Of a stretch of DNA of 64,000 bases, positions 1-64,000 are shown piece by piece. A program made the position numbers and the translations under genes. Position 1 is the first letter of the stretch. Every line of letters begins with the position of its first letter. A model generated the notes under the pieces. The model saw only the letters and a list, made by a program, of their open reading frames with translations. It had not been told where the DNA came from and ran no database searches. Source of the DNA: Candidatus Omnitrophota bacterium (GTDB taxonomy: Bacteria > Omnitrophota > Gorgyraeia > Gygaellales > Profunditerraquicolaceae); the NCBI GenBank assembly GCA_003598025.1, contig QZKH01000002.1:74133-138132 (forward strand), in the 5' to 3' direction.

Positions 1-1
1 T

Positions 2-217
2 ATATATGTTGATACAAGCGGGGATACTACAAAAGCAAATTTTGATGCCGCGCTTGAATTATTCGGGCCTAAGCATATTTTATGGGGAAGTGACTGGCCG
101 GCTAAGAAGGATATAAAAGCAGGGATTAATGCGGTGAATAATTTGGAGATTACAGAAGAAGATAGGAAGGGTATTTTAGGTTGTAATTTATTGAGTATTT
201 TTAATTCTATTGATTAA
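2..217 (+). CDS. amidohydrolase-family protein, C-terminal fragment (5' end outside window)
   Basis: Frame is open from the window edge to TAA at 215-217. Hand translation ...FGPKHILWGSDWPAKKD...GILGCNLLSIFNSID resembles the C-terminus of amidohydrolase_2-type metal hydrolases. Confidence 0.45.
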   Translation: MYVDTSGDTTKANFDAALELFGPKHILWGSDWPAKKDIKAGINAVNNLEITEEDRKGILGCNLLSIFNSID

Positions 218-337
218 ATTTAAGAAAGCTTAACGATCCGCTTTTGTTGCATAGCACGGAGAGAACTTAAAAAATAATCAAGGTAAGCATAATGTGTTAA
301 GTCTTTCTTATCGTTAGCTAATATTAAGGAGAGCAAA

Positions 338-673
338 ATGAAAGATTTTCTGCAGAAAATAATGAAATCTTGGACTTGTAGACACGATATTTTTATATTA
401 TATATTCTTGTGCTATTGTCCTATATGGGTCTCCTATTGAATTTAAGACTCATATCACGTTTGGCAAATATTATCAATAGGATTTCAGTGGTATTAGACG
501 CTTCCAGGATGAGGACCGAAGTTACATCAATACAATTATCAGAACTCACGCAAAAAATTGACTTGTTAAAGATCAGTTATGAAAATGTTATGACATTAGT
601 TCATACATTCTTAATTATAATAGGTGCTCTTCTTATATTTGTAACAGTCAGTCAATTATTTAAGAAACAGTGA
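338..673 (+). CDS. hypothetical membrane protein
   Basis: 111-aa ORF preceded by AAGGAG about 7 nt upstream. Two hydrophobic segments. No recognisable family. Confidence 0.4.
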   Translation: MKDFLQKIMKSWTCRHDIFILYILVLLSYMGLLLNLRLISRLANIINRISVVLDASRMRTEVTSIQLSELTQKIDLLKISYENVMTLVHTFLIIIGALLIFVTVSQLFKKQ

Positions 674-758
674 TTTAATAATGAGCTGGATAATTCTATT
701 AATAAGTAAAGTCGATGTTGGAGTCAGTAAGTGATCAAGTAAGCGAAAGGATACAATT

Positions 759-1511
759 ATGCAGATGCAAAAAGAAGTCCATCTGACCGGTAAAGATTTA
801 ACACAAATGGTCCAGCTTAGGCCTGAAGATGTGGGAAAATATGCGATTGTGCCCGGGCCAAAAGACAGGCTCGATGTACTCATGAAAAAAATTGAGAGCC
901 CGATAAAGAATTTCTCATTTATGGAATATACCATGTATACCGGGACTTACCAGGGGATAAAAATTACCGGGATCAACGGCGGAAGGTTTTCAACGGATAC
1001 TGCAATTACTTCCGAAGTCATGTGCAATGCCGGAATAAAAAACATTATCAGGATCGGCACCTGCGGTGCACTGGATGAAAATATAAGAGTCGGCGATCTT
1101 TTCATCGTTGACGAAGTGATCCGGGGAGACGGCGTTACGCCGTATTATGTTGATAAAGATTTTAAGACGCAGGCTAATAAAGAGATAAGCGATGTTGTAT
1201 ACCATATTGCTAAGAGCAAAGGGCTTAATGTGCACCGCGGTACTGCCTGGACAACAGATGCGCTTTTACGCGAGACAAGGGAGATAGTCGAAGCAAAACG
1301 CAAGGAGGGCGCGCGTGCCGTAGATATGGTCTCTTCAACACTTTTAACGATCGCCCAGGTACACAATGTTAAAGCAGGTTCAATTCTGGCAGTAAGCGAC
1401 AATGTTATAACAGGTGAGATGGGCTTTATGAATCCTTTGTATTACATGGCAGAGACAAATCTTATTAATATTGCTTTGGAGGCCGTAAAAGAGCTTGAAG
1501 CCGCTTCTTAA
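759..1511 (+). CDS. nucleoside phosphorylase, PNP/UDP_1 family (candidate MTA / 5'-deoxyadenosine phosphorylase)
   Basis: 250 aa. Motifs IRIGTCGALD, RAVDMVSSTL and ILAVSDNV are typical of DeoD/Udp-type phosphorylases. It sits first in a cluster with an MtnA-like isomerase and a class II aldolase. Confidence 0.7.
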   Translation: MQMQKEVHLTGKDLTQMVQLRPEDVGKYAIVPGPKDRLDVLMKKIESPIKNFSFMEYTMYTGTYQGIKITGINGGRFSTDTAITSEVMCNAGIKNIIRIGTCGALDENIRVGDLFIVDEVIRGDGVTPYYVDKDFKTQANKEISDVVYHIAKSKGLNVHRGTAWTTDALLRETREIVEAKRKEGARAVDMVSSTLLTIAQVHNVKAGSILAVSDNVITGEMGFMNPLYYMAETNLINIALEAVKELEAAS

Positions 1512-1544
1512 TCAAGGAGGGACGGTTCTTAGATTAAAGCAGAA

Positions 1545-2507
1545 GTGTCCCTAATAAAAAGGATATGGCACATGAAATATTCACCACTATTTTGGCCAAT
1601 CAGATTGCAGGGTAATAAAATAATTGTTTTGGATGAAACCCTGCTTCCGCACAAGCTGAACTTTATTACCGTCAGGGATTATAAAGACTCATGCCGCGTA
1701 ATCAAACAGATGAAAACCCGCGCAATAGGCCAGGTCTTGTTAGTTTTCTATACCTTCTTGCTTATCCTCAAGCAAAATAACGCCAAGAAAAACACGTTGC
1801 CATTACTCAAGAAGATAGCTAATGCCTTAAATTCAACACGGCCTACACTTTCATTCAAATATATTACCGATATGGTCTTAAGCTGGGCCCAGGCAGATGG
1901 CAAACTCGAGAAAAAAATATTAAGCTTCCTGGAGATGCTTAAAAACATGCGTATAAGGCAAGCTAAAGACTTAAGTAAATTGATTAAGAATAATGACGCA
2001 ATACTTACCCATTGTAATATCAGCGGGCTCTTAAGCCTTGCAGCGGATTTTTCTAGAAAAGAAAAGAAAAAGATCCGTTTTTATGTTACTGAAACCCGGC
2101 CATACTTACAGGGTTCGCGCCTGACTGCCTGGGAATTAAAGAACTCCGGTTTTGATGTTACGGTAATAGCCGACAATATGGTTGCCCAGGTAATGAAAGA
2201 AGGAAAAATATCAAAAGTTGTCGTCGGTGCAGACCATTTAGCGCGAAACGGAGATATCGCAAATAAAATCGGGACTTACCAGATAGCGTTGCTTGCCAAG
2301 CACTTTAAAATACCTTTTTATGCGGTTTGCCCTCCGGCATCTAACGCCAAGGCAGGGAGCGATATAAAGATTGAAATAAGGCCCGAAGATGAATTACTGG
2401 TTTTTAACGGGAAGAAAATCGCTCCTGAAGGCGTAAACGGTTATTATCCGGCATTTGATATTACGCCCGATAAATTGATCACTAGGCATATTTACATGGG
2501 GATTTAA
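1545..2507 (+). CDS. mtnA: MtnA-like sugar-1-phosphate isomerase (eIF-2B alpha/beta/delta family)
   Basis: 320 aa. Contains VVVGADHLARNGDIANKIGTYQIALLAK, the hallmark of methylthioribose-1-P / ribose-1,5-bisP isomerases. The start is uncertain: GTG 1545, or ATG 1566 or 1572. Confidence 0.7.
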   Translation: MSLIKRIWHMKYSPLFWPIRLQGNKIIVLDETLLPHKLNFITVRDYKDSCRVIKQMKTRAIGQVLLVFYTFLLILKQNNAKKNTLPLLKKIANALNSTRPTLSFKYITDMVLSWAQADGKLEKKILSFLEMLKNMRIRQAKDLSKLIKNNDAILTHCNISGLLSLAADFSRKEKKKIRFYVTETRPYLQGSRLTAWELKNSGFDVTVIADNMVAQVMKEGKISKVVVGADHLARNGDIANKIGTYQIALLAKHFKIPFYAVCPPASNAKAGSDIKIEIRPEDELLVFNGKKIAPEGVNGYYPAFDITPDKLITRHIYMGI

Positions 2508-2508
2508 T

Positions 2509-3504
2509 ATGAGTGAAATAGATTTAGCCAAAGAGCAGATAATCAAAACAGGGAAAAGATTATATGAAGCCGGGCTTGCGGTTGCAAAGTCAGGGAATTT
2601 GAGCATAAAGATAGACCCTAAAACTATCCTTATAACAGCTACTTCAACGGCTTTGGGTCAGCTGAGCCCGGAAGATATTGTTTCGGTAGAATTAGATAGC
2701 CTTAAGTGCAGCGATAGAAATAAACCCAGTTCTGAACTCCCCTTGCATAGCCTCATCTATAAGAATTCCGCAGCTTGCGTAGTATTACATGCGCACCCGC
2801 CGTTAATTAACGGTTATTTTGCGGTAAATGATAATCTTGAGGCAATGACTTTTGAAACCAGGTTTTATTTAGGTAATGTCCCGGTCATAAAACAGGATAC
2901 CCCCACCGTTACTAACCCCGCACCCGTAATCGAGGCGCTGAAAAATAGCAATATAGTTGTCTTAAAAAACCACGGTGTGGTGTCTATTGCTGATAATTTT
3001 AAGGATGCACTTGCTTTAGTCGAGGCCCTTGAAGAAGCAATAAAATCAGCAGTGGTTGCCAGGCTGTTCAGCAAAGGCAACTTAAGCAATGCCGAAGAGG
3101 TCATTAAAGAAAGATTATCTTCTGATAAGGTATATCCTATGTTTTCAAAAGAGCATATACAGGCAATAGTCGATTTGGTCAATGATGACGATTTTATTGC
3201 CCAAAAGGGCAAGGAGCTTGATTTGACTGTAAACCTTGCAATAAAGCTTAACGAAACAAATCAGGCGTATAAATTTAATTTTGATAAAGGAAAGATAATC
3301 AGGCTGGACTGTGATGCGGATGCTCCTTTTGTAATTTCAGCTCCTGCGGCAGTCTGGGAACAGGTATTTTTAGGCAAGCTCGATTCATTTGTAGCTGTTA
3401 CGCAGGGGAAGATGAAATTGGAAGGCCAATTGGGCCAGCTTTCAAAATGGTATGTGCCCTTTAGCCGGCTCTTCGAAATATTTAAGCAGGTGAAATTTAA
3501 ATGA
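2509..3504 (+). CDS. class II aldolase/adducin-domain protein (MtnB/Ald2/FucA-like) fused to a C-terminal SCP2 domain
   Basis: The N-terminal ~200 aa carry GNLSIK, SELPLHSLIY, VLHAHPP and VVLKNHGVVSIA (class II aldolase fold with His ligands). The C-terminal ~100 aa (APFVISAPAAVWEQVFLGKLDSFVAVTQGKMKLEGQLGQL) match the SCP2 sterol-carrier pattern. Confidence 0.75.
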   Translation: MSEIDLAKEQIIKTGKRLYEAGLAVAKSGNLSIKIDPKTILITATSTALGQLSPEDIVSVELDSLKCSDRNKPSSELPLHSLIYKNSAACVVLHAHPPLINGYFAVNDNLEAMTFETRFYLGNVPVIKQDTPTVTNPAPVIEALKNSNIVVLKNHGVVSIADNFKDALALVEALEEAIKSAVVARLFSKGNLSNAEEVIKERLSSDKVYPMFSKEHIQAIVDLVNDDDFIAQKGKELDLTVNLAIKLNETNQAYKFNFDKGKIIRLDCDADAPFVISAPAAVWEQVFLGKLDSFVAVTQGKMKLEGQLGQLSKWYVPFSRLFEIFKQVKFK

Positions 3505-4982
3505 ATACTAAATTATTAATAAACGGCCAGCTTATCGAGACGAAGCAAAAGGAAAGAATCCTGAACCCTTCAACAGGCAGGGTTATTGAAGAAGTTTCTC
3601 TTGCTTCAAAGGCTGAACTGGAGAATGCCCTTGAGTCAGCGCGCATTGCTTTTGACCGTGGCCAGTGGCCAAGGCTGGGGTATGATGAAAGAAGGGAATT
3701 CATCCTAAAGATTAAGCAGGGTATTTTGGATAATGCAGCAGAGTTGGCAAAGATAGAGACGCTTAACACCGGCAAGCCGATAAAAGAAACAACATTTATG
3801 GATATCCCGTCTTCGGCTAAGAGCTTTGAGTATATGGCGGATAATTTTGAGAAGTTCCTGAGTGAAGAGAAAATATCTATACAGCAAGAGGCAGAGTGCA
3901 GGCTTATGCGTTCGGCCCGCGGCGTAGCCGTATTGATAATCCCATGGAATTATCCTTTGTTAATCGCCTCCTGGAAACTCGCCTCTGCGCTGTGCGCAGG
4001 TAACACCGTGATTTTAAAACCTTCAAGCCTGACACCTTTAAGTGTTTTAGAATTAGCCAGGATCATACATGATATAGGCTTTCCAAAAGGAGCGGTAAAT
4101 ATTATAAACGCGCCAGGCGCCGAAGCCGGCCAGCTGCTTTGCGCAAGCAAGTCAGTTGATATGGTATCATTTACCGGTAGTAACGAGGTCGGCCGGCAGA
4201 TAATCAATTATACCTCCACTAATGTCAAGAAACTGATAATGGAGTTAGGAGGTAAATCTGCCAGCATTATTATGGATGATGTGGACCTTGATGTTGCAGT
4301 AAACAGCAATCTATGTTCGATATTTCTGAATCAGGGCCAGATGTGCACGGCGATGTCACGCATACTCGTTCATGAAAAAATTTACGATAAGTTTGTTGAA
4401 ACCTTTGTCAGAAAAACCAGGTCAATAAAACTAGGGCAGGGAGAAGATTTTCAGACTCAAATGGGGCCGTTGATCTCGATTTCACAGATAAAGAAAATCA
4501 TTACTTATATAGATAAAGCAAAAAAAGAAGGGGCACACGTTTGTTGCGGAGGCAGGGCGCCGGAAGACCCTTCCTTAAAAAATGGGTTTTATTTTGAACC
4601 GACCGTTATTACTAATGTAAATGCGCACATGGAGGTATTTAAAGAAGAGGTCTTTGGGCCGGTTGTCTGTATTATGAAATTCTCTTCCATAGCTGAAGCG
4701 GTTGAAATAGCTAATAACAGTGATTTTGCTTTGGCAGCGTCTATTTGGACCAATAATAAGGAAGTTTCCGATGAGATAGCAAATAAGATAAACGCCGGCA
4801 TTATCTGGATAAATACTTACGGTATGTTTTACAATCAGGCTCCTTACGGCGGTTTTAAGCAGAGCGGTTTCGGTAAAGAGCTTGGCCGGGAAGGTTTTCT
4901 TGAATATACCGGGCTTAAGAATGTCATAGTTGACCGGAACCCGCAAGGCAAGCCTCTGGTAAACTACTGGTATGGTTTTTGA
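3501..4982 (+). CDS. NAD(P)+-dependent aldehyde dehydrogenase
   Basis: 493 aa. Contains ELGGKSA and FLNQGQMCTA (catalytic Glu/Cys motifs) and FTGSNEVG. The ATGA overlap with the upstream gene suggests translational coupling. Confidence 0.9.
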   Translation: MNTKLLINGQLIETKQKERILNPSTGRVIEEVSLASKAELENALESARIAFDRGQWPRLGYDERREFILKIKQGILDNAAELAKIETLNTGKPIKETTFMDIPSSAKSFEYMADNFEKFLSEEKISIQQEAECRLMRSARGVAVLIIPWNYPLLIASWKLASALCAGNTVILKPSSLTPLSVLELARIIHDIGFPKGAVNIINAPGAEAGQLLCASKSVDMVSFTGSNEVGRQIINYTSTNVKKLIMELGGKSASIIMDDVDLDVAVNSNLCSIFLNQGQMCTAMSRILVHEKIYDKFVETFVRKTRSIKLGQGEDFQTQMGPLISISQIKKIITYIDKAKKEGAHVCCGGRAPEDPSLKNGFYFEPTVITNVNAHMEVFKEEVFGPVVCIMKFSSIAEAVEIANNSDFALAASIWTNNKEVSDEIANKINAGIIWINTYGMFYNQAPYGGFKQSGFGKELGREGFLEYTGLKNVIVDRNPQGKPLVNYWYGF

Positions 4983-5227
4983 TGAAGCTTAAACTGAATT
5001 TATACCCGATAGCATCGGACTTAGAGGGTAAAATAGATGAAATCCTAAATAAAGCAGTTGAGAACCGTGCTAAGCTTATCGAAATAGCTTATGGCAAGGC
5101 GTCAGAGGATATTAAAAAAAGGATACTGAATTTTCTAAACCGTAAAGATAAGCGTATTCTTTACCACCGTCTTGAAAAATCAAAAGAGGGGTGGGGAAGG
5201 ATATACATTCATTTTAGGTGGAAATAA
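4982..5227 (+). CDS. small Smr-like domain protein (tentative)
   Basis: 81 aa. The pattern LNLYP...IEIAYGKA...IKKRILNFL...GWGRIYIHF loosely follows the Smr layout (LDLHG...GKG...GG.G). The ATG at 4982 is preferred over the TTG at 4979. Confidence 0.3.
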   Translation: MKLKLNLYPIASDLEGKIDEILNKAVENRAKLIEIAYGKASEDIKKRILNFLNRKDKRILYHRLEKSKEGWGRIYIHFRWK

Positions 5228-5244
5228 TTAACAAGGAGGCGGAT

Positions 5245-5649
5245 GTGGGTAATAATTATTCCGGGCAAGAGAGGCGTAAGTTTAAAAGAGTTAAGATAAA
5301 CCTGGTAGTAGTTTATCATCCTGACAGGCCTTTGGACGTGGTGGTCATGCAGGGGTCTAAAGAGGAAAGGGCTACTATGCTTGATATAAGCCAGGGCGGT
5401 ATGTCAATCCTGGCAAAGACAAATATCCCCATTTCAACTAATGTATGGATAAAATTTACGCTTATGAGTTCGGACAAAGACCATGCCGATTTCTATGGCA
5501 ATATGGAAGTGAAAGGGCAGGTGCGTTACGGCATAGCTGAGCCCGGCGGTCGATACAGGCTGGGTATAAGCTTTTTGGGTTTGAACGAAAAAGACAGTAT
5601 AAACATCTCCAGCTTTGTAGAATCGTTAGAAAAAGGCAAAAAGAGTTAA
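5245..5649 (+). CDS. PilZ domain protein (c-di-GMP binding)
   Basis: Contains RRKFKR (RxxxR) and DISQGG (DxSxxG). GTG 5245 lies 5 nt after AAGGAGG; the track start at 5218 has no RBS. Confidence 0.75.
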   Translation: MGNNYSGQERRKFKRVKINLVVVYHPDRPLDVVVMQGSKEERATMLDISQGGMSILAKTNIPISTNVWIKFTLMSSDKDHADFYGNMEVKGQVRYGIAEPGGRYRLGISFLGLNEKDSINISSFVESLEKGKKS

Positions 5650-7167
5650 ATGGATATTATTAAAACACTGCAGGAGCGTATAAACACAGATGCCGATAAA
5701 CCGGCTATAATTTTTCGAGGCGGCCAGATATCTTTTAAGGAATTAATAACCAAGGTATATTCTTTAGCAGACAGCCTCGCAAAAATCGGCGTTAAGAATT
5801 CAGATAAAGTAGCTATATACCTGCCTAATTGCCCTGAATATTTCATAAGCTACCTGGCGGCATGGTGTATGGGGTTGGCGGTTGTCCCCTTAGACTATAT
5901 GCTTACCGAAGATGAATTGAATTCGTGTATTGGGCATTCAGAGGCAAAAGTGCTTATCGCCAGGCAGAAACCGGTGATATCACTAAATAATATAAAATCC
6001 AGAAACACAAAGCTTACCCATATTATTGTATCTAATCCTTCTGATAGCGGATTCCTTAAATTCGATGATATGTGTGTTACCTATAAGGCAGGCCCGAAAA
6101 AAGCTTATTCAGAAAAGGATTATGCGATTATTTTTTACACATCAGGCACTACCGGTAAACCCAAGGGTGTCCTGATAAATTACCGTCAATTAGGCGCTCC
6201 CGTACAATCAATGAGTTTTTTTACGGATTTAAACGACAAGGATATTGCCTTGTGCGCATTGCCCTTTTCTCACCTGGGAGGCCTGATTTATATCTTAAAC
6301 TGTGTTTCTTTTGGCATTACGGTTGTGCTTATGGAGCGGTTTAGCCCGTTAGAGTTCCTCAAAAATATAGAGGCCTTTAAGGTGAGCTGCTTCTGGATAG
6401 TGCCCTCGATGTATTATGCCTTCCTTCAGTTAAAAGAATTTGAAAATATCGATCTTTCTTCGCTCAGATGGATAGTTACTTTCGGGGCCTCAAATTCCCC
6501 CGAGGCATTAAGAAGGTTCCATAAATATTGCCCGAGTGCTTATATTTTAAACGGCTGGGGCCTGACCGAAACGAACGCCCCAACTACGGTTCTGCCTATG
6601 GGCTCAAATAAAATCGAGAGTGTAGGCCGTCCTGCCCCGTGGATCGAAGTGAAGATATTTTCCGCAGAGGGTTTGGATACGCCGGACAAAGAATTGCCAA
6701 GAGGCGAAATAGGCGAAATTGTTGTCAAAAGCTGGGTGGTTACTGACGGATATTATAAAGATGAGAACCTTACGCTTCAGACGATCCGTAACGGATGGTT
6801 CCATACCGGAGACCTGGGCAGGTTTGATGACGATGGGCACCTATACATTGTCGGCAGAAAAAAAGAAATGATAAAAGTCGGGGGAGAAATAGTTTTTGAG
6901 CCCGAGGTTGAATCAGTGATTTACAGCCATCCGGATGTAAGCGAAGCAGCTGTTATAGGAGTAAGCGATAAACTAAGAGGCGAAGTACCCAAGGCCTTCA
7001 TTGTCCTTAAAGAAGGCAGGCAGCTTTCAGAGGAGGACATAAGATTTTTCTTAAGACAGCATCTTGCGCATTTTAAAATCCCGCATTATTTCGAATATAA
7101 GGAAAGTCTCCCTAAGAACCGGACAGGCAAGATTGATAAAGAAGCGCTCAGGACAGGTTCTTATTGA
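5650..7167 (+). CDS. AMP-dependent acyl-CoA synthetase/ligase
   Basis: 505 aa. Contains YTSGTTGKPKGV (AMP-binding motif), GWGLTE, TGDLGRFDDDGHLYIVGRKKEMIK and a C-terminal PKNRTGKI. Confidence 0.85.
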   Translation: MDIIKTLQERINTDADKPAIIFRGGQISFKELITKVYSLADSLAKIGVKNSDKVAIYLPNCPEYFISYLAAWCMGLAVVPLDYMLTEDELNSCIGHSEAKVLIARQKPVISLNNIKSRNTKLTHIIVSNPSDSGFLKFDDMCVTYKAGPKKAYSEKDYAIIFYTSGTTGKPKGVLINYRQLGAPVQSMSFFTDLNDKDIALCALPFSHLGGLIYILNCVSFGITVVLMERFSPLEFLKNIEAFKVSCFWIVPSMYYAFLQLKEFENIDLSSLRWIVTFGASNSPEALRRFHKYCPSAYILNGWGLTETNAPTTVLPMGSNKIESVGRPAPWIEVKIFSAEGLDTPDKELPRGEIGEIVVKSWVVTDGYYKDENLTLQTIRNGWFHTGDLGRFDDDGHLYIVGRKKEMIKVGGEIVFEPEVESVIYSHPDVSEAAVIGVSDKLRGEVPKAFIVLKEGRQLSEEDIRFFLRQHLAHFKIPHYFEYKESLPKNRTGKIDKEALRTGSY

Positions 7168-7173
7168 ATCCGG

Positions 7174-8199
7174 ATGAACATAAATAATTTCAACCTTGAA
7201 GAGTTGGAGAAAGTGTTGCGCGAATGTGGTCAGCCTGTTTTTCGCGCCCGGCAGATTTTTGCCTGGGTACATAAGAGGAAAGTCTTTGATTTCGGAAAAA
7301 TGTCGGATATGCCGTCAAGCTTAAGAGAAAAACTCAAAAATAAATATTCTATTCAGGATTTAAGCATAAGGAACATAACACGGTCAAGAGACGGAACGCA
7401 AAAATACCTTTTTTCTTTGAATGATGCCAATCTTATTGAAGCGGTGAATATCCCTGCGGCAGGCAGGGTTACGGGATGCGTTTCTACGCAAGCCGGCTGC
7501 AGGTTTGCTTGTAAATTTTGCGCAAGCGGAATTCAGGGATTTGTCAGGAACCTGGAATGTTCTGAGATAATTGAGCAGATTCTTGTCCTTGACAGAGATG
7601 CTTCCGGCGGCCTCACTAACCTCGTTTTTATGGGCACAGGCGAGCCGTTAGATAATTACGATAATGTTATCAAGGCGGCAAGGATAATAAATTCGCAATA
7701 CAGCATTAATCTTGGCGCAAGGAAGATAACCATTTCAACTTCCGGTGTCATTGCCGGCATAGAGCGTCTCAGTAACGAAGGGCTGCAAATCGAACTATCG
7801 GTTTCTTTGCATGCTGCAGATGATAGGACAAGGTCAAGCCTGATGCCCATAAACAAGGTTTATCCTCTAAGTGATCTGATTAAAGCCTGCAGAAAATATA
7901 CCGAGAAAACTAACCGGCAGATAACTTTCGAATACATCCTTATTAAGGGCATTAATTCTACATTGCAGGATGCGCTTAATTTAGTTAAAGTATTAAAAGG
8001 GTTATCCACAATCAAGGTTAATCTTATAGTATCTAATATCGTAGAAGAATCCGGACTTGAGCCGGCGGGCCTGAAAGATGCCGCTGCTTTTAAAGGGTGC
8101 CTTATTAAACACGGCATAAACGTGACGCTGCGTAAGCCGCGCGGACAGGATATTGATGCTGCCTGTGGGCAATTGAGGTTGAGATATGGGGAAGGATAG
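7174..8199 (+). CDS. rlmN: dual-specificity RNA methyltransferase RlmN (radical SAM)
   Basis: 341 aa. N-terminal FRARQIFAWV, radical-SAM CRFACKFCASG, FMGTGEPLDN, and C-terminal DIDAACGQL. Confidence 0.9.
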   Translation: MNINNFNLEELEKVLRECGQPVFRARQIFAWVHKRKVFDFGKMSDMPSSLREKLKNKYSIQDLSIRNITRSRDGTQKYLFSLNDANLIEAVNIPAAGRVTGCVSTQAGCRFACKFCASGIQGFVRNLECSEIIEQILVLDRDASGGLTNLVFMGTGEPLDNYDNVIKAARIINSQYSINLGARKITISTSGVIAGIERLSNEGLQIELSVSLHAADDRTRSSLMPINKVYPLSDLIKACRKYTEKTNRQITFEYILIKGINSTLQDALNLVKVLKGLSTIKVNLIVSNIVEESGLEPAGLKDAAAFKGCLIKHGINVTLRKPRGQDIDAACGQLRLRYGEG

Positions 8200-8866
8200 T
8201 TCACTGTTCATAGTTCATAGTTCATGGATTAAGGCGGCAAATTTTATCTTGGCCTTATTTTTATTCTTTGGGATCATCGGGTGTCAGAAGAGGGATATAA
8301 AGAATATTGATTCTAAGGGCACGAATATCATTTGTTTCGGGGATAGCATAACCTTTGGTTACGGCGTTGACCCGGATAAAAGCTATCCTGCGGTTTTAGC
8401 CGGCATAACGCAGTGGCAGGTCATTAACGCAGGGGTAGATGGCGATACTTCAACCGATGGCTTAAACAGGATTAACAAAGATGTTTTAGAAAAAGACCCC
8501 TTACTTGTTGTTATTGAGTTCGGCGGTAATGATTTTCTCAAGAAAATACCAAAAACGCAAACCGCTGAAAACGTAAATAAAATGATTGATCATATACATG
8601 GACGCGGCTCAATGGTAGCGTTGTTAGATATAAGTACAGGCATTTTACTTAGCGATTACCATAAGCTTTTGAAAGACATAGCATCAGAAAGAGGCGCTAT
8701 TTTTATCCCAAAGATTTTAACAGGAATAATCACTAACCCCAGTATGAAGAGCGATTTCCTGCATCCTAATGAAAATGGTTACGCTGTTATCGCCCAACGT
8801 GTTTACCGCACAATTATCCCTTACCTGAATAGGAATTTTACTTTAAAGAGCATCGCCAGCAAATAA
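8186..8866 (+). CDS. SGNH/GDSL hydrolase lipoprotein (TesA/arylesterase-like)
   Basis: Contains ICFGDSITFGYG (block I Ser), GGNDF (block III) and a lipobox FGIIGC. GAGG sits 7 nt before ATG 8186. The N-terminal residues SSLFIVHSSW are encoded by the heptamer array at 8199-8226. Confidence 0.8.
   Translation: MGKDSSLFIVHSSWIKAANFILALFLFFGIIGCQKRDIKNIDSKGTNIICFGDSITFGYGVDPDKSYPAVLAGITQWQVINAGVDGDTSTDGLNRINKDVLEKDPLLVVIEFGGNDFLKKIPKTQTAENVNKMIDHIHGRGSMVALLDISTGILLSDYHKLLKDIASERGAIFIPKILTGIITNPSMKSDFLHPNENGYAVIAQRVYRTIIPYLNRNFTLKSIASK
8199..8226. repeat. tandem heptamer array GTTCACT GTTCATA GTTCATA GTTCATG
   Basis: Read directly from the sequence: four contiguous 7-nt units. Member of the dispersed family (see findings). 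Confidence 0.9.
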
Positions 8867-8896
8867 AAGTATCTCTTTATTTTAGCCGGTGTTTTT

Positions 8897-8905
8897 TGAT
8901 ATAAT
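8897..8905 (+). promoter_or_regulatory. candidate extended -10 promoter (TGaTATAAT) for the pilin operon
   Basis: TG at 8897-8898 and TATAAT at 8900-8905, about 25 nt upstream of the 8930 start. No good -35 hexamer. Confidence 0.35.
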
Positions 8906-8929
8906 AATATTTAAGCATATACTTTTATA

Positions 8930-9409
8930 GTGATGAGAAATATCCTTCACACGCCAATCCCTGAGAAAAGATATCGGGCCAGGGCTTTTGCCCTGGTAGA
9001 GACGCTTCTTGCCACGGCGATAATGGTGTTTGGGCTTTGCGCGATACTGATAACCTACATATCCTGCCTTTTACTTATTACTACCGCTAAGAACATTAAT
9101 ATAGCTACTAATGCTACGTTAAGCCTGATGGAGGGGATACGCAGCAGCGATTTTACACAGATATCCGCTAATTATAACGGATTAAATTTTGTTTTAAACG
9201 ATATACCTTTAAGCAGGGGAGTAGTTTATGTTGATGATACAAATGCCGAGCTTTTACAGGTGGATATAAGCGTGTGTTGGCAGCAGGGTAACAGGGTAAT
9301 CGGAGAAGATGCAAATTTAAACGGTATGCTTGATCCGGGAGAAGATGTAAATGGTAACGGGATCATTGATTCCACGGTAAAGGCGACAACTTTAATAGCC
9401 AACAGGTGA
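8930..9409 (+). CDS. type IV pilin-like minor pilin (PilV-like)
   Basis: Contains RA-FALVETLLATAIMVFGL, a prepilin-type N-terminal motif with the conserved Glu at +5 (Ala instead of Gly at -1). The C-terminal DANLNGMLDPGEDVNGNGIID looks like Ca-binding loops. Confidence 0.6.
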   Translation: MMRNILHTPIPEKRYRARAFALVETLLATAIMVFGLCAILITYISCLLLITTAKNINIATNATLSLMEGIRSSDFTQISANYNGLNFVLNDIPLSRGVVYVDDTNAELLQVDISVCWQQGNRVIGEDANLNGMLDPGEDVNGNGIIDSTVKATTLIANR

Positions 9410-9410
9410 T

Positions 9411-9932
9411 ATGAAAAGGGGCCTTACACTAATAGAAATACTTGTTGCTTCAAGTATCCTGATATTATTAATACTTGCTGTGTTTCAGGTAATGGAAGCA
9501 GGAAGGAGCGCAGTATTTACCGGGGATTTAACAGTGCAATTGCGCCAGGAGATAATCAGAACTTTTATGAGGATGGAAAGGGAGTTAAAAGAGGCACGCC
9601 CCGCGCTGGTGAGTTTAACAAGCGGCAATAGTAGTTCGACTATCACATTCAGTGTCCCTCAGGATATTAATGGCGACGGGACGGTTTTGGATGATTTTGG
9701 CGCTATTGAATGGTCTGCCGTTATTACATATGCTTTAAACGGTTCTAATCAAATAATCAGGACTTCATCCGGTGTTACTAATGTGCTTGCAAACGATATT
9801 GTCAGTTTACAGTTCAGCAGGCCGCTTTCCCCTGTTAATATCTTACAGATTGATATGACGGCGCGCAAGATTTCTTCTTCTGGCAGGCAGTTACAGGACG
9901 CCGGGCAAATGGTAATAGAAATGAGGAATTGA
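9411..9932 (+). CDS. prepilin-type N-terminal cleavage/methylation domain protein (PilW-like)
   Basis: N-terminus MKRG-LTLIEILVASSIL is the canonical G/xTLxE pilin leader. Contains a DINGDGTVLDD loop. Confidence 0.7.
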   Translation: MKRGLTLIEILVASSILILLILAVFQVMEAGRSAVFTGDLTVQLRQEIIRTFMRMERELKEARPALVSLTSGNSSSTITFSVPQDINGDGTVLDDFGAIEWSAVITYALNGSNQIIRTSSGVTNVLANDIVSLQFSRPLSPVNILQIDMTARKISSSGRQLQDAGQMVIEMRN

Positions 9933-9935
9933 TAA

Positions 9936-11243
9936 ATGCAATATTTCTTCCCAAGGTTAGCAAATAAAAAGGGAGTAGCTTTAATTACTACATTCTTTGC
10001 AATTACCGTGCTGCTTATTTTTTGCGGGCTTTTTGTTATGGTAAGTATAAGCCAAAATATGGCCTCGGATAGGTTCAGAAGGAGAACGCGCGCTTTTTAC
10101 CTGGCTGAATCGGGTTTAGACAGGGCAATTTTTTGGTTAAGGACGCAACCTTCTCCGCCCGTAGGAGACAAGATTGATCCGTGGGGGGGCGCGCAGAATT
10201 TAGGCGAAGGCAGCTATACAGTTTCTATCTTTGACCTGGGCATGGTGGGAGCCAATTCCAGTATCCGAAGGTACAGGGTAAGGTCTTCAGGGTCTTTTGG
10301 GAATATAACCCGCACTTTGACTAATTATGTACAGGTTGATAACTACGCCCGGTATCTCTGGTTTACGGATCGGGAGGTTTATGGAGGAGTAAATGTCTGG
10401 TTTTGGACGCAGGACAGGCTAAACGGCCCAACGCATACCAATTCTCACTTCAATATTTATGGCAATCCTGTTTTTGAAAGCGAGGTCCGCTCCGTAGACG
10501 ACTATATAAGGTTTTATAATAACGGTATTAATGTTAATTTGCAGCAGACTTCCAATTCACCTTATGATGAACCAGTTTTTCTGGAAGGAGTTGACTTCGG
10601 AGTGCAGCCAACAACAATGCCTAACCAGGCTTTAAGCCTGCGCTCAGCGGCAAATAGCAGCGAAGGCATTTATTTAAGCGGCAATACAAAGGTGGTACTA
10701 AACAGCGACGGGACAATGAGTGTCACTAATTCCAAGAAAAAGTGGAAAGACAAAGATATGCCATTACCGGCAAACGGCGCCCTCTTTGTCAATAACGGTT
10801 CTTTGCATGTTTCCGGAACGCTTAATGGAAGGCTTACGGTCGGTTCCAGCAGTGATGTGGTCATCCCGGATAGCATTGTATACGCCGATGACCCAAAGCT
10901 TAACCCCAATTCCGATGATGTCCTCGGGGTTATTTCCGAAAGAGATATAGTTGTAAGTTATGACGCGCCTCACGATCTTGAGATAGACGCTTGCATGATG
11001 TCCCTGGGTACATCTTTTATGATGGAGGATTGGTGGGTAGGCCCGGCTAAAGGCACATTATCTGTTTATGGCGGTATAATTCAGGATGAAAGGGGTCCCG
11101 TCGGGACTTTTAACAGCCTGGCCGGGACAAAAGTAAGCGGGTACTCAAAAGATTATTCTTATGACCCGAGATTGCTGAGCAACCCGCCGCCTTACATGCC
11201 AACAACCGGCGATTATATAACTTTATCCTGGCAGGAGAATTAA
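9936..11243 (+). CDS. PilX-N-domain pilus-associated protein
   Basis: 435 aa. NKKGVALITTFFAITVLLIF...AFYLAESGLDRAIFWL matches the PilX N-terminal pattern. The remainder is a large beta-rich domain of unknown family. Confidence 0.5.
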   Translation: MQYFFPRLANKKGVALITTFFAITVLLIFCGLFVMVSISQNMASDRFRRRTRAFYLAESGLDRAIFWLRTQPSPPVGDKIDPWGGAQNLGEGSYTVSIFDLGMVGANSSIRRYRVRSSGSFGNITRTLTNYVQVDNYARYLWFTDREVYGGVNVWFWTQDRLNGPTHTNSHFNIYGNPVFESEVRSVDDYIRFYNNGINVNLQQTSNSPYDEPVFLEGVDFGVQPTTMPNQALSLRSAANSSEGIYLSGNTKVVLNSDGTMSVTNSKKKWKDKDMPLPANGALFVNNGSLHVSGTLNGRLTVGSSSDVVIPDSIVYADDPKLNPNSDDVLGVISERDIVVSYDAPHDLEIDACMMSLGTSFMMEDWWVGPAKGTLSVYGGIIQDERGPVGTFNSLAGTKVSGYSKDYSYDPRLLSNPPPYMPTTGDYITLSWQEN

Positions 11244-11246
11244 TAT

Positions 11247-11690
11247 ATGAAGCCAAAGACAATATATATTATTACTGCAGCTTTAGCAGCGGTTGTCTTT
11301 TCGCTGACTATGTCCATAAGTTTTAAGGATGATAATAAACAGCCTACATTGATGAAAAGGCAAGCCCGTGTCCATAGAACTGAATTTCCCGGTCCTTCAT
11401 TTACAAGTCAGCAGTCTTATAGCGGGTTTACCTCGGTGCCCGGTATTACCGTTGTAAAACCTCCGAAAAAGAAAGAGCCTGTTGAGTCAGTAATAAATAA
11501 TGAACCTTTATCGGATAAGCAAGATATCATTGATAAACAAAGCGTGGATGTTTCCCAAAAAGAGCCTTCCGGATCCCCGGACGAAAATAACGAAGAAGAT
11601 AATAGCACCTCAGGTATTACCGAGCTAAATAAGCGCCCCCCGGAAAAAGAAGCCCGCGAAATGAATCAACATGGGATTATGATGTGGTAA
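11247..11690 (+). CDS. hypothetical membrane-anchored protein with acidic low-complexity tail
   Basis: 147 aa. Single N-terminal TM, then a Pro/Glu/Ser/Asp-rich region. Last gene of the pilin operon. Confidence 0.4.
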   Translation: MKPKTIYIITAALAAVVFSLTMSISFKDDNKQPTLMKRQARVHRTEFPGPSFTSQQSYSGFTSVPGITVVKPPKKKEPVESVINNEPLSDKQDIIDKQSVDVSQKEPSGSPDENNEEDNSTSGITELNKRPPEKEAREMNQHGIMMW

Positions 11691-11692
11691 TT

Positions 11693-11734
11693 CTGCTACG
11701 CCCTAAGTAGGCTCAAGTAGGTAGGGCTTCGCAG
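11693..11734. terminator. stem-loop at the convergence of the pilin operon and tRNA-Leu (possible bidirectional terminator)
   Basis: CTGC-tac-GCCCTA, a 16-nt loop, then TAGGGC-ttc-GCAG. No U-tract on either side. Confidence 0.3.
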
Positions 11735-11742
11735 CAATATAA

Positions 11743-11825
11743 TGCCGAGAGAGGGAGTTGAACCCTCACGAGGTTGCCCTCACCAGTTTTTGAGACTGGC
11801 GTGTATGCCATTCCACCACCTCGGC
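11743..11825 (-). tRNA. tRNA-Leu (anticodon CAA), type II with long variable arm
   Basis: Folded by hand. Acceptor GCCGAGG/TCTCGGC; anticodon arm CCAGT-CTCAAAA-ACTGG; variable stem GAGG/CCTC; T arm GAGGG-TTCAACT-CCCTC. CCA is not encoded. Confidence 0.9.
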
Positions 11826-11924
11826 ATAAGTAGATTTGTTTTGAGGTAAGAATATTTACCAGGAAATGCTAGCTACGGCATTTGCTGATTTGCCTTACTT
11901 TTAGCTACAGCAAATCAATCCTGG

Positions 11925-12271
11925 GGCCTTTTAGCCCGAAGGATTTGGACCGTTTTACGCTCGTTTAGTGCCACTTCAAATTTTCCTTGTCGGAAAATAG
12001 TTATGTGGTGGCGCCGCACTCGCTGCCTCACTTGTCGCTCGGCTACGCTCGTTGCGGCATCCACCAATTTTTTCCTTACCGGAAAATTAAAATCCAAGGC
12101 ACTGAACTCGCTACGGTCCTTGTCGGACCGTTTTACGCTCGTTTAGTGCCACTTCAAATTTTCCTTGTCGGAAAATTAAAATCCAAGGCACTGAACTCAC
12201 TACGGTCCTTGTCGGACCGTTTTACGCTCGTTTAGTGCCACTTCAAATTTTCCTTGTCGGAAAATTTGAAG
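11925..12271. repeat. about four copies of an 89-bp tandem repeat (two near-identical, one partial, one diverged) rich in hairpins
   Basis: The core GGACCGTTTTACGCTCGTTTAGTGCCACTTCAAATTTTCCTTGTCGGAAAAT starts at 11947, 12125 and 12214 (period 89). A ~70% diverged copy lies at 11999-12085. The array fills the spacer between the two minus-strand tRNA genes. Confidence 0.85.
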
Positions 12272-12344
<73 letters not shown>

Positions 12345-12364
12345 ATTATTATATTTTGCGTTCG

Positions 12365-12519
12365 TCCCGAGCTACCTTCTCTTGTCTTATGTACCGAGGA
12401 GCAGCCCCATATTTAAAATTTAAAGCTCAGTATACACTCCCAGTCCCGACGCTCATTTGCATTCGGTCGGGATGCCGACTTCACGTATTTTGTGAACGTC
12501 GGCACTGAGCTACAGCCCC
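12365..12519 (-). other. two degenerate, interrupted copies of the tRNA-Ala 5' segment (pseudo-tRNA fragments)
   Basis: On the minus strand, 12519-12505 equals tRNA positions 1-15 (GGGGCTGTAGCTCAG). A 61-nt insert of two hairpins follows (12504-12444), then CTGGGAG (positions 16-22) at 12443-12437. A second fragment has GGGGCTG at 12408-12402 and TAGCTCGGGA at 12374-12365. Confidence 0.6.
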
Positions 12520-12594
12520 ATATTGGCTTAAATTTAGTGTATTAAATATAACATTCGGCTATAGCATTGTCAATACCTTCTGGCTGCCAAACAA

Positions 12595-12691
12595 GTTCAT
12601 GGTTGATAGTTCAAGGTTCATGGACTATGTTAGCGCTTATAGCTATTAAGATTATCTATGAACTATGAACCATGAACAATGAACTATAAAC
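12595..12691. repeat. inverted pair of heptamer arrays (GTTCATN x4, 34-nt spacer, NATGAAC x5)
   Basis: Left arm 12595-12622: GTTCATG GTTGATA GTTCAAG GTTCATG. Right arm 12657-12691: TATGAAC TATGAAC CATGAAC AATGAAC TATAAAC. Confidence 0.9.
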
Positions 12692-12701
12692 CAAGTAGCC
12701 C

Positions 12702-12730
12702 TTGACGCTCCTTACCCCCTGGGGTATAAT
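12702..12730 (+). promoter_or_regulatory. near-consensus sigma70 promoter TTGACG-17-TATAAT (nfo operon)
   Basis: TTGACG at 12702-12707, a 17-nt spacer, and TATAAT at 12725-12730. Confidence 0.6.
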
Positions 12731-12740
12731 GGGTGAAATT

Positions 12741-13583
12741 ATGATATTAGGGGTCCATGTTTCTGCAGCAGGCAATATTTATGATTCGCTTGAGCGTGCC
12801 TATGGGTTAGGCTGTAATACTATGCAGATATTTTCGCGCAATCCTCAAAGATGGCGCGATAATTTTTTAGGGGAGCACGATTTCGATGAATTTCGTAAGG
12901 CTAAGCAAAAATTTAAAATAAACCCCGTCTTTATCCATATACCTTATTTGATAAACCTGGCTTCTCCTGAGCCGGGGCTTTACCGGGCTTCAATCCGCGC
13001 ATATATTGAAGATATTGTTGAAGCAGATAAACTAGGCGCTGATTTTATCGTAACGCATATGGGCAGCCATAAGAAAACATCTGAAAGCCTCGGGATTAAA
13101 AGATTGACGGCTGCCCTGAATAAAATTGCCTTAGCAACAAAAGATTCCAAAGTCGGGATCCTGCTTGAAAATACATCCGGTTCCGGAAGCTGGCTGGGTT
13201 ATGATTTTACGCACCACAAGCGGGTTTTTGATAATTTGAAGGACAGGCAGCGTTTCGGCATATGCCTTGATACCGCCCATGCTTTTTCTGCGGGATATGA
13301 TATATCGAACAAGCCGGGGCTGGATGCGATGCTTGGGGAAATAGACAGGCTGGTTGGTTTAGGTTTGATCAGGTTGATACATCTGAATGACTCAGCTTCA
13401 AGACTTGGGCAGCACTTTGATAAGCACCAGCATATAGGGAAAGGCTATATCGGCATCCCGGGTATGAAAAATATCATTAACCATAAAGGGCTTAAAGATA
13501 AGCCCTTTATATTAGAAACCCCCAAAGAGTATCAATCTTCCGATATTGATAACTTGGAAACAGTGAGGAAACTGAGAAAATGA
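12741..13583 (+). CDS. nfo: endonuclease IV (AP endonuclease family 2)
   Basis: MILGVHVSAAG is a typical Nfo N-terminus. Contains ILLENTSG, HLNDS and HQHIGKGYIG. The track start at 12702 coincides with the -35 box, so ATG 12741 (or 12728) is preferred. Confidence 0.88.
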   Translation: MILGVHVSAAGNIYDSLERAYGLGCNTMQIFSRNPQRWRDNFLGEHDFDEFRKAKQKFKINPVFIHIPYLINLASPEPGLYRASIRAYIEDIVEADKLGADFIVTHMGSHKKTSESLGIKRLTAALNKIALATKDSKVGILLENTSGSGSWLGYDFTHHKRVFDNLKDRQRFGICLDTAHAFSAGYDISNKPGLDAMLGEIDRLVGLGLIRLIHLNDSASRLGQHFDKHQHIGKGYIGIPGMKNIINHKGLKDKPFILETPKEYQSSDIDNLETVRKLRK

Positions 13584-13987
13584 ACAATGAAAAAAAATTT
13601 AAGATCATGATTGTAGACGATGAGCCTGATGTTATTGAATCCTTGAGTTCCAGGATCGCCAGGGAAGGATACGATGTTTCTTCTGCTTATGACGGACAGG
13701 AGGCATTAGATAAAATGGTAAATGACCTGCCCGATATAGTGCTGTTAGACCTGATGATGCCTAAGCTCAACGGCTTTGACGTGCTTAAGGAGATACGAAA
13801 AAAATATAAAGATAAATGGATACCGGTAATAATCGTGAGTGCCAAGACAGAGCTTGAATCGGTAAAACAATGCTACTCGCTTGAGGCAGACCATTATTTG
13901 ACAAAACCATGTACAATTGAAAAAATATTGCAGGGCATAGAGACGATGATCTCATTGATACCGCTAAGAAGGAACGATAACAAGTAA
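13580..13987 (+). CDS. single-domain response regulator (CheY-like receiver)
   Basis: Contains [24 protein letters not shown] (phospho-acceptor Asp) and PVIIVSAK. No output domain. Confidence 0.85.
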
Positions 13988-13988
13988 T

Positions 13989-16406
13989 ATGGAATATGAT
14001 TTTAAGGAAATAGAGAAGAAGTGGCAGGGATATTGGGATAAGAGCGGTCTATACCGCGCTGAATATTCTCCGGGCAATAAGAAATATTATTTGCTTGAGA
14101 TGTTCCCTTATCCTTCGGGCAAGATACATATGGGCCATGTAAGGAATTATGCCATTGCCGACGTTGCCGCAAGGTTTAAGTTGATGCAGGGTTATAATGT
14201 CCTGCATCCGATGGGTTTTGACGCTTTTGGCCAGCCTGCAGAAAACGCTGCAATCAAGAACAAAACCAAGCCCGATGCCTGGACCCATAAATGCATAGAC
14301 TGGATGCGCGTTGAGCTTAAGAAGATGGGTTTTTCTTATGATTGGGCAAGGGAGGTATCTACCTGCGACAGCACTTATTATAAGTGGAACCAATGGATAT
14401 TCCTTAAAATGTTTGAGAAGGGCCTTGCTTACAAGAAAGCCTCGAATGTAAACTGGTGCCCGAACTGCGAAACCACACTTGCTAATGAAGAAGTGATAAG
14501 TGAAGAGTGCTGGAGATGCCATAGCAAAGTTGAGCAGCGTAAACTTGACCAGTGGTTTTTAAAGATCACCGGATATAAAGAACGGCTGCTTGAAGATCTG
14601 GGAAAGCTTAAAAATTGGCCGGAGCGCGTTATTGCAATGCAGTCTAACTGGATCGGCAGGAGCCAGGGCGTGGAGATTTATTTTAAAATTAAAGGCAATG
14701 ATGATATCACGATACCGGTTTTTACCACCCGTGTAGATACTATATTCGGCGCCAGCTACGTAGTTTTAGCACCGGAGCATCCTTTGGTCGAGGATATTAT
14801 AAAAGGCATAGCACATGAGCCAGAGATCAGGAAGTTTATCAATAAGGTAAAGAAAGAAAAAAAGAACATACTCTCCAAAGAAGATGTTAAAAAAGAGGGT
14901 ATTTTCAGCGGCCGTTATTGTATCAACCCGGTGAATAATGAAACTATCCCTGTTTGGATCGGTGATTATGTTTTAATGGAGTATGGCACAGGCGCGATTA
15001 TGGCAGTGCCGGCTCATGACCAGAGGGATTTTCTTTTTGCTAAAGAACATGGGTTACCTATGAGAATAGTTATAAACAGTCCACAGTCCACAGTCCACAG
15101 TCCACAGGAATTGACTGAAGCGTATGAGGGGGATGGTTTCCAGGTTAATTCTGGGCAATTTGATGGATTGGATAACCAAAAGGCAAAGTCCGAGATTGCA
15201 AAGTGGATGGAGGCAAAAGGGATAGGCAAAATCCAGACACACTGGAGGCTGCGCGATTGGCTTATATCAAGACAGCGATATTGGGGTACACCTATACCGG
15301 TTATATATTGTGAAAAATGCGGGATCGTGCCTGTCCCATATCATGACCTGCCTGTTGAATTGCCGGCTGATGCCCCTTTTACCGGTGAGGGTGGCAGCCC
15401 CTTGGCAAAAGTGAAAAAATTTGTAAATGTCAAATGCCCTAAATGCAATGGCTCTGCCAGGCGCGAAACAGATACCATGGCTACTTTTTTTGACTCGTCG
15501 TGGTATTTCCTGAGATTCTGTTCCCCTTCTTTTAATGAGGCGCCTTTTGATAAGCAGGAGGCTAGATATTGGATGCCAGTTGACCAGTATATCGGGGGAA
15601 TAGAGCACGCTATTTTACATTTACTCTATTCACGCTTTTTTACTAAATTTTTCAAAGACCTGGGGATGGTGGAATTTGACGAGCCGTTTACATGCCTGCT
15701 TACACAGGGGATGGTCCTTAAAGAAGGCGAAGTAATGTCAAAGTCAAAAGGTAATATAGTTGACCCAGATTCGATTATAAAGAAATACGGTGCAGATGCC
15801 CTGCGGCTTTTTATACTTTTTGCCGCGCCTCCGGAAACTGAACTGGAGTGGGATGACAGGGGGATTGAGGGAGCATCCAAGTTCTTAAACAGGGTATGGC
15901 GCCTGCAGGATAACCTAAGGGATGGCCCGGCAGATAAATCAGGAGGGCTGGCCACCGCAAAAATACTGCATAAAACAGTTAAGAAAGTAACTGATGATAT
16001 AAATCAGTTTAAATTTAATACCGCGATTGCCAGTTTAATGGAGCTGACAAATGTTTTATATCAGTCCGGGGCAGATAAAGAGGATTATTCTACGTTAGTT
16101 GTGTTGCTGGCCCCGATAGCCCCGCATTTTGCAGAGCAAATTTGGGAGAATTTAGGGAACAAAGAATCTGTATTTAAGGCAAAATGGCCGCAGTATAACC
16201 CGGATTATCTTTTTGATTCTGTTGTTGATATAGTAGTCCAGGTAAATGGTAAGCTGCGCTCTAAGCTCGCAGTCCCGTTTGATGTTAGAGAAGAAGAGTT
16301 AAAAGAATTAGTCTTGCGTGATCAGAAGGTACAACCCTGGATTAGCGGTAAGAATATCAGAAGTTTTATATTCGTGCCCAACAAACTTGTCAACATCGTA
16401 GTCTGA
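13989..16406 (+). CDS. leuS: leucine--tRNA ligase
   Basis: 805 aa. Contains HMGHVRNY (HIGH), VMSKSKGN (KMSKS) and a CP1 editing domain. Confidence 0.97.
15076..15108. repeat. tandem heptamer array (ACAGTCC x4.7, equivalent to GTCCACA units) inside leuS
   Basis: Read directly from the sequence. Encodes [11 protein letters not shown] in a variable linker after the HDQRDF...GLP segment. Confidence 0.9.
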
Positions 16407-16407
16407 T

Positions 16408-16788
16408 TTACCCCTGCCTGTTTTTCAATATATCCTTGATAATAAAGATCAATTTATTATAATCCAACGGTTTTTCGCAATATTCAGCAATCCCGCTTTT
16501 TGCCGCAATATGTTTGTCAATATCCTCTTTTTTCAGTGAAATCGCAATAATCGGTATATCCGTAAGTTTGGGTTCGGCTTTTATGTCTTTTGCAATCCTG
16601 AATCCGCTTTGGTCGGGAAGCATAAGGTCCAACAGAATTATATCAGGCTTGATTCCTCTGACCTTACCCAAGGCTTCTTCGCCGTTACCACATGTAAAAA
16701 CTTCAAACCCTTCGGGTTTAAGAAGGTCCGTTATCTCGCGCACGGTGTTATTGTCGTCGTCGATTACAAGGATCCTGGGGGTGTCCAT
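16408..16788 (-). CDS. single-domain response regulator (CheY-like receiver)
   Basis: Contains MDTPRILVIDDDNN, DIILLDLMLPDQSG and PIIAISLK. The track start at 16845 lies inside the heptamer array, so Met at 16788 is preferred. Confidence 0.8.
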   Translation of the reverse strand: MDTPRILVIDDDNNTVREITDLLKPEGFEVFTCGNGEEALGKVRGIKPDIILLDLMLPDQSGFRIAKDIKAEPKLTDIPIIAISLKKEDIDKHIAAKSGIAEYCEKPLDYNKLIFIIKDILKNRQG

Positions 16789-16839
16789 ATAAATAATTAT
16801 ACCTAAAATATCTGGCGAATGCAAAGAAAAGGATATTTG

Positions 16840-16935
16840 GTTCATAGTTCATAGATCATGGTTCATAGATAATTTATGCTGACGCTTACATTTATCCATG
16901 CTAAGACAACCAACCATGAACCATGCTCTATGAAC
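16840..16935. repeat. inverted pair of heptamer arrays in the divergent intergenic region
   Basis: Left arm 16840-16867: GTTCATA GTTCATA GATCATG GTTCATA. After a 47-nt spacer, right arm 16915-16935: CATGAAC CATGCTC TATGAAC. Confidence 0.85.
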
Positions 16936-16989
16936 CAATCCCTGTTAGAAATAACATCTGTATGCGTCTTATATCAGGAGGGCAAAAAT

Positions 16990-17322
16990 GTGCTTTTCTT
17001 AACCAAAGATGAAAAAAAGGCAATAATATTTATTGCGGCGCTTATCTTTATTGGGATCAGCAGTAAAATTTTATTAAAGAAGTGCCAAAAAATGGAAAGA
17101 ATGTATTTTGTTTCTTCCGACGAGTTCAAGCTGGACATAAATAAAGCCAAGTATGAAGATTTATTGGGCATCAAAGGCATAGGGCCTTCTTTGGCTGATA
17201 GGATAATTGAATACAGGAATTTGCAGGGGGGATTTAAAAATATAGAGGAATTAAAAAATATCCATGGTGTCGGAGAAAATAAATTCTGCAGGCTGAAGGA
17301 TTTCTTGAAAGCCGATCAATGA
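16990..17322 (+). CDS. comEA: ComEA family DNA-binding competence protein (helix-hairpin-helix)
   Basis: Contains INKAKYEDLLGIKGIGPSLADRIIEYR...FKNIEELKNIHGVGENKF (HhH motifs) and an N-terminal TM. GTG 16990 lies 8 nt after AGGAGG. The track start at 16876 runs through the repeat array. Confidence 0.75.
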   Translation: MLFLTKDEKKAIIFIAALIFIGISSKILLKKCQKMERMYFVSSDEFKLDINKAKYEDLLGIKGIGPSLADRIIEYRNLQGGFKNIEELKNIHGVGENKFCRLKDFLKADQ

Positions 17323-18695
17323 AATATATAAGTTTGTGGATAGCTTTGAGTTTCTGCCTTGGATTGGGCCTTGCTTTTAAGGTAAATCTTGGGCTTATCC
17401 AGTTTTATATTCCGGTTATTATATTATTTGGGTTTTGTTTCTGGTGTATAAATCACGATAGGATTTTTCTGTTAATCATTTTTTTCTTATTTATTTCACT
17501 AGGGGCCTTCGCTTTAGCGGCAGAGCATTTAAGGCCGGATGATGATGCAGCTAATTTTATCAGCCCAAGTTCCAGGGAAATAATTTTAGAGGGTGTTGTT
17601 GCCAGCCAGCCGACAGTATATCCGGGGAAGGTTTCATTTTTCTTTAACGTATACAGCATGAATGTTGATGGATACAGGTGCAAATGCAGCGGGAAATTCC
17701 TGGCGTATATGCAGCAAAAACCGGTTTCCTTTGGAGACAGGCTTTTAGTAGAGGCGCGCCTAATGGATAACCCGGATAGCCGCAAAAAAAGGTTATCAAA
17801 AATTTTTATCATTAAAAGCTGCCCGGCGCAGGAAAAAGCTGCCAGGGGTGTGTTTAATTTTATTTGGTTATCCAAGCTGAGAAGCAAGATAAGCCTGATT
17901 ATCAACTCCAGGCTTTCTCCGGTATCGTCGGCACTGGTAAATGCAATGCTGCTGGGGTTAAAAGATGATTTACCGCTGCAGCTTAAGAAAATGTTTATAA
18001 ACACCGGTACCGGGCACATAATTTCCATTTCAGGCCTGCATTTAAGTGTCATAGTGTTCGTCAGCCTGATATTCCTGAAGTTATTGAGATTGCCTTACGC
18101 ATTGAGGACTTCTTTTTCCGTTATACTATTGATATTTTATTGCCTTTTTGCTGGAGCAAGTAGCCCGCTTATGCGCTCGACAATTATGTTTACGGTTACA
18201 TTATTGGCTTATGTTTTAGAAAGGGAGCCGGATATCTTGAATTGCCTGTCACTGGCCGCTCTAGTAATCCTGGTGCTTTTCCCTTCAGAAATAGCTCAGC
18301 CAAGTTTTCAGTTCACTTTTATAAGTATGCTTGCCATGATAATACTGGTTCCGGCTATCAGATCATTGCCGATATTCGGGTATCTCTTAAAGAATAAATA
18401 CCTTAAATTCCCGGTTTTATTAATTATCTCTTCATTATCTGTTTGGGCAGGGTTGCTGCCGCTAAGCCTGTATTATTTCAAGACCTTTTCTTTAATCGCG
18501 GTTGTGGCAAATGCAATAATCGTACCTTACGCGTCCTTAATTGTTATAAACGGATTAATATTTATAATTTCTGCTCTGTTGTTTAAAGACTTATCATGGG
18601 TCTTCGGCCTTCCCTTGGAACTTATGGTTTTCATTTTGGTAAAAATGATAGCCTTCTTTGACCGTTTCCCGGCAGGCCATTTCCACTTTACTTAG
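17319..18695 (+). CDS. comEC: ComEC/Rec2 competence channel (no C-terminal metallo-beta-lactamase domain)
   Basis: 458 aa, polytopic. Contains TGTGHIISISGLHLSVI, the Competence-domain signature. 4-nt overlap with comEA. Confidence 0.8.
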   Translation: MKYISLWIALSFCLGLGLAFKVNLGLIQFYIPVIILFGFCFWCINHDRIFLLIIFFLFISLGAFALAAEHLRPDDDAANFISPSSREIILEGVVASQPTVYPGKVSFFFNVYSMNVDGYRCKCSGKFLAYMQQKPVSFGDRLLVEARLMDNPDSRKKRLSKIFIIKSCPAQEKAARGVFNFIWLSKLRSKISLIINSRLSPVSSALVNAMLLGLKDDLPLQLKKMFINTGTGHIISISGLHLSVIVFVSLIFLKLLRLPYALRTSFSVILLIFYCLFAGASSPLMRSTIMFTVTLLAYVLEREPDILNCLSLAALVILVLFPSEIAQPSFQFTFISMLAMIILVPAIRSLPIFGYLLKNKYLKFPVLLIISSLSVWAGLLPLSLYYFKTFSLIAVVANAIIVPYASLIVINGLIFIISALLFKDLSWVFGLPLELMVFILVKMIAFFDRFPAGHFHFT

Positions 18696-18703
18696 CCTGC
18701 TAT

Positions 18704-18731
18704 CCGTAACTATGAACTATGGACCATGAAC
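18704..18731. repeat. tandem heptamer array CCGTAAC TATGAAC TATGGAC CATGAAC
   Basis: Read directly. Starts 9 nt after the comEC stop and ends 25 nt upstream of a TTGACA hexamer (18756-18761). Confidence 0.85.
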
Positions 18732-18792
18732 AAACCTACTTTGCCTACTTAGCAATTGACAAACATTCTGCTCTATGTTACTTTAATTTAAT

Positions 18793-19743
18793 ATGAAAAA
18801 GGCTTTTTTCTTTATTATAACCATTTCTGTTCTTGCTGTTTTCTTACCGCAGGATGCAGGCGCTTATTGGATTTGGACCCCCAAAACCGGTAAATGGGTC
18901 AATCCAAAGAACCAGGTCAAGGGCACGCCGCAAGAGCAGTTCAAACTTGCTAAAGACCTATATGATTCAGGGCAGTTAGCCGAGGCAGACAGGGAGTTTA
19001 AAAAGCTTATAAAAAGATACCCTAAAGCTTTTGAGGCTTCAGAAAGCCAGTATTACCTGGGTTTAATAGAAGAAAAACAGGGGAATCTTTACGAAGCCTT
19101 CACCGCCTACCAAAAGGTCATTGATAAGTACCCTTTTTCTGAAAGGATACAGGAGATAATTGAGAAGGAATATAAGATAGGCGAAGAGTTTATGTCAGGG
19201 TACAAGCGTAAAGGGCTTGGTGCCACTTTTGCGGTTGAAAACCCGGCAATAGAGATTTTTACAAAAGTAGTTGAAAACTCTACATACGGGCCGTTGGCAG
19301 CCAAAGCGCAATATAAACTGGGTTTGGTGCTTAAAGGGCTTATGCGTTATTATGATGCCGAGGAAGCATTTGATAAAGTCATTAATAATTACCCTGACAG
19401 CGAATGGGTCGAGGCCGCCAAATTCCAGATTGCAGAATGCCGGGCAAGCCTTTCCCGCGGGCCGGACTATGATTTAGGGGCTGCCAAGGATGCCAAGGAC
19501 AGGTTTGAAGACTTTTTAATGGAGCATCCCGATGCGGAATTATCCAGGGAAGCTGAAAAGAATATCCAGGAGCTTAACGAAAAAGAGGCAGAAAGTAGTT
19601 ATAATATAGCTTTCTTTTATGAGAAGCAGAGGGACTTTAAGCCAGCCATGATTTATTATCAGGATATAATTGAAAAATACCCAAATAGTATTTGGGCGGC
19701 AAAGGCTTTAGAGAGAATGAGGGTATTGGAAAGGAAGAAATGA
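18793..19743 (+). CDS. TPR-repeat outer-membrane assembly factor, BamD/YfiO-like
   Basis: Signal peptide followed by repeated TPR-like helices (AEADREFKKLIKRYPKAFEASESQYYLG..., AKAQYKLGLV..., NYPDSEWVEAAKFQIAEC). Located next to lptE. Confidence 0.55.
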   Translation: MKKAFFFIITISVLAVFLPQDAGAYWIWTPKTGKWVNPKNQVKGTPQEQFKLAKDLYDSGQLAEADREFKKLIKRYPKAFEASESQYYLGLIEEKQGNLYEAFTAYQKVIDKYPFSERIQEIIEKEYKIGEEFMSGYKRKGLGATFAVENPAIEIFTKVVENSTYGPLAAKAQYKLGLVLKGLMRYYDAEEAFDKVINNYPDSEWVEAAKFQIAECRASLSRGPDYDLGAAKDAKDRFEDFLMEHPDAELSREAEKNIQELNEKEAESSYNIAFFYEKQRDFKPAMIYYQDIIEKYPNSIWAAKALERMRVLERKK

Positions 19744-20321
19744 TAGGTCGCAGAAGACACACTATAAATTATGGCTTATTCATTAAATTTGCAATTTTTT
19801 CAACCATGCTATTCATGACCTTGGCGCTTACCGGATGCGGGTATACAACCCGGTCCATGATTTCGAATAAATACCGTACTATATATATTGCGCCTTTTCT
19901 CAATAAAATAGACATAACCAGGGATACCGATACCGCCAATAAATATAAATTATACAGGCCAAAACTTGAGACAGACGTAACCAGAAAGGTCGTCGATAAG
20001 TATTTGTTTGACGGTAACTTGCGCCCGGTGAATTCCGAAACTGCCGATCTCATTCTAAAGGGTGAGGTGGTTGATTTTCGCAAGGACCCTTTGCGTTACA
20101 CAGAAAGCGATGAAGTCAAGGAATACAGGGTAAGCATAAGCGTAAATATCACCTTGTGGGACCAGAAAGAACAGAAGATGCTTTGGCAGGAAGGAAATTT
20201 TACCGGAGATAATACTTATTTTACCCAGGGCGCACTCAGCAAATCGGAAGCCACGGCTGTAAATGATGCCATTAATGATTTAGCCCGCAGGATAGTCGAG
20301 CGTACAGTTGAGCAATGGTAA
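19740..20321 (+). CDS. lptE: LPS-assembly lipoprotein LptE-like
   Basis: Lipobox LALTGC followed by GYTTRS. About 190 aa, positioned immediately before holA as in the E. coli leuS-lptE-holA order. ATG 19740 forms an ATGA overlap with the upstream stop. Confidence 0.55.
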   Translation: MIGRRRHTINYGLFIKFAIFSTMLFMTLALTGCGYTTRSMISNKYRTIYIAPFLNKIDITRDTDTANKYKLYRPKLETDVTRKVVDKYLFDGNLRPVNSETADLILKGEVVDFRKDPLRYTESDEVKEYRVSISVNITLWDQKEQKMLWQEGNFTGDNTYFTQGALSKSEATAVNDAINDLARRIVERTVEQW

Positions 20322-20983
20322 GAATTGATAACGGGATTTATGTTTTTATAGGAGAAGATCCTTTCTCAAAGGATGCGCAGCTAGGCAGGATAAAAAAAGA
20401 ATTCTTAAATAAGGAAACAGAACAGTTCAATACCGATACTTTCAGCGCCCGCGAAACCAAACTAGCCAATCTTCAAGAAAAATTATTATTCCTTCCCTTT
20501 AAATCCGATAAAAGGATCGTAGTTATAAGGCATGCCCAGCTTCTGGATAAAAGCATACAGGAGTTCATTATCTCTTATGCATCAAAGCCGCATACAAATA
20601 ACCTGCTTATCCTGGATATAGACCGGTTTGAAGCAAAAGACAAGTTTATCCGTCAGGTCATCACAGGAGCCAAAGTCTTCCGTTTCAGGCAGGAGGATCG
20701 GGTTGACACTTTCAATTTAGTAAGGCAGATAGACTCAAAGCATCCTGGATATGCCTTGCGAACGCTTGGGTTATTGCTGGATAAAGGAGAAAAGCCCGAG
20801 CGTATCCTGGGGGGGTTAAGGTACTCCTGGGAGAATTACCGGGGTCCGCTTAAAGATAGGCGAAGGAAGCTTAAATTGTTGCTTGATTGCGATATAGAAA
20901 TGAAAACGGGCAAATTGAAAGCTCAATTTGCCCTTGAAAAACTGGTTGTTAAGTTATGCGCTTTTGGAGATACGCTGCATTAA
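20315..20983 (+). CDS. holA: DNA polymerase III delta subunit (short form)
   Basis: N-terminus IYVFIGEDPFSKDAQLGRIKKEFL and RIVVIRHAQLL are typical of the HolA N-domain. Supported by synteny with lptE. Confidence 0.65.
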   Translation: MVRIDNGIYVFIGEDPFSKDAQLGRIKKEFLNKETEQFNTDTFSARETKLANLQEKLLFLPFKSDKRIVVIRHAQLLDKSIQEFIISYASKPHTNNLLILDIDRFEAKDKFIRQVITGAKVFRFRQEDRVDTFNLVRQIDSKHPGYALRTLGLLLDKGEKPERILGGLRYSWENYRGPLKDRRRKLKLLLDCDIEMKTGKLKAQFALEKLVVKLCAFGDTLH

Positions 20984-21217
20984 GCGTGATTTCTTGCGGC
21001 TAGCCATACTTTTATGGATTACATTCTTCTTGGCGGCCTTGTCAAGCTTAGAAAAAACCATGCTGAGAAGTTTCTTCGCTTCCTCAATGTTCTTTGCTGC
21101 TGCCAAAGAATTGAATTTTTTAAGGACTTTCTTTAATTCATTTTTTATCTTTAGGTTTCTCAGGCGCCTTTTGCTGTCTGCGCGTTTTCTTTTGATCGAT
21201 GTTCTGCGTCTAGGCAT
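20954..21217 (-). CDS. rpsT: 30S ribosomal protein S20
   Basis: 87 aa. Contains MPRRRTSIKRKRADSKRRLRN...KAAKKNVIHKSMASRKKSRL. Confidence 0.92.
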   Translation of the reverse strand: MPRRRTSIKRKRADSKRRLRNLKIKNELKKVLKKFNSLAAAKNIEEAKKLLSMVFSKLDKAAKKNVIHKSMASRKKSRLMQRISKSA

Positions 21218-21269
21218 ATCAAATTCTCCTTTTGAATGATTTTAGTAAATATAACATAATTGAATAGAG

Positions 21270-22865
21270 GTGTCAATATTTAACATGGGGACAGAAAATA
21301 CTCATGATTCAAACAGGCAGATAGCTAAATCAAGCGGGATAATCGGCCTTGCTACACTTTGTTCCCGCCTGCTTGGGTTTATCAGGGATATAGTAATAGC
21401 CAGGCTGTTCGGGGTGTATGTTTATGCCCAGGCTTTTGTAATAGCTTTCAGAATACCGAATCTTTTCAGGGATTTAGTGGCAGAAGGTGCTGCAAATTCT
21501 GCTTTTGTGCCTGTTTTTAGCGAATATAAGGTCAAGCATTCAAAAGAAGATTTTTGGGAGCTTGCGAATGTAGTTTTAAACCTGCTTTTAGTGGTATTAG
21601 CCGGAATAACAGTGTTAGGGATTACTTTCTCTCCGGCTATAGTACGTATTATAGCCCCCGGGTTTATAGCCGAACCGGACAAACTGGAAGCAACAATAAG
21701 GTTAAACAGGCTGATTTTCCCTTATATTTTGCTGGTAGGGTTATCTGCTTATTCGGCAGCTATTCTGAATTCACTCCGGCATTTTTCCGTGCCGGCTTTT
21801 TCGCCCTGCATTTTAAATATCTCCATAATAGTATTTGCTTTAATATTCGGCGAGAATATAAAAGGCCTAGCGCTTGGTGTTCTGATAGGAGGCCTGCTCC
21901 AATTAGCTATACAGATTCCCGTTTTATATAAGAAGGGGTTCCGTCTCAGGTTCCCGAAACATTTTAAGCACCCGGCTGCTTTTGAAATAGGCCATCTTAT
22001 GCTGCCCAGGCTGGGTAGCTCGGCAATATACCAGTTAAATACTTTTATTGATTCCGTATACGGCTCTTTATCTTCAATTGTCGGAGAGGGGGGAGTAGCC
22101 GGGTTATATTTCGGCTACAGGCTTATACAATTCCCTATAGGTATATTCAGTAATTCCCTTGCGCAGGTAATATTGCCTACTTTTTCCACGCAGGCATTGG
22201 AAGAAGGGCTCCTGAATTTAAAGAAAACACTCTCTTGGGGGCTGCGGACGGTATTTTTTATAATGATCCCGGCTTCTGCCGGGTTCATGGTTTTATCACA
22301 GCAAATAGTCTTTACGCTTTTCCAGGGCGGGAAATTTGATGCCTATGCAACAGGCTTAACGGCAAGCGCGCTATTTTATTATAGTATCGGCCTTTTTGCT
22401 TACGCAGGCATAAAAATAATCCAATGTTGTTATTTTGCCTTAAAAGATACCGTAACCCCGGCCAAAGTTTCTATTCTTACTTTAGCCTTAAATATAATAT
22501 TCAATACTATTTTTATGTTCCCTTTGAAATTAGCAGGTTTGGCTTTGGCTACCTCTTTATCCGGTATAATCAGCTTTCTGGTGCTGGGAATTATGTTGAG
22601 AAAGAAACTCGGAGGTTTCGGCCTTAAAGAAGTTGTTTTTTCTTTCACAAAGATTTTGCTGGCCAGCATTGCCATGAGCATGGCGCTGTTTTATTGTTCT
22701 AGATATTCATCTTTTGACGGGGCGATGCCGTTAAAATTGTTAAAGATATCGGGGATAGTGTTGATAGGAGCTGTTTTTTATTTGATTTTTTGTTTTTTAT
22801 TCCGCGTAAAAGAGGCGCGGGATTTTTTCAGATGGGTTTTTGAACTCAAAAACAGGCATGGTTAA
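21270..22865 (+). CDS. murJ: lipid II flippase MurJ/MviN
   Basis: 531 aa, about 14 TM. Contains RLLGFIRDIVIARLFG and FRIPNLFRDLVAEGA. Confidence 0.9.
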   Translation: MSIFNMGTENTHDSNRQIAKSSGIIGLATLCSRLLGFIRDIVIARLFGVYVYAQAFVIAFRIPNLFRDLVAEGAANSAFVPVFSEYKVKHSKEDFWELANVVLNLLLVVLAGITVLGITFSPAIVRIIAPGFIAEPDKLEATIRLNRLIFPYILLVGLSAYSAAILNSLRHFSVPAFSPCILNISIIVFALIFGENIKGLALGVLIGGLLQLAIQIPVLYKKGFRLRFPKHFKHPAAFEIGHLMLPRLGSSAIYQLNTFIDSVYGSLSSIVGEGGVAGLYFGYRLIQFPIGIFSNSLAQVILPTFSTQALEEGLLNLKKTLSWGLRTVFFIMIPASAGFMVLSQQIVFTLFQGGKFDAYATGLTASALFYYSIGLFAYAGIKIIQCCYFALKDTVTPAKVSILTLALNIIFNTIFMFPLKLAGLALATSLSGIISFLVLGIMLRKKLGGFGLKEVVFSFTKILLASIAMSMALFYCSRYSSFDGAMPLKLLKISGIVLIGAVFYLIFCFLFRVKEARDFFRWVFELKNRHG

Positions 22866-24108
22866 CAAAAAAGAGCTAAGAGAGAAGATAAATGTATTCC
22901 CGGATACACCCGGGGTATATATCTTTAAAGATAGCCTGGGAAACGTATTGTATGTGGGCAAAGCCAAAGCGCTTAAAAAGCGCGTATCTTCTTATTTGCG
23001 TAAGAATATATCCGGCAAAACCCAGGCAATGATGCTTAAAGTCTGTGATGCCGAATATATAGGAGTAAATACAGAAAGCCAGGCAGAGATCCTGGAAGCG
23101 TCTCTTATAAAGGATAAGCAGCCCCCTTATAATATCAGCCAGAAAGATGACAAAAGTTTTCCGCGTATAAAGATAACCAATGAGGATTTTCCGGTTATCT
23201 CTATTTGCCGGAAGAAAACCATAGATAAAAATGATAATGCCGTATATTTTGGGCCTTACACTGATGCCGCATTCCTCAAGCAGGCGCTTAAATTAATACG
23301 TAAAATATTCGGTTTCCGTTCCTGCAAGAATATGCCTCATAAAATGTGCTTGTATGGAAGGATAAAGTTGTGCCCTGCGCCTTGCCAGGGCCGGATACCC
23401 AAACAGCAGTACAATGAGTTGATAGAACAGATAAAATTGTTTTTGAATTCTAAATACCAGGATTTATCTAACAGGCTTAGGCTTAAGATGCAGGAGGCGG
23501 CGGATTCTCATAATTATGAGGAGGCTGCTCATGTCCGCGATCAAATAGGGGCTTTGGCGGCTATCTCTAACTCGGATATACAGGATTTTACTTTAGATAA
23601 TCTGGTTGAACTTAAGAGGGCGTTGGGCCTTAAGAAGACGCCTTACAGGATTGAAGCTTTTGATATCTCCAATATTTCCGGTAAAGAGGCATGCGGCTCG
23701 ATGGTAAGTTTTTATAAAGGATCGCCTGATAAAAACAATTACCGCAGGTTCCGTATAAAGACTATAGATGCAATCGATGATTATGCCATGATAAAAGAAG
23801 TGGTAAGAAGGCGTTATGGGAGGCTTCTTAATAATAGCTTGCCTTTACCGGATTTGATCATTATTGACGGAGGCAAGGGGCATCTTCAGGCTGTTTACGA
23901 AGAGCTGGGTAAGCTCGCTGCACCTATTCCTTTAGCCAGTATCGCTAAAGCCGAAGAGAATATTTATGTCATGGAGAGTAAAGGCCCTGTAAGGTTGTCT
24001 AAAGACTCTGCCGCATTGAATATAGTGCGCAGGATACGCGATGAAGCGCATCGTTTTGCCCTCGCTTATCACCATATCCTGAGAAGAAAAAAAATAATCG
24101 GTAAATGA
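22858..24108 (+). CDS. uvrC: excinuclease ABC subunit C lacking the C-terminal (HhH)2 domain
   Basis: GIY-YIG domain (PGVYIFKDSLGNVLYVGKAKALKKRV), UVR motif (YEEAAHVRDQIGAL) and C-terminal nuclease region (IEAFDISNISG, IIIDGGKGHL, IRDEAHRFA). It ends right after the nuclease region at about 417 aa. Confidence 0.85.
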   Translation: MVNKKELREKINVFPDTPGVYIFKDSLGNVLYVGKAKALKKRVSSYLRKNISGKTQAMMLKVCDAEYIGVNTESQAEILEASLIKDKQPPYNISQKDDKSFPRIKITNEDFPVISICRKKTIDKNDNAVYFGPYTDAAFLKQALKLIRKIFGFRSCKNMPHKMCLYGRIKLCPAPCQGRIPKQQYNELIEQIKLFLNSKYQDLSNRLRLKMQEAADSHNYEEAAHVRDQIGALAAISNSDIQDFTLDNLVELKRALGLKKTPYRIEAFDISNISGKEACGSMVSFYKGSPDKNNYRRFRIKTIDAIDDYAMIKEVVRRRYGRLLNNSLPLPDLIIIDGGKGHLQAVYEELGKLAAPIPLASIAKAEENIYVMESKGPVRLSKDSAALNIVRRIRDEAHRFALAYHHILRRKKIIGK

Positions 24109-24377
24109 TCAGCCCTTTTGCCAGAAAAGTTTATAAAGTAGTTTTGAGTATACCATTAGGCCAGGTGCGCACTTATAAATGGGTGGCCCGCGCCTCCGGC
24201 AGGCCTAAAGCATACAGGGCAGTAGGTTCAATCCTTAGAAAAAATCCCTATCCTTTAATAATACCATGCCATAGGGTAGTGAGTTCCGGCAAGGACATAG
24301 GCGGATATGCTTACGGCAAGAAGAATAAGGGGATACTGTTAAAACTGGAAAGACAAATAAGCAAATTAGTGCTATAA
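24105..24377 (+). CDS. MGMT-family DNA-binding domain protein with PCHR active-site motif
   Basis: 90 aa. Contains IPLGQVRTYKWVA...AYRAVGSILRKNPYPLIIPCHRVV. ATGA overlap with the uvrC stop. Confidence 0.8.
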   Translation: MISPFARKVYKVVLSIPLGQVRTYKWVARASGRPKAYRAVGSILRKNPYPLIIPCHRVVSSGKDIGGYAYGKKNKGILLKLERQISKLVL

Positions 24378-24416
24378 TAAACCACTATTAATATTGAATT
24401 TTTTGGGAGGTGTTAC

Positions 24417-25490
24417 ATGCTGATAAAAGATTTTATAAAAGAGATGGTCGATAAAAAAGCATCTGATTTATTTTTCCGTGCCGGAGGCGTGCCGCACCTG
24501 CGCATAGACGGCAAGGTCATGCCTGTAGGAGACAAGGTATTAAGCCTTGAACAGGTCTTAAAAGCAGTGGATGATATTACTACTCCGAAACAGCGGGAGG
24601 CTTTCAGGCAGAAATTAGATATCGATTTTGCCCTTTACAGCGATGAGATGTCCAGGCGTTTCCGCGTAAGTATTTTTTTGCAGAGGAATTGGCCTTCGAT
24701 TGTAATAAGGAATATTAACAATACGGTATCTAATTTTGAGGAGTTGTTCCTGCCTGCGGATATACTTAAGAAGCTTTGTTCGGAAAGCAGAGGGCTCGTG
24801 CTTTTGACCGGAAGTGCCGGAAGCGGTAAATCCACGACCATAGCAAGCATGATAGAGTATATAAACAGCAACACAAACAGGCATGTCCTTACCGTAGAAG
24901 AGCCGATAGAATATACATTTAAAGACAACCAGTCAATTGTAAACCAAAGAGAGCTTGGCCAGGATGTAAGCTCATATGCGGTAGCGCTGCGTTCTTTCAA
25001 TCTGCAGAGCCCAGATGTGATTTTTATCGGCAATATCATGGATGTCGAGACTATGGCAGCTGCCCTTAGGGCAGCAGAGACCGGGGTCCTGGTTTTAAGT
25101 ACCCTGCATACGGTAAATGCCGCGCAGACTGTGGAAAGAATAATCAATTTCTTTCCGCCGCATCAACACCAGCAGATAAGGATACAGCTTTCCTATTTGT
25201 TAAAAGGAGTTATTTCATTAAGGCTGCTCCCGCTTAATAACCAAGCCGGGCGAATACCGGCTTACGAAGTCATGCTTTTGACTCCGACGATAAGCAGGCT
25301 TATCAGGGAAGCCAAGACCTGGGAGATACCCCAGTTTATAGAAGAAGGCAATATTTTCGGGATGTCTTCTTTTAACCAAAATTTGGTCAGGTTGGTCAGA
25401 GAGGGCAAGATCACCGAAGAAAATGCCAAACGTTTCTCTGATAATGAAGAGGAGCTGGTGCTTTCTTTAAGGGGCATCAGGAAGACTTAA
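24417..25490 (+). CDS. pilT: type IV pilus retraction ATPase PilT
   Basis: 357 aa. Walker A GSAGSGKSTT, plus EEPIEY, GVLVLSTLHT and AYEVML. Confidence 0.9.
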   Translation: MLIKDFIKEMVDKKASDLFFRAGGVPHLRIDGKVMPVGDKVLSLEQVLKAVDDITTPKQREAFRQKLDIDFALYSDEMSRRFRVSIFLQRNWPSIVIRNINNTVSNFEELFLPADILKKLCSESRGLVLLTGSAGSGKSTTIASMIEYINSNTNRHVLTVEEPIEYTFKDNQSIVNQRELGQDVSSYAVALRSFNLQSPDVIFIGNIMDVETMAAALRAAETGVLVLSTLHTVNAAQTVERIINFFPPHQHQQIRIQLSYLLKGVISLRLLPLNNQAGRIPAYEVMLLTPTISRLIREAKTWEIPQFIEEGNIFGMSSFNQNLVRLVREGKITEENAKRFSDNEEELVLSLRGIRKT

Positions 25491-25518
25491 TGAAAGTCAA
25501 AAAGTATAAGGAGTAATA

Positions 25519-26629
25519 ATGTTAGACGAGTTAAAAGCAAGCCTGGCACAGATAGAAATAAAACTTCAGCAACTAAGAGGTTATCTTTGACATAGATAAT
25601 AAGAAGCAGGAAATAGATGCTTTATCTAACCAGATGTCTTCAGCAAGCTTTTGGGATGACAGCATACAATCGGCAAAGACAGTCAAGCAGTTAAAGTTTT
25701 TAAAAGGCATAGTAGAGCCCTGGCAGGCTTCTTATAATAAATTCATAGAGATCAGGGAAATGGCCGGGATAGTTAGCAGCCAGGATAGTTCTTTTTTAAG
25801 CGAATTATCCGGAGAGACTGTCAAGCTTTCTGCGGAATTGGAAAGATTGGAGTTTAAGACACTCCTGGGCGAAGAGTTTGATAAAAATAACGCCATCCTC
25901 AGCATCAATTCAGGGGCAGGCGGCACTGAGTCGTGCGATTGGGCTTCTATGCTTATGAGGATGTATATCCGTTTTGCTGAGAAGCAGGGATATAGCGCTA
26001 AAGTAATGGATGTCCTTCCCGGAGACGAAGCCGGTATAAAAAACGTAACTGTGCTAATGACCGGTGATTACGCTTACGGTTATCTTAAGGCTGAACGAGG
26101 GGTTCACAGGCTGGTGCGTATATCTCCATTCGATGCCAACAAGCGCAGGCATACCTCTTTTGCGTCAGTAGATGTAATTCCTGAGGTAGATGAAGAGATT
26201 GATTTAAAAGTCAGCGAAAGTGATTTACGCATAGATGTATACCGTTCAAAAGGAGCAGGCGGCCAAAGCGTAAATACGACAGATTCGGCGGTGCGTATCA
26301 CCCATGTGCCTACAGGCATAGTCGCCCAGTGCCAGAACGAAAGGTCCCAGCATCAGAACAAACAGATGGCCATGAAGATACTGAAAGCCAGGCTTTATGA
26401 ATACGAGAAATCAAAAAAAGAGCAGGAATTATCCAAGTATTATGATTCTGACAAAAAGAAAATAGAATGGGGAAGCCAAATACGTTCTTATGTCATGCAT
26501 CCTTATAATATGGTCAAGGACCATCGCACAGACTATGAGACAGGAGATGTCTCTAGTGTTATGGACGGAGAATTAGAAAAGTTCATAGAGGCATATTTAA
26601 GAAAAAAAAGAAGCAATGGCAATATATAA
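25519..26629 (+). CDS. prfB: peptide chain release factor 2, programmed +1 frameshift: join(25519..25587,25589..26629)
   Basis: ORF0 [23 protein letters not shown] ends at CTT TGA C (25585-25591), preceded by the SD-like AGAGGT. The +1 frame continues [12 protein letters not shown]... The protein carries the SPF and GGQ motifs. AAGGAG RBS before 25519. Confidence 0.93.
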
Positions 26630-26631
26630 AA

Positions 26632-29562
26632 ATGTTAGGATTCATCAAGAAAAGATCTTTAGAGAATAAAAAGAGGGTAATAAAACAACGTTATCCTTCT
26701 GCTAAAATAAATTTACACCCCGATATACCCAACCCATCGGTCAATAAAATCGTCGAGCTTGCCGCGATAGTCGAGCAAATCAACTCTCTGGAACCTGTGA
26801 TATCCTCTCTCTCGGACACGGAATTGAAACACAAGACTTCGGAGTTTAGAGAGGCTATTATGAAATCATCTGAGGACTACGAAGCTAGAATAGCTGAGCT
26901 GGAAGACTTATTATCACAGGCCAGCATCCAGGAAGAACGCCAAAACTTAAAAGATAAAATCAAGGTTACGCGCAACAAAATATTTGCCGGCGTTCTGCCT
27001 GAGGCCTTTGCGGTCGTGCGCGAAGCTTCACGCAGGACTATAGGATTGCGCCATTTTGACGTGCAGTTACTGGGGGGCATAGTGTTGCATGAAGGCAAGA
27101 TCGCAGAAATGGCAACAGGCGAAGGCAAAACACTGGTAGCTACACTGCCGGCATATTTAAATGCGCTCCTGGGTAAAGGCGTACATATAGTCACTGTCAA
27201 TGATTACCTGGCAAGAAGAGACCGCGATTGGATGGGCCCCATATTTGAATTCTTAGGCTTGTCCGTCGGGGTGATCCAGCACGATATTTCTGATGAAGAA
27301 AGAAGGCATGCCTATTCCTGCGATATCACCTATGGTACCAATAATGAATTCGGGTTTGATTACCTAAGGGATAATATGAAATACAGTCTTGATGCGTTAG
27401 TCCAGAGGCCGTTTTATTTTGCCATAGTTGATGAGGTAGATTCTATACTTATCGATGAAGCGCGCACACCTTTGATTATTTCCGGTCCCGCAGAAGAATC
27501 AACGGACAAGTATTACATAATCGATAAGATCGTCCCGCGGTTAAGAGGCAGGAGGGTTTTAGAGAAAGAAGAGATTGAAGCAAAACATAAGGGCCAGGAC
27601 CTTTCTAAGGGCTATGATTATATGGTCGATGAGAAAGCCCACACCGCGCATTTAACGGAAGAAGGCGAATCAAAAGTATGCAGCATGCTCAATATCGATA
27701 ACCTGCATGAGATCAGCACTATGGAATGGCGCCATCATGTGATCCAGGCACTCCGCGCCCACAATTTGTATAAGAAGGACGTCGATTATGTTATTAAAGA
27801 CGGGCAGGTGATCATAGTCGATGAATTTACCGGCAGGATGATGCCGGGGAGGCGCTGGTCAGACGGCCTGCATCAGGCAGTAGAAGCAAAAGAGGGCTTA
27901 AAGATCGAAAGGGAGAACCAGACACTGGCTACGATTACCTTCCAGAATTATTTCCGCATGTATGAGAAATTATCAGGCATGACCGGTACGGCATTTACCG
28001 AGGCAAATGAGTTTAAAAATATTTACCAGCTTGATGTCGTAGTATTACCTACCAATAGGCCTCTGATACGCAATAATTTTCAGGATAGAGTTTATAAGTC
28101 AAAAAATGAGAAAATGAAAGCCGTAGTTGATGAGATAGTTGAACTTTATAATACCGGCAGGCCGGTATTGGTGGGTACGATATCTATCGATAAATCAGAG
28201 CTTCTTTCGGAAATGTTAAAGAGGCGCGGGGTCGAACATCAGGTGCTCAACGCTAAGTATCATGAAATGGAAGCCCAGATCGTTGCCCAGGCCGGCAGGT
28301 ATAAAGCAGTGACCATAGCTACTAACATGGCTGGCCGCGGCACAGACATACTGCTGGGAGGCAACCCTGAATTTATTGCCAGGAGTATAATAAACCAGAA
28401 ATTTGAGCGCGCTGACCCAGGCTATGAGGAAGCTTATGGCAAGCTGCTGAATGAATATAAAATCAAAACACAAAAAGAGCATGAAGAAGTAGTTAAGCTT
28501 GGCGGGTTGCATGTCATAGGCACCGAGCGTCATGAGGCAAGGCGTGTAGACAACCAGCTGCGCGGCAGATGCGGCCGCCAGGGAGACCCCGGTTCTTCAA
28601 GGTTCTACGTTTCCTTTGAAGACGACCTTATGAGGCTTTTTGGCTCGGATAGAATATTGAATTTAATGGATAAACTTGGATTAGAGGAAGGGCAGGTCAT
28701 AGATCACCCTTGGGTTTCCAAATCCATTGAGATAGCCCAGAAGAGGGTAGAGGAGCACAATTTTGAAATAAGGAAACAGCTCCTTGAATATGATAATGTG
28801 ATGAATAAGCAGAGGGAGATTATTTACGGCCAGCGCAGGCAGGTTCTTGATGGTGCATCTATGAGGGACGATATACTCTCCGGCTCAGACAAAATACTTG
28901 ATGAATTGTTATCGATATATTTGCCTGCTGAGCCCGGTGCGGAAACTGATATCGAGGGATTATCCAGCGCGATAAAGTCTAAATTCGGCCTTGATCTGGA
29001 GCCGGATTTACGGAGCATAGTCGATAGGGCGGTTTTAGCTGAAAAATTATCCGGGATTATCCGCAGCGCCTATGATGAAAAAGAAAAAGCAATCGGTGCT
29101 GATATGTTAAGGCACCTTGAACGCATGGTTTATCTCCAGATCACAGATGCCAAATGGAAAGACCACCTCTATGCGATGGACAGCCTAAGGGAAGGTATAG
29201 GGCTGCGTGCTTACGGACAAAGGGACCCGTTGATAGAATATAAACGTGAAGCATTTAATATGTTTAGCGAAATGATTTATAAGATTGAAGATGAGGCAGT
29301 TGAGATTTTATTCAGGCTCCAGCCAGCTAAACCAGCCACAGATTTTAAGGGTGTTTTTAAAGAGTCAAGCCAGCAGCTGTTGCATCCCGATAGTAAGTCT
29401 TTTAACCAGCAGCCGGAATCTTTAACACAAGATAGCCTTAGCAGTAGCCAACAAATAAGCCATCAGGCCCTTCCCAATAAATCTTCAGCAGAAAAAGTAG
29501 GCAGAAATGACCCCTGTCCTTGCGGCTCAGGGAAAAAATACAAGAAATGTTGCGGAAAATGA
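26632..29562 (+). CDS. secA: preprotein translocase ATPase SecA
   Basis: 976 aa. Contains [14 protein letters not shown] and [19 protein letters not shown], plus the C-terminal zinc motif [14 protein letters not shown]. Confidence 0.97.
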
Positions 29563-31073
29563 TTCCCCAAAGGATAAACAAAATTTTTAATCTCGGCAAA
29601 AAAGGTTTTTTCTTAAGTATTCTTTCCGGTATTCTACTGGCATTTTCTTTTCCCTCTTTTAATCTCTGGATAACCGCCTGGGTGGCTTTTATCCCGTTGC
29701 TCTTGGCTATAAGAGGGAAAAATAAGGCGCAATCTTTCGTATCAGGTTATATCTCAGGGCTGGTTTTCTGGTCTATGACAGTTTATTGGCTGAGCCACGT
29801 TACTGTCCCGGGAGTCTTGCTGATGGTTTCTTACTTATCCTTATATTCGGCGTTATTTACTCTGTTTATAAAGCTATTTAGCCGGAATAAAAACTCAGGC
29901 GTAATAATCATCCCGGCATTATGGGTGATGCTGGAATATTTACGCAGCCACGCCTTTACTGGTTTTGGCTGGGCCCTTTTGGGATATTCCCAATATCAGA
30001 ATATTTATATTATTCAAATCGCTGATTTATTTGGCGCCTGGGGAGTATCATTCCTGGTCATGGTTATTAATGTATGTATTTATAATTATCTTATATCAGA
30101 TGCTAAGCCCGGGCTGAGAATAAGGAAACTTCTGTTAGCCGCATCCCTGCTTATCGCAGTTTTGTCCTATGGTTGCTATAAGTCCAAAGCAGTAGAACCC
30201 GGGGAAAATAAAAAAGGGATAAAGATTTCGGTTATCCAGGGCAACATTCCTCAAGAGCTTAAGTGGGATGTTAAATCCAGAGATATGATAATGAACAGGT
30301 TCCTTGGGTTAAGCAGAGAGGTGTTGCCTGATAATCCGGAAATAATAATTTGGCCTGAGGCTGCTATCCCGGTAGTTATCTCGGAAGAGCCATGGTATCT
30401 GGGTAGAGTAAGAAAATTTGCGGATGATAATAAGATCTTTATGCTCCTGGGTGCGGTTGATGCTGTAGGGGAGGCTTATTATAACGAAGCGATTTTGCTT
30501 TCTCCCGGCAAGGAAGACCACACCGTTTATAAGAAACTCCACCTGGTTCCGTTCGGAGAGTACATCCCTCTTAGAAAATACCTGAAATTTCTGGAGCCAT
30601 TTGTGCCCATAGGTGATTTTACCGCAGGCAATGAATATACGGTATTTCCATCTCCGGTTAAATTCTCCGTATTAATTTGTTTTGAGGATAATATTGCTGA
30701 GATCTCCAGAAATTTTGTAAGACGCGGCTCAAGGCTTCTGGTCAATATCACAAATGACGCCTGGTTTAACCTTAGTTCGGCGCCGTATCAGCATATGCAA
30801 TCATCGGTTTTCCGTGCTGTTGAGAACAGGGTTTATGTTATACGTTCGGCAAATACCGGGGTGTCCGGATTTATAGCGCCTACCGGAAAAATATTATCTT
30901 CTGTCAGCGATGCAGGCGGAAACAGGATATTTATCACCGGCTACGCAACCCATGAGATATTTACTTCTATAGATTACTTGAGTTTTTATACGCGATTTGG
31001 AGATTTATTTATAATTTTTTGTATTATGGCGATTTTATATGGTATAATCCCTCCCAAAATCCCGAAGAAATGA
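29559..31073 (+). CDS. lnt: apolipoprotein N-acyltransferase
   Basis: N-terminal polytopic region followed by a CN-hydrolase domain ([20 protein letters not shown]). ATG 29559 forms an ATGA overlap with the secA stop. Confidence 0.85.
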
Positions 31074-31558
31074 AAAAAACATTTATTATTATATTTATAA
31101 TTTCTTTAATCTCTATTCCTGCGGCAATATATTTATTAGATAAAGAAACTTTTCTTTGCCCGATAGAGTATGGCTATGATTTTGTAATACGCAATGATTC
31201 TATGGGAGAGGGCCAATTCGGCGCCAAACGCAGCGGAGGCAGGCTGCATAATGGTATTGACCTATTTGCAGATATCTGGGCTCCGGTGCGGGCAAGTAAT
31301 TGCGGTATAGTTGTAGCTTCTGAGTCGAGCCGTGGAATGGGTAAATTTGTCGTGATCAAACATCCTGGCTCTGTATCTACGGTATACGGGCATCTAAATG
31401 AGTTGTGTGTTAAAGAGGGGCAGTTTGTGCGGCAAGGAGATATAATCGGAAAAGTTGGTAAGACCGGTAATGCAAATTACCGTAGCATGGACGCACATCT
31501 TCATCTTGAAATAAGAAAGAACGGCTCTCCTCAGGAGCCGTTGGATTATCTGGAGTGA
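31070..31558 (+). CDS. M23 family metallopeptidase
   Basis: Contains HNGIDL (HxxxD), GKTGNA and HLHLEI (HxH). The signal-like N-terminus [13 protein letters not shown] begins at ATG 31070, which forms an ATGA overlap with the lnt stop. Confidence 0.85.
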   Translation: MKKTFIIIFIISLISIPAAIYLLDKETFLCPIEYGYDFVIRNDSMGEGQFGAKRSGGRLHNGIDLFADIWAPVRASNCGIVVASESSRGMGKFVVIKHPGSVSTVYGHLNELCVKEGQFVRQGDIIGKVGKTGNANYRSMDAHLHLEIRKNGSPQEPLDYLE

Positions 31559-32709
31559 TTATGCTGAATATAATATTACTGGGAATCACAAGTTTTCTTA
31601 CTGATGTATCAAGCGAGATGGTCTATCCTTTGCTGCCTGTTTACCTGGTAACTGTTCTCGGTGCAGGTCCGGCAGTACTGGGATTAATCGAGGGCGTTGC
31701 AGAGAGCTTGGCAAGCATAACGAAGGTCTTCTCTGGATATTTTTCGGATAAATTGAAGTCCCGCAAGCCATTCACTATATTAGGATATTTTGCTTCCGCA
31801 TTAGGAAAAGTTTTTTTATTTTTGTCAATAGGCTGGGGATTTGTTTTAGTCGGACGTCTGCTTGACAGGTTTGGCAAAGGGGTACGTACTGCTCCGCGGG
31901 ATGCCTTGATTGCCGATAGCACATCGAAAGGTAAGAGGGGCTCTGCTTTTGGCCTGCACCGGGCCATGGATACATGCGGGGCAGCCGTAGGAGTCGTACT
32001 GGCTTATTTCTTGGTTTCTCATTATACGGGCAATTTTAAGCGGGTTTTCTTTTATTCTCTTATTCCTGCTTTTATCGGCGTGTTGGTGCTTTTTTTGGTA
32101 AAAGAGAAGAAAGAAAAGAGAGATGAGCAGCTCGGCAGGAAAAAAATATCTTTCAGCTGGAAAGGCCTGGATAAAAGGCTTAGGCTTTTCTTGATCTTCA
32201 GTTTTATTTTTACTCTCGGCAATTCTTCAAACCAGTTTTTGCTGCTTAAGGCCAAAGACATGGGCAGCCCTGTCACCAGCGTGATTATTTTATACCTTGT
32301 TTTTAATGTTATTCAGGCTGTGGTGATATATCCTGCCTCATGGTTATCTGATAAGATCGGCAAGAAAAAACTTCTTGTAGCCGGATATCTCTTCTACGGT
32401 TTAGTTTACCTTGGGTTTGCTTTAAACAATTCATTAGGCCATTTATGGATTTTGTTTGCCTTGTATGGGATTTATATGGGCCTGACTGAAGGAGTGGAAA
32501 AGGCGCTTATTGCGGATATTTCACCTGCTGGGCTTAGGGCAACTACGATTGGGCTGCATGCTACAATTATCGGGATAGGTTTATTGCCTGCATCTGTGTT
32601 AGCCGGTGTACTTTGGAAATTATTCGGCGCACAGGCTCCTTTTTATTTCGGATCGTTTATGGGAATATTGGCAAGCTGCGGATTCTTTTTTGTGCTGAAA
32701 GGCCTTTAG
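31555..32709 (+). CDS. MFS transporter
   Basis: 384 aa, about 12 TM. Contains the GRLLDRFGKGVRTAPRDALIAD loop motif. GTGA overlap with the upstream stop; an alternative ATG lies at 31561. Confidence 0.8.
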   Translation: MIMLNIILLGITSFLTDVSSEMVYPLLPVYLVTVLGAGPAVLGLIEGVAESLASITKVFSGYFSDKLKSRKPFTILGYFASALGKVFLFLSIGWGFVLVGRLLDRFGKGVRTAPRDALIADSTSKGKRGSAFGLHRAMDTCGAAVGVVLAYFLVSHYTGNFKRVFFYSLIPAFIGVLVLFLVKEKKEKRDEQLGRKKISFSWKGLDKRLRLFLIFSFIFTLGNSSNQFLLLKAKDMGSPVTSVIILYLVFNVIQAVVIYPASWLSDKIGKKKLLVAGYLFYGLVYLGFALNNSLGHLWILFALYGIYMGLTEGVEKALIADISPAGLRATTIGLHATIIGIGLLPASVLAGVLWKLFGAQAPFYFGSFMGILASCGFFFVLKGL

Positions 32710-33587
32710 TTATTTTCCTTCGGTTCAAGATGCACAATCACGTCTGTAACCCCTTCGATATTTAATTTGATAACGCGTTCTATGTCGTAGCAGACTTTAT
32801 GAGCTTCATCCATATGCATATCCGGGTCTACCTGTACGTGCAGGTCTATATAGATATCATCTGACCTTCCCCGTGTACGTATCTTATGACAGGACCTGAC
32901 TCCTTTTATACGTAAAACCAGATCGACTATTTTTTTAGAGTCTATTATTGCTGCTGTATCACAGAGCACCCTGGAAGATTCCTGGATGATCCTGTACCCA
33001 GAGTAGGCTATAAATAAAGAAATCACCATTGTAACGATAGGATCGATTATAGGGAAGCCTAATTTTATAGCGGCTAAAGCTATAATAACAGATATAGAGG
33101 TGAATATATCTGTCTGCGTATGCATCGAGTCAGAAATGAGGATATCACTCTTCAATTTCAGGCCCTGTTTTTTCTCGTAAATCATGACAGCTAGATTTAT
33201 GCTTAGAGTTGTCAGCATGACAATGAGAGCGCCAAGCCCGATATCAGGGATTACAGGGTTATTTATACGCAATAATCCTACCCTAAACAGATTGAATGCG
33301 ACTATAAACAGGAAAGCGGATATCGCTAACGAGAATAAAGTTTCGTATTTCCTATGCCCGTAAGGATGGTCTAAATCTTTAGGTTTCGAAGCAAGATGAA
33401 TTCCGATAAGCGCAATTATATTAGATGCCCCGTCTGACAGAGAATGAAAGCCGTCAGCGCTTATGCTGGAACATTTGCTTAAAGCGCCATAAACAATCTT
33501 GGCTAAAGCAACTCCCCAGTTAAAGGCAAGGATTATAATCAGTATCTTCTTGATCTCTGCGGTTCTTCTTGATAAATCCTGCTCCAT
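32706..33587 (-). CDS. cation diffusion facilitator (CDF) transporter
   Basis: 293 aa. Contains HSLSDGASN, HPYGHRKYE and the C-terminal cytoplasmic domain motif DLHVQVDPDM. Confidence 0.85.
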   Translation of the reverse strand: MEQDLSRRTAEIKKILIIILAFNWGVALAKIVYGALSKCSSISADGFHSLSDGASNIIALIGIHLASKPKDLDHPYGHRKYETLFSLAISAFLFIVAFNLFRVGLLRINNPVIPDIGLGALIVMLTTLSINLAVMIYEKKQGLKLKSDILISDSMHTQTDIFTSISVIIALAAIKLGFPIIDPIVTMVISLFIAYSGYRIIQESSRVLCDTAAIIDSKKIVDLVLRIKGVRSCHKIRTRGRSDDIYIDLHVQVDPDMHMDEAHKVCYDIERVIKLNIEGVTDVIVHLEPKENN

Positions 33588-33658
33588 ATAGTAATTATAA
33601 TTGCAGATTCAGGCTAATTCAATAAATATTACTTTTAGTCCGCGGTGCACGGAGCACA

Positions 33659-33716
33659 GTTCACTGAGCGTAGTTTATAGAAGTATGACCCACATATCCT
33701 CTGTGAACTATGAACC
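33659..33716. repeat. degenerate inverted heptamer element
   Basis: Left arm 33659-33679: GTTCACT GAGCGTA GTTTATA. After a 23-nt spacer, right arm 33703-33716: TGTGAAC TATGAAC. Lies in a divergent intergenic region. Confidence 0.6.
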
Positions 33717-33815
33717 AATGTACTGCTTATTGAACTCATACTTTTTCCATGATAGAATACAATACAATGAGCAAAAATATTTATTGAGCCACTGATAGAA
33801 TAACTGGAGGTAGCT

Positions 33816-34301
33816 ATGCTGGAATTTAAAAGCGTTAAAATAATTAAACCCCAGGATTTAAATATCATATTAGGCCAGAGCCATTTTATTAAGACTGTGG
33901 AAGATATCTATGAGGTATTAGTCAGCAGTGTGCCGAATATAAAGTTTGGTTTGGCTTTTTGCGAGGCATCAGGCGCCTGTAAAGTAAGAAGCGAAGGCAA
34001 TGACCCCGGATTAAAGAAACTTGCCATTGACAATGCGCTGGAATTGGGCGCCGGGCACAGTTTTATTTTATTTCTGGATCAGGCCTATCCGATCAATGTA
34101 TTAAACGCAATAAAGGCATTACCTGAAGTGTGTTCCGTATATTGCGCATCCGCTAACCCCGTAGAAGTCATTATTGCTCAAACAGATTCGGGGCGCGGGA
34201 TAATGGGTGTGATCGATGGAGCACAGCCAAAAGGCATTGAAACAGAGGAGGATATAAAGTGGCGTAAGGGCCTTTTGCGCAAAATAGGATATAAACTTTG
34301 A
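33816..34301 (+). CDS. adenosine-specific-kinase-like protein (PF04008-like, tentative)
   Basis: 161 aa. GQSHFIKTVEDIYE...FGLAFCEASG...GAGHSFILF...VYCASANPVEVI resembles the small conserved archaeal/bacterial family annotated as adenosine-specific kinase. Assigned from memory only. Confidence 0.45.
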   Translation: MLEFKSVKIIKPQDLNIILGQSHFIKTVEDIYEVLVSSVPNIKFGLAFCEASGACKVRSEGNDPGLKKLAIDNALELGAGHSFILFLDQAYPINVLNAIKALPEVCSVYCASANPVEVIIAQTDSGRGIMGVIDGAQPKGIETEEDIKWRKGLLRKIGYKL

Positions 34302-34353
34302 GCATTTATTAAAAAAGGTATTAATTATCAAGTTTGCTGTTATAATAACTGGC

Positions 34354-35904
34354 ATGCGCACGTTTATGAAGAAAGATTTCTCAAGACAGTTCCTTTGCCT
34401 GGTATTTTTTTTACTGGTAGCTTATACAATATTCCTCCAATTCATTGCTCCGGTCCTTTATGGCGAAGACAGCTATTACCATGTGGCTGTAGCTAAATTC
34501 ATAAGGCAATTCGGGCTGCATTATGATTTCCATTGGGCGCAATTTTCCACCTTTAAAGAATTTTTCTCTGATAAGGATTTATTATTCCATGTCCTTATAT
34601 GCCCGTTTACTTATCTAACCGATAATATAGTCCTGGCAGGTAAATACGCAGTCATATTCTTTGATGTATTATTTCTTCTTGCCTATCTCTATATCCTCAG
34701 GAAGTATTTACCGGATTTTTTGGTTGCCTGTTTTTTGATCTTGCCATTTTTATCCGGAGTTTTTTATGCTTATTTTACGTTTTTGAGGCCGACAACTTTA
34801 GCTAATGTTCTATTTATATTCAGTATATATTTCCTGATAAATAAAAATCCCGTCAAACTATTCATAGCCACCGTACTATTTACGCTTTCGCACTTATTTT
34901 TTCCTCTAATATTCATATTCGCGTTGATAACAGAGGCTATAAGATATTTCTCTAAGAAGGAATTTTACCTTAGGAATATTTACAGCGTTTTATTGGGTAT
35001 AGCCTTAGGCACGATTATACATCCTAATTTTCCGAATAATCTGCTATCATTTCATTTAAATGTTATTTTGGTGCCCTATTACTCTTTTTTAAATGTTCCG
35101 ATAAGTTTTGGAGGCGAGCTAAGCAGCGGCCCCACCAAAAACGTGCTTCTTGAAGAGTTCGTCGTCTTTTTTTCTTTCAATATAATTATTTGGTTGTTGT
35201 TGGTGCGGCGCATAAAAATAAGCTTTTCTACCCTGGTTTGGTGGGCTTGCTCCAGTATTTTCATGGCCAGTTCATTCATAAGCAACAGATACTGGTATAA
35301 TAATATTGTTTTATTCCTTGTATTTTTTGCTTCTTTTGTGAAAGATCTGTCAGATACCTTCCAACCGGGCAGAATAATTACAAAGTCCAGATATTTCATT
35401 TTATCGTATTTATGCGTACTTGTTTTATTCCTTAAGGTAGGCCTGGAGCCTATAGTGAAGCTTTTTGAGAGCCAAATAGTCCTAAACGGAGATTATGAAG
35501 AAGTAGGCAAATGGATGCTTAAGAACATACCTGCAAATGAAATGATTTATCATGCCTATTGGAGCGATTCGCCATACTTTATTGCGTTGAACCCTAAAAA
35601 CAACTATTTAGTTGTTCTGGACCCGATGTATATGCTTTACAGATACCCCAAGGAATACATGCTTTATTCTGATATACTGAAAGGCCAGGTACAGCATCCT
35701 TATAAGGATATCCAGGGTACTTTTAAATCGAAGTATGCTTTTACGAGAAAAGAAGCCCCGTTTTATTCCCAGATGAATAATGACCACATGCATTTTAAGA
35801 AGCTGTATGATACTAATTGGTCGGCTGTTTTTGAAATACTTCCGCAAGCAGAGGAAACAGAAAAGGCTAACACAAAAAAAGAAATAAGAACCAAGAAAAA
35901 ATAA
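34354..35904 (+). CDS. polytopic membrane protein, possible GT-C fold glycosyltransferase
   Basis: 516 aa. At least 10 TM followed by a soluble C-terminal domain and a Lys-rich tail. The early loop motif GEDSYYH is reminiscent of GT-C/STT3-like first-loop acidic motifs. No WWDYG motif seen. Confidence 0.3.
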   Translation: MRTFMKKDFSRQFLCLVFFLLVAYTIFLQFIAPVLYGEDSYYHVAVAKFIRQFGLHYDFHWAQFSTFKEFFSDKDLLFHVLICPFTYLTDNIVLAGKYAVIFFDVLFLLAYLYILRKYLPDFLVACFLILPFLSGVFYAYFTFLRPTTLANVLFIFSIYFLINKNPVKLFIATVLFTLSHLFFPLIFIFALITEAIRYFSKKEFYLRNIYSVLLGIALGTIIHPNFPNNLLSFHLNVILVPYYSFLNVPISFGGELSSGPTKNVLLEEFVVFFSFNIIIWLLLVRRIKISFSTLVWWACSSIFMASSFISNRYWYNNIVLFLVFFASFVKDLSDTFQPGRIITKSRYFILSYLCVLVLFLKVGLEPIVKLFESQIVLNGDYEEVGKWMLKNIPANEMIYHAYWSDSPYFIALNPKNNYLVVLDPMYMLYRYPKEYMLYSDILKGQVQHPYKDIQGTFKSKYAFTRKEAPFYSQMNNDHMHFKKLYDTNWSAVFEILPQAEETEKANTKKEIRTKKK

Positions 35905-35920
35905 TTAATACTAAAATATA

Positions 35921-35961
35921 GGCAAAATTGATCAGGGTTTATTAAGTAATTTTGCCTTTTT
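35921..35961 (+). terminator. rho-independent terminator
   Basis: Stem GGCAAAATT (35921-35929) pairs with AATTTTGCC (35948-35956), followed by TTTTT. Confidence 0.6.
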
Positions 35962-35982
35962 AGCATAACTGCGATAATTAGA

Positions 35983-36918
35983 ATGTTATCGAAAGACAGG
36001 CGTAAAAAAATAGGATACTTTATTTCTTGGCTGGCGCTTAATTTTTGTTCCTGGCTGGTTATGGTTATGCCGCGAAAGTTGCATTATATTTTCGCAGCCA
36101 TGATTGCTTCTTTGGGATATAAATTTGCTAAAAAGCAAAGAATAATTGCCCAGGAAAGCCTTAAGCTTGCTTTTGGCAGCCAGAAGGATAGGCAAGAGAT
36201 AGATAAGATTGTCAGAGATTGTTTTCTGGGCATTGCTAAATCAGGGCTTGAGCTGGTATATTTTATGAACAAGCCGAATTTACTTGCCGGATATGTTGAA
36301 ATAACAGGTAAAGATAAACTAGACAAAGCTTTATCGAAAGGCAATGGGGTCATATTGGTAAGCGCGCATTTCGGCAACTTCCCGTTATTATTGGGGCGTT
36401 TAAGCGTAGAGGGGTATAAAACTGCCGGTATAATGCGCCCGATGCGTAACCTAAGAGTAGAAAAATTATTCATGGAGAAAAGGATAAGCTACGGCGTTAA
36501 AACCATACACAGCTACCCGCGGAATGTTTGTGTGAGCAGTTCTCTGCGCAGCCTAAGGGATAATGAGATCCTTTTTATACCTCTTGACCAGAACTTCGGT
36601 ACTTCTGGAGTGTTCGTTAATTTTTTTGGCAGAAAAGCAGCGACTGCAACCGGCCCGGTTATCCTGGCGTCGCGCACCGGCAGCCCAATACTGCCATGTT
36701 TTATCATAAGGCAGGAAGATAACAGCCATAAGATTATATTTGAAGACCCTATTGTAATAGAGGAAAATAAGGTGGATAAGGAAGCTATAATCAAGTATGT
36801 GCAGAGAATAACCGACATTATTGAGTCTTATATCCGGAAGTACCCTGCGGAATGGGGTTGGATACACAGGAGATGGAAGAGCAGGCCGGAGAAGGAAGGA
36901 GGTGTTGAAAATGGCTGA
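35983..36918 (+). CDS. lysophospholipid / lipid A biosynthesis acyltransferase (LpxL/HtrB family)
   Basis: 311 aa. N-terminal TM. Contains VSAHFGNFPLL (HX4D-like region), FIPLDQN, FFGRKAATATGP and YPAEWGWIHRRWK. Confidence 0.7.
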   Translation: MLSKDRRKKIGYFISWLALNFCSWLVMVMPRKLHYIFAAMIASLGYKFAKKQRIIAQESLKLAFGSQKDRQEIDKIVRDCFLGIAKSGLELVYFMNKPNLLAGYVEITGKDKLDKALSKGNGVILVSAHFGNFPLLLGRLSVEGYKTAGIMRPMRNLRVEKLFMEKRISYGVKTIHSYPRNVCVSSSLRSLRDNEILFIPLDQNFGTSGVFVNFFGRKAATATGPVILASRTGSPILPCFIIRQEDNSHKIIFEDPIVIEENKVDKEAIIKYVQRITDIIESYIRKYPAEWGWIHRRWKSRPEKEGGVENG

Positions 36919-37129
36919 CGATATTAAACAGGAAGGCAAAAACTGTTGTTTTAGCTCGGGTAAAGTATTTTCAACAATTATTAAGGTGTTTTTGGGCTTT
37001 ACGTTTCTGGTGTTGGGTATTTTGGCAGTAATCAAATGGTTACCGGCGCTTTGGACGATCATTACCGGTTGTATTGGGTTATTTTTGATCCTGGCAGGAA
37101 TAGTTACTTTGGCAGTCGCCAAAGAATAA
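36911..37129 (+). CDS. small membrane protein (2 TM)
   Basis: 72 aa starting at ATG 36911, a few nt after GGAAGGAGGTG. The track start at 36821 overlaps the preceding gene without an RBS. Confidence 0.45.
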   Translation: MADDIKQEGKNCCFSSGKVFSTIIKVFLGFTFLVLGILAVIKWLPALWTIITGCIGLFLILAGIVTLAVAKE

Positions 37130-37200
37130 AGTATATCCTCCGATAAAAGGGTTAATAGGAAAAACACCTCCTGTTAGCCCTTTGCCTTTATCAATACATC

Positions 37201-37228
37201 TTTACTAAATGTAGATTAAGAGTATAAT
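37201..37228 (+). promoter_or_regulatory. candidate sigma70 promoter TTTACT-16-TATAAT upstream of bioY
   Basis: Hexamers at 37201-37206 and 37223-37228. Confidence 0.45.
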
Positions 37229-37265
37229 AGTTGCCAATATTAATTTTACAAATACGGAGATGATT

Positions 37266-37832
37266 ATGGAGACTGTTTTAAGAAGAGAACTTATAGTAGA
37301 TAGGAGAATTTGCAAGATCATTGGGGTGGGGTTTTTTGTCATGGCTACTGCCTTAGGCGCATTTGTGCGTATACCTCTTCCTTTTACTCCTGTCCCTATA
37401 ACGATGCAGACATTCTTCGTCTTGCTTTCCGGGGCTTTCCTTGGTTCGGGTTTAGGGCTTACTTCGCAGGCCATCTACCTTGTAATAGGGTGCTTAGGAC
37501 TGCCTATTTTCTCACAAGGTAATTTCGGTTTTGCTTATATTTTAGGGCCTACCGGGGGGTATATATTAGGTTTTATTATGGCCGCATATTTTATCGGCAG
37601 GTCACTGGATGCCGGCATCAATAAACCCTGGAGAGTATTCCTTTATTTTCTAACCGCAGATTTAATAATTCTTTCTTGCGGGAGCCTATGGCTCTCGAAG
37701 GTATTTAACATAAGTTTATTTAAGGCTTCTTTGCTTGGTTTCCTTCCTTTTGTGCCCGGAAATTTAATTAAAATATCCTTTGCCACTATTTTGTATGGCA
37801 AGCTGAAAAACCGCCTTGAGCAGATATTCTAG
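37266..37832 (+). CDS. bioY: biotin transporter BioY (ECF S-component)
   Basis: Contains PFTPVPITMQTFFVLLSGAFLG and GPTGGYILGF. ATG 37266 lies 6 nt after GGAG; ATG 37260 abuts it. Confidence 0.85.
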   Translation: METVLRRELIVDRRICKIIGVGFFVMATALGAFVRIPLPFTPVPITMQTFFVLLSGAFLGSGLGLTSQAIYLVIGCLGLPIFSQGNFGFAYILGPTGGYILGFIMAAYFIGRSLDAGINKPWRVFLYFLTADLIILSCGSLWLSKVFNISLFKASLLGFLPFVPGNLIKISFATILYGKLKNRLEQIF

Positions 37833-37862
37833 CCAAAACACGCTTTATAAAAAGGAGAAAGT

Positions 37863-38312
37863 ATGAAGATAAAGGAGATAATGGTTAAGGATGTAAAAAG
37901 CATTGCTCCTGATTCTACTGCTCTGGAAGCCATGAATTTATTGTATCAACTCGAAATAAGCGGTTTGCCTGTGATTGATAAAAATAATAAACTTGTAGGT
38001 ATGTTTACGGAGAAGAACATTCTTTCATTTTTATTGCCGAGTTATATAGAAAAGGTCGGCAGGTTTATTTATGAAGATAATCCGAAAGCCACAAAGAAAA
38101 AGCTTAACGAACTTGCCACGGTTAAAGTCGCACAATTGATGAGGAGCGATGTAATTACCGTCAGACAAGATGCAGCTTTGTGCGAAGTAGCAAGGTTGAT
38201 GCTGACTCAAAAAGTACGCCGGGTGCCCGTGGTGGATAATTCCGGATCAGTCGTCGGGATAGTGGCAAGATGTGATGTCTTAAAGGCAATGTTCAGGATG
38301 GCAGGAGAGTAA
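37863..38312 (+). CDS. CBS domain pair protein
   Basis: 149 aa with two CBS repeats (IMVKDVKSIAPDSTALEAM...GLPVID; LMRSDVITV...RRVPVVD). Confidence 0.8.
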   Translation: MKIKEIMVKDVKSIAPDSTALEAMNLLYQLEISGLPVIDKNNKLVGMFTEKNILSFLLPSYIEKVGRFIYEDNPKATKKKLNELATVKVAQLMRSDVITVRQDAALCEVARLMLTQKVRRVPVVDNSGSVVGIVARCDVLKAMFRMAGE

Positions 38313-38325
38313 AAGGCTTAAGAAA

Positions 38326-39702
38326 ATGTTCAAAAAACTATTAACACTAATTTTTATTTCAACCAGTTTGGGTTTTATATCTTCAAGGCTAGGTTTGAAT
38401 TACCATCAGGCCTTGTCCATAGGCATATTCTCAGCATCTATCCTTGGGACCTTGTTATTCTGGGATTTCCGCCTGGCTTTTGCATTTTGGGGCGTGTCAA
38501 TATTAATGCTGACTAAGACCATTGACCTAGAGAATATGATTAAATTCTCTTCATTGGAAGTAATACTCTTTTTAGTAGGTATGATGGTGTTAGTAGGCCT
38601 CTTAAAAGATTCAGGATTCTTTGCCTGGATAGTGCAGCTTATATTGCGTGTCAGGAATATGACTGCGCAGCGGTTTGTAATCATGATCACGCTTATTTCC
38701 GCGATACTTTCTGCTATGACATCAGAGGTTGTATCCATAATATTCATGGTTGCCGCTATTCTTGAAATCTGCGATTATTTTGAAGTTGACCCTGTGCCAT
38801 TTGTTATCATATCGGTTTTAGCTACCAATATCGGAAGCGCTTCTACTGTCTTGGGTAATCCCATAGGTATATTGATCGCCTCAAAAGCAGGTCTTACATT
38901 CGAAGATTTTATAATCAAGGCCTTTCCTCTTGCGATGGTGTGCTTATTTTTCACAATATTTTTGGTCTTATTTTGGTATAGGGACTCGATTAAAAGACTC
39001 AATAAGCACATAAAGGAGATGGGTGCTAATGAAATCCTTATAAGGCTTATTTCTGTCCCACCGGAAAAAGATTTAAAGACAGGGTTGATTATTTTCGGGG
39101 TAACTCTGTTTTTCATTGCCATGCACCACAGGATTGAGTTGCTCTTCAGCCTGGAACATAATACCGTACTTTTAATGATGCCGTTGCTTTCGAGCGGCGG
39201 GGTAATGATGTGGAAATACAATAAAGCCAGGGATTTTATAGAGAAGGATGTTGAGTGGTGGACACTTCTGTTTTTTATGATGCTCTTTGCTCAGGCAGGG
39301 ACACTTAAGTATACCGGAGCCACGGATATTATAGCAGGCAAGCTTGCCCATATCGCCGGGCAGAATCATTTGTCTCTCATTGGTATAGTCTTATGGGTTT
39401 CAGCGATAGGCTCAAGCATCCTGGATAATGTCGTCTTAGTCGCAGCTTTCATACCTGTAATACAGAGTTTTCAGGAGATAAACTTACAGCCTTTATGGTG
39501 GGCGTTACTGTTCGGAGGGTGCCTGGGAGGCAATATTACAATCGTTGGCTCTACAGCCAATATAGTTGCTTTAGGCATCCTTGAGAAAGAACAGAATATT
39601 AGAATGTCTTTCTTGAAGTGGTTCTGGATCGGTCTTTCCGTTGGGTTGATTACGGTAGGGATAGTCTGGGTAGCTTTAATATTTTTACCGTTTTATAATT
39701 AA
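38326..39702 (+). CDS. ArsB/NhaD superfamily permease (CitMHS/SLC13-like)
   Basis: 458 aa, polytopic. Contains ATNIGSASTVLGNPIGILIA and GGNITIVGSTANIV, the duplicated hairpin motifs of this superfamily. Confidence 0.7.
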   Translation: MFKKLLTLIFISTSLGFISSRLGLNYHQALSIGIFSASILGTLLFWDFRLAFAFWGVSILMLTKTIDLENMIKFSSLEVILFLVGMMVLVGLLKDSGFFAWIVQLILRVRNMTAQRFVIMITLISAILSAMTSEVVSIIFMVAAILEICDYFEVDPVPFVIISVLATNIGSASTVLGNPIGILIASKAGLTFEDFIIKAFPLAMVCLFFTIFLVLFWYRDSIKRLNKHIKEMGANEILIRLISVPPEKDLKTGLIIFGVTLFFIAMHHRIELLFSLEHNTVLLMMPLLSSGGVMMWKYNKARDFIEKDVEWWTLLFFMMLFAQAGTLKYTGATDIIAGKLAHIAGQNHLSLIGIVLWVSAIGSSILDNVVLVAAFIPVIQSFQEINLQPLWWALLFGGCLGGNITIVGSTANIVALGILEKEQNIRMSFLKWFWIGLSVGLITVGIVWVALIFLPFYN

Positions 39703-39742
39703 AGTTTATGGATAAATTAACCATCAACAGGAGGATGAAACT

Positions 39743-40192
39743 GTGAGAAAGGGAATTTTCTTAATTCTAATAGCTTTCTTATTTAGTGTCGCCTGCGCAA
39801 ACCTGGTTTTGTCAGAGGAGCTTGCTCCGGAAAAGGCTGTAGAAGAGGTTTCTGCGCCTCAAATAGATTTTCTCTGGGGGCATGTAGTAAGTATAAATAC
39901 TGAAAACGGTACGATTTTGATCGGATATAATGATATCGAAACAAACCAGGATAAGCAGGCAAATATAAGTGTTACCAAAGATACAGTTTTAGAAAATGTA
40001 ACCGAGTTAAAGGAGATAGCCCCGGGTGATTCAGCAAGTATCGATTATACTCTTTCTCCTTCGCAAGACATGATTGCAAAGAGCATATGGATAGAGAAGC
40101 CCCAGCAGAATGAGAGCGAGATATCTCCGGGTGACCTGCAGAATAAAGATGAAGCGGTTGCCATCGAACCTTCGGAAGTTCCAGCAGATTAA
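39743..40192 (+). CDS. hypothetical secreted protein
   Basis: 149 aa, GTG start after AGGAGG, with a signal peptide. No recognised family. Confidence 0.4.
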   Translation: MRKGIFLILIAFLFSVACANLVLSEELAPEKAVEEVSAPQIDFLWGHVVSINTENGTILIGYNDIETNQDKQANISVTKDTVLENVTELKEIAPGDSASIDYTLSPSQDMIAKSIWIEKPQQNESEISPGDLQNKDEAVAIEPSEVPAD

Positions 40193-40215
40193 CCCTGTTT
40201 TTTAACATTTAATCA

Positions 40216-40243
40216 GGCAGGATTATATCATCCTGCCTTTTTT
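40216..40243 (+). terminator. rho-independent terminator
   Basis: Stem GGCAGGAT (40216-40223), 6-nt loop, ATCCTGCC (40230-40237), then TTTTTT. Confidence 0.7.
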
Positions 40244-40246
40244 AAC

Positions 40247-40885
40247 ATGGCCGAAAATAAACTTTTTATATTTGATTTGGACGGAACATTGATAGACGCA
40301 TATCCGGCGATAATAGATAGCTTTAATTTTACTATGGCAAAACTATGCTTACCATGCGTTTCACCGTCTATTATCCGAAAGAGCGTAGGAAGAGGCGACG
40401 AGAATCTCCTGCTTCCTTTCACAGGCAGGTTATTATTGAAAAAGGCTTTGTCAGTATACAGGAAGCATCATTCAAAAGCCCTGCTTAGCGGATCGAGATT
40501 GTTTCCTCAAACCAGAGAAGTGTTGCGGGGACTAAAAGAAAAAGGTTATCTGCTTGCAGTTGCAAGCAACAGGCCGACAAGATTTTCAGGGATACTCATA
40601 AAACACCTAAGAATAGACAGGTATTTTGATTACGTGCTTTGCGCAGACAAGCTTAAAAGAGGTAAGCCGGACCCGCTTATCCTGAATAAAATAATGAAGC
40701 GTTTGCATGTTAAGCCTTCAAATTCTTTCTATGTAGGTGACATGGTAATAGATGCGCAGGCAGGCAGGCGCGCGGGTGTTAAGTCTATAATCGTAACAAC
40801 CGGCTCCAGCAGCAGGGCTGAGATTAAAAGAGAAAGGCCGTATAAAATTATTCGGCATATCGGCAGCCTTTTAAAGCTGGCGTAA
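40247..40885 (+). CDS. HAD-superfamily hydrolase (phosphoglycolate phosphatase-like)
   Basis: Contains IFDLDGTLIDA (motif I), VASNR (motif II) and GDMVIDAQAG (motif IV). Confidence 0.8.
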   Translation: MAENKLFIFDLDGTLIDAYPAIIDSFNFTMAKLCLPCVSPSIIRKSVGRGDENLLLPFTGRLLLKKALSVYRKHHSKALLSGSRLFPQTREVLRGLKEKGYLLAVASNRPTRFSGILIKHLRIDRYFDYVLCADKLKRGKPDPLILNKIMKRLHVKPSNSFYVGDMVIDAQAGRRAGVKSIIVTTGSSSRAEIKRERPYKIIRHIGSLLKLA

Positions 40886-40938
40886 TATGTTTCTCTTGAC
40901 ATGGGGCGCTTTTAATATATAGTAAAAATGGTGATGAT

Positions 40939-41676
40939 GTGAGGACAAAACTGATTTTATCGTTATTACTGGTCTTTGGTATTGTGGGATGCGCTAAACT
41001 CAATCCCTTTATCAAAGATAAATCCAAAAGGAATGCTTCGCTATCTCTACCTGATTATTCCGGCCTTAAGGCGAGTATGACAGTTGCCGATTTTGAGGTA
41101 AAGAATCAAAATACTGCTGCCGAGGTTGCTGCAAGCCTGCATCGGATGCTCGTAGAATCTCTGAGTAAAACGAACAGGTACGTTATTATTGATCCAAAAG
41201 TGCTTTCAGCAGTTAATGCCGCAAATGAGCAAACTGGCGCCTTGGCACCATCCGAGGGCACGCAAAAAAAGGAAGAGGCTGAGAAGCCGCCGGTGCCTGA
41301 CTTGATAGTATCTGTAAATATAGTTGAATTTCAACCCCAGGCATCCGGGGGTGCTTCAGGCGTAGGCGGAGGCGGAGGAGTAGGTAGCGGTACGCTTGGA
41401 GCTCTTTTAGGGGCAGCCTTAAACAGGGCGCACATGATACTTGATGTAAGGGTAATTGAAAGGGAAACTTCAAAGATTTTAGCCAGCACTAAGATCCAAG
41501 CCCAAGCATCAGATACAAGTGGTCCGATCATGGAGAACCTGCTTGGTGCAACGACACTCGGTAATGGTTTAGGCGCATTTGCCAACACGCCCATGGAAAA
41601 AGTGATTAGGATCTGTCTTAGTGAAACAGTAAGATATATTTATGACACGGTTCCATTAAAATATTACAAACAATAA
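40939..41676 (+). CDS. CsgG/HfaB-family lipoprotein
   Basis: Lipobox FGIVGC. Contains MTVADFEVKN...LVESLSKTNRYVIIDPK...IVEFQPQASGG...HMILDVRVIERETSKILAS, which follows the CsgG pattern. Confidence 0.55.
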   Translation: MRTKLILSLLLVFGIVGCAKLNPFIKDKSKRNASLSLPDYSGLKASMTVADFEVKNQNTAAEVAASLHRMLVESLSKTNRYVIIDPKVLSAVNAANEQTGALAPSEGTQKKEEAEKPPVPDLIVSVNIVEFQPQASGGASGVGGGGGVGSGTLGALLGAALNRAHMILDVRVIERETSKILASTKIQAQASDTSGPIMENLLGATTLGNGLGAFANTPMEKVIRICLSETVRYIYDTVPLKYYKQ

Positions 41677-41682
41677 ACTGAT

Positions 41683-41766
41683 ATGGGAAAACGTAAACGA
41701 AGAGGAAAACTTAACTGGCGCTCCAAGAGGGCCAATAAAGGCAAAAGACCCTGTTTGGGTTCGTAG
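41683..41766 (+). CDS. 27-aa highly basic micro-ORF, possible ribosomal protein bTHX-like
   Basis: Hand translation MGKRKRRGKLNWRSKRANKGKRPCLGS. It loosely follows the recalled pattern MGKGDRRTRRGKIWRG.YGK.RPRK. No SD; not in the ORF track (under 60 aa). Confidence 0.25.
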   Translation: MGKRKRRGKLNWRSKRANKGKRPCLGS

Positions 41767-41816
41767 TCTTTATTTTATAGCCGGATTTATCGTATTAAAA
41801 TTCAGGCTGGTTTTAT

Positions 41817-42560
41817 ATGATGGTTTTAACCTTAAGCCTTATTAGCACAGTCATTGTCAGCCTAATATCTCTCATAGGGATTTTCACCTTATTTATAAAT
41901 GAAAGGCTTTTAGGAAAAATCCTTTTTGGGCTGATTGGTTTTTCTGCCGGCTCGCTAATAGGCGGCGCCTTTCTGCATATCTTACCTGAAGTTTTAGAGC
42001 ATACTCAAGCCAACAGAACATTCTCCTATGTCATCGCAGGCATGGTTATTTTCTTTATTATGGAAAAGTATTTTTACTGGCGGCATTGTCATGAAGGCAA
42101 GTGTGATGTCCACGCCTTTACTTATTTAAACATTATTGGTGATGGTGTGCATAATTTTATTGATGGTATGCTGATAACCGCCAGTTTCTCCGTATCCGCA
42201 GGTTTAGGATTAGTCACGACTACGGCTGTTATTCTTCATGAGATACCGCAGGAGCTGGGCGACTTTGGGGTATTGGTTTATGGAGGCTTTAGCAGAAAGA
42301 AGGCATTATTTTTTAATTTTATTTCTGCTCTTGCAGCGATAATAGGCGCTTTAGTTTCTTATTTTATTATTGGGGCCGTGGAAGGTTTCTCCAATTTTCT
42401 CCTGCCGCTTACGGCAGGAGGTTTTATTTATATAGCTTCTTCGGATCTAATCCCCGAAATCCACAAGGAAGGCAATTTTAGGCGTAGTATTCTAGCCTTT
42501 GGTTCTTTTATACTCGGTCTTGCAGTTATGGCACTGGCCCGTGTCTTTATCCCAGGATAA
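41817..42560 (+). CDS. ZIP family metal (zinc) transporter
   Basis: 247 aa. Contains HNFIDG and ILHEIPQELGDFGVL. Confidence 0.85.
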   Translation: MMVLTLSLISTVIVSLISLIGIFTLFINERLLGKILFGLIGFSAGSLIGGAFLHILPEVLEHTQANRTFSYVIAGMVIFFIMEKYFYWRHCHEGKCDVHAFTYLNIIGDGVHNFIDGMLITASFSVSAGLGLVTTTAVILHEIPQELGDFGVLVYGGFSRKKALFFNFISALAAIIGALVSYFIIGAVEGFSNFLLPLTAGGFIYIASSDLIPEIHKEGNFRRSILAFGSFILGLAVMALARVFIPG

Positions 42561-42602
42561 CAATACCTGAGCACCCCCCCCATAATATTTCTAAAAAAAT
42601 TC

Positions 42603-42650
42603 TTGACAAAATACAGTTATATGTTATTATTGAAAATGTATTTCAATAAT
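42603..42650 (+). promoter_or_regulatory. promoter TTGACA-16-TATTAT overlapped by a 10-5-10 perfect inverted repeat (Fur-box-like operator)
   Basis: TTGACA at 42603-42608 and TATTAT at 42625-42630. ATTATTGAAA-ATGTA-TTTCAATAAT at 42626-42650. Confidence 0.6.
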
Positions 42651-42656
42651 ATCTAG

Positions 42657-43103
42657 ATGAAAAAAGAAGTAGAGATTTTCAATAATTATATAAACCGTCG
42701 TAGATTCAGGCATACTCCGCAAAGGATAAAGATATTGGATGTGTTCCTGGAAACCGAGGGACATGTTTCATTCCAGGAGCTGTATAGGCTGGTTAAGAAG
42801 AAGCATCCTGAAATCGGCCTTACCACAGTTTATAGAAGCATGAAGCTTTTTTCAGAATGTGGGCTCTGCAGCGAAATCGATTTTGGCGATGGCGTCTTAA
42901 GGTTTGAGCATAAGTATAATCATAAACACCATGACCACCTTATCTGTACAAAATGCGGCCAGCTTATAGAAGTGGTAAGCCCAAGGCTTGAAAAGATGCA
43001 GGAAGCAATGGCGAAAAAGCATGGTTTTGTTTCATTGAGTCATAAGCTTGAAATATTCGGGATATGTAGCTCTTGTTATGGTCTGAGGTCACCTGCCAGG
43101 TAA
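42657..43103 (+). CDS. fur: Fur family transcriptional regulator
   Basis: 148 aa. Contains TPQRIKILDVF and HHDHLICTKCGQLIEV, plus a C-terminal CSSC. Confidence 0.85.
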   Translation: MKKEVEIFNNYINRRRFRHTPQRIKILDVFLETEGHVSFQELYRLVKKKHPEIGLTTVYRSMKLFSECGLCSEIDFGDGVLRFEHKYNHKHHDHLICTKCGQLIEVVSPRLEKMQEAMAKKHGFVSLSHKLEIFGICSSCYGLRSPAR

Positions 43104-43123
43104 ATTTTTTTTGTAATATAGTT

Positions 43124-43142
43124 GAAAATGATTATCAATAAC
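43124..43142 (+). promoter_or_regulatory. Fur box
   Basis: GAAAATGATTATCAATAAC matches 15 of 19 positions of the classical GATAATGATAATCATTATC consensus. It lies 20 nt upstream of the 43162 start. Confidence 0.6.
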
Positions 43143-43161
43143 ATATAAACAAGGAGGAGAG

Positions 43162-43884
43162 ATGAAAAAAACATACTTGTTACTTTTAACAGTAATTTTA
43201 AATACTGTTATATTTTCTGTTTCTGCTTATGCCGACAACAGAAGCTATGTGTGGACATACGAATACATGACTATGCCTAAGGGGCTTTGGGAGGCAGAGG
43301 TTTATGCAACAACCGAGATCAAGGATATAAACCGGTCGAATATTAACACTGTTAAACATTGGCTTGAGCTTGAATACGGCCTAACCGACAGGCTTGATCT
43401 GGCAGTATACCAGATGTGGAAGACAGGCAATAAAATCTCGGAGAATGATACCGAGTATGACGGGTTTAAGGTCAGGGCTAGGTACCGATTCGGTGAAAAA
43501 GGAAAATTTTTGCTGGACCCGTTAGTATATTTGGAGTATATACGTAACGATGATCTGCATAAACCCAATGTGGGGGAAGCCAAGCTTATCTTGGCACGCG
43601 ATATCGGAAGAGTCAATATAAGCTACAACCAGATACTCAAAGCAAACCTTGAATCTGAGGGCCTGGCTGAATGGGAGTATGCAGCAGGAGGTAGCTATAA
43701 AATAAGCGAAACCTTTCGCTTTGGGCTTGAATCCAAGGGCAGTTATACAAAGGATAAAATTGCTGTCGGGCCAGTGGTTTCTTTCAGATTTGGGAAGAAC
43801 TGGATGGCTTTAGGGTCTGCGTTTGGATTGAATGAGAGGACCGATGATCTGCAGGTTAGGTTGATTGTAGGAATCCCGTTTTAA
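43162..43884 (+). CDS. hypothetical outer-membrane beta-barrel protein
   Basis: Signal peptide, alternating amphipathic beta-strand pattern, C-terminal aromatic residue (...LIVGIPF). AAGGAGG RBS. Confidence 0.5.
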   Translation: MKKTYLLLLTVILNTVIFSVSAYADNRSYVWTYEYMTMPKGLWEAEVYATTEIKDINRSNINTVKHWLELEYGLTDRLDLAVYQMWKTGNKISENDTEYDGFKVRARYRFGEKGKFLLDPLVYLEYIRNDDLHKPNVGEAKLILARDIGRVNISYNQILKANLESEGLAEWEYAAGGSYKISETFRFGLESKGSYTKDKIAVGPVVSFRFGKNWMALGSAFGLNERTDDLQVRLIVGIPF

Positions 43885-43916
43885 TAGTAAACTATATAGT
43901 ATTAGGAAAGGAATTT

Positions 43917-44414
43917 ATGCGTAAGATTGCCATATTCGGCTCTCCAAATGTCGGTAAATCCGTAATGTTTAGTAACCTTACGGGCAGTTATGCCATAGTT
44001 TCTAATTATCCCGGGACAACCGTTGAGGTTTCCCGTGGTAAAGCAAGGATAGGAGATGAAGAATTTGAAGTCATAGATACTCCGGGAGCGTATTCTTTAC
44101 TTCCGGTTACAGAAGAAGAGAGAGTGGCGCGCTCGATATTGATAAACGAAAGGCCTTCTATCGTGCTGCATATGCTAGATGCCAAGAATCTAGAGCGTAT
44201 GCTGCCTTTGACTTTACAGCTTTTAGAGGCGGGTATGCCAGTTATTTTAATATTAAATATAACCGATGAAGCAGAGGACGCAGGCATAAATATAGATGCA
44301 AACCGTCTGGAAAGAGATCTAAGCATACCGGTTTTAGCTACTGTTTCCACTACCGGCAAAGGACTGGATATTTTAAAGGGGAGAATAGAAGAATATGTTA
44401 AGAAACTTTTATAG
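43917..44414 (+). CDS. feoB: ferrous iron transporter FeoB, G-domain only
   Basis: 165 aa. Contains IAIFGSPNVGKS (G1), DTPG (G3) and NITD (G4). Confidence 0.85.
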   Translation: MRKIAIFGSPNVGKSVMFSNLTGSYAIVSNYPGTTVEVSRGKARIGDEEFEVIDTPGAYSLLPVTEEERVARSILINERPSIVLHMLDAKNLERMLPLTLQLLEAGMPVILILNITDEAEDAGINIDANRLERDLSIPVLATVSTTGKGLDILKGRIEEYVKKLL

Positions 44415-45852
44415 AAAGATAGGTTATGATGATCCTCTGGAGTTGAGTTTATCCAGGCTGGAATCACTTTTATTATCGGACTATACCCTTTCTAAGCGCA
44501 GCATTTCTTTGCTTCTTCTGCAGGAAGATACGGAGATATTAGGCTTGGTCAAAGAAAGAGAGAAAGAGAGATTTTCAGAAATAACCACTATTATAGAAGA
44601 AACAAAAGCACATTATTCTCAGCCGCTTCTGCTTATCATTAGCCAGCGCCGCCAGGAAGAGGCAAGCCGTATAGCTAGAAGCGCCATCAGTCTTAAGGAA
44701 AAGCACAGACGCAGCATCAAGGGATATTTAAGTAAAATCATGATGAATCCTTTGACCGGAGGCCCTATACTTTTGGCAGTGCTTTATTACGGACTGTATA
44801 AATTTGTTGGAACTTTCGGTGCTGGCGTCTTGGTAGATTTTCTGGAGGAAAAGGTATTCGGAAATTTTATCAACCCGTTTATGATTAATATAATCACCCG
44901 CTATATACATTTTGAGCTACTACAGGATCTTCTTGTGGGGGAATATGGCATCATAACTCTTGGGGTCCGTTATGCCGTGGCAATCATATTACCGATTGTG
45001 GCGACATTTTTCTTTGCTTTTGCTATTGTCGAAGATACAGGTTATCTCCCGAGGCTGGCTATGTTAGTAGACAGGATGTTTAAGCGTATAGGCCTTTCCG
45101 GCAGGGCGGTGATACCTCTGGTATTAGGTTTCGGTTGTGATACGATGGCAACCATGGTAACACGGACGTTACCTACTAAACGTGAGCGGATTATCGCAAC
45201 ACTTTTGTTGGCTCTTGCTATTCCTTGTTCTGCACAGATGGGGGTAATCTTAGGGCTTCTTGGAGATAAACCGATTGGTTTGATTGTTTGGCTAGGGGTA
45301 ATAATAGCGGTATTTATGTTTATAGGATATTTGGCGGCGAAAATAATGCCGGGAGAGATGCCTACATTTTATATGGAGATTCCGCCTCTTAGGCTTCCTA
45401 AGTTATCCAATATCCTGCGTAAAACATGGTTTCGTCTTAGATGGTATTTTCTTGAGATATTGCCTATATTCTTGATTGCCAGTTTCATTATCTGGTTGGG
45501 GCAGATTACCGGGGTATTTAATTTCCTAGTGAAGCTTCTTGGTTTTCCTGTACGCTGGATAGGCCTCCCTAATGAGGCTGCAGTTGCTTTTTTATTTGGA
45601 TTCTTCCGCCGTGATTACGGGGCGGCAGGCCTCTATGATTTAAAAAAAGCAGGCCTTTTATCGGGTAATCAATTAGTAATAGCATGCGTTACACTTACCT
45701 TATTTTTACCATGTATCGCTCAATTGATGATAAATGTTAAGGAGCGCGGTATACGCATGGGGATAGCCATGTCTATATTCATTCTATTTTTTTCTTTTGG
45801 CACCGGATACATTCTAAATATACTCTTGACTCTGTTTAGCCTGCACTTATAA
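44395..45852 (+). CDS. feoB: ferrous iron transporter FeoB, helical and membrane domains
   Basis: 485 aa. Gate-motif-like regions (GLSGRAVIPLVLGFGCD, FFRRDYGAAGL). Overlaps the G-domain ORF by 20 nt in another frame. Confidence 0.85.
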   Translation: MLRNFYRKIGYDDPLELSLSRLESLLLSDYTLSKRSISLLLLQEDTEILGLVKEREKERFSEITTIIEETKAHYSQPLLLIISQRRQEEASRIARSAISLKEKHRRSIKGYLSKIMMNPLTGGPILLAVLYYGLYKFVGTFGAGVLVDFLEEKVFGNFINPFMINIITRYIHFELLQDLLVGEYGIITLGVRYAVAIILPIVATFFFAFAIVEDTGYLPRLAMLVDRMFKRIGLSGRAVIPLVLGFGCDTMATMVTRTLPTKRERIIATLLLALAIPCSAQMGVILGLLGDKPIGLIVWLGVIIAVFMFIGYLAAKIMPGEMPTFYMEIPPLRLPKLSNILRKTWFRLRWYFLEILPIFLIASFIIWLGQITGVFNFLVKLLGFPVRWIGLPNEAAVAFLFGFFRRDYGAAGLYDLKKAGLLSGNQLVIACVTLTLFLPCIAQLMINVKERGIRMGIAMSIFILFFSFGTGYILNILLTLFSLHL

Positions 45853-45870
45853 TTAAAACAAGGAGATTTT

Positions 45871-46509
45871 ATGTTATCGCAATCGGCGGAAGAAATTTTA
45901 GAGGCATTGGCGGTTCAGCAAGAACAGGGCAAAAAACCGCTGGATCTGGGAGCGTCTCGCGATGACCCTGCGATCGAAGAATTAGTGCGATTAGGGTTTG
46001 TGCGTAAGGACGGCACCCATATACATCTGTTAGAAAAAGGGGAATCTGCAGCCCAGGGTGCTTTACGCAGGCATCGTTTGGCAGAACGCCTTTTGGTTGA
46101 TGTCTTTGATGTGAAAAAAAAGATAATAGATGAGGTAAGTTGCAAGTTTGAACATATCCTTCATGCCGGGCTTGAAGATAACGTCTGTACTATTTTAGGC
46201 CATCCCAGGGTCTGTCCGCACGGCAAGCCTATTCCTCCAGGAAAATGCTGCGGGAAGAAATATAATACTAAATTCCTGAGATTTGTTGCTCGCCTATCTG
46301 AATTGGAGGTGCATGATAAGGGAAATATCGCCTATCTTCAGAGTAAGAATGCCTCGCAAATGCAGAAACTCATCAGTATAGGCGCGCTTCCCGGAATATC
46401 AGTAACCTTAATACAAAAGTTTCCTTCCTATGTTTTTCAATTAGGCCAGAGCCAGTTTGCCATAGACAAGGAGCTGGCATCCGCAATTTATGTTCGCTTG
46501 ACTAAGTAA
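45871..46509 (+). CDS. DtxR/MntR-family metal-dependent regulator with C-terminal FeoA/SH3-like domain
   Basis: Contains ALRRHRLAERLLVDVF and ICPHGKPIP. The C-terminus has a FeoA-like beta-barrel. Confidence 0.8.
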   Translation: MLSQSAEEILEALAVQQEQGKKPLDLGASRDDPAIEELVRLGFVRKDGTHIHLLEKGESAAQGALRRHRLAERLLVDVFDVKKKIIDEVSCKFEHILHAGLEDNVCTILGHPRVCPHGKPIPPGKCCGKKYNTKFLRFVARLSELEVHDKGNIAYLQSKNASQMQKLISIGALPGISVTLIQKFPSYVFQLGQSQFAIDKELASAIYVRLTK

Positions 46510-46532
46510 GAGATAGCCTTATAATAAAATCC

Positions 46533-47537
46533 ATGAAAGCAATAGGACTTATTTCCGGAGGGCTGGATAGTATATTGGCTGCAAGGATAATGAAGGATTC
46601 TGGTATTGAACTGATAGCTTTACATACCAGCAGCCCATTCTGTCTTTGCAACAAGAGAGGTTCTTCGGGATGTGTGCATAGTGCCCAGAAGGCAGCCGAT
46701 GACCTTGGCATCAGGCTTATTAACATAAATGTTTCAAGAGAAATAATTGATATTGTAAAAAAGCCTAAATACGGCTACGGCTCTAATATGAATCCCTGTA
46801 TTGATTGCCGTATCCTGCTTTTTAAGAAAGCAAAAGAAGCTATGAGCAGGGAGAATGCCTCTTTTGTGATTACAGGTGAAGTCCTGGGCCAGAGGCCAAT
46901 GTCGCAAAAAAGAGATATTATGAAGTTAATAGACAGAGAGTCGGGCCTGGAGGGGTTAGTATTAAGACCATTATCAGCCAGGGTTATGGAGCCGACACTT
47001 GCTGAAGAGAAAGGCTGGATTGATAGAAACAAACTCTTGGCGATAAGCGGCAGGGGCAGGAAAGAGCAGATATCGTTAGCCCGCTCATTTGGAGTATATG
47101 ATTATCCTTGCCCCAGCGGAGGATGCCTGCTTACAGACCCTCAGTTCAGCAGACGCTTAAAGGATCTGATTAAATACGGGAATATTGGTTTAAATGAGGT
47201 AAACTTGCTTAAGGTCGGCAGGCATTTCAGGATAAATGACAAGTTAAAGCTTGTTGTGGGGCGCAATGAAAAAGAAAACCAACAGTTGCTGAATTTAGCA
47301 AGCAGCCCGGATATGCTATTTTTACCACCCGATGATATTGCCGGCCCTATCTCCTTAGCCCGCGGGCAGATAGACAATGAATCCAGAGATTTCTGTTGCC
47401 GTATCGTATCCAGGTATTATGACAACCATGATAGCGGTCCTGTTAAGGTGGTATATAAATATTTTGGAGATTCCCAGGGCAAAGAATGCATAATTTCTCC
47501 TGCAGTTGATAAGGAAATTCAGGATATGAAGGTATAA
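46533..47537 (+). CDS. PP-loop ATP pyrophosphatase family protein (ThiI/MnmA-like tRNA sulfurtransferase candidate)
   Basis: Contains LISGGLDSILAA (SGGxDS PP-loop), NPCIDCRIL and ITGEVLGQRPMSQ. Confidence 0.55.
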   Translation: MKAIGLISGGLDSILAARIMKDSGIELIALHTSSPFCLCNKRGSSGCVHSAQKAADDLGIRLININVSREIIDIVKKPKYGYGSNMNPCIDCRILLFKKAKEAMSRENASFVITGEVLGQRPMSQKRDIMKLIDRESGLEGLVLRPLSARVMEPTLAEEKGWIDRNKLLAISGRGRKEQISLARSFGVYDYPCPSGGCLLTDPQFSRRLKDLIKYGNIGLNEVNLLKVGRHFRINDKLKLVVGRNEKENQQLLNLASSPDMLFLPPDDIAGPISLARGQIDNESRDFCCRIVSRYYDNHDSGPVKVVYKYFGDSQGKECIISPAVDKEIQDMKV

Positions 47538-47553
47538 CTTTTATCCAGAAAAG

Positions 47554-48570
47554 ATGAAAGAAGCTTATTTGTATGAAGTTATAAGTGGCGGGTATCTGCA
47601 TTGTTATCTTTGTTCACATAATTGTAAAATTAAAGAAGGGAATTCCGGATTTTGCGGCGTCAGGAAGAATATCGCCGGCAAGCTTTATTCTTTAAATTAC
47701 GGAAATCCGATAGCCATGCAGGTTGACCCGGTTGAAAAGAAGCCGCTTTATCATTTCCTCCCCGGTACAGACACCTTTTCTATAGCGACAATAGGATGTA
47801 ATTTCCGCTGTGGATTTTGCCAAAATTGGCAGATCTCACAGGCCCGGCTCGATGATAAAGCCGCAGCCGAGGGTAAGAAATTAATCCTGCCGGAGGCAAT
47901 TGTAAATTCCGCAATAAGAACCCGCTGCCCCAGTATATCTTATACTTATACTGAACCGACAATATTCTTTGAATATGCATATGATATAGCAAAGATTGCC
48001 AAGGAAAATAAGCTCTGTAATATTTTTGTAACGAATGGCTTCATGTCGAAAGATGCAATATTGATGATTAAGCCGTATCTTGATGCTGCTAATGTGGATT
48101 TAAAATTCTTTGATGATGAGATTTATAAAAAAGACTGTTCCGGAAGGCTCAACCCGGTACTGGATAGCATAAGGCTTATGAAGGAGCTGGATATATGGGT
48201 CGAGATAACAACCCTGATAATACCGGGCGAAAATGATTCGGAGGTTCAATTGAGCGGCATCGCCGGATTTATCTCCGGTATAGATAAAGGTATCCCCTGG
48301 CATATATCAAGGTTTTTCCCTAATTATGAGTTCGGTGACAGGCTGCCCACAGAAGAATCTGTTTTAAATAAGGCCAAGGAGATCGGCCTTGATGCCGGAC
48401 TTAAATACATTTATTTAGGAAATCTGCAAACAGGGGATAATAATACTTATTGCCCGGGATGCAAAAAACTATTGGTAGAAAGAACAGGATTTTCTATGCT
48501 TTCAAACCGGATAAAAGTTGATAGGTGCCCCCATTGTAATTCAACTATTCCTGGAAAGTTTGTCCCTTAA
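47554..48570 (+). CDS. AmmeMemoRadiSam-type radical SAM enzyme (PflA-like activase family)
   Basis: Contains CYLCSHNCKIKEGNSGFCGVR, DPVEKKPLYHF and GCNFRCGFCQNWQISQ. C-terminal zinc ribbon CPGC...CPHC. Confidence 0.7.
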   Translation: MKEAYLYEVISGGYLHCYLCSHNCKIKEGNSGFCGVRKNIAGKLYSLNYGNPIAMQVDPVEKKPLYHFLPGTDTFSIATIGCNFRCGFCQNWQISQARLDDKAAAEGKKLILPEAIVNSAIRTRCPSISYTYTEPTIFFEYAYDIAKIAKENKLCNIFVTNGFMSKDAILMIKPYLDAANVDLKFFDDEIYKKDCSGRLNPVLDSIRLMKELDIWVEITTLIIPGENDSEVQLSGIAGFISGIDKGIPWHISRFFPNYEFGDRLPTEESVLNKAKEIGLDAGLKYIYLGNLQTGDNNTYCPGCKKLLVERTGFSMLSNRIKVDRCPHCNSTIPGKFVP

Positions 48571-48574
48571 TAAT

Positions 48575-49135
48575 ATGAAAGTCAGCAAAAATAAACTCAG
48601 TTACACCCGGTCCGGAAAACCAGTAGTTTTATCCGGCAAGGCTTTGTTTAAAGGTAAGCTATTAAATTTACATAAAGCCAGCGTTAATCTGCCGACAGGA
48701 TATGCGGCCGAGCTTGAGATTATAAAACATCCTGGCGCAGCCCTGGTCGTGCCGGTGTTGCCGGGAAATAAGATTGTAATGCTCAGGCAGTTCAGGCCTG
48801 TAATCGGTAAATATATCTATGAATTACCGGCAGGAACATTAGAGAAAGGCGAGAATCCTTTGTCTTGTGCCAGGCGTGAAATAGAAGAGGAAACCGGATA
48901 TCACGCGGATAAATTCAAACGGCTGGGCACTATATTTCCTGTCCCCGGGTATTCTACAGAAAAGATTGAGATATTTAAAGCAACCGGGCTTAAGAAAAGA
49001 AGATTCTCGCCTGAAAGAGATGAAGTAATCTCTGTTTTTGTGGTTACTAAATTACAGATCAGAGAATTATTAAGGAAAGGCAAACTTGTCGATGCAAAAA
49101 CTATTTGCGCGTTTTGTTTGTGCGGATGGATTTAA
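48575..49135 (+). CDS. NUDIX hydrolase (ADP-ribose pyrophosphatase-like)
   Basis: Nudix box GTLEKGENPLSCARREIEEETGY. ATG 48575 is preferred over the track start at 48518, which overlaps the preceding gene. Confidence 0.85.
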   Translation: MKVSKNKLSYTRSGKPVVLSGKALFKGKLLNLHKASVNLPTGYAAELEIIKHPGAALVVPVLPGNKIVMLRQFRPVIGKYIYELPAGTLEKGENPLSCARREIEEETGYHADKFKRLGTIFPVPGYSTEKIEIFKATGLKKRRFSPERDEVISVFVVTKLQIRELLRKGKLVDAKTICAFCLCGWI

Positions 49136-49150
49136 GTCCTGCGCTTTTTT
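49122..49150 (+). terminator. weak hairpin plus T-tract spanning the NUDIX stop codon
   Basis: GCGGA (49122-49126) pairs with TCCTGC (49138-49143, one bulge), followed by TTTTTT (49145-49150). Confidence 0.3.
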
Positions 49151-49151
49151 A

Positions 49152-49179
49152 TTGCAAAGACAAGCAAACCTGGTATATA
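49152..49179 (+). promoter_or_regulatory. candidate promoter TTGCAA-16-TATATA with TGn extension
   Basis: Hexamers at 49152-49157 and 49174-49179, with TG at 49171-49172. Confidence 0.4.
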
Positions 49180-49205
49180 TTAATTGTAACTAACCGAAGA
49201 AAAGC

Positions 49206-49565
49206 ATGAAAAAAGAGTTGATCGTAGTAGGCGACAGGGTTTTAATATTGCCCGATGATAACCAGGATAAGACCGAGACAGGCTTGTATCTTCCTCAAGG
49301 TGTGAGAGAAAAGGAAAAAGTCCAAAGCGGCATTGTTGTCAAAACCGGTCCCGGATACCCTATGCCTGAACCCGGGGCTGTTGATATTGAGCCCTGGCAA
49401 TCTCCTAAGGTGGATAACAGGTATTTTCCACTACAAGCCAAAGAAGGAGACTACTGTATTTTTTTAAGGAGTGCCGGGATAGAGGTTGAGTATGAAGGCA
49501 AAAAGCATATAATCGTTGCTCACTCGGCAATACTGGTTTTACTTAGAAATAACGAAGTATTATAG
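49206..49565 (+). CDS. GroES/Cpn10-family protein (atypical, with insertion; no groEL nearby)
   Basis: Contains GDRVLILPDD...TETGLYLPQG...QSGIVVKTGPG...EGDYCIF, which follows the Cpn10 pattern. Confidence 0.55.
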   Translation: MKKELIVVGDRVLILPDDNQDKTETGLYLPQGVREKEKVQSGIVVKTGPGYPMPEPGAVDIEPWQSPKVDNRYFPLQAKEGDYCIFLRSAGIEVEYEGKKHIIVAHSAILVLLRNNEVL

Positions 49566-49595
49566 AGATTTTTTATGCGTTTAGAGGAATAAAAA

Positions 49596-50867
49596 ATGGA
49601 TCCAAGATTAATTTCAATAACGGTTTTCATTCTAGCGTATCTATTTTTCGTATTATTACCTAACAAAAGGTCGTTGACTGCGGCTGTAGGGGCTTCTTTG
49701 CTTATTTTAACCGGAGTAATCCCTTTAAATAAGGTAATTACTTCAATAAACTGGAATGTCATGGGTATCTTTGTCGGCATGCTTTTTGTAGCAGACATAT
49801 TCATGAAAAGCAGGGTACCGGCTTTTATCGCAGAGGTTTTTGTGAATAATTCCAAGAACACGGCCTGGGCTATATTGTTTATATGTGCGCTGGCTGGTTT
49901 TATTTCCGCATTCGTAGAGAACGTTGCTACGGTCCTGATAATTGCTCCGATTGCGCTATCTTTAGCGAGAAAATTAAAAATAAGCCCTGTAAACATGATG
50001 ATTGCTATAGCTGTCTCTAGCAACCTGCAGGGCACAGCTACACTTATAGGAGATCCTCCCAGTATGTTGCTGGCCGGTTTTGCGAAGATGAACTTTATGG
50101 ACTTCATAATCTATAAAGGCAAGCCAGGTATATTTTTTGCTGTAGAATTAGGAGGCATACTCTCTTTTATAGTACTGTATATGTTCTTCAGAAAACATAA
50201 GGAGAGAGTGAAGTTAGTTTCTGTAGAAAAAATAAATTCCTGGATCCCTACAATTATGCTGGTAATTTTAATAATGGCTCTTGCAATATCTTCTTTCTGG
50301 GATACCGGGTTTTCTTATCTTGCCGGTATAATCTGTATGATATTCGGCATTCTTTCTCTTATCTGGGATAAGTTTGTTAACAAAGCCGCTCTATTTCAAT
50401 CAATAAAAAGCGTGGATTGGGATACTACAATTTTTTTAATAGGGATTTTTATTATAATCGGCAGCCTTACATTGACCGGCTGGATCGATACCATATCAAC
50501 ATCATTGTCTTCAATAGTAGGGGATAGGCTTTTCTTTGGGTATACCATTATAGTAGTTTTTTCCGTTATAATCTCCGGTTTTGTCGATAATGTTCCTTTT
50601 CTGGCTACAATGCTGCCTGTAGCTATATCTATGTCCAGTAAACTTAACATAGACCCGTCATTATTTCTCTTCGGCCTGCTTATAGGCGCTAGCTTAGGCG
50701 GAAACATTACCCCGATCGGGGCATCCGCTAATATCGTAGCATGCGGGCTTCTTAAGAAGGAAGGTTATAAAGTGACCTTCGGGGATTTCATGAAAATAGG
50801 CCTGCCTTTTACTATAGCTGCGGTTTTCGCCGGGTACCTATTCATCTGGTTTGTTTGGGGGAAGTAA
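49596..50867 (+). CDS. ArsB/NhaD superfamily permease (paralogue of 38326..39702)
   Basis: 423 aa. Contains SSNLQGTATLIGDPPSMLLA and GGNITPIGASANIV. Confidence 0.7.
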   Translation: MDPRLISITVFILAYLFFVLLPNKRSLTAAVGASLLILTGVIPLNKVITSINWNVMGIFVGMLFVADIFMKSRVPAFIAEVFVNNSKNTAWAILFICALAGFISAFVENVATVLIIAPIALSLARKLKISPVNMMIAIAVSSNLQGTATLIGDPPSMLLAGFAKMNFMDFIIYKGKPGIFFAVELGGILSFIVLYMFFRKHKERVKLVSVEKINSWIPTIMLVILIMALAISSFWDTGFSYLAGIICMIFGILSLIWDKFVNKAALFQSIKSVDWDTTIFLIGIFIIIGSLTLTGWIDTISTSLSSIVGDRLFFGYTIIVVFSVIISGFVDNVPFLATMLPVAISMSSKLNIDPSLFLFGLLIGASLGGNITPIGASANIVACGLLKKEGYKVTFGDFMKIGLPFTIAAVFAGYLFIWFVWGK

Positions 50868-50876
50868 AGATTTTTC

Positions 50877-50906
50877 TTGACATAGGGTAGGGGGGTATGG
50901 TATATT
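50877..50906 (+). promoter_or_regulatory. promoter TTGACA-18-TATATT with a G-tract operator-like spacer (candidate CsoR site)
   Basis: TTGACA at 50877-50882 and TATATT at 50901-50906. The spacer TAGGGTAGGGGGGTATGG contains GGTA-type half sites flanking a G6 tract. Confidence 0.45.
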
Positions 50907-50928
50907 TGTACAAGGAAGGAGGTACCCT

Positions 50929-51213
50929 ATGAAACAGATCACCACTCATGAAGAACAACTCGCCTTTTTAAGGAAGATCGAAGGCCAGATACGCGGTATA
51001 CAGAAGATGATCCAGGATAAGAGGTACTGCGTAGATATAATCACTCAAATCCATTCTATCATTGGCGCGCTATACAGGGTGGAGGATGAAATATTAAGAA
51101 AACACCTTGATGGCTGCGTTGTCAGCGCTCTTAAAGGCAAATCAGATTCAGACAAACAAAAGAAAATAGAAGAGATCATGTCATTGATAACTAAATTCAG
51201 GCGGAGCCCCTGA
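50929..51213 (+). CDS. csoR: CsoR/RcnR-family metal-sensing repressor
   Basis: 94 aa. Contains RKIEGQIRGIQKMIQDKRYCVDIITQIHSIIGAL. Cys and His residues at the positions of the Cu-ligand motif. Confidence 0.85.
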   Translation: MKQITTHEEQLAFLRKIEGQIRGIQKMIQDKRYCVDIITQIHSIIGALYRVEDEILRKHLDGCVVSALKGKSDSDKQKKIEEIMSLITKFRRSP

Positions 51214-51217
51214 TATT

Positions 51218-52477
51218 ATGTTGAAGAAGTTATTGATTATAATATTGCTTAGCATATTTATTCTTAACCATCCGGTTTTTGCACAGGGGATATTGTCCCT
51301 GGGGCCGCTTATCGAAGAAGCAAGGGAGAATAACCCTGGTATTCTGGCTGCCAAAAAGCGCTGGGAGGCTGCTTTGGCCCGGGTGCCTCAGGCAAAGTCT
51401 TTACAGGACCCGACTATTGGTATAGCTTTTGAGAAGATTCCGCGCGGAACGTTGAAGTTGAACAAAGTCATGGCAGATGACAGGATGCTTTCACTGCAGC
51501 AATTCTTCCCTTTTTTCGGTAAATTAACTTTGAAAGGCAAGATTGCCATGGTTGAATCTCAGATGTTTGCTGCCGAATATAAGAATAAGGAATTAGAAAT
51601 CATAAACCTTCTCAAAAATGCATATTACGATCTATTCATGAAGCAAAAAGAAATAGAATTAAGCCGCCAGAGCCTCAGGTTATTGCAAAATATCGCCAAT
51701 GTCGCCGAGGCAGGTTATACGGTTGGAGGCATCCCTCAAGAAGAGGTGTATAAAATAAATTCTGAAATAGCCCGTCTTAGTACCAATATTAAAAATTTAG
51801 ACCAGGAAAAATCTGCCAAACAGACATTAATTAATTCCCTTTTAAATAGAGACCCTGAAATGCCATTAGGAGACCCTGATTTAAAAGAAGATGTCTTATT
51901 TGATAAGGATGTCAGGGCTTTATACCAGGCTACTCTTCTTAACCAGCCAGAGCTGGTTATCTTTTCTTATTCTATAGAGAAAAACAAATATTCTAAATCA
52001 TTAGCCAAAAGAAGTTTTTTCCCTGATTTTATGGCAAGTATTGTCCAGCGGGGGATCACTTCCGGGATGCTCGGGCCGTGGGATTTGATGCTGGCTTTTA
52101 ATGTGCCACTATGGTTTTGGACGAAACAGCGTTATGAGATTAAGGAGGCCATTGCCAATTTAGAAGAGGCAGAAGCCGCATATAAGGCAATGCAGAATAA
52201 GGCATTCAGCGAAGTAAAAGACCTGGCTGCGAAGATAGAGGTCTCCAAGAACAAAATCACATTGAATAAAACAAGCTTGATCCCGATGCTGGAAGCCTCC
52301 ATTGAATCTTCGCTGGCGGCTTTTAATTCAGGCAAAGGTGATTTTATGATGCTTTTGGATAGCCAGAGAATGCTTATTGAAACAAAAATGGACTATTATA
52401 GAGCGCTGGTTGAATATAATATGAATCTAGCGGACTTAGAAAGAACTGTAGGCATTCAGCTACAAGAGGAGAAATAA
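51218..52477 (+). CDS. TolC-family outer membrane efflux protein (CusC/CzcC-like)
   Basis: 419 aa with signal peptide and two OEP repeats. Confidence 0.8.
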   Translation: MLKKLLIIILLSIFILNHPVFAQGILSLGPLIEEARENNPGILAAKKRWEAALARVPQAKSLQDPTIGIAFEKIPRGTLKLNKVMADDRMLSLQQFFPFFGKLTLKGKIAMVESQMFAAEYKNKELEIINLLKNAYYDLFMKQKEIELSRQSLRLLQNIANVAEAGYTVGGIPQEEVYKINSEIARLSTNIKNLDQEKSAKQTLINSLLNRDPEMPLGDPDLKEDVLFDKDVRALYQATLLNQPELVIFSYSIEKNKYSKSLAKRSFFPDFMASIVQRGITSGMLGPWDLMLAFNVPLWFWTKQRYEIKEAIANLEEAEAAYKAMQNKAFSEVKDLAAKIEVSKNKITLNKTSLIPMLEASIESSLAAFNSGKGDFMMLLDSQRMLIETKMDYYRALVEYNMNLADLERTVGIQLQEEK

Positions 52478-52478
52478 A

Positions 52479-53663
52479 ATGAATAGAAAGATGCTAGTTA
52501 TTATTTTATCGTTGATTTTTGTTACTGCATACCAGATAGGTTCCCCGGCTTATTCTTTTGCCCAGCACCAAGGCCATACCGACGGAACTTCTTCTAAAAA
52601 AGGCAAGGGTCAGGAACCAGCGCCTATGAAAATATATCGCTGCCCGATGCATCCTCAAGTTGTATCTGATAAGCCTGGTAAATGCCCTATCTGCGGTATG
52701 GTTTTATCTGAGGTTATTGAAAGCGATACAAAAGCCGTAGAAACATCCGGAGAAGGCCCGGTCATTAAAATAAAGGAAAGCCAGGCTGAGCTTATTGGTG
52801 TTGTGACAGAACCTATTGTATCGGTTGGTTTGATGCGCATGATACCTGCGGTTGCCAAAATCGCTTTTGACCCGGAACTCTATCAGGCCCAGGCAGAATT
52901 TATACAGGCCAATAAGACTAAAGATGCCGTAAGCCTGAGTAGCTCTTCCGAAATCAGAGATAGGCTAGAAGCCCTGGTGCTTGCCGCTACTTCCAAGCTT
53001 AAGCTCATGGGTTTATCAGATTCGCAAATTGAAGAACTAAGAAATGAAGAAGAGCCCGATAGTGTTCTTTTGATGTCAAAAGGCCAGAGCTCTTATACTT
53101 GGGCATACTTGACTATTTATGAGCATGATTTAGGTTCAGTAAAACAAGGGGATCATGTTGTATTGAAAGCAATTGCTTATCCGGCAGAAGAGTTTAATGG
53201 CAAGATAGTCGCAATTGATCCTGTCTTAGATACGAATACGCGAAGCGTTCGTGCCCGTGTGCAGGTGGATAATCCGGAAGCAAAACTGAAACCCAATATG
53301 TATGCCGATGCTTTTATCCATGTTGACTTAGGCCAGAGGCTTGCTGTTCCAAGGGAAGCGGTATTGGATACAGGCGTAAGAAAAATTGTGTATGTTGAAT
53401 TAGGCAAAGGGCAATTCAGGCCTCAAGAGGTACAGACAGAGTCAGAAGCAATTGCATTAATTGACGGTAAAGAACGTAAATTTTATCCGGTGTTGTCCGG
53501 GCTTAATGAGAATGATATTGTGGTGACAACCGGAAATTTCTTGATTGACTCGCAAAGCCAGCTTACCGGAGGAATGTCTGCCTTGTGGGGAGCATCAACA
53601 GAGATAAAGCAGGATCAGGTTGAGGGTGTTGCAGGAGAGGTAAAAACGCAACATCGCCATTGA
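52479..53663 (+). CDS. RND efflux periplasmic adaptor (CusB/CzcB-like) with N-terminal heavy-metal-binding domain
   Basis: Contains YRCPMHPQVVSDKPGKCPICGMVL followed by HlyD-like barrel-sandwich and beta-barrel domains. Confidence 0.85.
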   Translation: MNRKMLVIILSLIFVTAYQIGSPAYSFAQHQGHTDGTSSKKGKGQEPAPMKIYRCPMHPQVVSDKPGKCPICGMVLSEVIESDTKAVETSGEGPVIKIKESQAELIGVVTEPIVSVGLMRMIPAVAKIAFDPELYQAQAEFIQANKTKDAVSLSSSSEIRDRLEALVLAATSKLKLMGLSDSQIEELRNEEEPDSVLLMSKGQSSYTWAYLTIYEHDLGSVKQGDHVVLKAIAYPAEEFNGKIVAIDPVLDTNTRSVRARVQVDNPEAKLKPNMYADAFIHVDLGQRLAVPREAVLDTGVRKIVYVELGKGQFRPQEVQTESEAIALIDGKERKFYPVLSGLNENDIVVTTGNFLIDSQSQLTGGMSALWGASTEIKQDQVEGVAGEVKTQHRH

Positions 53664-53673
53664 AAGGCAAGAT

Positions 53674-56600
53674 ATGATAAATAAAATAATAAATTATTGT
53701 TTAAAGACCCCGTTTGTGGTTTTTGTTGCCTATTCGGCAGTGTTTTTTTGGGGTTTATGGGCAATTACTAATATACCGGTTGATGCGATACCGGATATCG
53801 GCGAGAAACAGGTAATAATATATACCGAATGGCCCGGCCGTTCTGCAAAAGATGTAGAAGATCAGGTTACGTATCCGCTTTCCGTATCCCTACGCGGTAT
53901 CCCCGGAGTAAAGACCATACGCGCATCAAGCGCTTTTGGCTTTTCTGAAGTATACCTTATTTTTAATGACAATATAGATTACTATTGGGCCCGCTCCCGA
54001 GTTTTAGAGAAATTAAATCTTGCCTCCAGCCGCCTGCCAATGGGCGTTATGCCTGTTTTAGGTCCTGATGCCACAGGTTTGGGGCAGATTTTCTGGTATA
54101 CCGTTGAGGGTAAAGGCTACGGTATTGACCAGTTGAGGAGCATTCAGGATTGGTTTATCCGCTATCAGCTTAATTCAGTTCAGGGTGTATCTGAAGTTGC
54201 TTCTATCGGAGGGTTCGTTAAGCAGTACCAGATCGATATCGACCCTAACAAGATGCTGGCTTACAACATTCATTTAGGCCAGATAATGGAAGCGGTTAAA
54301 AAATCGAATATAGATGTAGGAGCTAAGGTCGTTGAAAATAATGCTATGGAATATATTATCCGCGGTTTAGGGTTTATAAAATCCCTGGAGGACATCGAGA
54401 ACATTGCGGTAGGCGAAATAAATGGCGTGCCTATTTATATCAAGAATATTGCCAATGTTCAGCTTGGGCCTGAATTCCGAAGAGGAGCGCTGGATAAAGA
54501 TGGCCAAGAGGCAGTCGGTGGCGTGGTCATTATGCGTTACGGGGAAAACGCAATGCAGGTTATCCATCGTGTAAAAGAAGCCATAAAGGAACTGCAGAAA
54601 GGTTTACCCGAAGGAGTAAAAATAGTTCCCTTTTACGACCGGACAGACCTGATCCATCGCACTATAGGGACTCTTCGCGAAGCCCTCATCTTGGAAATTA
54701 TTATTACCATGGCAGTAGTCGTGCCGTTCCTGGCTCATATCTGGGCAGGCGTAATCATTAGCATTACTTTGCCGTTCTCGGTTTTGATAGCATTTATTGC
54801 GATGTACTATTTAAAAGTAGATTCTAATATTACATCTTTATCCGGTATTGCGATTGCGATAGGAACACTGGTAGATATGGGTATTGTTATGACCGAAAAT
54901 ATTTACCGGCGTTTAATCGAATATAGCGATGATATTAAGAAAGGGGTAAAGTCCAGGCTGGATGTAGTATTTAAGGCATCTTCAGAGGTAGGTTCTGCGG
55001 TTATCACGGCAATACTTACTACGGTAGTATCATTCCTTGCTGTATTTGCACTCGAAGCCCAGGAAGGAAAACTCTTTAAACCACTTGCATATACTAAGAC
55101 TTTTACCCTTTTGGCCTCTGTTACAGTTGCACTTACCTTGACTCCGGTCCTTTGCATGTATCTTCTAAAAGGAAGATTGCGGGCCCCGGAGGAAAACATA
55201 TTGGTGAAGATACTACAGAGGAACTATGAGAAAGTCTTGCGTTGGTGTTTGAATCACAGGGTTACTTTCTTACTCATACCGGCAGTTTTACTTATAACCA
55301 GCATACCTTTTATATTGCCAAAAGATATTACTTCTTTGGCTGTTTTCCTGCTTATTGTTGTAGCGTTACTGGTATTTATTCTGCCTAAGAAGACAAAATC
55401 AGTAATCGCCTCTGTTTTAGTCGTGGTTATAAGCCTGGGCTGGTTCTGGTTTTCACCTCGCATAGGGCGTGAGTTCATGCCTCCATTTGATGAGGGTTCG
55501 ATCCTGTTCATGCCGGTAATGCATCCTTCAGTATCCTTGACCGAAGCAATCCGCGTAATCCAGATACAGGACAAGATAATAAAATCATTCCCGGAGGTAG
55601 AATTGGTAGTAGGCAAGGTCGGCCGGGCAGAATCTGCGACTGACCCTGCTCCGGTTGAAATGTTTGAGACCATAATTACTCTAAAGCCGAAAAAAGATTG
55701 GCGTAAGGGTATGACAAAGGAAAAACTTATCCGCCAGATGGATGCTGCCTTACAAATCCCCGGGGTATCGAATATCTGGACACAGCCTATTGTTAACCGT
55801 ATTGATATGTTAGCTACGGGTATCAGGACCTCTGTAGGTGTAAAGGTTTTTGGGCCTGACCTCAAAAAAATTGAGGAGATTGCAACAGAGATAGAGAAAG
55901 TCCTCAGGGCTGTACCTGGAGCCGTAGATTTATATTCAGAAAAGATTGTAGGTAAGCCCTATATAGAGTTTAAAATCAAAAGAGAGCAATTAGCCCGTTA
56001 TGGCATATCCATACGCGAAGTTCAGGATGTTATAGAGATGGCCATAGGCGGTGAAAATCTCACTACTACTGTTGAAGGTAGGGAGCGTTACCCTGTTCGC
56101 GTACGCTATGCCAGGGAGCTGAGAGATAATATAGATGCCTTAAGAAGGGTCCTGGTATCAACAAAAGATGGTGCTCAAATCCCGATCAGCCAGCTGGTTG
56201 ATATATATTTTGTTACCGGTCCGGCAATGATTAATTCGGAGAACGGGCTTTTGCGCGCCTATGTCTTGATGAATGTCCGCGGCAAAGATATGGTTACATT
56301 TGTCGAAGATGCGTCTAAAATCGTATCTGAAAAAGTAAAATTGCCTGCAGGGTATTTTATTCAATGGTCAGGCCAATTTGAAAATCAAGTCCGGGCCAAG
56401 AAAAAGATAGCCGTGCTTTTACCGGTCAGCCTGTTAATAAACTTTATGCTGATTTATATGAATTTCCGTTCCATAATAAAGTCGGTATTTATTTTTACGG
56501 CTGTTCCTGTGACATTGGCCGGTGGGATATGGCTTTTGGCATTTTCAGGATTTAATTTTTCAGTTGCTGTATGGGTAGGTTTTATCGCACTATTCGGGAT

Positions 56601-56940
56601 CGCTGTTGACGATGGAGTATTGATTACAACGTATCTTGACGACGTATTTGGAGAGAGGAAAGATAAGATAAAAAACAGGCAGGACGTTGTTGAGGCGACT
56701 GTCCATGCAGGTTTAGGTAGGATCAGGCCGGCGTTTCTCACAACTATGACTACTATTGTTGCGCTTCTACCGATTATGTTCTTAAAAGGAACAGGCGCGG
56801 AAGTTATGCAGCCCATGGCTATACCTTCCATAGGCGGGATGGTTTTTGAGATGGTTACCTGGTTTATAGTTCCGGTTTTATATTCATGGCGCGAAGAAAG
56901 AAAGATAGCGAAAGCAAAACCTTTACTATCTAAACCTTAA
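53674..56940 (+). CDS. cusA: heavy-metal efflux RND pump, CusA/CzcA family
   Basis: 1088 aa, 12-TM RND architecture. N-terminus IINYCLKTPFVVF...IPVDAIPDIGEKQVII is typical of the HME-RND subfamily. Confidence 0.93.
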   Translation: MINKIINYCLKTPFVVFVAYSAVFFWGLWAITNIPVDAIPDIGEKQVIIYTEWPGRSAKDVEDQVTYPLSVSLRGIPGVKTIRASSAFGFSEVYLIFNDNIDYYWARSRVLEKLNLASSRLPMGVMPVLGPDATGLGQIFWYTVEGKGYGIDQLRSIQDWFIRYQLNSVQGVSEVASIGGFVKQYQIDIDPNKMLAYNIHLGQIMEAVKKSNIDVGAKVVENNAMEYIIRGLGFIKSLEDIENIAVGEINGVPIYIKNIANVQLGPEFRRGALDKDGQEAVGGVVIMRYGENAMQVIHRVKEAIKELQKGLPEGVKIVPFYDRTDLIHRTIGTLREALILEIIITMAVVVPFLAHIWAGVIISITLPFSVLIAFIAMYYLKVDSNITSLSGIAIAIGTLVDMGIVMTENIYRRLIEYSDDIKKGVKSRLDVVFKASSEVGSAVITAILTTVVSFLAVFALEAQEGKLFKPLAYTKTFTLLASVTVALTLTPVLCMYLLKGRLRAPEENILVKILQRNYEKVLRWCLNHRVTFLLIPAVLLITSIPFILPKDITSLAVFLLIVVALLVFILPKKTKSVIASVLVVVISLGWFWFSPRIGREFMPPFDEGSILFMPVMHPSVSLTEAIRVIQIQDKIIKSFPEVELVVGKVGRAESATDPAPVEMFETIITLKPKKDWRKGMTKEKLIRQMDAALQIPGVSNIWTQPIVNRIDMLATGIRTSVGVKVFGPDLKKIEEIATEIEKVLRAVPGAVDLYSEKIVGKPYIEFKIKREQLARYGISIREVQDVIEMAIGGENLTTTVEGRERYPVRVRYARELRDNIDALRRVLVSTKDGAQIPISQLVDIYFVTGPAMINSENGLLRAYVLMNVRGKDMVTFVEDASKIVSEKVKLPAGYFIQWSGQFENQVRAKKKIAVLLPVSLLINFMLIYMNFRSIIKSVFIFTAVPVTLAGGIWLLAFSGFNFSVAVWVGFIALFGIAVDDGVLITTYLDDVFGERKDKIKNRQDVVEATVHAGLGRIRPAFLTTMTTIVALLPIMFLKGTGAEVMQPMAIPSIGGMVFEMVTWFIVPVLYSWREERKIAKAKPLLSKP

Positions 56941-56952
56941 AAAGGAGGTAAG

Positions 56953-57324
56953 ATGTATATGGCAAGGATTTATTTTCTAAGTTTAGCTGTAGTTTTTGCA
57001 TCGGTTTCTTTGGTATTTGCACAAATGCACGAGCACGCAGATATGCATAAGAATATGATGGAGCAAGCAGAACAAAGTAAGGCCGAGAATGTGGGAAATA
57101 AGATTTGCCCTGTAAGCGGGGAGAAGATAATTGAAGAATTCAAAGCAACATATGAATACAAGGGTAAGATTTACAATTTTTGTTGCGCTTCTTGCGTTGA
57201 AGAATTCAAAAAAGACCCGGAAAAATATATTAAAAAGATAGAGGAAGAGGAAAAAGCAGCTCTCAAAGAAGAGAACAAAGTTACAAAGCCGGATTCAGAC
57301 ACCCATAAGGGACACCAACACTAA
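56953..57324 (+). CDS. YHS/TRASH-domain metal-binding protein
   Basis: Contains CPVSGEKI...YEYKGKIYNFCCASCVEEFKKDPEKY, a signal peptide and a His-rich C-terminus. Confidence 0.75.
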   Translation: MYMARIYFLSLAVVFASVSLVFAQMHEHADMHKNMMEQAEQSKAENVGNKICPVSGEKIIEEFKATYEYKGKIYNFCCASCVEEFKKDPEKYIKKIEEEEKAALKEENKVTKPDSDTHKGHQH

Positions 57325-57336
57325 AAACACAGTTAT

Positions 57337-58056
57337 ATGGCTAAGAGAATCAGTTTGTTAAATAAATCCATACTTCTAAGCATTATTATGCTATTAGTTG
57401 TTACTGTCATTTCTTTTGCTAAAGATCAGTCTGGGCTTAAAAAGGAGATCTATTCAAAATTAAAGTGTTGTAATTGCGCTGTATCTTTTGAAAAGTGCAC
57501 TTGCGCTGAGGCTAATGAAATAAAACCATATGCAGACAAGCTTATTGCGGATGGATTTAGGCCAGAAGAGATTTTTTATAGGTTAGCTAAACGTTTCTCG
57601 TTGAAGATAATTACTGACCCTCAAATAAAACAACAGGTTGAAAAAAGGCTGATTAAAGAAATGAAAGGTATGTCCCCCAAGATAGCTGTCGAAAATGGGA
57701 CAGTTAATTTAGGGGCTATCAGTAAAAAGAAAAATAAACTTTATAAAAGCAGCTACAAGCTGGTCAATGAAGGCAATGCTGCTTTAAGAATCTCAAACAT
57801 AAAGACATCATGTCCTTGCGTAAGTGTTGCGCTTAAATCAAGAGATTCAGTCACTCCCTATTTTGGAGTGGGGGGTTCAGCAGTAGACTTAGGTGTAACC
57901 ATTGAGCCGGGAAGCTCTGCAGATTTGATGATAATATTTGATTTGACACATCCGAGCGTAAGCAGGGGCAAGCTCATAAGATATATTTTTATAAACAGTA
58001 ACGACCCTTTAACTCCTCAGTTTGAATTGGAATTAACCGCAGATATAATCAAATAG
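57337..58056 (+). CDS. DUF1573-domain protein with N-terminal CcmH/NrfF-like Cys motif
   Basis: N-terminal domain: LKCCNCAVSFEKCTCAEANEIKPYADKLIADGFRPEEIFYRLAKRF. C-terminal domain: YKLVNEGNAALRISNIKTSCPCVSV (DUF1573 signature). Confidence 0.55.
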   Translation: MAKRISLLNKSILLSIIMLLVVTVISFAKDQSGLKKEIYSKLKCCNCAVSFEKCTCAEANEIKPYADKLIADGFRPEEIFYRLAKRFSLKIITDPQIKQQVEKRLIKEMKGMSPKIAVENGTVNLGAISKKKNKLYKSSYKLVNEGNAALRISNIKTSCPCVSVALKSRDSVTPYFGVGGSAVDLGVTIEPGSSADLMIIFDLTHPSVSRGKLIRYIFINSNDPLTPQFELELTADIIK

Positions 58057-58121
58057 TATATTTGTTAAAGCATAGCCTATTTAAAAACAAAATAGGACCG
58101 TAAAAAAGATAAATTTTTTTC

Positions 58122-58150
58122 TTGACAAATGATACCATTATGGTATCATT
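58122..58150 (+). promoter_or_regulatory. promoter TTGACA-16-(TGg)TATCAT overlapped by a perfect 11-1-11 palindrome (candidate Rrf2 operator)
   Basis: TTGACA at 58122-58127 and TATCAT at 58144-58149. AATGATACCAT-T-ATGGTATCATT at 58128-58150. Confidence 0.6.
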
Positions 58151-58169
58151 TAACGAGAAAGGAGGTAAT

Positions 58170-58247
58170 ATGGATATAACTATCAGGTATATGCTTCGGC
58201 CGGTAGCTCACTGCAAAGAAGGTTGTAGTATTTTGTCCTGGGTATGA
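58170..58247 (+). CDS. 25-aa micro-ORF with strong SD (function unknown; may only be a leader)
   Basis: AAAGGAGGTAAT precedes ATG 58170. Hand translation MDITIRYMLRPVAHCKEGCSILSWV, ending at TGA 58245-58247. Confidence 0.2.
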   Translation: MDITIRYMLRPVAHCKEGCSILSWV

Positions 58248-58341
58248 CGTTAAATCGCCCGGCTCGCATTTGCCTGCCGGATGACACTCGGGATCAATCT
58301 GAGTGCTGCCCATTTAACCCCTGATAAATAAAAAGGAAAAT

Positions 58342-58737
58342 ATGAAATTATTAACCAGAGATACGGATTATGCGGTAAGGGCGCTTTGTTTTATAGCAAG
58401 AATGGATAATAAAGTTGTTCCTGTTCCGGAATTAGTCAGGGAGCTTGATGTCCCCAGGCCATTTTTGAGGAAGATCCTGCAGATACTGCACAAAAAGGGT
58501 ATTTTGTATTCTTTTAAAGGTAAAGGAGGCGGATTCTCTTTGGCAAAACCTCCAGATAAGATATTAATTACCGATTTAATAAAGATATTTCAGAATTCTC
58601 TTAAATTAAATGAGTGCATACTGAAAAAAAGAATATGCCCTAATAAGGGCGCCTGTTCTCTAAGGCGTAAGATCGATGGTATTGAAAAGATTGTTGCTAA
58701 GGAGCTAAGTTCTATAACTGTAAAGTCATTAATCTAG
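58342..58737 (+). CDS. Rrf2-family transcriptional regulator (NsrR/IscR-like, three-Cys cluster motif)
   Basis: Contains MKLLTRDTDYAVRAL, a wHTH, GGGFSLAKP, and Cys-x6-Cys-x5-Cys (CILKKRICPNKGAC). Confidence 0.85.
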   Translation: MKLLTRDTDYAVRALCFIARMDNKVVPVPELVRELDVPRPFLRKILQILHKKGILYSFKGKGGGFSLAKPPDKILITDLIKIFQNSLKLNECILKKRICPNKGACSLRRKIDGIEKIVAKELSSITVKSLI

Positions 58738-58752
58738 AAAAGGAGTTAAGAA

Positions 58753-60432
58753 ATGAGTAATAAAATGTTTTGCTATCAATGTGAGGAGACTGTAAACGGC
58801 AAAGGATGCACAATCGAAGGCATCTGCGGGAAAACCCATGTAGTAGCTAATTTACAGGACCTTCTTATTTATCTTGCTAAAGGTATATCTGTATATGCAA
58901 ATAAGGCAAGGGAATTAGGCGTAAACAATGCAGAGGTAGACTTATTTGTAATTGAATCGCTGTTTTCGACTGTCACAAACGTTAATTTTGACCAAGATAG
59001 AATGATTGAATTGATAAAAAAAGCGTTCTATTACAGGGATGATATAAAGAATATGTTTTTCGGGGCATATAAAGCTAAGAACGCAAACAAAGGCTTTGAA
59101 GGGAAGCTCCCGGATGCTTGTATCTGGCATTGGGATGGCAGCGTAGACAGCCTTTACACAAAGGCAATAAGCGTAAGTATATTATCTGAGGCCAATGAAG
59201 ATATACGTTCATTAAGAGAATTATTAGTTTACGGGCTTAAAGGGATAGCTGCATATGCAGACCATGCATATATATTAGGTAAAGAAGATAACGATATACT
59301 GGCTTTTGTCGAAGAGGGGCTTGCTGCTACGCTTGATAATACCTTAGGGGCCCAGGAGCTAGTCGGCTTAGTTATGAAAGCCGGTGAATATGCAGTTAAA
59401 ACAATGGCACTTTTAGATAACGCTAATACGTCTGCCTATGGTAATCCTGAAATAACCCAGGTATTTACCGGCACTAAAGAAGGCCCGGCGATACTTGTTA
59501 GCGGACATGATCTGTTGGATTTGGAAGAGATACTTAAACAGACGCAAGGAACCGGTATAAATGTTTATACTCATGGTGAGATGTTGCCTGCAAATGCATA
59601 TCCGAAATTAAAGAAGTATAGCAATCTTGTAGGTAATTACGGTACTTCCTGGTATAACCAGCAAAAAGAATTCGAGGCATTTAACGGGGCTATAGTAATG
59701 ACTACCAATTGCCTCCAGAGGCCAAAAGATTCTTACAGAGACAGGATGTTTACCACAGGCTTAGTCGCATGGCCGCAAGTCCAGCATATTAAGGACAGGG
59801 TAGGCAGCGCTCAAAAAGATTTTTCTGCTGTAATTGAGAAGGCGCTTGCCCTGGGTGGCCTTGAAGAAACCCCAGGTAAATATATTACAATCGGTTTTGC
59901 CCACGTATCTGCTATCAAAGTCGCAGCAAAGATAGTAGATGCTGTTAAATCAGGGAGTATAAAGAGATTTGTGGTAATGGCTGGTTGTGACGGAAGGCAC
60001 AAGGAGAGGAATTATTTCAGTGAGGTAGCAAGGCAACTTCCGGAAGATGCGGTGATATTGACCGCAGGATGCGCCAAATACAGATATAATATGCTGGATC
60101 TCGGAGATATAGGGGGAATACCCAGAGTTATAGACGCCGGCCAGTGCAATGATTCCTATTCTCTGGTTGTGATCGCCCAGGAGCTGGCAAAGGTATTCAA
60201 AGTTAAAGATATAAATGAACTGCCGGTTTCGTTTGATATAGCATGGTATGAACAAAAGGCAGTATGCGTGCTTTTAGCTTTGTTATATCTTGGAGTAAAA
60301 AATATAAGGCTGGGACCGAACCTGCCAGCTTTCATTTCTCCTGCTGTTTTAAAGGTGCTGGTTGAGAAATTCGATATTAAGCCCATCAGTACTCCGGAAA
60401 AAGATATAGAAGCTATGCTGGCGGCTAAATAA
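58753..60432 (+). CDS. hcp: hybrid-cluster protein / hydroxylamine reductase
   Basis: 559 aa. N-terminus MFCYQCEETVNGKGCTIEGICGK, plus the MAGCDG and AGCAKYR motifs. Confidence 0.95.
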   Translation: MSNKMFCYQCEETVNGKGCTIEGICGKTHVVANLQDLLIYLAKGISVYANKARELGVNNAEVDLFVIESLFSTVTNVNFDQDRMIELIKKAFYYRDDIKNMFFGAYKAKNANKGFEGKLPDACIWHWDGSVDSLYTKAISVSILSEANEDIRSLRELLVYGLKGIAAYADHAYILGKEDNDILAFVEEGLAATLDNTLGAQELVGLVMKAGEYAVKTMALLDNANTSAYGNPEITQVFTGTKEGPAILVSGHDLLDLEEILKQTQGTGINVYTHGEMLPANAYPKLKKYSNLVGNYGTSWYNQQKEFEAFNGAIVMTTNCLQRPKDSYRDRMFTTGLVAWPQVQHIKDRVGSAQKDFSAVIEKALALGGLEETPGKYITIGFAHVSAIKVAAKIVDAVKSGSIKRFVVMAGCDGRHKERNYFSEVARQLPEDAVILTAGCAKYRYNMLDLGDIGGIPRVIDAGQCNDSYSLVVIAQELAKVFKVKDINELPVSFDIAWYEQKAVCVLLALLYLGVKNIRLGPNLPAFISPAVLKVLVEKFDIKPISTPEKDIEAMLAAK

Positions 60433-60447
60433 AATACGGGGGAAACT

Positions 60448-61284
60448 ATGCAGAAAAGGAAAATAATAAAAATTGATGAAAATAAATGTACTGGGTGCGG
60501 CCTGTGCATACCGAATTGCCCTGAGGGCGCTATACAGATAATTGATGGTAAGGCGCGCCTCATAAGCGATTTGTTTTGTGACGGTTTAGGCGCATGTATC
60601 GGCCATTGCCCCGAGGGAGCTATAACTATAGAGGAGAGGGAAGCCCAGGCCTACGACGAGGATAAAGTGATGGAAAATATCGTAAAGCAAGGCCCGAATG
60701 TAATAAAAGCCCACCTCCATCATTTAAAAGCTCATGGCGAGGTAAATTATTATAACCAGGCTTTGGCTTTCTTGAAGGAACACAACATCAATATCCCTGT
60801 AGATAAGAAATGCGGCCCCGCTGGCCACGGGCCATCTGGTTGTCCTGGCTCAAGGATGATGGATTTGCGCAAAAAGAAAAAAACAGAACACGATGTAAGC
60901 TCTGCGGCAAAGCAGGAGTCTGAACTTGGCCAGTGGCCGGTGCAGCTTATGCTTGTGCCCAGCTATGCGCCTTATTTGAATAATTGCGATCTTCTGATAG
61001 CTGCCGATTGCGTTCCTTTTGCTTATGCTGATTTTCATCGCGACCTTTTGAAAGGCAAAACTTTGCTCGTGGGCTGCCCCAAACTTGACGATGTTTCAAT
61101 ATATCAGAATAAACTGGAACAGGTTTTTGCCAATAACGATATAAAATCAGTTACTTATGCCCATATGGAAGTGCCTTGCTGTTTTGGTTTGGTTAATATA
61201 ATACAATCGGCGATAGAGAAATCAGGTAAAGCAATACCTTTTAAAGAAGCTGTCATAAGTATAAGCGGAGAGAGGCTAAGATGA
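60448..61284 (+). CDS. 4Fe-4S dicluster domain protein
   Basis: Contains CTGCGLCIPNCP and CDGLGACIGHCP, plus a Cys-containing C-terminal domain of about 130 aa. Confidence 0.7.
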   Translation: MQKRKIIKIDENKCTGCGLCIPNCPEGAIQIIDGKARLISDLFCDGLGACIGHCPEGAITIEEREAQAYDEDKVMENIVKQGPNVIKAHLHHLKAHGEVNYYNQALAFLKEHNINIPVDKKCGPAGHGPSGCPGSRMMDLRKKKKTEHDVSSAAKQESELGQWPVQLMLVPSYAPYLNNCDLLIAADCVPFAYADFHRDLLKGKTLLVGCPKLDDVSIYQNKLEQVFANNDIKSVTYAHMEVPCCFGLVNIIQSAIEKSGKAIPFKEAVISISGERLR

Positions 61285-62024
61285 TGCTTGGGTGTCCTGG
61301 TTCAGGGCCGTTCAAGCAGCCAAAGCCCGAAGACCTAAAGTGTTCCAGGTGTAATGCTGAAATTGAGATCTGGAGCGATGAAGCCAAGGCTAAATGCCCG
61401 TCTTGCGGAAATATTGTATTACGCAAATTTTCCGGAAACACATGCCTTGACTGGTGTAAAGAAGCCCGTTTCTGCGTCGGAGATAAAGTTTATAAAAATT
61501 ATATTCAGGGCAAGGCAGCATCCTTAAAACAGGGGATAGTCGAAGAGATGGAGCGTTATTTCGGAGATGATACAAAGAGGATAAGGCACGCAAGGAATGT
61601 TATGGGATTTGCTGAAATGATCCTCAAGGAACATAAAGCAGATTGGCATATCGTTATACCCGCTAGCCTATTGCATGATATAGGGATTAAGCGGGCTCAG
61701 GAGAAATACGGCTCAACCTCGGGGCATTACCAGGAGATAGAAGGGCCTGCAATCGCAGAGGCCATACTTAATAAATTGGGGGTCAAAAAAAGCGATATTG
61801 ATGAAATTTGCCAGATTATTGCACATCATCATTCCCCGGGCATAGTTAATACTGAGAATTTTAAAGTCTTATATGATGCTGATTGGCTGGTAAATTTAAA
61901 AGACGAGTATGATATTAAAGACAGGCAAAAACTGATCCGGATTATCGATAGGGTATTTCTGACGGAAACAGGCAAAAGGTTAGCCAACGATACTTACGTT
62001 AACTTAAAAAGGAGTAATCTATGA
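61281..62024 (+). CDS. HD-domain phosphohydrolase with N-terminal zinc ribbon
   Basis: Contains [11 protein letters not shown]...CPSCGN, followed by RHARNV...SLLHDIG...AHHHSPG. Confidence 0.7.
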
Positions 62025-62242
62025 AAGAAAAAGTTTTAGATGTTTTGACAAAAATCCGGCCTATGCTTCAGGCTGACGGAGGGGATGTGGAGTTGGTTGA
62101 GGTTACGCCGGAAAATGTCGTTAAGGTCAGGCTTAAAGGTGCATGCGGAAGCTGTCCCATGAGCCAGATGACTTTAAAAATGGGGGTTGAGAGGCTGTTA
62201 AAAAAGGAAATCCCTGAGATTAAAGAAGTAGTGGCGGTATAG
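62021..62242 (+). CDS. NifU-like (Nfu C-terminal) Fe-S cluster domain protein
   Basis: 73 aa. Contains [13 protein letters not shown] and [14 protein letters not shown]. Confidence 0.8.
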
Positions 62243-62303
62243 TAAATTTATCCCAGGCGGTTAGTTAGCCGTATTAAATAAATAGTGTTTTTAAATAACC
62301 TTC

Positions 62304-62345
62304 CATGAACCACGAACTATGAACTATGAACTATGAACTATGAAC
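62304..62345. repeat. six-unit tandem heptamer array CATGAAC CACGAAC (TATGAAC)x4
   Basis: Read directly from the sequence. The array ends 16 nt before the -35 hexamer. Confidence 0.92.
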
Positions 62346-62361
62346 TAATATGCTATACCCT

Positions 62362-62389
62362 TTGACTATTATCAGCCCGCTGTTATAAT
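62362..62389 (+). promoter_or_regulatory. near-consensus sigma70 promoter TTGACT-16-TATAAT
   Basis: Hexamers at 62362-62367 and 62384-62389, followed by a GGAGG RBS and ATG 62415. Confidence 0.6.
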
Positions 62390-62414
62390 GGGACAGGATA
62401 GGCGGAGGTGTAAT

Positions 62415-63602
62415 ATGAAGACAGAGATAGCAAAGAATATTTATTCGGTAGGGGTGCTTGATTGGAATATGCGTTCTTTTCACGGGCACACTTATTCAAC
62501 AAGCAGGGGCACGACTTATAATTCTTATCTTATAATCGATGATAAAGTTACCCTTGTAGACGGGGTCTTAGGTTCATTTTCAGGGGAACTGATTAATAAC
62601 ATAAGCGAGATTGTTTCGCCTGAGAAAATAGACTACATTATTGTAAATCACCTTGAAGCTGACCATACGGGGGCATTACCCGAGGTGATTAAGATTTGTC
62701 CTAACGCAAGAATATTTTGCTCCCAGAAATGTAAAGAAGGATTATATAAGCATTATTATGAAAATTGGAATTTTAATGTCGTAAAAACCGGGGATATCCT
62801 TAAGCTGGGAGAAAAAACACTGTCTTTTATCGAGGCCCCCATGATCCATTGGCCGGATAGCATGTTTACATATTGCCGGCAGGACGCCCTGCTTATGCCT
62901 AACGATGCATTCGGACAGCACTATGCAACCAGCCAAAGATTTGATGATCAGGTTGACCAATGCGAACTTATGGATGAAGCTGTAAAATATTACTCAAATA
63001 TTCTTTGGCCGTTGAGTGCAATAATCTCCAAGAAAATAGAGGAGATTGAGAAAATGGATATCCCGATTAAGACAATTGCTCCTAGCCACGGGATAGTATG
63101 GCGTAGGGACCCAGCCAAAATAATAAATGCTTATAAAAAATGGTCTAAAAATGAATCAGAGCCCAAGGTTGTAATCATCTATGAGACTATGTGGGGCTCA
63201 ACTGAGAAAATGGCAAGGGCCATATCGCAGGGGCTTATGGATTCAGGTGTTAAGGTCAAGATTTTCGATGTTGCAGTCTCTGACAGGACGGAGATGACAA
63301 AAGAAATGATGGAGAGCCGGGGCTATTTGTTTGGTTCTTCCACGCATGATAATGATATGCTCCCGACAATGGCGGGATTCATGGAATTCGTAAAGGGCCT
63401 GAAGCCTAAGAACAGGCTGGTTTCAGTTTTTGGTTCTTATGGCTGGGCAGGAGGCGCGGTAAAAGAGATTGAAGGAGTTATAAAAGAGACAGGCCTGAAT
63501 ATAAACCAACCTTCTTTATCAATCCAATATGTACCTGATAACAAGGCTTTAAAAGACTGCTACAATTTTGGCGTAAATTTCAGCAAGCTGGTCAAGTTTT
63601 AA
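62415..63602 (+). CDS. flavodiiron protein (FprA-type O2/NO reductase)
   Basis: Contains MKTEIAKNIYSVGV, the di-iron motif HLEADHTG and a C-terminal flavodoxin domain (VIIYETMWGSTEKMA). ATG 62415 follows GGAGG; the track start at 62388 lies within the -10 box. Confidence 0.9.
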   Translation: MKTEIAKNIYSVGVLDWNMRSFHGHTYSTSRGTTYNSYLIIDDKVTLVDGVLGSFSGELINNISEIVSPEKIDYIIVNHLEADHTGALPEVIKICPNARIFCSQKCKEGLYKHYYENWNFNVVKTGDILKLGEKTLSFIEAPMIHWPDSMFTYCRQDALLMPNDAFGQHYATSQRFDDQVDQCELMDEAVKYYSNILWPLSAIISKKIEEIEKMDIPIKTIAPSHGIVWRRDPAKIINAYKKWSKNESEPKVVIIYETMWGSTEKMARAISQGLMDSGVKVKIFDVAVSDRTEMTKEMMESRGYLFGSSTHDNDMLPTMAGFMEFVKGLKPKNRLVSVFGSYGWAGGAVKEIEGVIKETGLNINQPSLSIQYVPDNKALKDCYNFGVNFSKLVKF

Positions 63603-63606
63603 GATT

Positions 63607-64000
63607 ATGAGTTTAGAACATACACATCATAACCGGATTGTAAAGATATCCCGCCTGAGGCTGGCGATAGCATTTACCGGACTGGGCATGGTCATTGAAA
63701 TTATCGGTGGTTTCATGTCCAATAGCCTTGCCCTTATTTCCGATGCCGGGCATATGCTTACCCATATGTTTGCTTTGGGGATGAGTTATTTCGCTCTGCT
63801 TTTATCCGGCCGGCCGGCTACTAAAAAACGTACTTATGGCTATTACAGGGCAGAGGTCTTAGCTGCATTTATAAACGGCATAGTCTTGATCCTGATATCG
63901 TTTTATCTTATTTACGAAGCCATCCTAAGGTTTATTTCTCCCGAACCAATAAAAATATCTGAAATGCTTCTGGTCGCCGTTATAGGTCTGGCAATCAACG
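63607..64000 (+). CDS. cation diffusion facilitator transporter (CzcD-like), N-terminal part; continues beyond window
   Basis: Hand translation MSLEHTHHNRIVKISRLRLAIAFTGLGMVIEIIGGFMSNSLALISDAGHMLTH...YGYYRAEVLAAF, with CDF signature motifs. Confidence 0.85.
   Translation, partial: MSLEHTHHNRIVKISRLRLAIAFTGLGMVIEIIGGFMSNSLALISDAGHMLTHMFALGMSYFALLLSGRPATKKRTYGYYRAEVLAAFINGIVLILISFYLIYEAILRFISPEPIKISEMLLVAVIGLAIN

What the first reader, a model, noticed from the sequence alone, without database searches (positions are those of the whole stretch)
62304..62389. Longest heptamer array (6 units) directly upstream of the consensus promoter of the flavodiiron gene
CATGAAC CACGAAC (TATGAAC)x4 ends 16 nt before TTGACT-16-TATAAT-GGG. 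The nfo locus shows the same layout: array, 10 nt, TTGACG-17-TATAAT-GGG. Two of the best promoters in the window therefore share an upstream array in the same orientation. This suggests UP-element-like or activator-site function, or co-regulation of nfo (a DNA repair nuclease) and the flavodiiron protein (O2/NO detoxification).
Basis: partly seen in the sequence, partly recalled or inferred. Interest (0 to 1): 0.55.

Follow-up and report, generated by a model that had tools for sequence, protein, structure and literature searches.

The report
Dispersed heptamer arrays upstream of promoters
The six-unit TATGAAC repeat in front of the flavodiiron gene is one copy of a family of at least eight such arrays in this uncultivated Omnitrophota genome; most sit just upstream of ordinary promoters of unrelated housekeeping genes, so it is probably a binding array for an unknown protein or a tolerated repeat, not a stress-specific switch.

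Summary
CATGAAC CACGAAC (TATGAAC)x4 lies at 62304-62345, 16 nt before TTGACT-16-TATAAT-GGG and the flavodiiron gene. The nfo layout is also as described.

The array is not special to these two genes. The window holds 8 YATGAAC arrays, against 0 expected by chance. Seven of them point at a sigma-70-like promoter 9-24 nt downstream. The genes served are a tRNA-Ala/tRNA-Leu operon, nfo-leuS, a CheY-like gene, comEA-comEC, a BamD-like gene, adenosine kinase and the flavodiiron gene. The eighth lies antisense in the first codons of a lipoprotein gene.

Two divergent promoter regions carry back-to-back arrays that form imperfect palindromes. The same architecture recurs in metagenome contigs, including two syntenic relatives. 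Seven other related loci have no arrays, and the three syntenic ones among them keep the same nfo and tRNA promoters. The arrays are therefore lineage-specific insertions and are dispensable for promoter identity.

Substitutions within units are strongly non-uniform: AAC is almost invariant and position 4 is free. This argues for sequence-specific constraint.

Best reading (about 0.4): cooperative heptad binding sites for an unidentified DNA-binding protein that modulates adjacent promoters. Main rival (about 0.3): a tolerated heptanucleotide simple-repeat family. Co-regulation of nfo and the flavodiiron gene is not supported.

The parts
62304..62345 (+). Heptad array, 6 units: CATGAAC CACGAAC (TATGAAC)x4. 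This is the finding.
   Evidence: No single-strand structure of its own (0 kcal/mol).
62346..62361 (+). 16-nt gap between the last unit and the -35 hexamer (TAATATGCTATACCCT)
   Evidence: gap computed
62362..62392 (+). Predicted sigma-70-type promoter: TTGACT, 16-nt spacer with TG before the -10, TATAAT, GGG discriminator
   Evidence: 11 of 12 matches. Prediction only; no transcription start data.
62415..63602 (+). Flavodiiron protein gene (395 aa; ODP/metallo-beta-lactamase plus flavodoxin domains), with ribosome-binding site GGAGGTG at 62404-62410
   Evidence: 100% identical to a protein of a Candidatus Omnitrophota MAG
12657..12691 (+). Heptad array, 5 units, 10 nt upstream of the nfo promoter; right arm of a back-to-back pair
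12702..12730 (+). nfo-CheY-leuS operon promoter, TTGACG-17-TATAAT
   Evidence: The same TTGACGC...TATAAT is conserved in L145-L148.
12595..12622 (-). Heptad array, 4 units, 21 nt upstream of the tRNA operon promoter; left arm of the pair
12545..12573 (-). Promoter TTGACA-17-TATATT of the tRNA-Ala(GGC)/tRNA-Leu(CAA) operon
   Evidence: An orthologous promoter is present in array-free L146.
16840..16867 (-). Heptad array, 4 units, 14 nt upstream of TTTGCA-18-TATAAT (16825-16796) of a CheY-like receiver gene (16788-16408); left arm of the second pair
16915..16935 (+). Heptad array, 3 units (CATGAAC CATGCTC TATGAAC), upstream of comEA (GTG at 16990) and comEC; right arm of the second pair. Its promoter is weak by consensus.
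18711..18731 (+). Heptad array, 3 units, 24 nt upstream of TTGACA-17-TACTTT and a BamD-like TPR lipoprotein gene (18793)
33695..33715 (+). Short array (TATCCTC TGTGAAC TATGAAC), 14 nt upstream of TTGAAC-17-TAGAAT and the adenosine kinase gene (33816)
8199..8226 (-). Exception: 4-unit array antisense to both flanking genes. It lies at the rlmN stop and in the first codons of a GDSL lipoprotein gene. There is no promoter downstream of it.
   Evidence: An orthologous array exists in L145 and is absent in L146 and L147.

Best explanation
The array is one member of a genome-wide family of YATNAAC heptad arrays. These arrays probably act as cooperative binding sites for an unidentified, lineage-specific DNA-binding protein. 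One protein unit would bind per 7 bp, wrapping the helix as ribbon-helix-helix proteins do on plasmid heptads. Bound just upstream of the -35 (roughly -45 to -90), the complex would raise or lower the activity of the adjacent sigma-70 promoter. At divergent promoters two mirror-image arrays would serve the two promoters. Arrays gain and lose whole units by slippage, and the flavodiiron copy is the longest and most homogeneous in the window. Shown here: the family, its placement, its orientation in this window, its preferred gap, its uneven pattern of substitution and its patchy distribution among relatives. Inferred, not shown: protein binding, the identity of the protein, and the sign of any effect.
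For: (1) One unit occurs at 8 loci in 64 kb against 0 expected. The only other period-7 array in the window has a different unit. (2) 7 of 8 arrays lie 9-24 nt upstream of a -35 hexamer and point towards it. In both divergent regions each promoter has its own outward-pointing array. (4) Among 51 variant units the changes fall very unevenly. Position 7 (C) has 0 changes, position 5 (A) has 2, position 6 (A) has 6 and position 4 (G) has 23 (chi-square p about 1e-6). This is what a recognition core AAC predicts; neutral decay does not predict it. (5) The unit consensus is the same in genomes whose LeuS proteins are only 73-76% identical. In the GDSL gene the array DNA is 30/33 identical between the window and L145 while its flanks have diverged. 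(6) The family is all-or-none among relatives. There are 3-9 arrays per locus in the window, L135, L136 and L145, and none in about 140 kb from L121, L146-L148 and L149-L151. This fits dependence on a factor present in only some lineages. (7) A precedent exists for such logic. The omega/ParB protein of pSM19035 binds 7-10 contiguous 7-bp repeats that overlap promoters and needs at least 4 repeats (PMC9499535).
Against: No binding protein was found. The regulators in the window (Fur, DtxR-like, CsoR-like, Rrf2) bind palindromes, and no ribbon-helix-helix protein was seen. Orthologous nfo and tRNA promoters are intact and near-consensus in relatives without arrays. Some arrays sit where no upstream activator site makes sense: antisense in the first codons of lipoprotein genes (window 8199; L135 7786), inside an operon (L145 1287), between convergent genes (L136 6967), or abutting tRNA-Ala with no room for a -35 (L135, L145). 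Outside the window, arrays not selected through a promoter pattern are about as often antisense as sense: about 3 sense versus 5 antisense or convergent, by my reading. The downstream genes share no function. All promoters are predictions.
Confidence: 0.4

Rival explanations
1. The arrays are a non-adaptive heptanucleotide simple-repeat family. They arise and change by replication slippage. They are copied locally by inverted duplication or gene conversion. They persist only where they do no harm: upstream of -35 hexamers, between divergent promoters, after stop codons, and in the loosely constrained start of signal peptides. On this reading they have little or no effect on the flavodiiron promoter.
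For: Heptanucleotide repeats are the commonest long simple repeats in prokaryotes, and single-motif families are known (PMC4679880). (TATGAAC)3 itself occurs in at least 120 stretches of DNA from many phyla, often next to arrays of other heptamers. Distribution among close relatives is patchy, and the promoters are unchanged without arrays. Orthologous arrays differ by exactly one unit (L123 has 4 units, L128 has 3). Arrays occur inside a coding region. Arms of back-to-back pairs share the same variant unit at the same position, as expected from duplication or conversion. Isolated YATGAAC words are not avoided elsewhere in the window.
Against: Pure slippage predicts locus-specific units, not one unit at every locus and across genomes with 25% protein divergence. 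It does not explain the invariant AAC with a free position 4. It does not explain the 8-11 nt preferred gap or the 7 of 8 promoter-directed orientation in the window.
Confidence: 0.3
2. The array is a protein-independent upstream promoter element. It would either contact the alpha C-terminal domains of RNA polymerase like an UP element, or supply unusually flexible upstream DNA (TA and TG steps every 7 bp) that helps wrapping around the polymerase.
For: The position is right, with the proximal end near -45. The arrays sit in front of strong promoters, including a tRNA operon. The same heptamer abuts Bacteroidetes -7 promoter boxes in Prevotella genomes: 17 of 53 arrays against 2% expected. A property that needs no lineage-specific protein would explain this.
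Against: The arrays lack the A- and T-tracts of UP elements. They extend to about -90, beyond the normal reach of the alpha domains. Most strong promoters in the window lack them and carry a T-run instead. A 7-bp period puts identical steps 240 degrees apart, so there is no net bend (inference). Array-free orthologous promoters look equally good.
Confidence: 0.12
3. The arrays are the ends, or solo ends, of a small mobile palindromic element (MITE-like), or they are recombination sites. Back-to-back arrays would then be terminal inverted repeats built from repeated transposase-binding heptamers.
For: Six back-to-back pairs have 27-39 nt arms that are 77-95% complementary in register, and their DNA folds score z = -4.7 to -9.7. 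Arms share variant units. Relative to array-free relatives the pair is a clean insertion of about 90 nt. In L136 the arrays flank toxin-antitoxin and other accessory genes.
Against: No target-site duplication was seen and there is no conserved internal sequence; the spacers are 7-50 nt and unrelated. More than half of the arrays, including the flavodiiron one, are single. No transposase is nearby.
Confidence: 0.08
4. The array is a contingency or rheostat locus. Gain or loss of units would tune or switch expression of the flavodiiron gene within a population, as the 7-bp repeats do at hmw1A of Haemophilus influenzae.
For: Four perfect units are prone to slippage. A one-unit difference between orthologues has been observed (L123 versus L128). 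There is a precedent for 7-bp repeats in a promoter region (PMC8262952).
Against: Most arrays are imperfect. They lie upstream of the -35, not between promoter elements. The genes are housekeeping genes and tRNAs. Three near-identical contigs from different samples (L130, L142, L143) have identical arrays.
Confidence: 0.06
5. This is the first reader's specific idea: a shared stress regulator co-regulates nfo (DNA repair) and the flavodiiron protein (O2/NO detoxification) through the arrays.
For: Both genes have an array plus a near-consensus promoter with a GGG discriminator.
Against: The same arrays precede tRNAs, leuS, comEA-comEC, a BamD-like gene, adenosine kinase and CheY-like genes. In relatives the flavodiiron gene sits in rubredoxin/rubrerythrin operons near Rrf2 regulators, without arrays.
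Confidence: 0.04

Closest known systems
TAACTGA heptamer direct repeats of marine Beggiatoaceae (MacGregor 2015, PMC4679880)
   Same: One heptamer dominates. There are 2-6 tandem copies per set at very many dispersed, mostly intergenic loci. The repeats are oriented relative to the downstream gene. The downstream genes have no functional theme. Phylogenetic distribution is patchy. The binding factor is unknown.
   Different: Those repeats lie within a few nucleotides of the start codon, in the 5' untranslated region over the ribosome-binding site, which suggests translational control. The arrays here lie upstream of the -35 hexamer and are probably not part of the mRNA. The motif and the phylum differ. 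Palindromic back-to-back pairs were not described there.
Short tandemly repeated repetitive (STRR) heptanucleotide sequences of heterocystous cyanobacteria, and long simple sequence repeats in general (Mazel 1990 from my own knowledge; Mrazek 2007 as summarised in PMC4679880)
   Same: These are 7-nt units in tandem, dispersed and intergenic, with function unknown. Heptamers are the most abundant class of long simple repeats.
   Different: Cyanobacterial genomes carry several unit families and often long arrays. Here there is one family and short arrays of 3-6 units, with a consistent position relative to promoters.
Omega (ParB) heptad operators and centromeres of inc18 plasmid pSM19035 (PMC9499535)
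   Same: Both consist of contiguous, non-palindromic 7-bp units in direct or inverted arrangement at promoters. Binding there is cooperative, one dimer per heptad, and at least 4 heptads are needed for full activity. This is the closest known way of working.
   Different: The omega unit is WATCACW, in 7-10 copies that overlap the promoters of the protein's own operon on a plasmid. Here the unit is YATNAAC, in 3-6 copies, mostly 8-24 nt upstream of the -35, scattered over a chromosome. No cognate protein has been identified.
hmw1A/hmw2A (ATCTTTC)n promoter repeats of Haemophilus influenzae (PMC8262952)
   Same: Heptanucleotide tandem repeats in a promoter region.
   Different: Those are long arrays (13-24 units are used in that paper's reporter constructs and strains) lying between two promoters, and transcript and protein levels fall as repeat number rises. 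They serve adhesin genes of a pathogen and are not a dispersed family.
UP elements and FIS sites upstream of rRNA and tRNA promoters (from my own knowledge of E. coli rrnB P1)
   Same: Both occupy upstream positions (-40 to -150) at strong promoters, including tRNA promoters.
   Different: The arrays do not have A/T-tract composition, do not match the FIS consensus by eye, and have a strict 7-bp tandem structure.

Membership tests
Dispersed single-motif heptanucleotide repeat family (STRR / long simple repeat / TAACTGA-like) | 7-nt unit repeated head to tail, at least 2-3 copies | tested here: met
   Tandem Repeats Finder gives period 7 and 6.1 copies; units parsed.
Dispersed single-motif heptanucleotide repeat family (STRR / long simple repeat / TAACTGA-like) | The same unit at many separate loci of one genome, above chance | tested here: met
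   8 loci in 64 kb against 0.0 expected.
Dispersed single-motif heptanucleotide repeat family (STRR / long simple repeat / TAACTGA-like) | Predominantly intergenic, with patchy distribution among relatives | tested here: met
   7 of 8 arrays are intergenic. The arrays are present in L135, L136 and L145 and absent in L121 and L146-L151.
UP element | A/T-rich sequence with A- and T-tracts spanning about -59 to -38, directly adjoining the -35 | tested here: not met
   The unit TATGAAC has no tracts. The arrays end 9-24 nt before the -35 and reach about -90.
UP element | Bound by the alpha C-terminal domain; stimulates transcription without other factors | not testable with these tools
   Needs in vitro transcription or footprinting.
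Omega/ParB-type ribbon-helix-helix heptad operator | At least 2-4 contiguous 7-bp units at a promoter | tested here: met
   3-6 units lie 4-24 nt from the -35. For the family definition see PMC9499535.
Omega/ParB-type ribbon-helix-helix heptad operator | Unit consensus WATCACW | tested here: not met
   The consensus here is YATNAAC.
Omega/ParB-type ribbon-helix-helix heptad operator | A cognate ribbon-helix-helix protein is encoded and binds the heptads | tested here: inconclusive
   None was found among the window ORFs scanned with Pfam or inspected. Only 64 kb of the genome is available, and binding is not testable here.
Phase-variable promoter simple repeat (contingency locus) | Copy number differs among closely related cells or strains | tested here: inconclusive
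   The arrays are identical in L130, L142 and L143. There is a one-unit difference between L123 and L128. No reads of the source sample are available.
Phase-variable promoter simple repeat (contingency locus) | The repeat lies between promoter elements, or between promoter and gene, so that its length sets expression | tested here: not met
   The array lies wholly upstream of the -35.
MITE-like palindromic mobile element | Terminal inverted repeats | tested here: met
   This holds for the back-to-back pairs only: arms of 27-39 nt, 77-95% complementary. The flavodiiron array has no partner.
MITE-like palindromic mobile element | Target-site duplication and a conserved internal sequence among copies | tested here: not met
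   The flanks and spacers of six pairs show neither.

The most novel reading that the evidence does not exclude
YATNAAC heptad arrays are a previously unrecognised class of chromosomal promoter-proximal cis element that occurs in more than one phylum. In some Omnitrophota they sit at about -45 of sigma-70-type promoters. In rumen Prevotella and Bacteroidaceae a stereotyped A-run/(TATGAAC)4/T-run element sits 6-9 nt from one or two -7 boxes (TAnnTTTG) of housekeeping genes. The arrays would be read by a conserved or horizontally spread heptad-binding protein: a global, chromosomal counterpart of the plasmid omega/ParB heptad system.
Probability: 0.12. Interest if true: 0.8.

Novelty: new variant of a known kind. 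Interest (0 to 1): 0.5.

Why it matters
Dispersed heptanucleotide repeat families have been known since 1990 in cyanobacteria and since 2015 in Beggiatoaceae. They are the commonest long simple repeats in prokaryotes, yet none has an established function or binding partner.

This family offers unusually sharp handles:
- a fixed position relative to recognisable promoters;
- a recognition-like core (AAC every 7 bp);
- mirror-image pairs at divergent promoters;
- natural controls, namely syntenic relatives that lack the arrays but keep the promoters.

If a binding protein exists, comparing array-bearing with array-free Omnitrophota genomes should reveal it. The possible counterpart in cultivable Prevotella would make the question testable at the bench. 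If the arrays are neutral, they map where bacterial promoter regions tolerate insertions. For annotation, the arrays are useful markers of promoters in an uncultivated phylum.

Tried and rejected
- The source contig could not be fetched. Exact-product look-ups for the window's flavodiiron and nfo proteins, and for P0001, found nothing. No whole-genome census and no strain comparison at 62304 was therefore possible.
- Closest relatives are only 70-76% identical in protein.
- The orthologous flavodiiron promoter could not be compared. In L121 and L149-L151 the gene lies inside rubredoxin/rubrerythrin operons, and there are no arrays.
- Rfam found only the two tRNAs in the window.
- I considered the arrays as stacked ECF-sigma -35 boxes (xGAAC). 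I rejected this because no CGT-type -10 lies 16-17 nt after the last AAC, and the downstream promoters are housekeeping-type (by eye).
- I compared the arrays by eye with the IHF (WATCAANNNNTTR), FIS, CRP and DnaA-box consensus sequences. None fits a 7-bp tandem.
- I tested for avoidance of isolated YATGAAC words outside arrays. The result was not significant: 4 TATGAAC against a mean of 8.6 for same-composition permutations, and 21% of permutations were as low.
- I looked for a candidate binder in the window. I found only Fur, DtxR-like, CsoR-like and Rrf2 regulators and two receiver-only CheY-like proteins.
- Literature searches for the tandem sequence itself (0 papers) and for Omnitroph* with heptam* (1 irrelevant paper) found nothing.
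- The metagenome loci L122-L144 were retrieved with a pattern that demanded a promoter. They cannot test the array-promoter association. I used them only for the gap distribution and for the extra, unselected arrays in their flanks. A few of them (L122, L125, L126, L131) look like chance matches.
Full report
**1. The observation**

The sequence at 62304-62345 reads CATGAAC CACGAAC TATGAAC TATGAAC TATGAAC TATGAAC. Tandem Repeats Finder reports 62305-62347, period 7, 6.1 copies and 91% matches. It is the longest period-7 array in the window.

Sixteen nucleotides downstream lie TTGACT (62362-62367), a 16-nt spacer, TATAAT (62384-62389) and GGG. The consensus scan scores this 11 of 12. A GGAGGTG ribosome-binding site and ATG at 62415 follow. 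They open a 395-aa protein with ODP/metallo-beta-lactamase and flavodoxin domains, a class A flavodiiron protein.

**2. The organism**

The flavodiiron and LeuS proteins are 100% identical to proteins of a Candidatus Omnitrophota metagenome-assembled genome. The next best hits are 70-76% identical and are also mostly named Omnitrophota/Omnitrophica. The source contig itself could not be retrieved.

**3. A family, not a pair**

I scanned both strands for three in-register units matching YATGAAC at 17 or more of 21 positions. This gives 8 loci, against 0.0 in Markov simulations.

| Array | Strand | Downstream feature |
|---|---|---|
| 12657-12691 | + | nfo, CheY-like gene, leuS operon |
| 12595-12622 | - | TTGACA-17-TATATT, then tRNA-Ala(GGC) and tRNA-Leu(CAA) |
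| 16840-16867 | - | TTTGCA-18-TATAAT, then a receiver-only response regulator |
| 16915-16935 | + | comEA-comEC |
| 18711-18731 | + | BamD-like TPR lipoprotein |
| 33695-33715 | + | adenosine kinase |
| 62304-62345 | + | flavodiiron protein |
| 8199-8226 | - | none; see below |

- Seven of the eight arrays point at a promoter-like site 9-24 nt away, with a gene start within about 100 nt.
- The eighth lies antisense at the rlmN stop codon, in the first codons of a GDSL lipoprotein gene.
- The downstream genes share no function. This removes the basis for a stress link between nfo and the flavodiiron gene.
- Eleven sites in the window match the promoter consensus at 11 of 12 positions. Three of them carry an array. 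Several of the other eight carry a T-run directly before the -35 instead.

**4. Mirror-image pairs**

At both divergent promoter regions (12595-12691 and 16840-16935) two arrays lie back to back, each pointing outward at its own promoter.

- The arms are complementary in register: 27-39 nt at 77-95%.
- As single strands they fold far better than shuffles, with z about -4.7 to -4.8.
- The same arrangement occurs in L132, L135, L137, L144 and L145.
- The two arms often share the same variant unit at the same position, for example TATGATC in L132, CATCATC in L137, and YACGAAC throughout both arms in L145.
- The flavodiiron array has no partner and no structure of its own.

**5. Elsewhere**

*Metagenome contigs.* A metagenome scan for two units, a gap of 1-31 nt, TTGAC, 17-20 nt and TAWAAT returned 23 stretches. 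Most of them show multi-unit, partly degenerate arrays before a consensus promoter. This pattern required a promoter, so these loci cannot test the association. Within the permitted range, however, the gap between the last unit and the -35 is not flat. Across 27 promoter-linked arrays (window, scan loci and L145) it ranges from 4 to 24 nt, and 12 fall at 8-11 nt. After collapsing orthologues this is about 7 of 17.

*Syntenic relatives.* L135 is syntenic with window 12.5-21 kb: nfo 62%, LeuS 73% and the BamD-like protein 69% identical. Four further syntenic loci were fetched through LeuS homologues.

| Locus | Arrays found |
|---|---|
| L145 (LeuS 76% identical) | at the tRNA-Leu/tRNA-Ala divergent region; at the rlmN/GDSL junction (orthologous to window 8199-8226); in a MazG-PNP intergenic spacer |
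| L135 | the tRNA pair; one antisense array in the first codons of the LptE-like lipoprotein gene |
| L146, L147, L148 (LeuS 73-75% identical) | none, even at a lower threshold |
| L121, L149-L151 (flavodiiron relatives) | none |

**6. What the array-free relatives show**

- L146-L148 keep the nfo promoter (TTGACGC, 16-17 nt, TATAAT) and the tRNA promoters.
- In L146 the two divergent -35 hexamers are 8 nt apart. In the window they are 128 nt apart, and the difference is the array pair.
- In alignment A1 the arrays appear as an insertion of about 90 nt between a highly conserved tRNA-Leu promoter and tRNA-Ala.
- In A2 the GDSL array is a 33-nt insertion that adds about 11 residues to the signal-peptide start.
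- The arrays are therefore lineage-specific additions, and they are not needed for promoter identity.
- In L135 and L145 the plus-strand array abuts tRNA-Ala, leaving room only for a -10-like TAAAT(T/A). There the array occupies the usual -35 position.

**7. Evidence for constraint**

- I examined 161 units from 33 arrays. Among the 51 units that carry one or two changes, position 7 (C) is never changed. Position 5 (A) is changed twice, position 6 (A) six times and position 4 (G) 23 times (chi-square p about 1e-6).
- The motif is therefore YATNAAC with an AAC core.
- The consensus is the same across genomes with about 25% LeuS divergence.
- The GDSL array DNA is 30/33 identical between the window and L145, although its flanks are scrambled.
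- Slippage alone homogenises units within one array. It does not keep one unit genome-wide and across lineages.
- The family is all-or-none among relatives, which suggests dependence on a factor that some lineages have and others lack.
- Against this, isolated YATGAAC words are not avoided.
- Also against this, orthologous arrays can differ by exactly one unit (L123 versus L128), so slippage does operate.

**8. Mechanism**

The reading I favour (about 0.4) is that the arrays are cooperative binding sites for an unidentified DNA-binding protein, one unit per 7 bp, acting on the adjacent promoter.

The closest known way of working is the omega/ParB ribbon-helix-helix protein of pSM19035. It binds 7-10 contiguous WATCACW heptads that overlap promoters, and it needs at least four heptads for full activity (PMC9499535). 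Membership in that family is not claimed, because the unit differs and no cognate protein was found in the 64 kb available. The sign of any effect is unknown. A position around -45 to -90 suits an activator. The tRNA-Ala cases, and the Prevotella cases below, suit a factor that replaces or occludes the -35.

The main rival (about 0.3) is a tolerated simple-repeat family. It is supported by the dispensability of the arrays, their patchiness, the coding-region and intra-operon copies, and the fact that arrays outside the window that were not selected through a promoter are as often antisense as sense (my reading).

Lesser rivals:
- an intrinsic UP-like or flexible-DNA element (0.12);
- a MITE-like palindromic element (0.08);
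- a slippage rheostat (0.06);

**9. What is known**

Heptanucleotide repeats are the most abundant long simple repeats in prokaryotes. The nearest described case is the TAACTGA family of Beggiatoaceae: 169 sets of 2-6 copies, oriented, with no functional theme (PMC4679880). Those repeats sit over the ribosome-binding site, whereas these sit upstream of the -35. Searches for the tandem sequence itself, and for Omnitrophota with heptamers, found nothing relevant.

I therefore rate this a new variant of a known kind. It has a new motif, a new phylum, a new position relative to the promoter and a new paired architecture. Its function remains unproven.

**10. A lead from another phylum**

In the 51 Bacteroidales loci (mostly rumen Prevotella and Bacteroidaceae), 17 of 53 TATGAAC arrays have a Bacteroidetes -7 box (TAnnTTTG) within about 30 nt, typically 6-9 nt away, against 2% expected. 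Most of these are exactly four perfect units flanked by an A-run and a T-run. In four loci there is a -7 box on both sides. The downstream genes are diverse housekeeping genes, which by inspection of their translations include rho-, pgk-, pta- and pckA-like genes (not checked against Pfam).

Those genomes also carry many other heptamer units, of which 4 of 26 lie near a -7 box. I could not run control scans with other heptamers. Whether TATGAAC is special across phyla therefore remains open.

**11. Verdict**

The finding is real and statistically solid. It belongs to a larger, coherent and apparently undescribed family. The activator-site idea survives as the leading but unproven reading, and the specific nfo/flavodiiron regulon idea does not survive. 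Interest is moderate (0.5). A specialist would be intrigued rather than astonished. The natural with-and-without comparisons make an old question, what dispersed bacterial heptamer repeats do, more testable.

Noticed in passing
L011 1680-1708, L029 7152-7183 and 2082-2111, L044 6319-6347, L102 4616-4646, L065, L034, L075, L081, L097, L112 (genome-contig loci): In rumen Prevotella/Bacteroidaceae MAGs a stereotyped A-run/(TATGAAC)x4/T-run element lies 6-9 nt from a Bacteroidetes -7 promoter box TAnnTTTG. In several loci it lies between two divergent -7 boxes. The downstream genes are diverse housekeeping genes. 17 of 53 arrays have such a box nearby, against 2% expected.
   Followed up: partly
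window 12430-12521 (minus strand); also L144 1815-1935: A copy of the first 15 nt of tRNA-Ala (GGGGCTGTAGCTCAG) is followed by GC-rich hairpins (TGCCGAC...GTCGGCA). It lies between the promoter and the real tRNA-Ala gene. The same arrangement is present in L144. It may be a partial duplication, an integration scar or a small structured RNA.
   Followed up: no
window 11947-12266; L135 1290-1530; L145 8975-9090; L147 8955-9060: An 89-bp tandem repeat (3.6 copies) lies downstream of tRNA-Ala. Its unit resembles a conserved element found once after tRNA-Ala in relatives: a hairpin that includes the tRNA 3' end, then GGTGGCACTAAAGCGAGCGTA...AGCGAGCGTAGTGCC. It has no Rfam match and may be an uncharacterised small RNA or processing/termination element.
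   Followed up: no
window 15076-15107: A different perfect heptamer array, (ACAGTCC)x4.6, lies inside leuS. It encodes [11 protein letters not shown] in a loop that is variable among relatives. There is no net insertion relative to L145 and L148.
   Followed up: yes
window 8186-8233; L145 7986-8033; L135 7773-7820: Antisense heptad arrays are translated as part of the first residues of lipoprotein signal peptides (MGKDSSLFIVHSSW..., MRKDSSWFIVHSSW..., MRKYSSWFMVHGSWFM...). Array-free orthologues are 14-20 residues shorter.
   Followed up: partly
window 58342-63602: A nitrosative/oxidative stress neighbourhood is present: Rrf2 regulator, hybrid-cluster protein (Prismane), an orthologue of the Fer4 iron-sulfur protein gene that follows Rrf2 in L121, an HD-domain protein, NifU, then the flavodiiron gene. 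In relatives the flavodiiron gene instead sits in rubredoxin/rubrerythrin/desulfoferrodoxin operons next to Rrf2 genes.
   Followed up: partly
L133 470-1660: Five TATGAAC/AATGAAC arrays in 1.2 kb are embedded in a longer repeat of about 55-70 nt (ttgaacttgc + array + ...). This is a dense cluster unlike the isolated arrays elsewhere.
   Followed up: no
L136 361-7934: Five arrays in 9.6 kb flank accessory genes: PIN, HicA/HicB, a 23S rRNA intervening-sequence protein and a sortase. Several of these arrays lie between convergent genes or are antisense. This hints at a link with cassette boundaries or recombination.
   Followed up: partly
window 12595-12691 compared with L135 1139-1222, L145 8825-8895, L146 8580-8720: The orientation of tRNA-Ala relative to tRNA-Leu and nfo differs among relatives. 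It is minus in the window and L146, and plus in L135, L145, L147 and L148. Inversions have therefore occurred at this junction in lineages both with and without arrays.
   Followed up: partly
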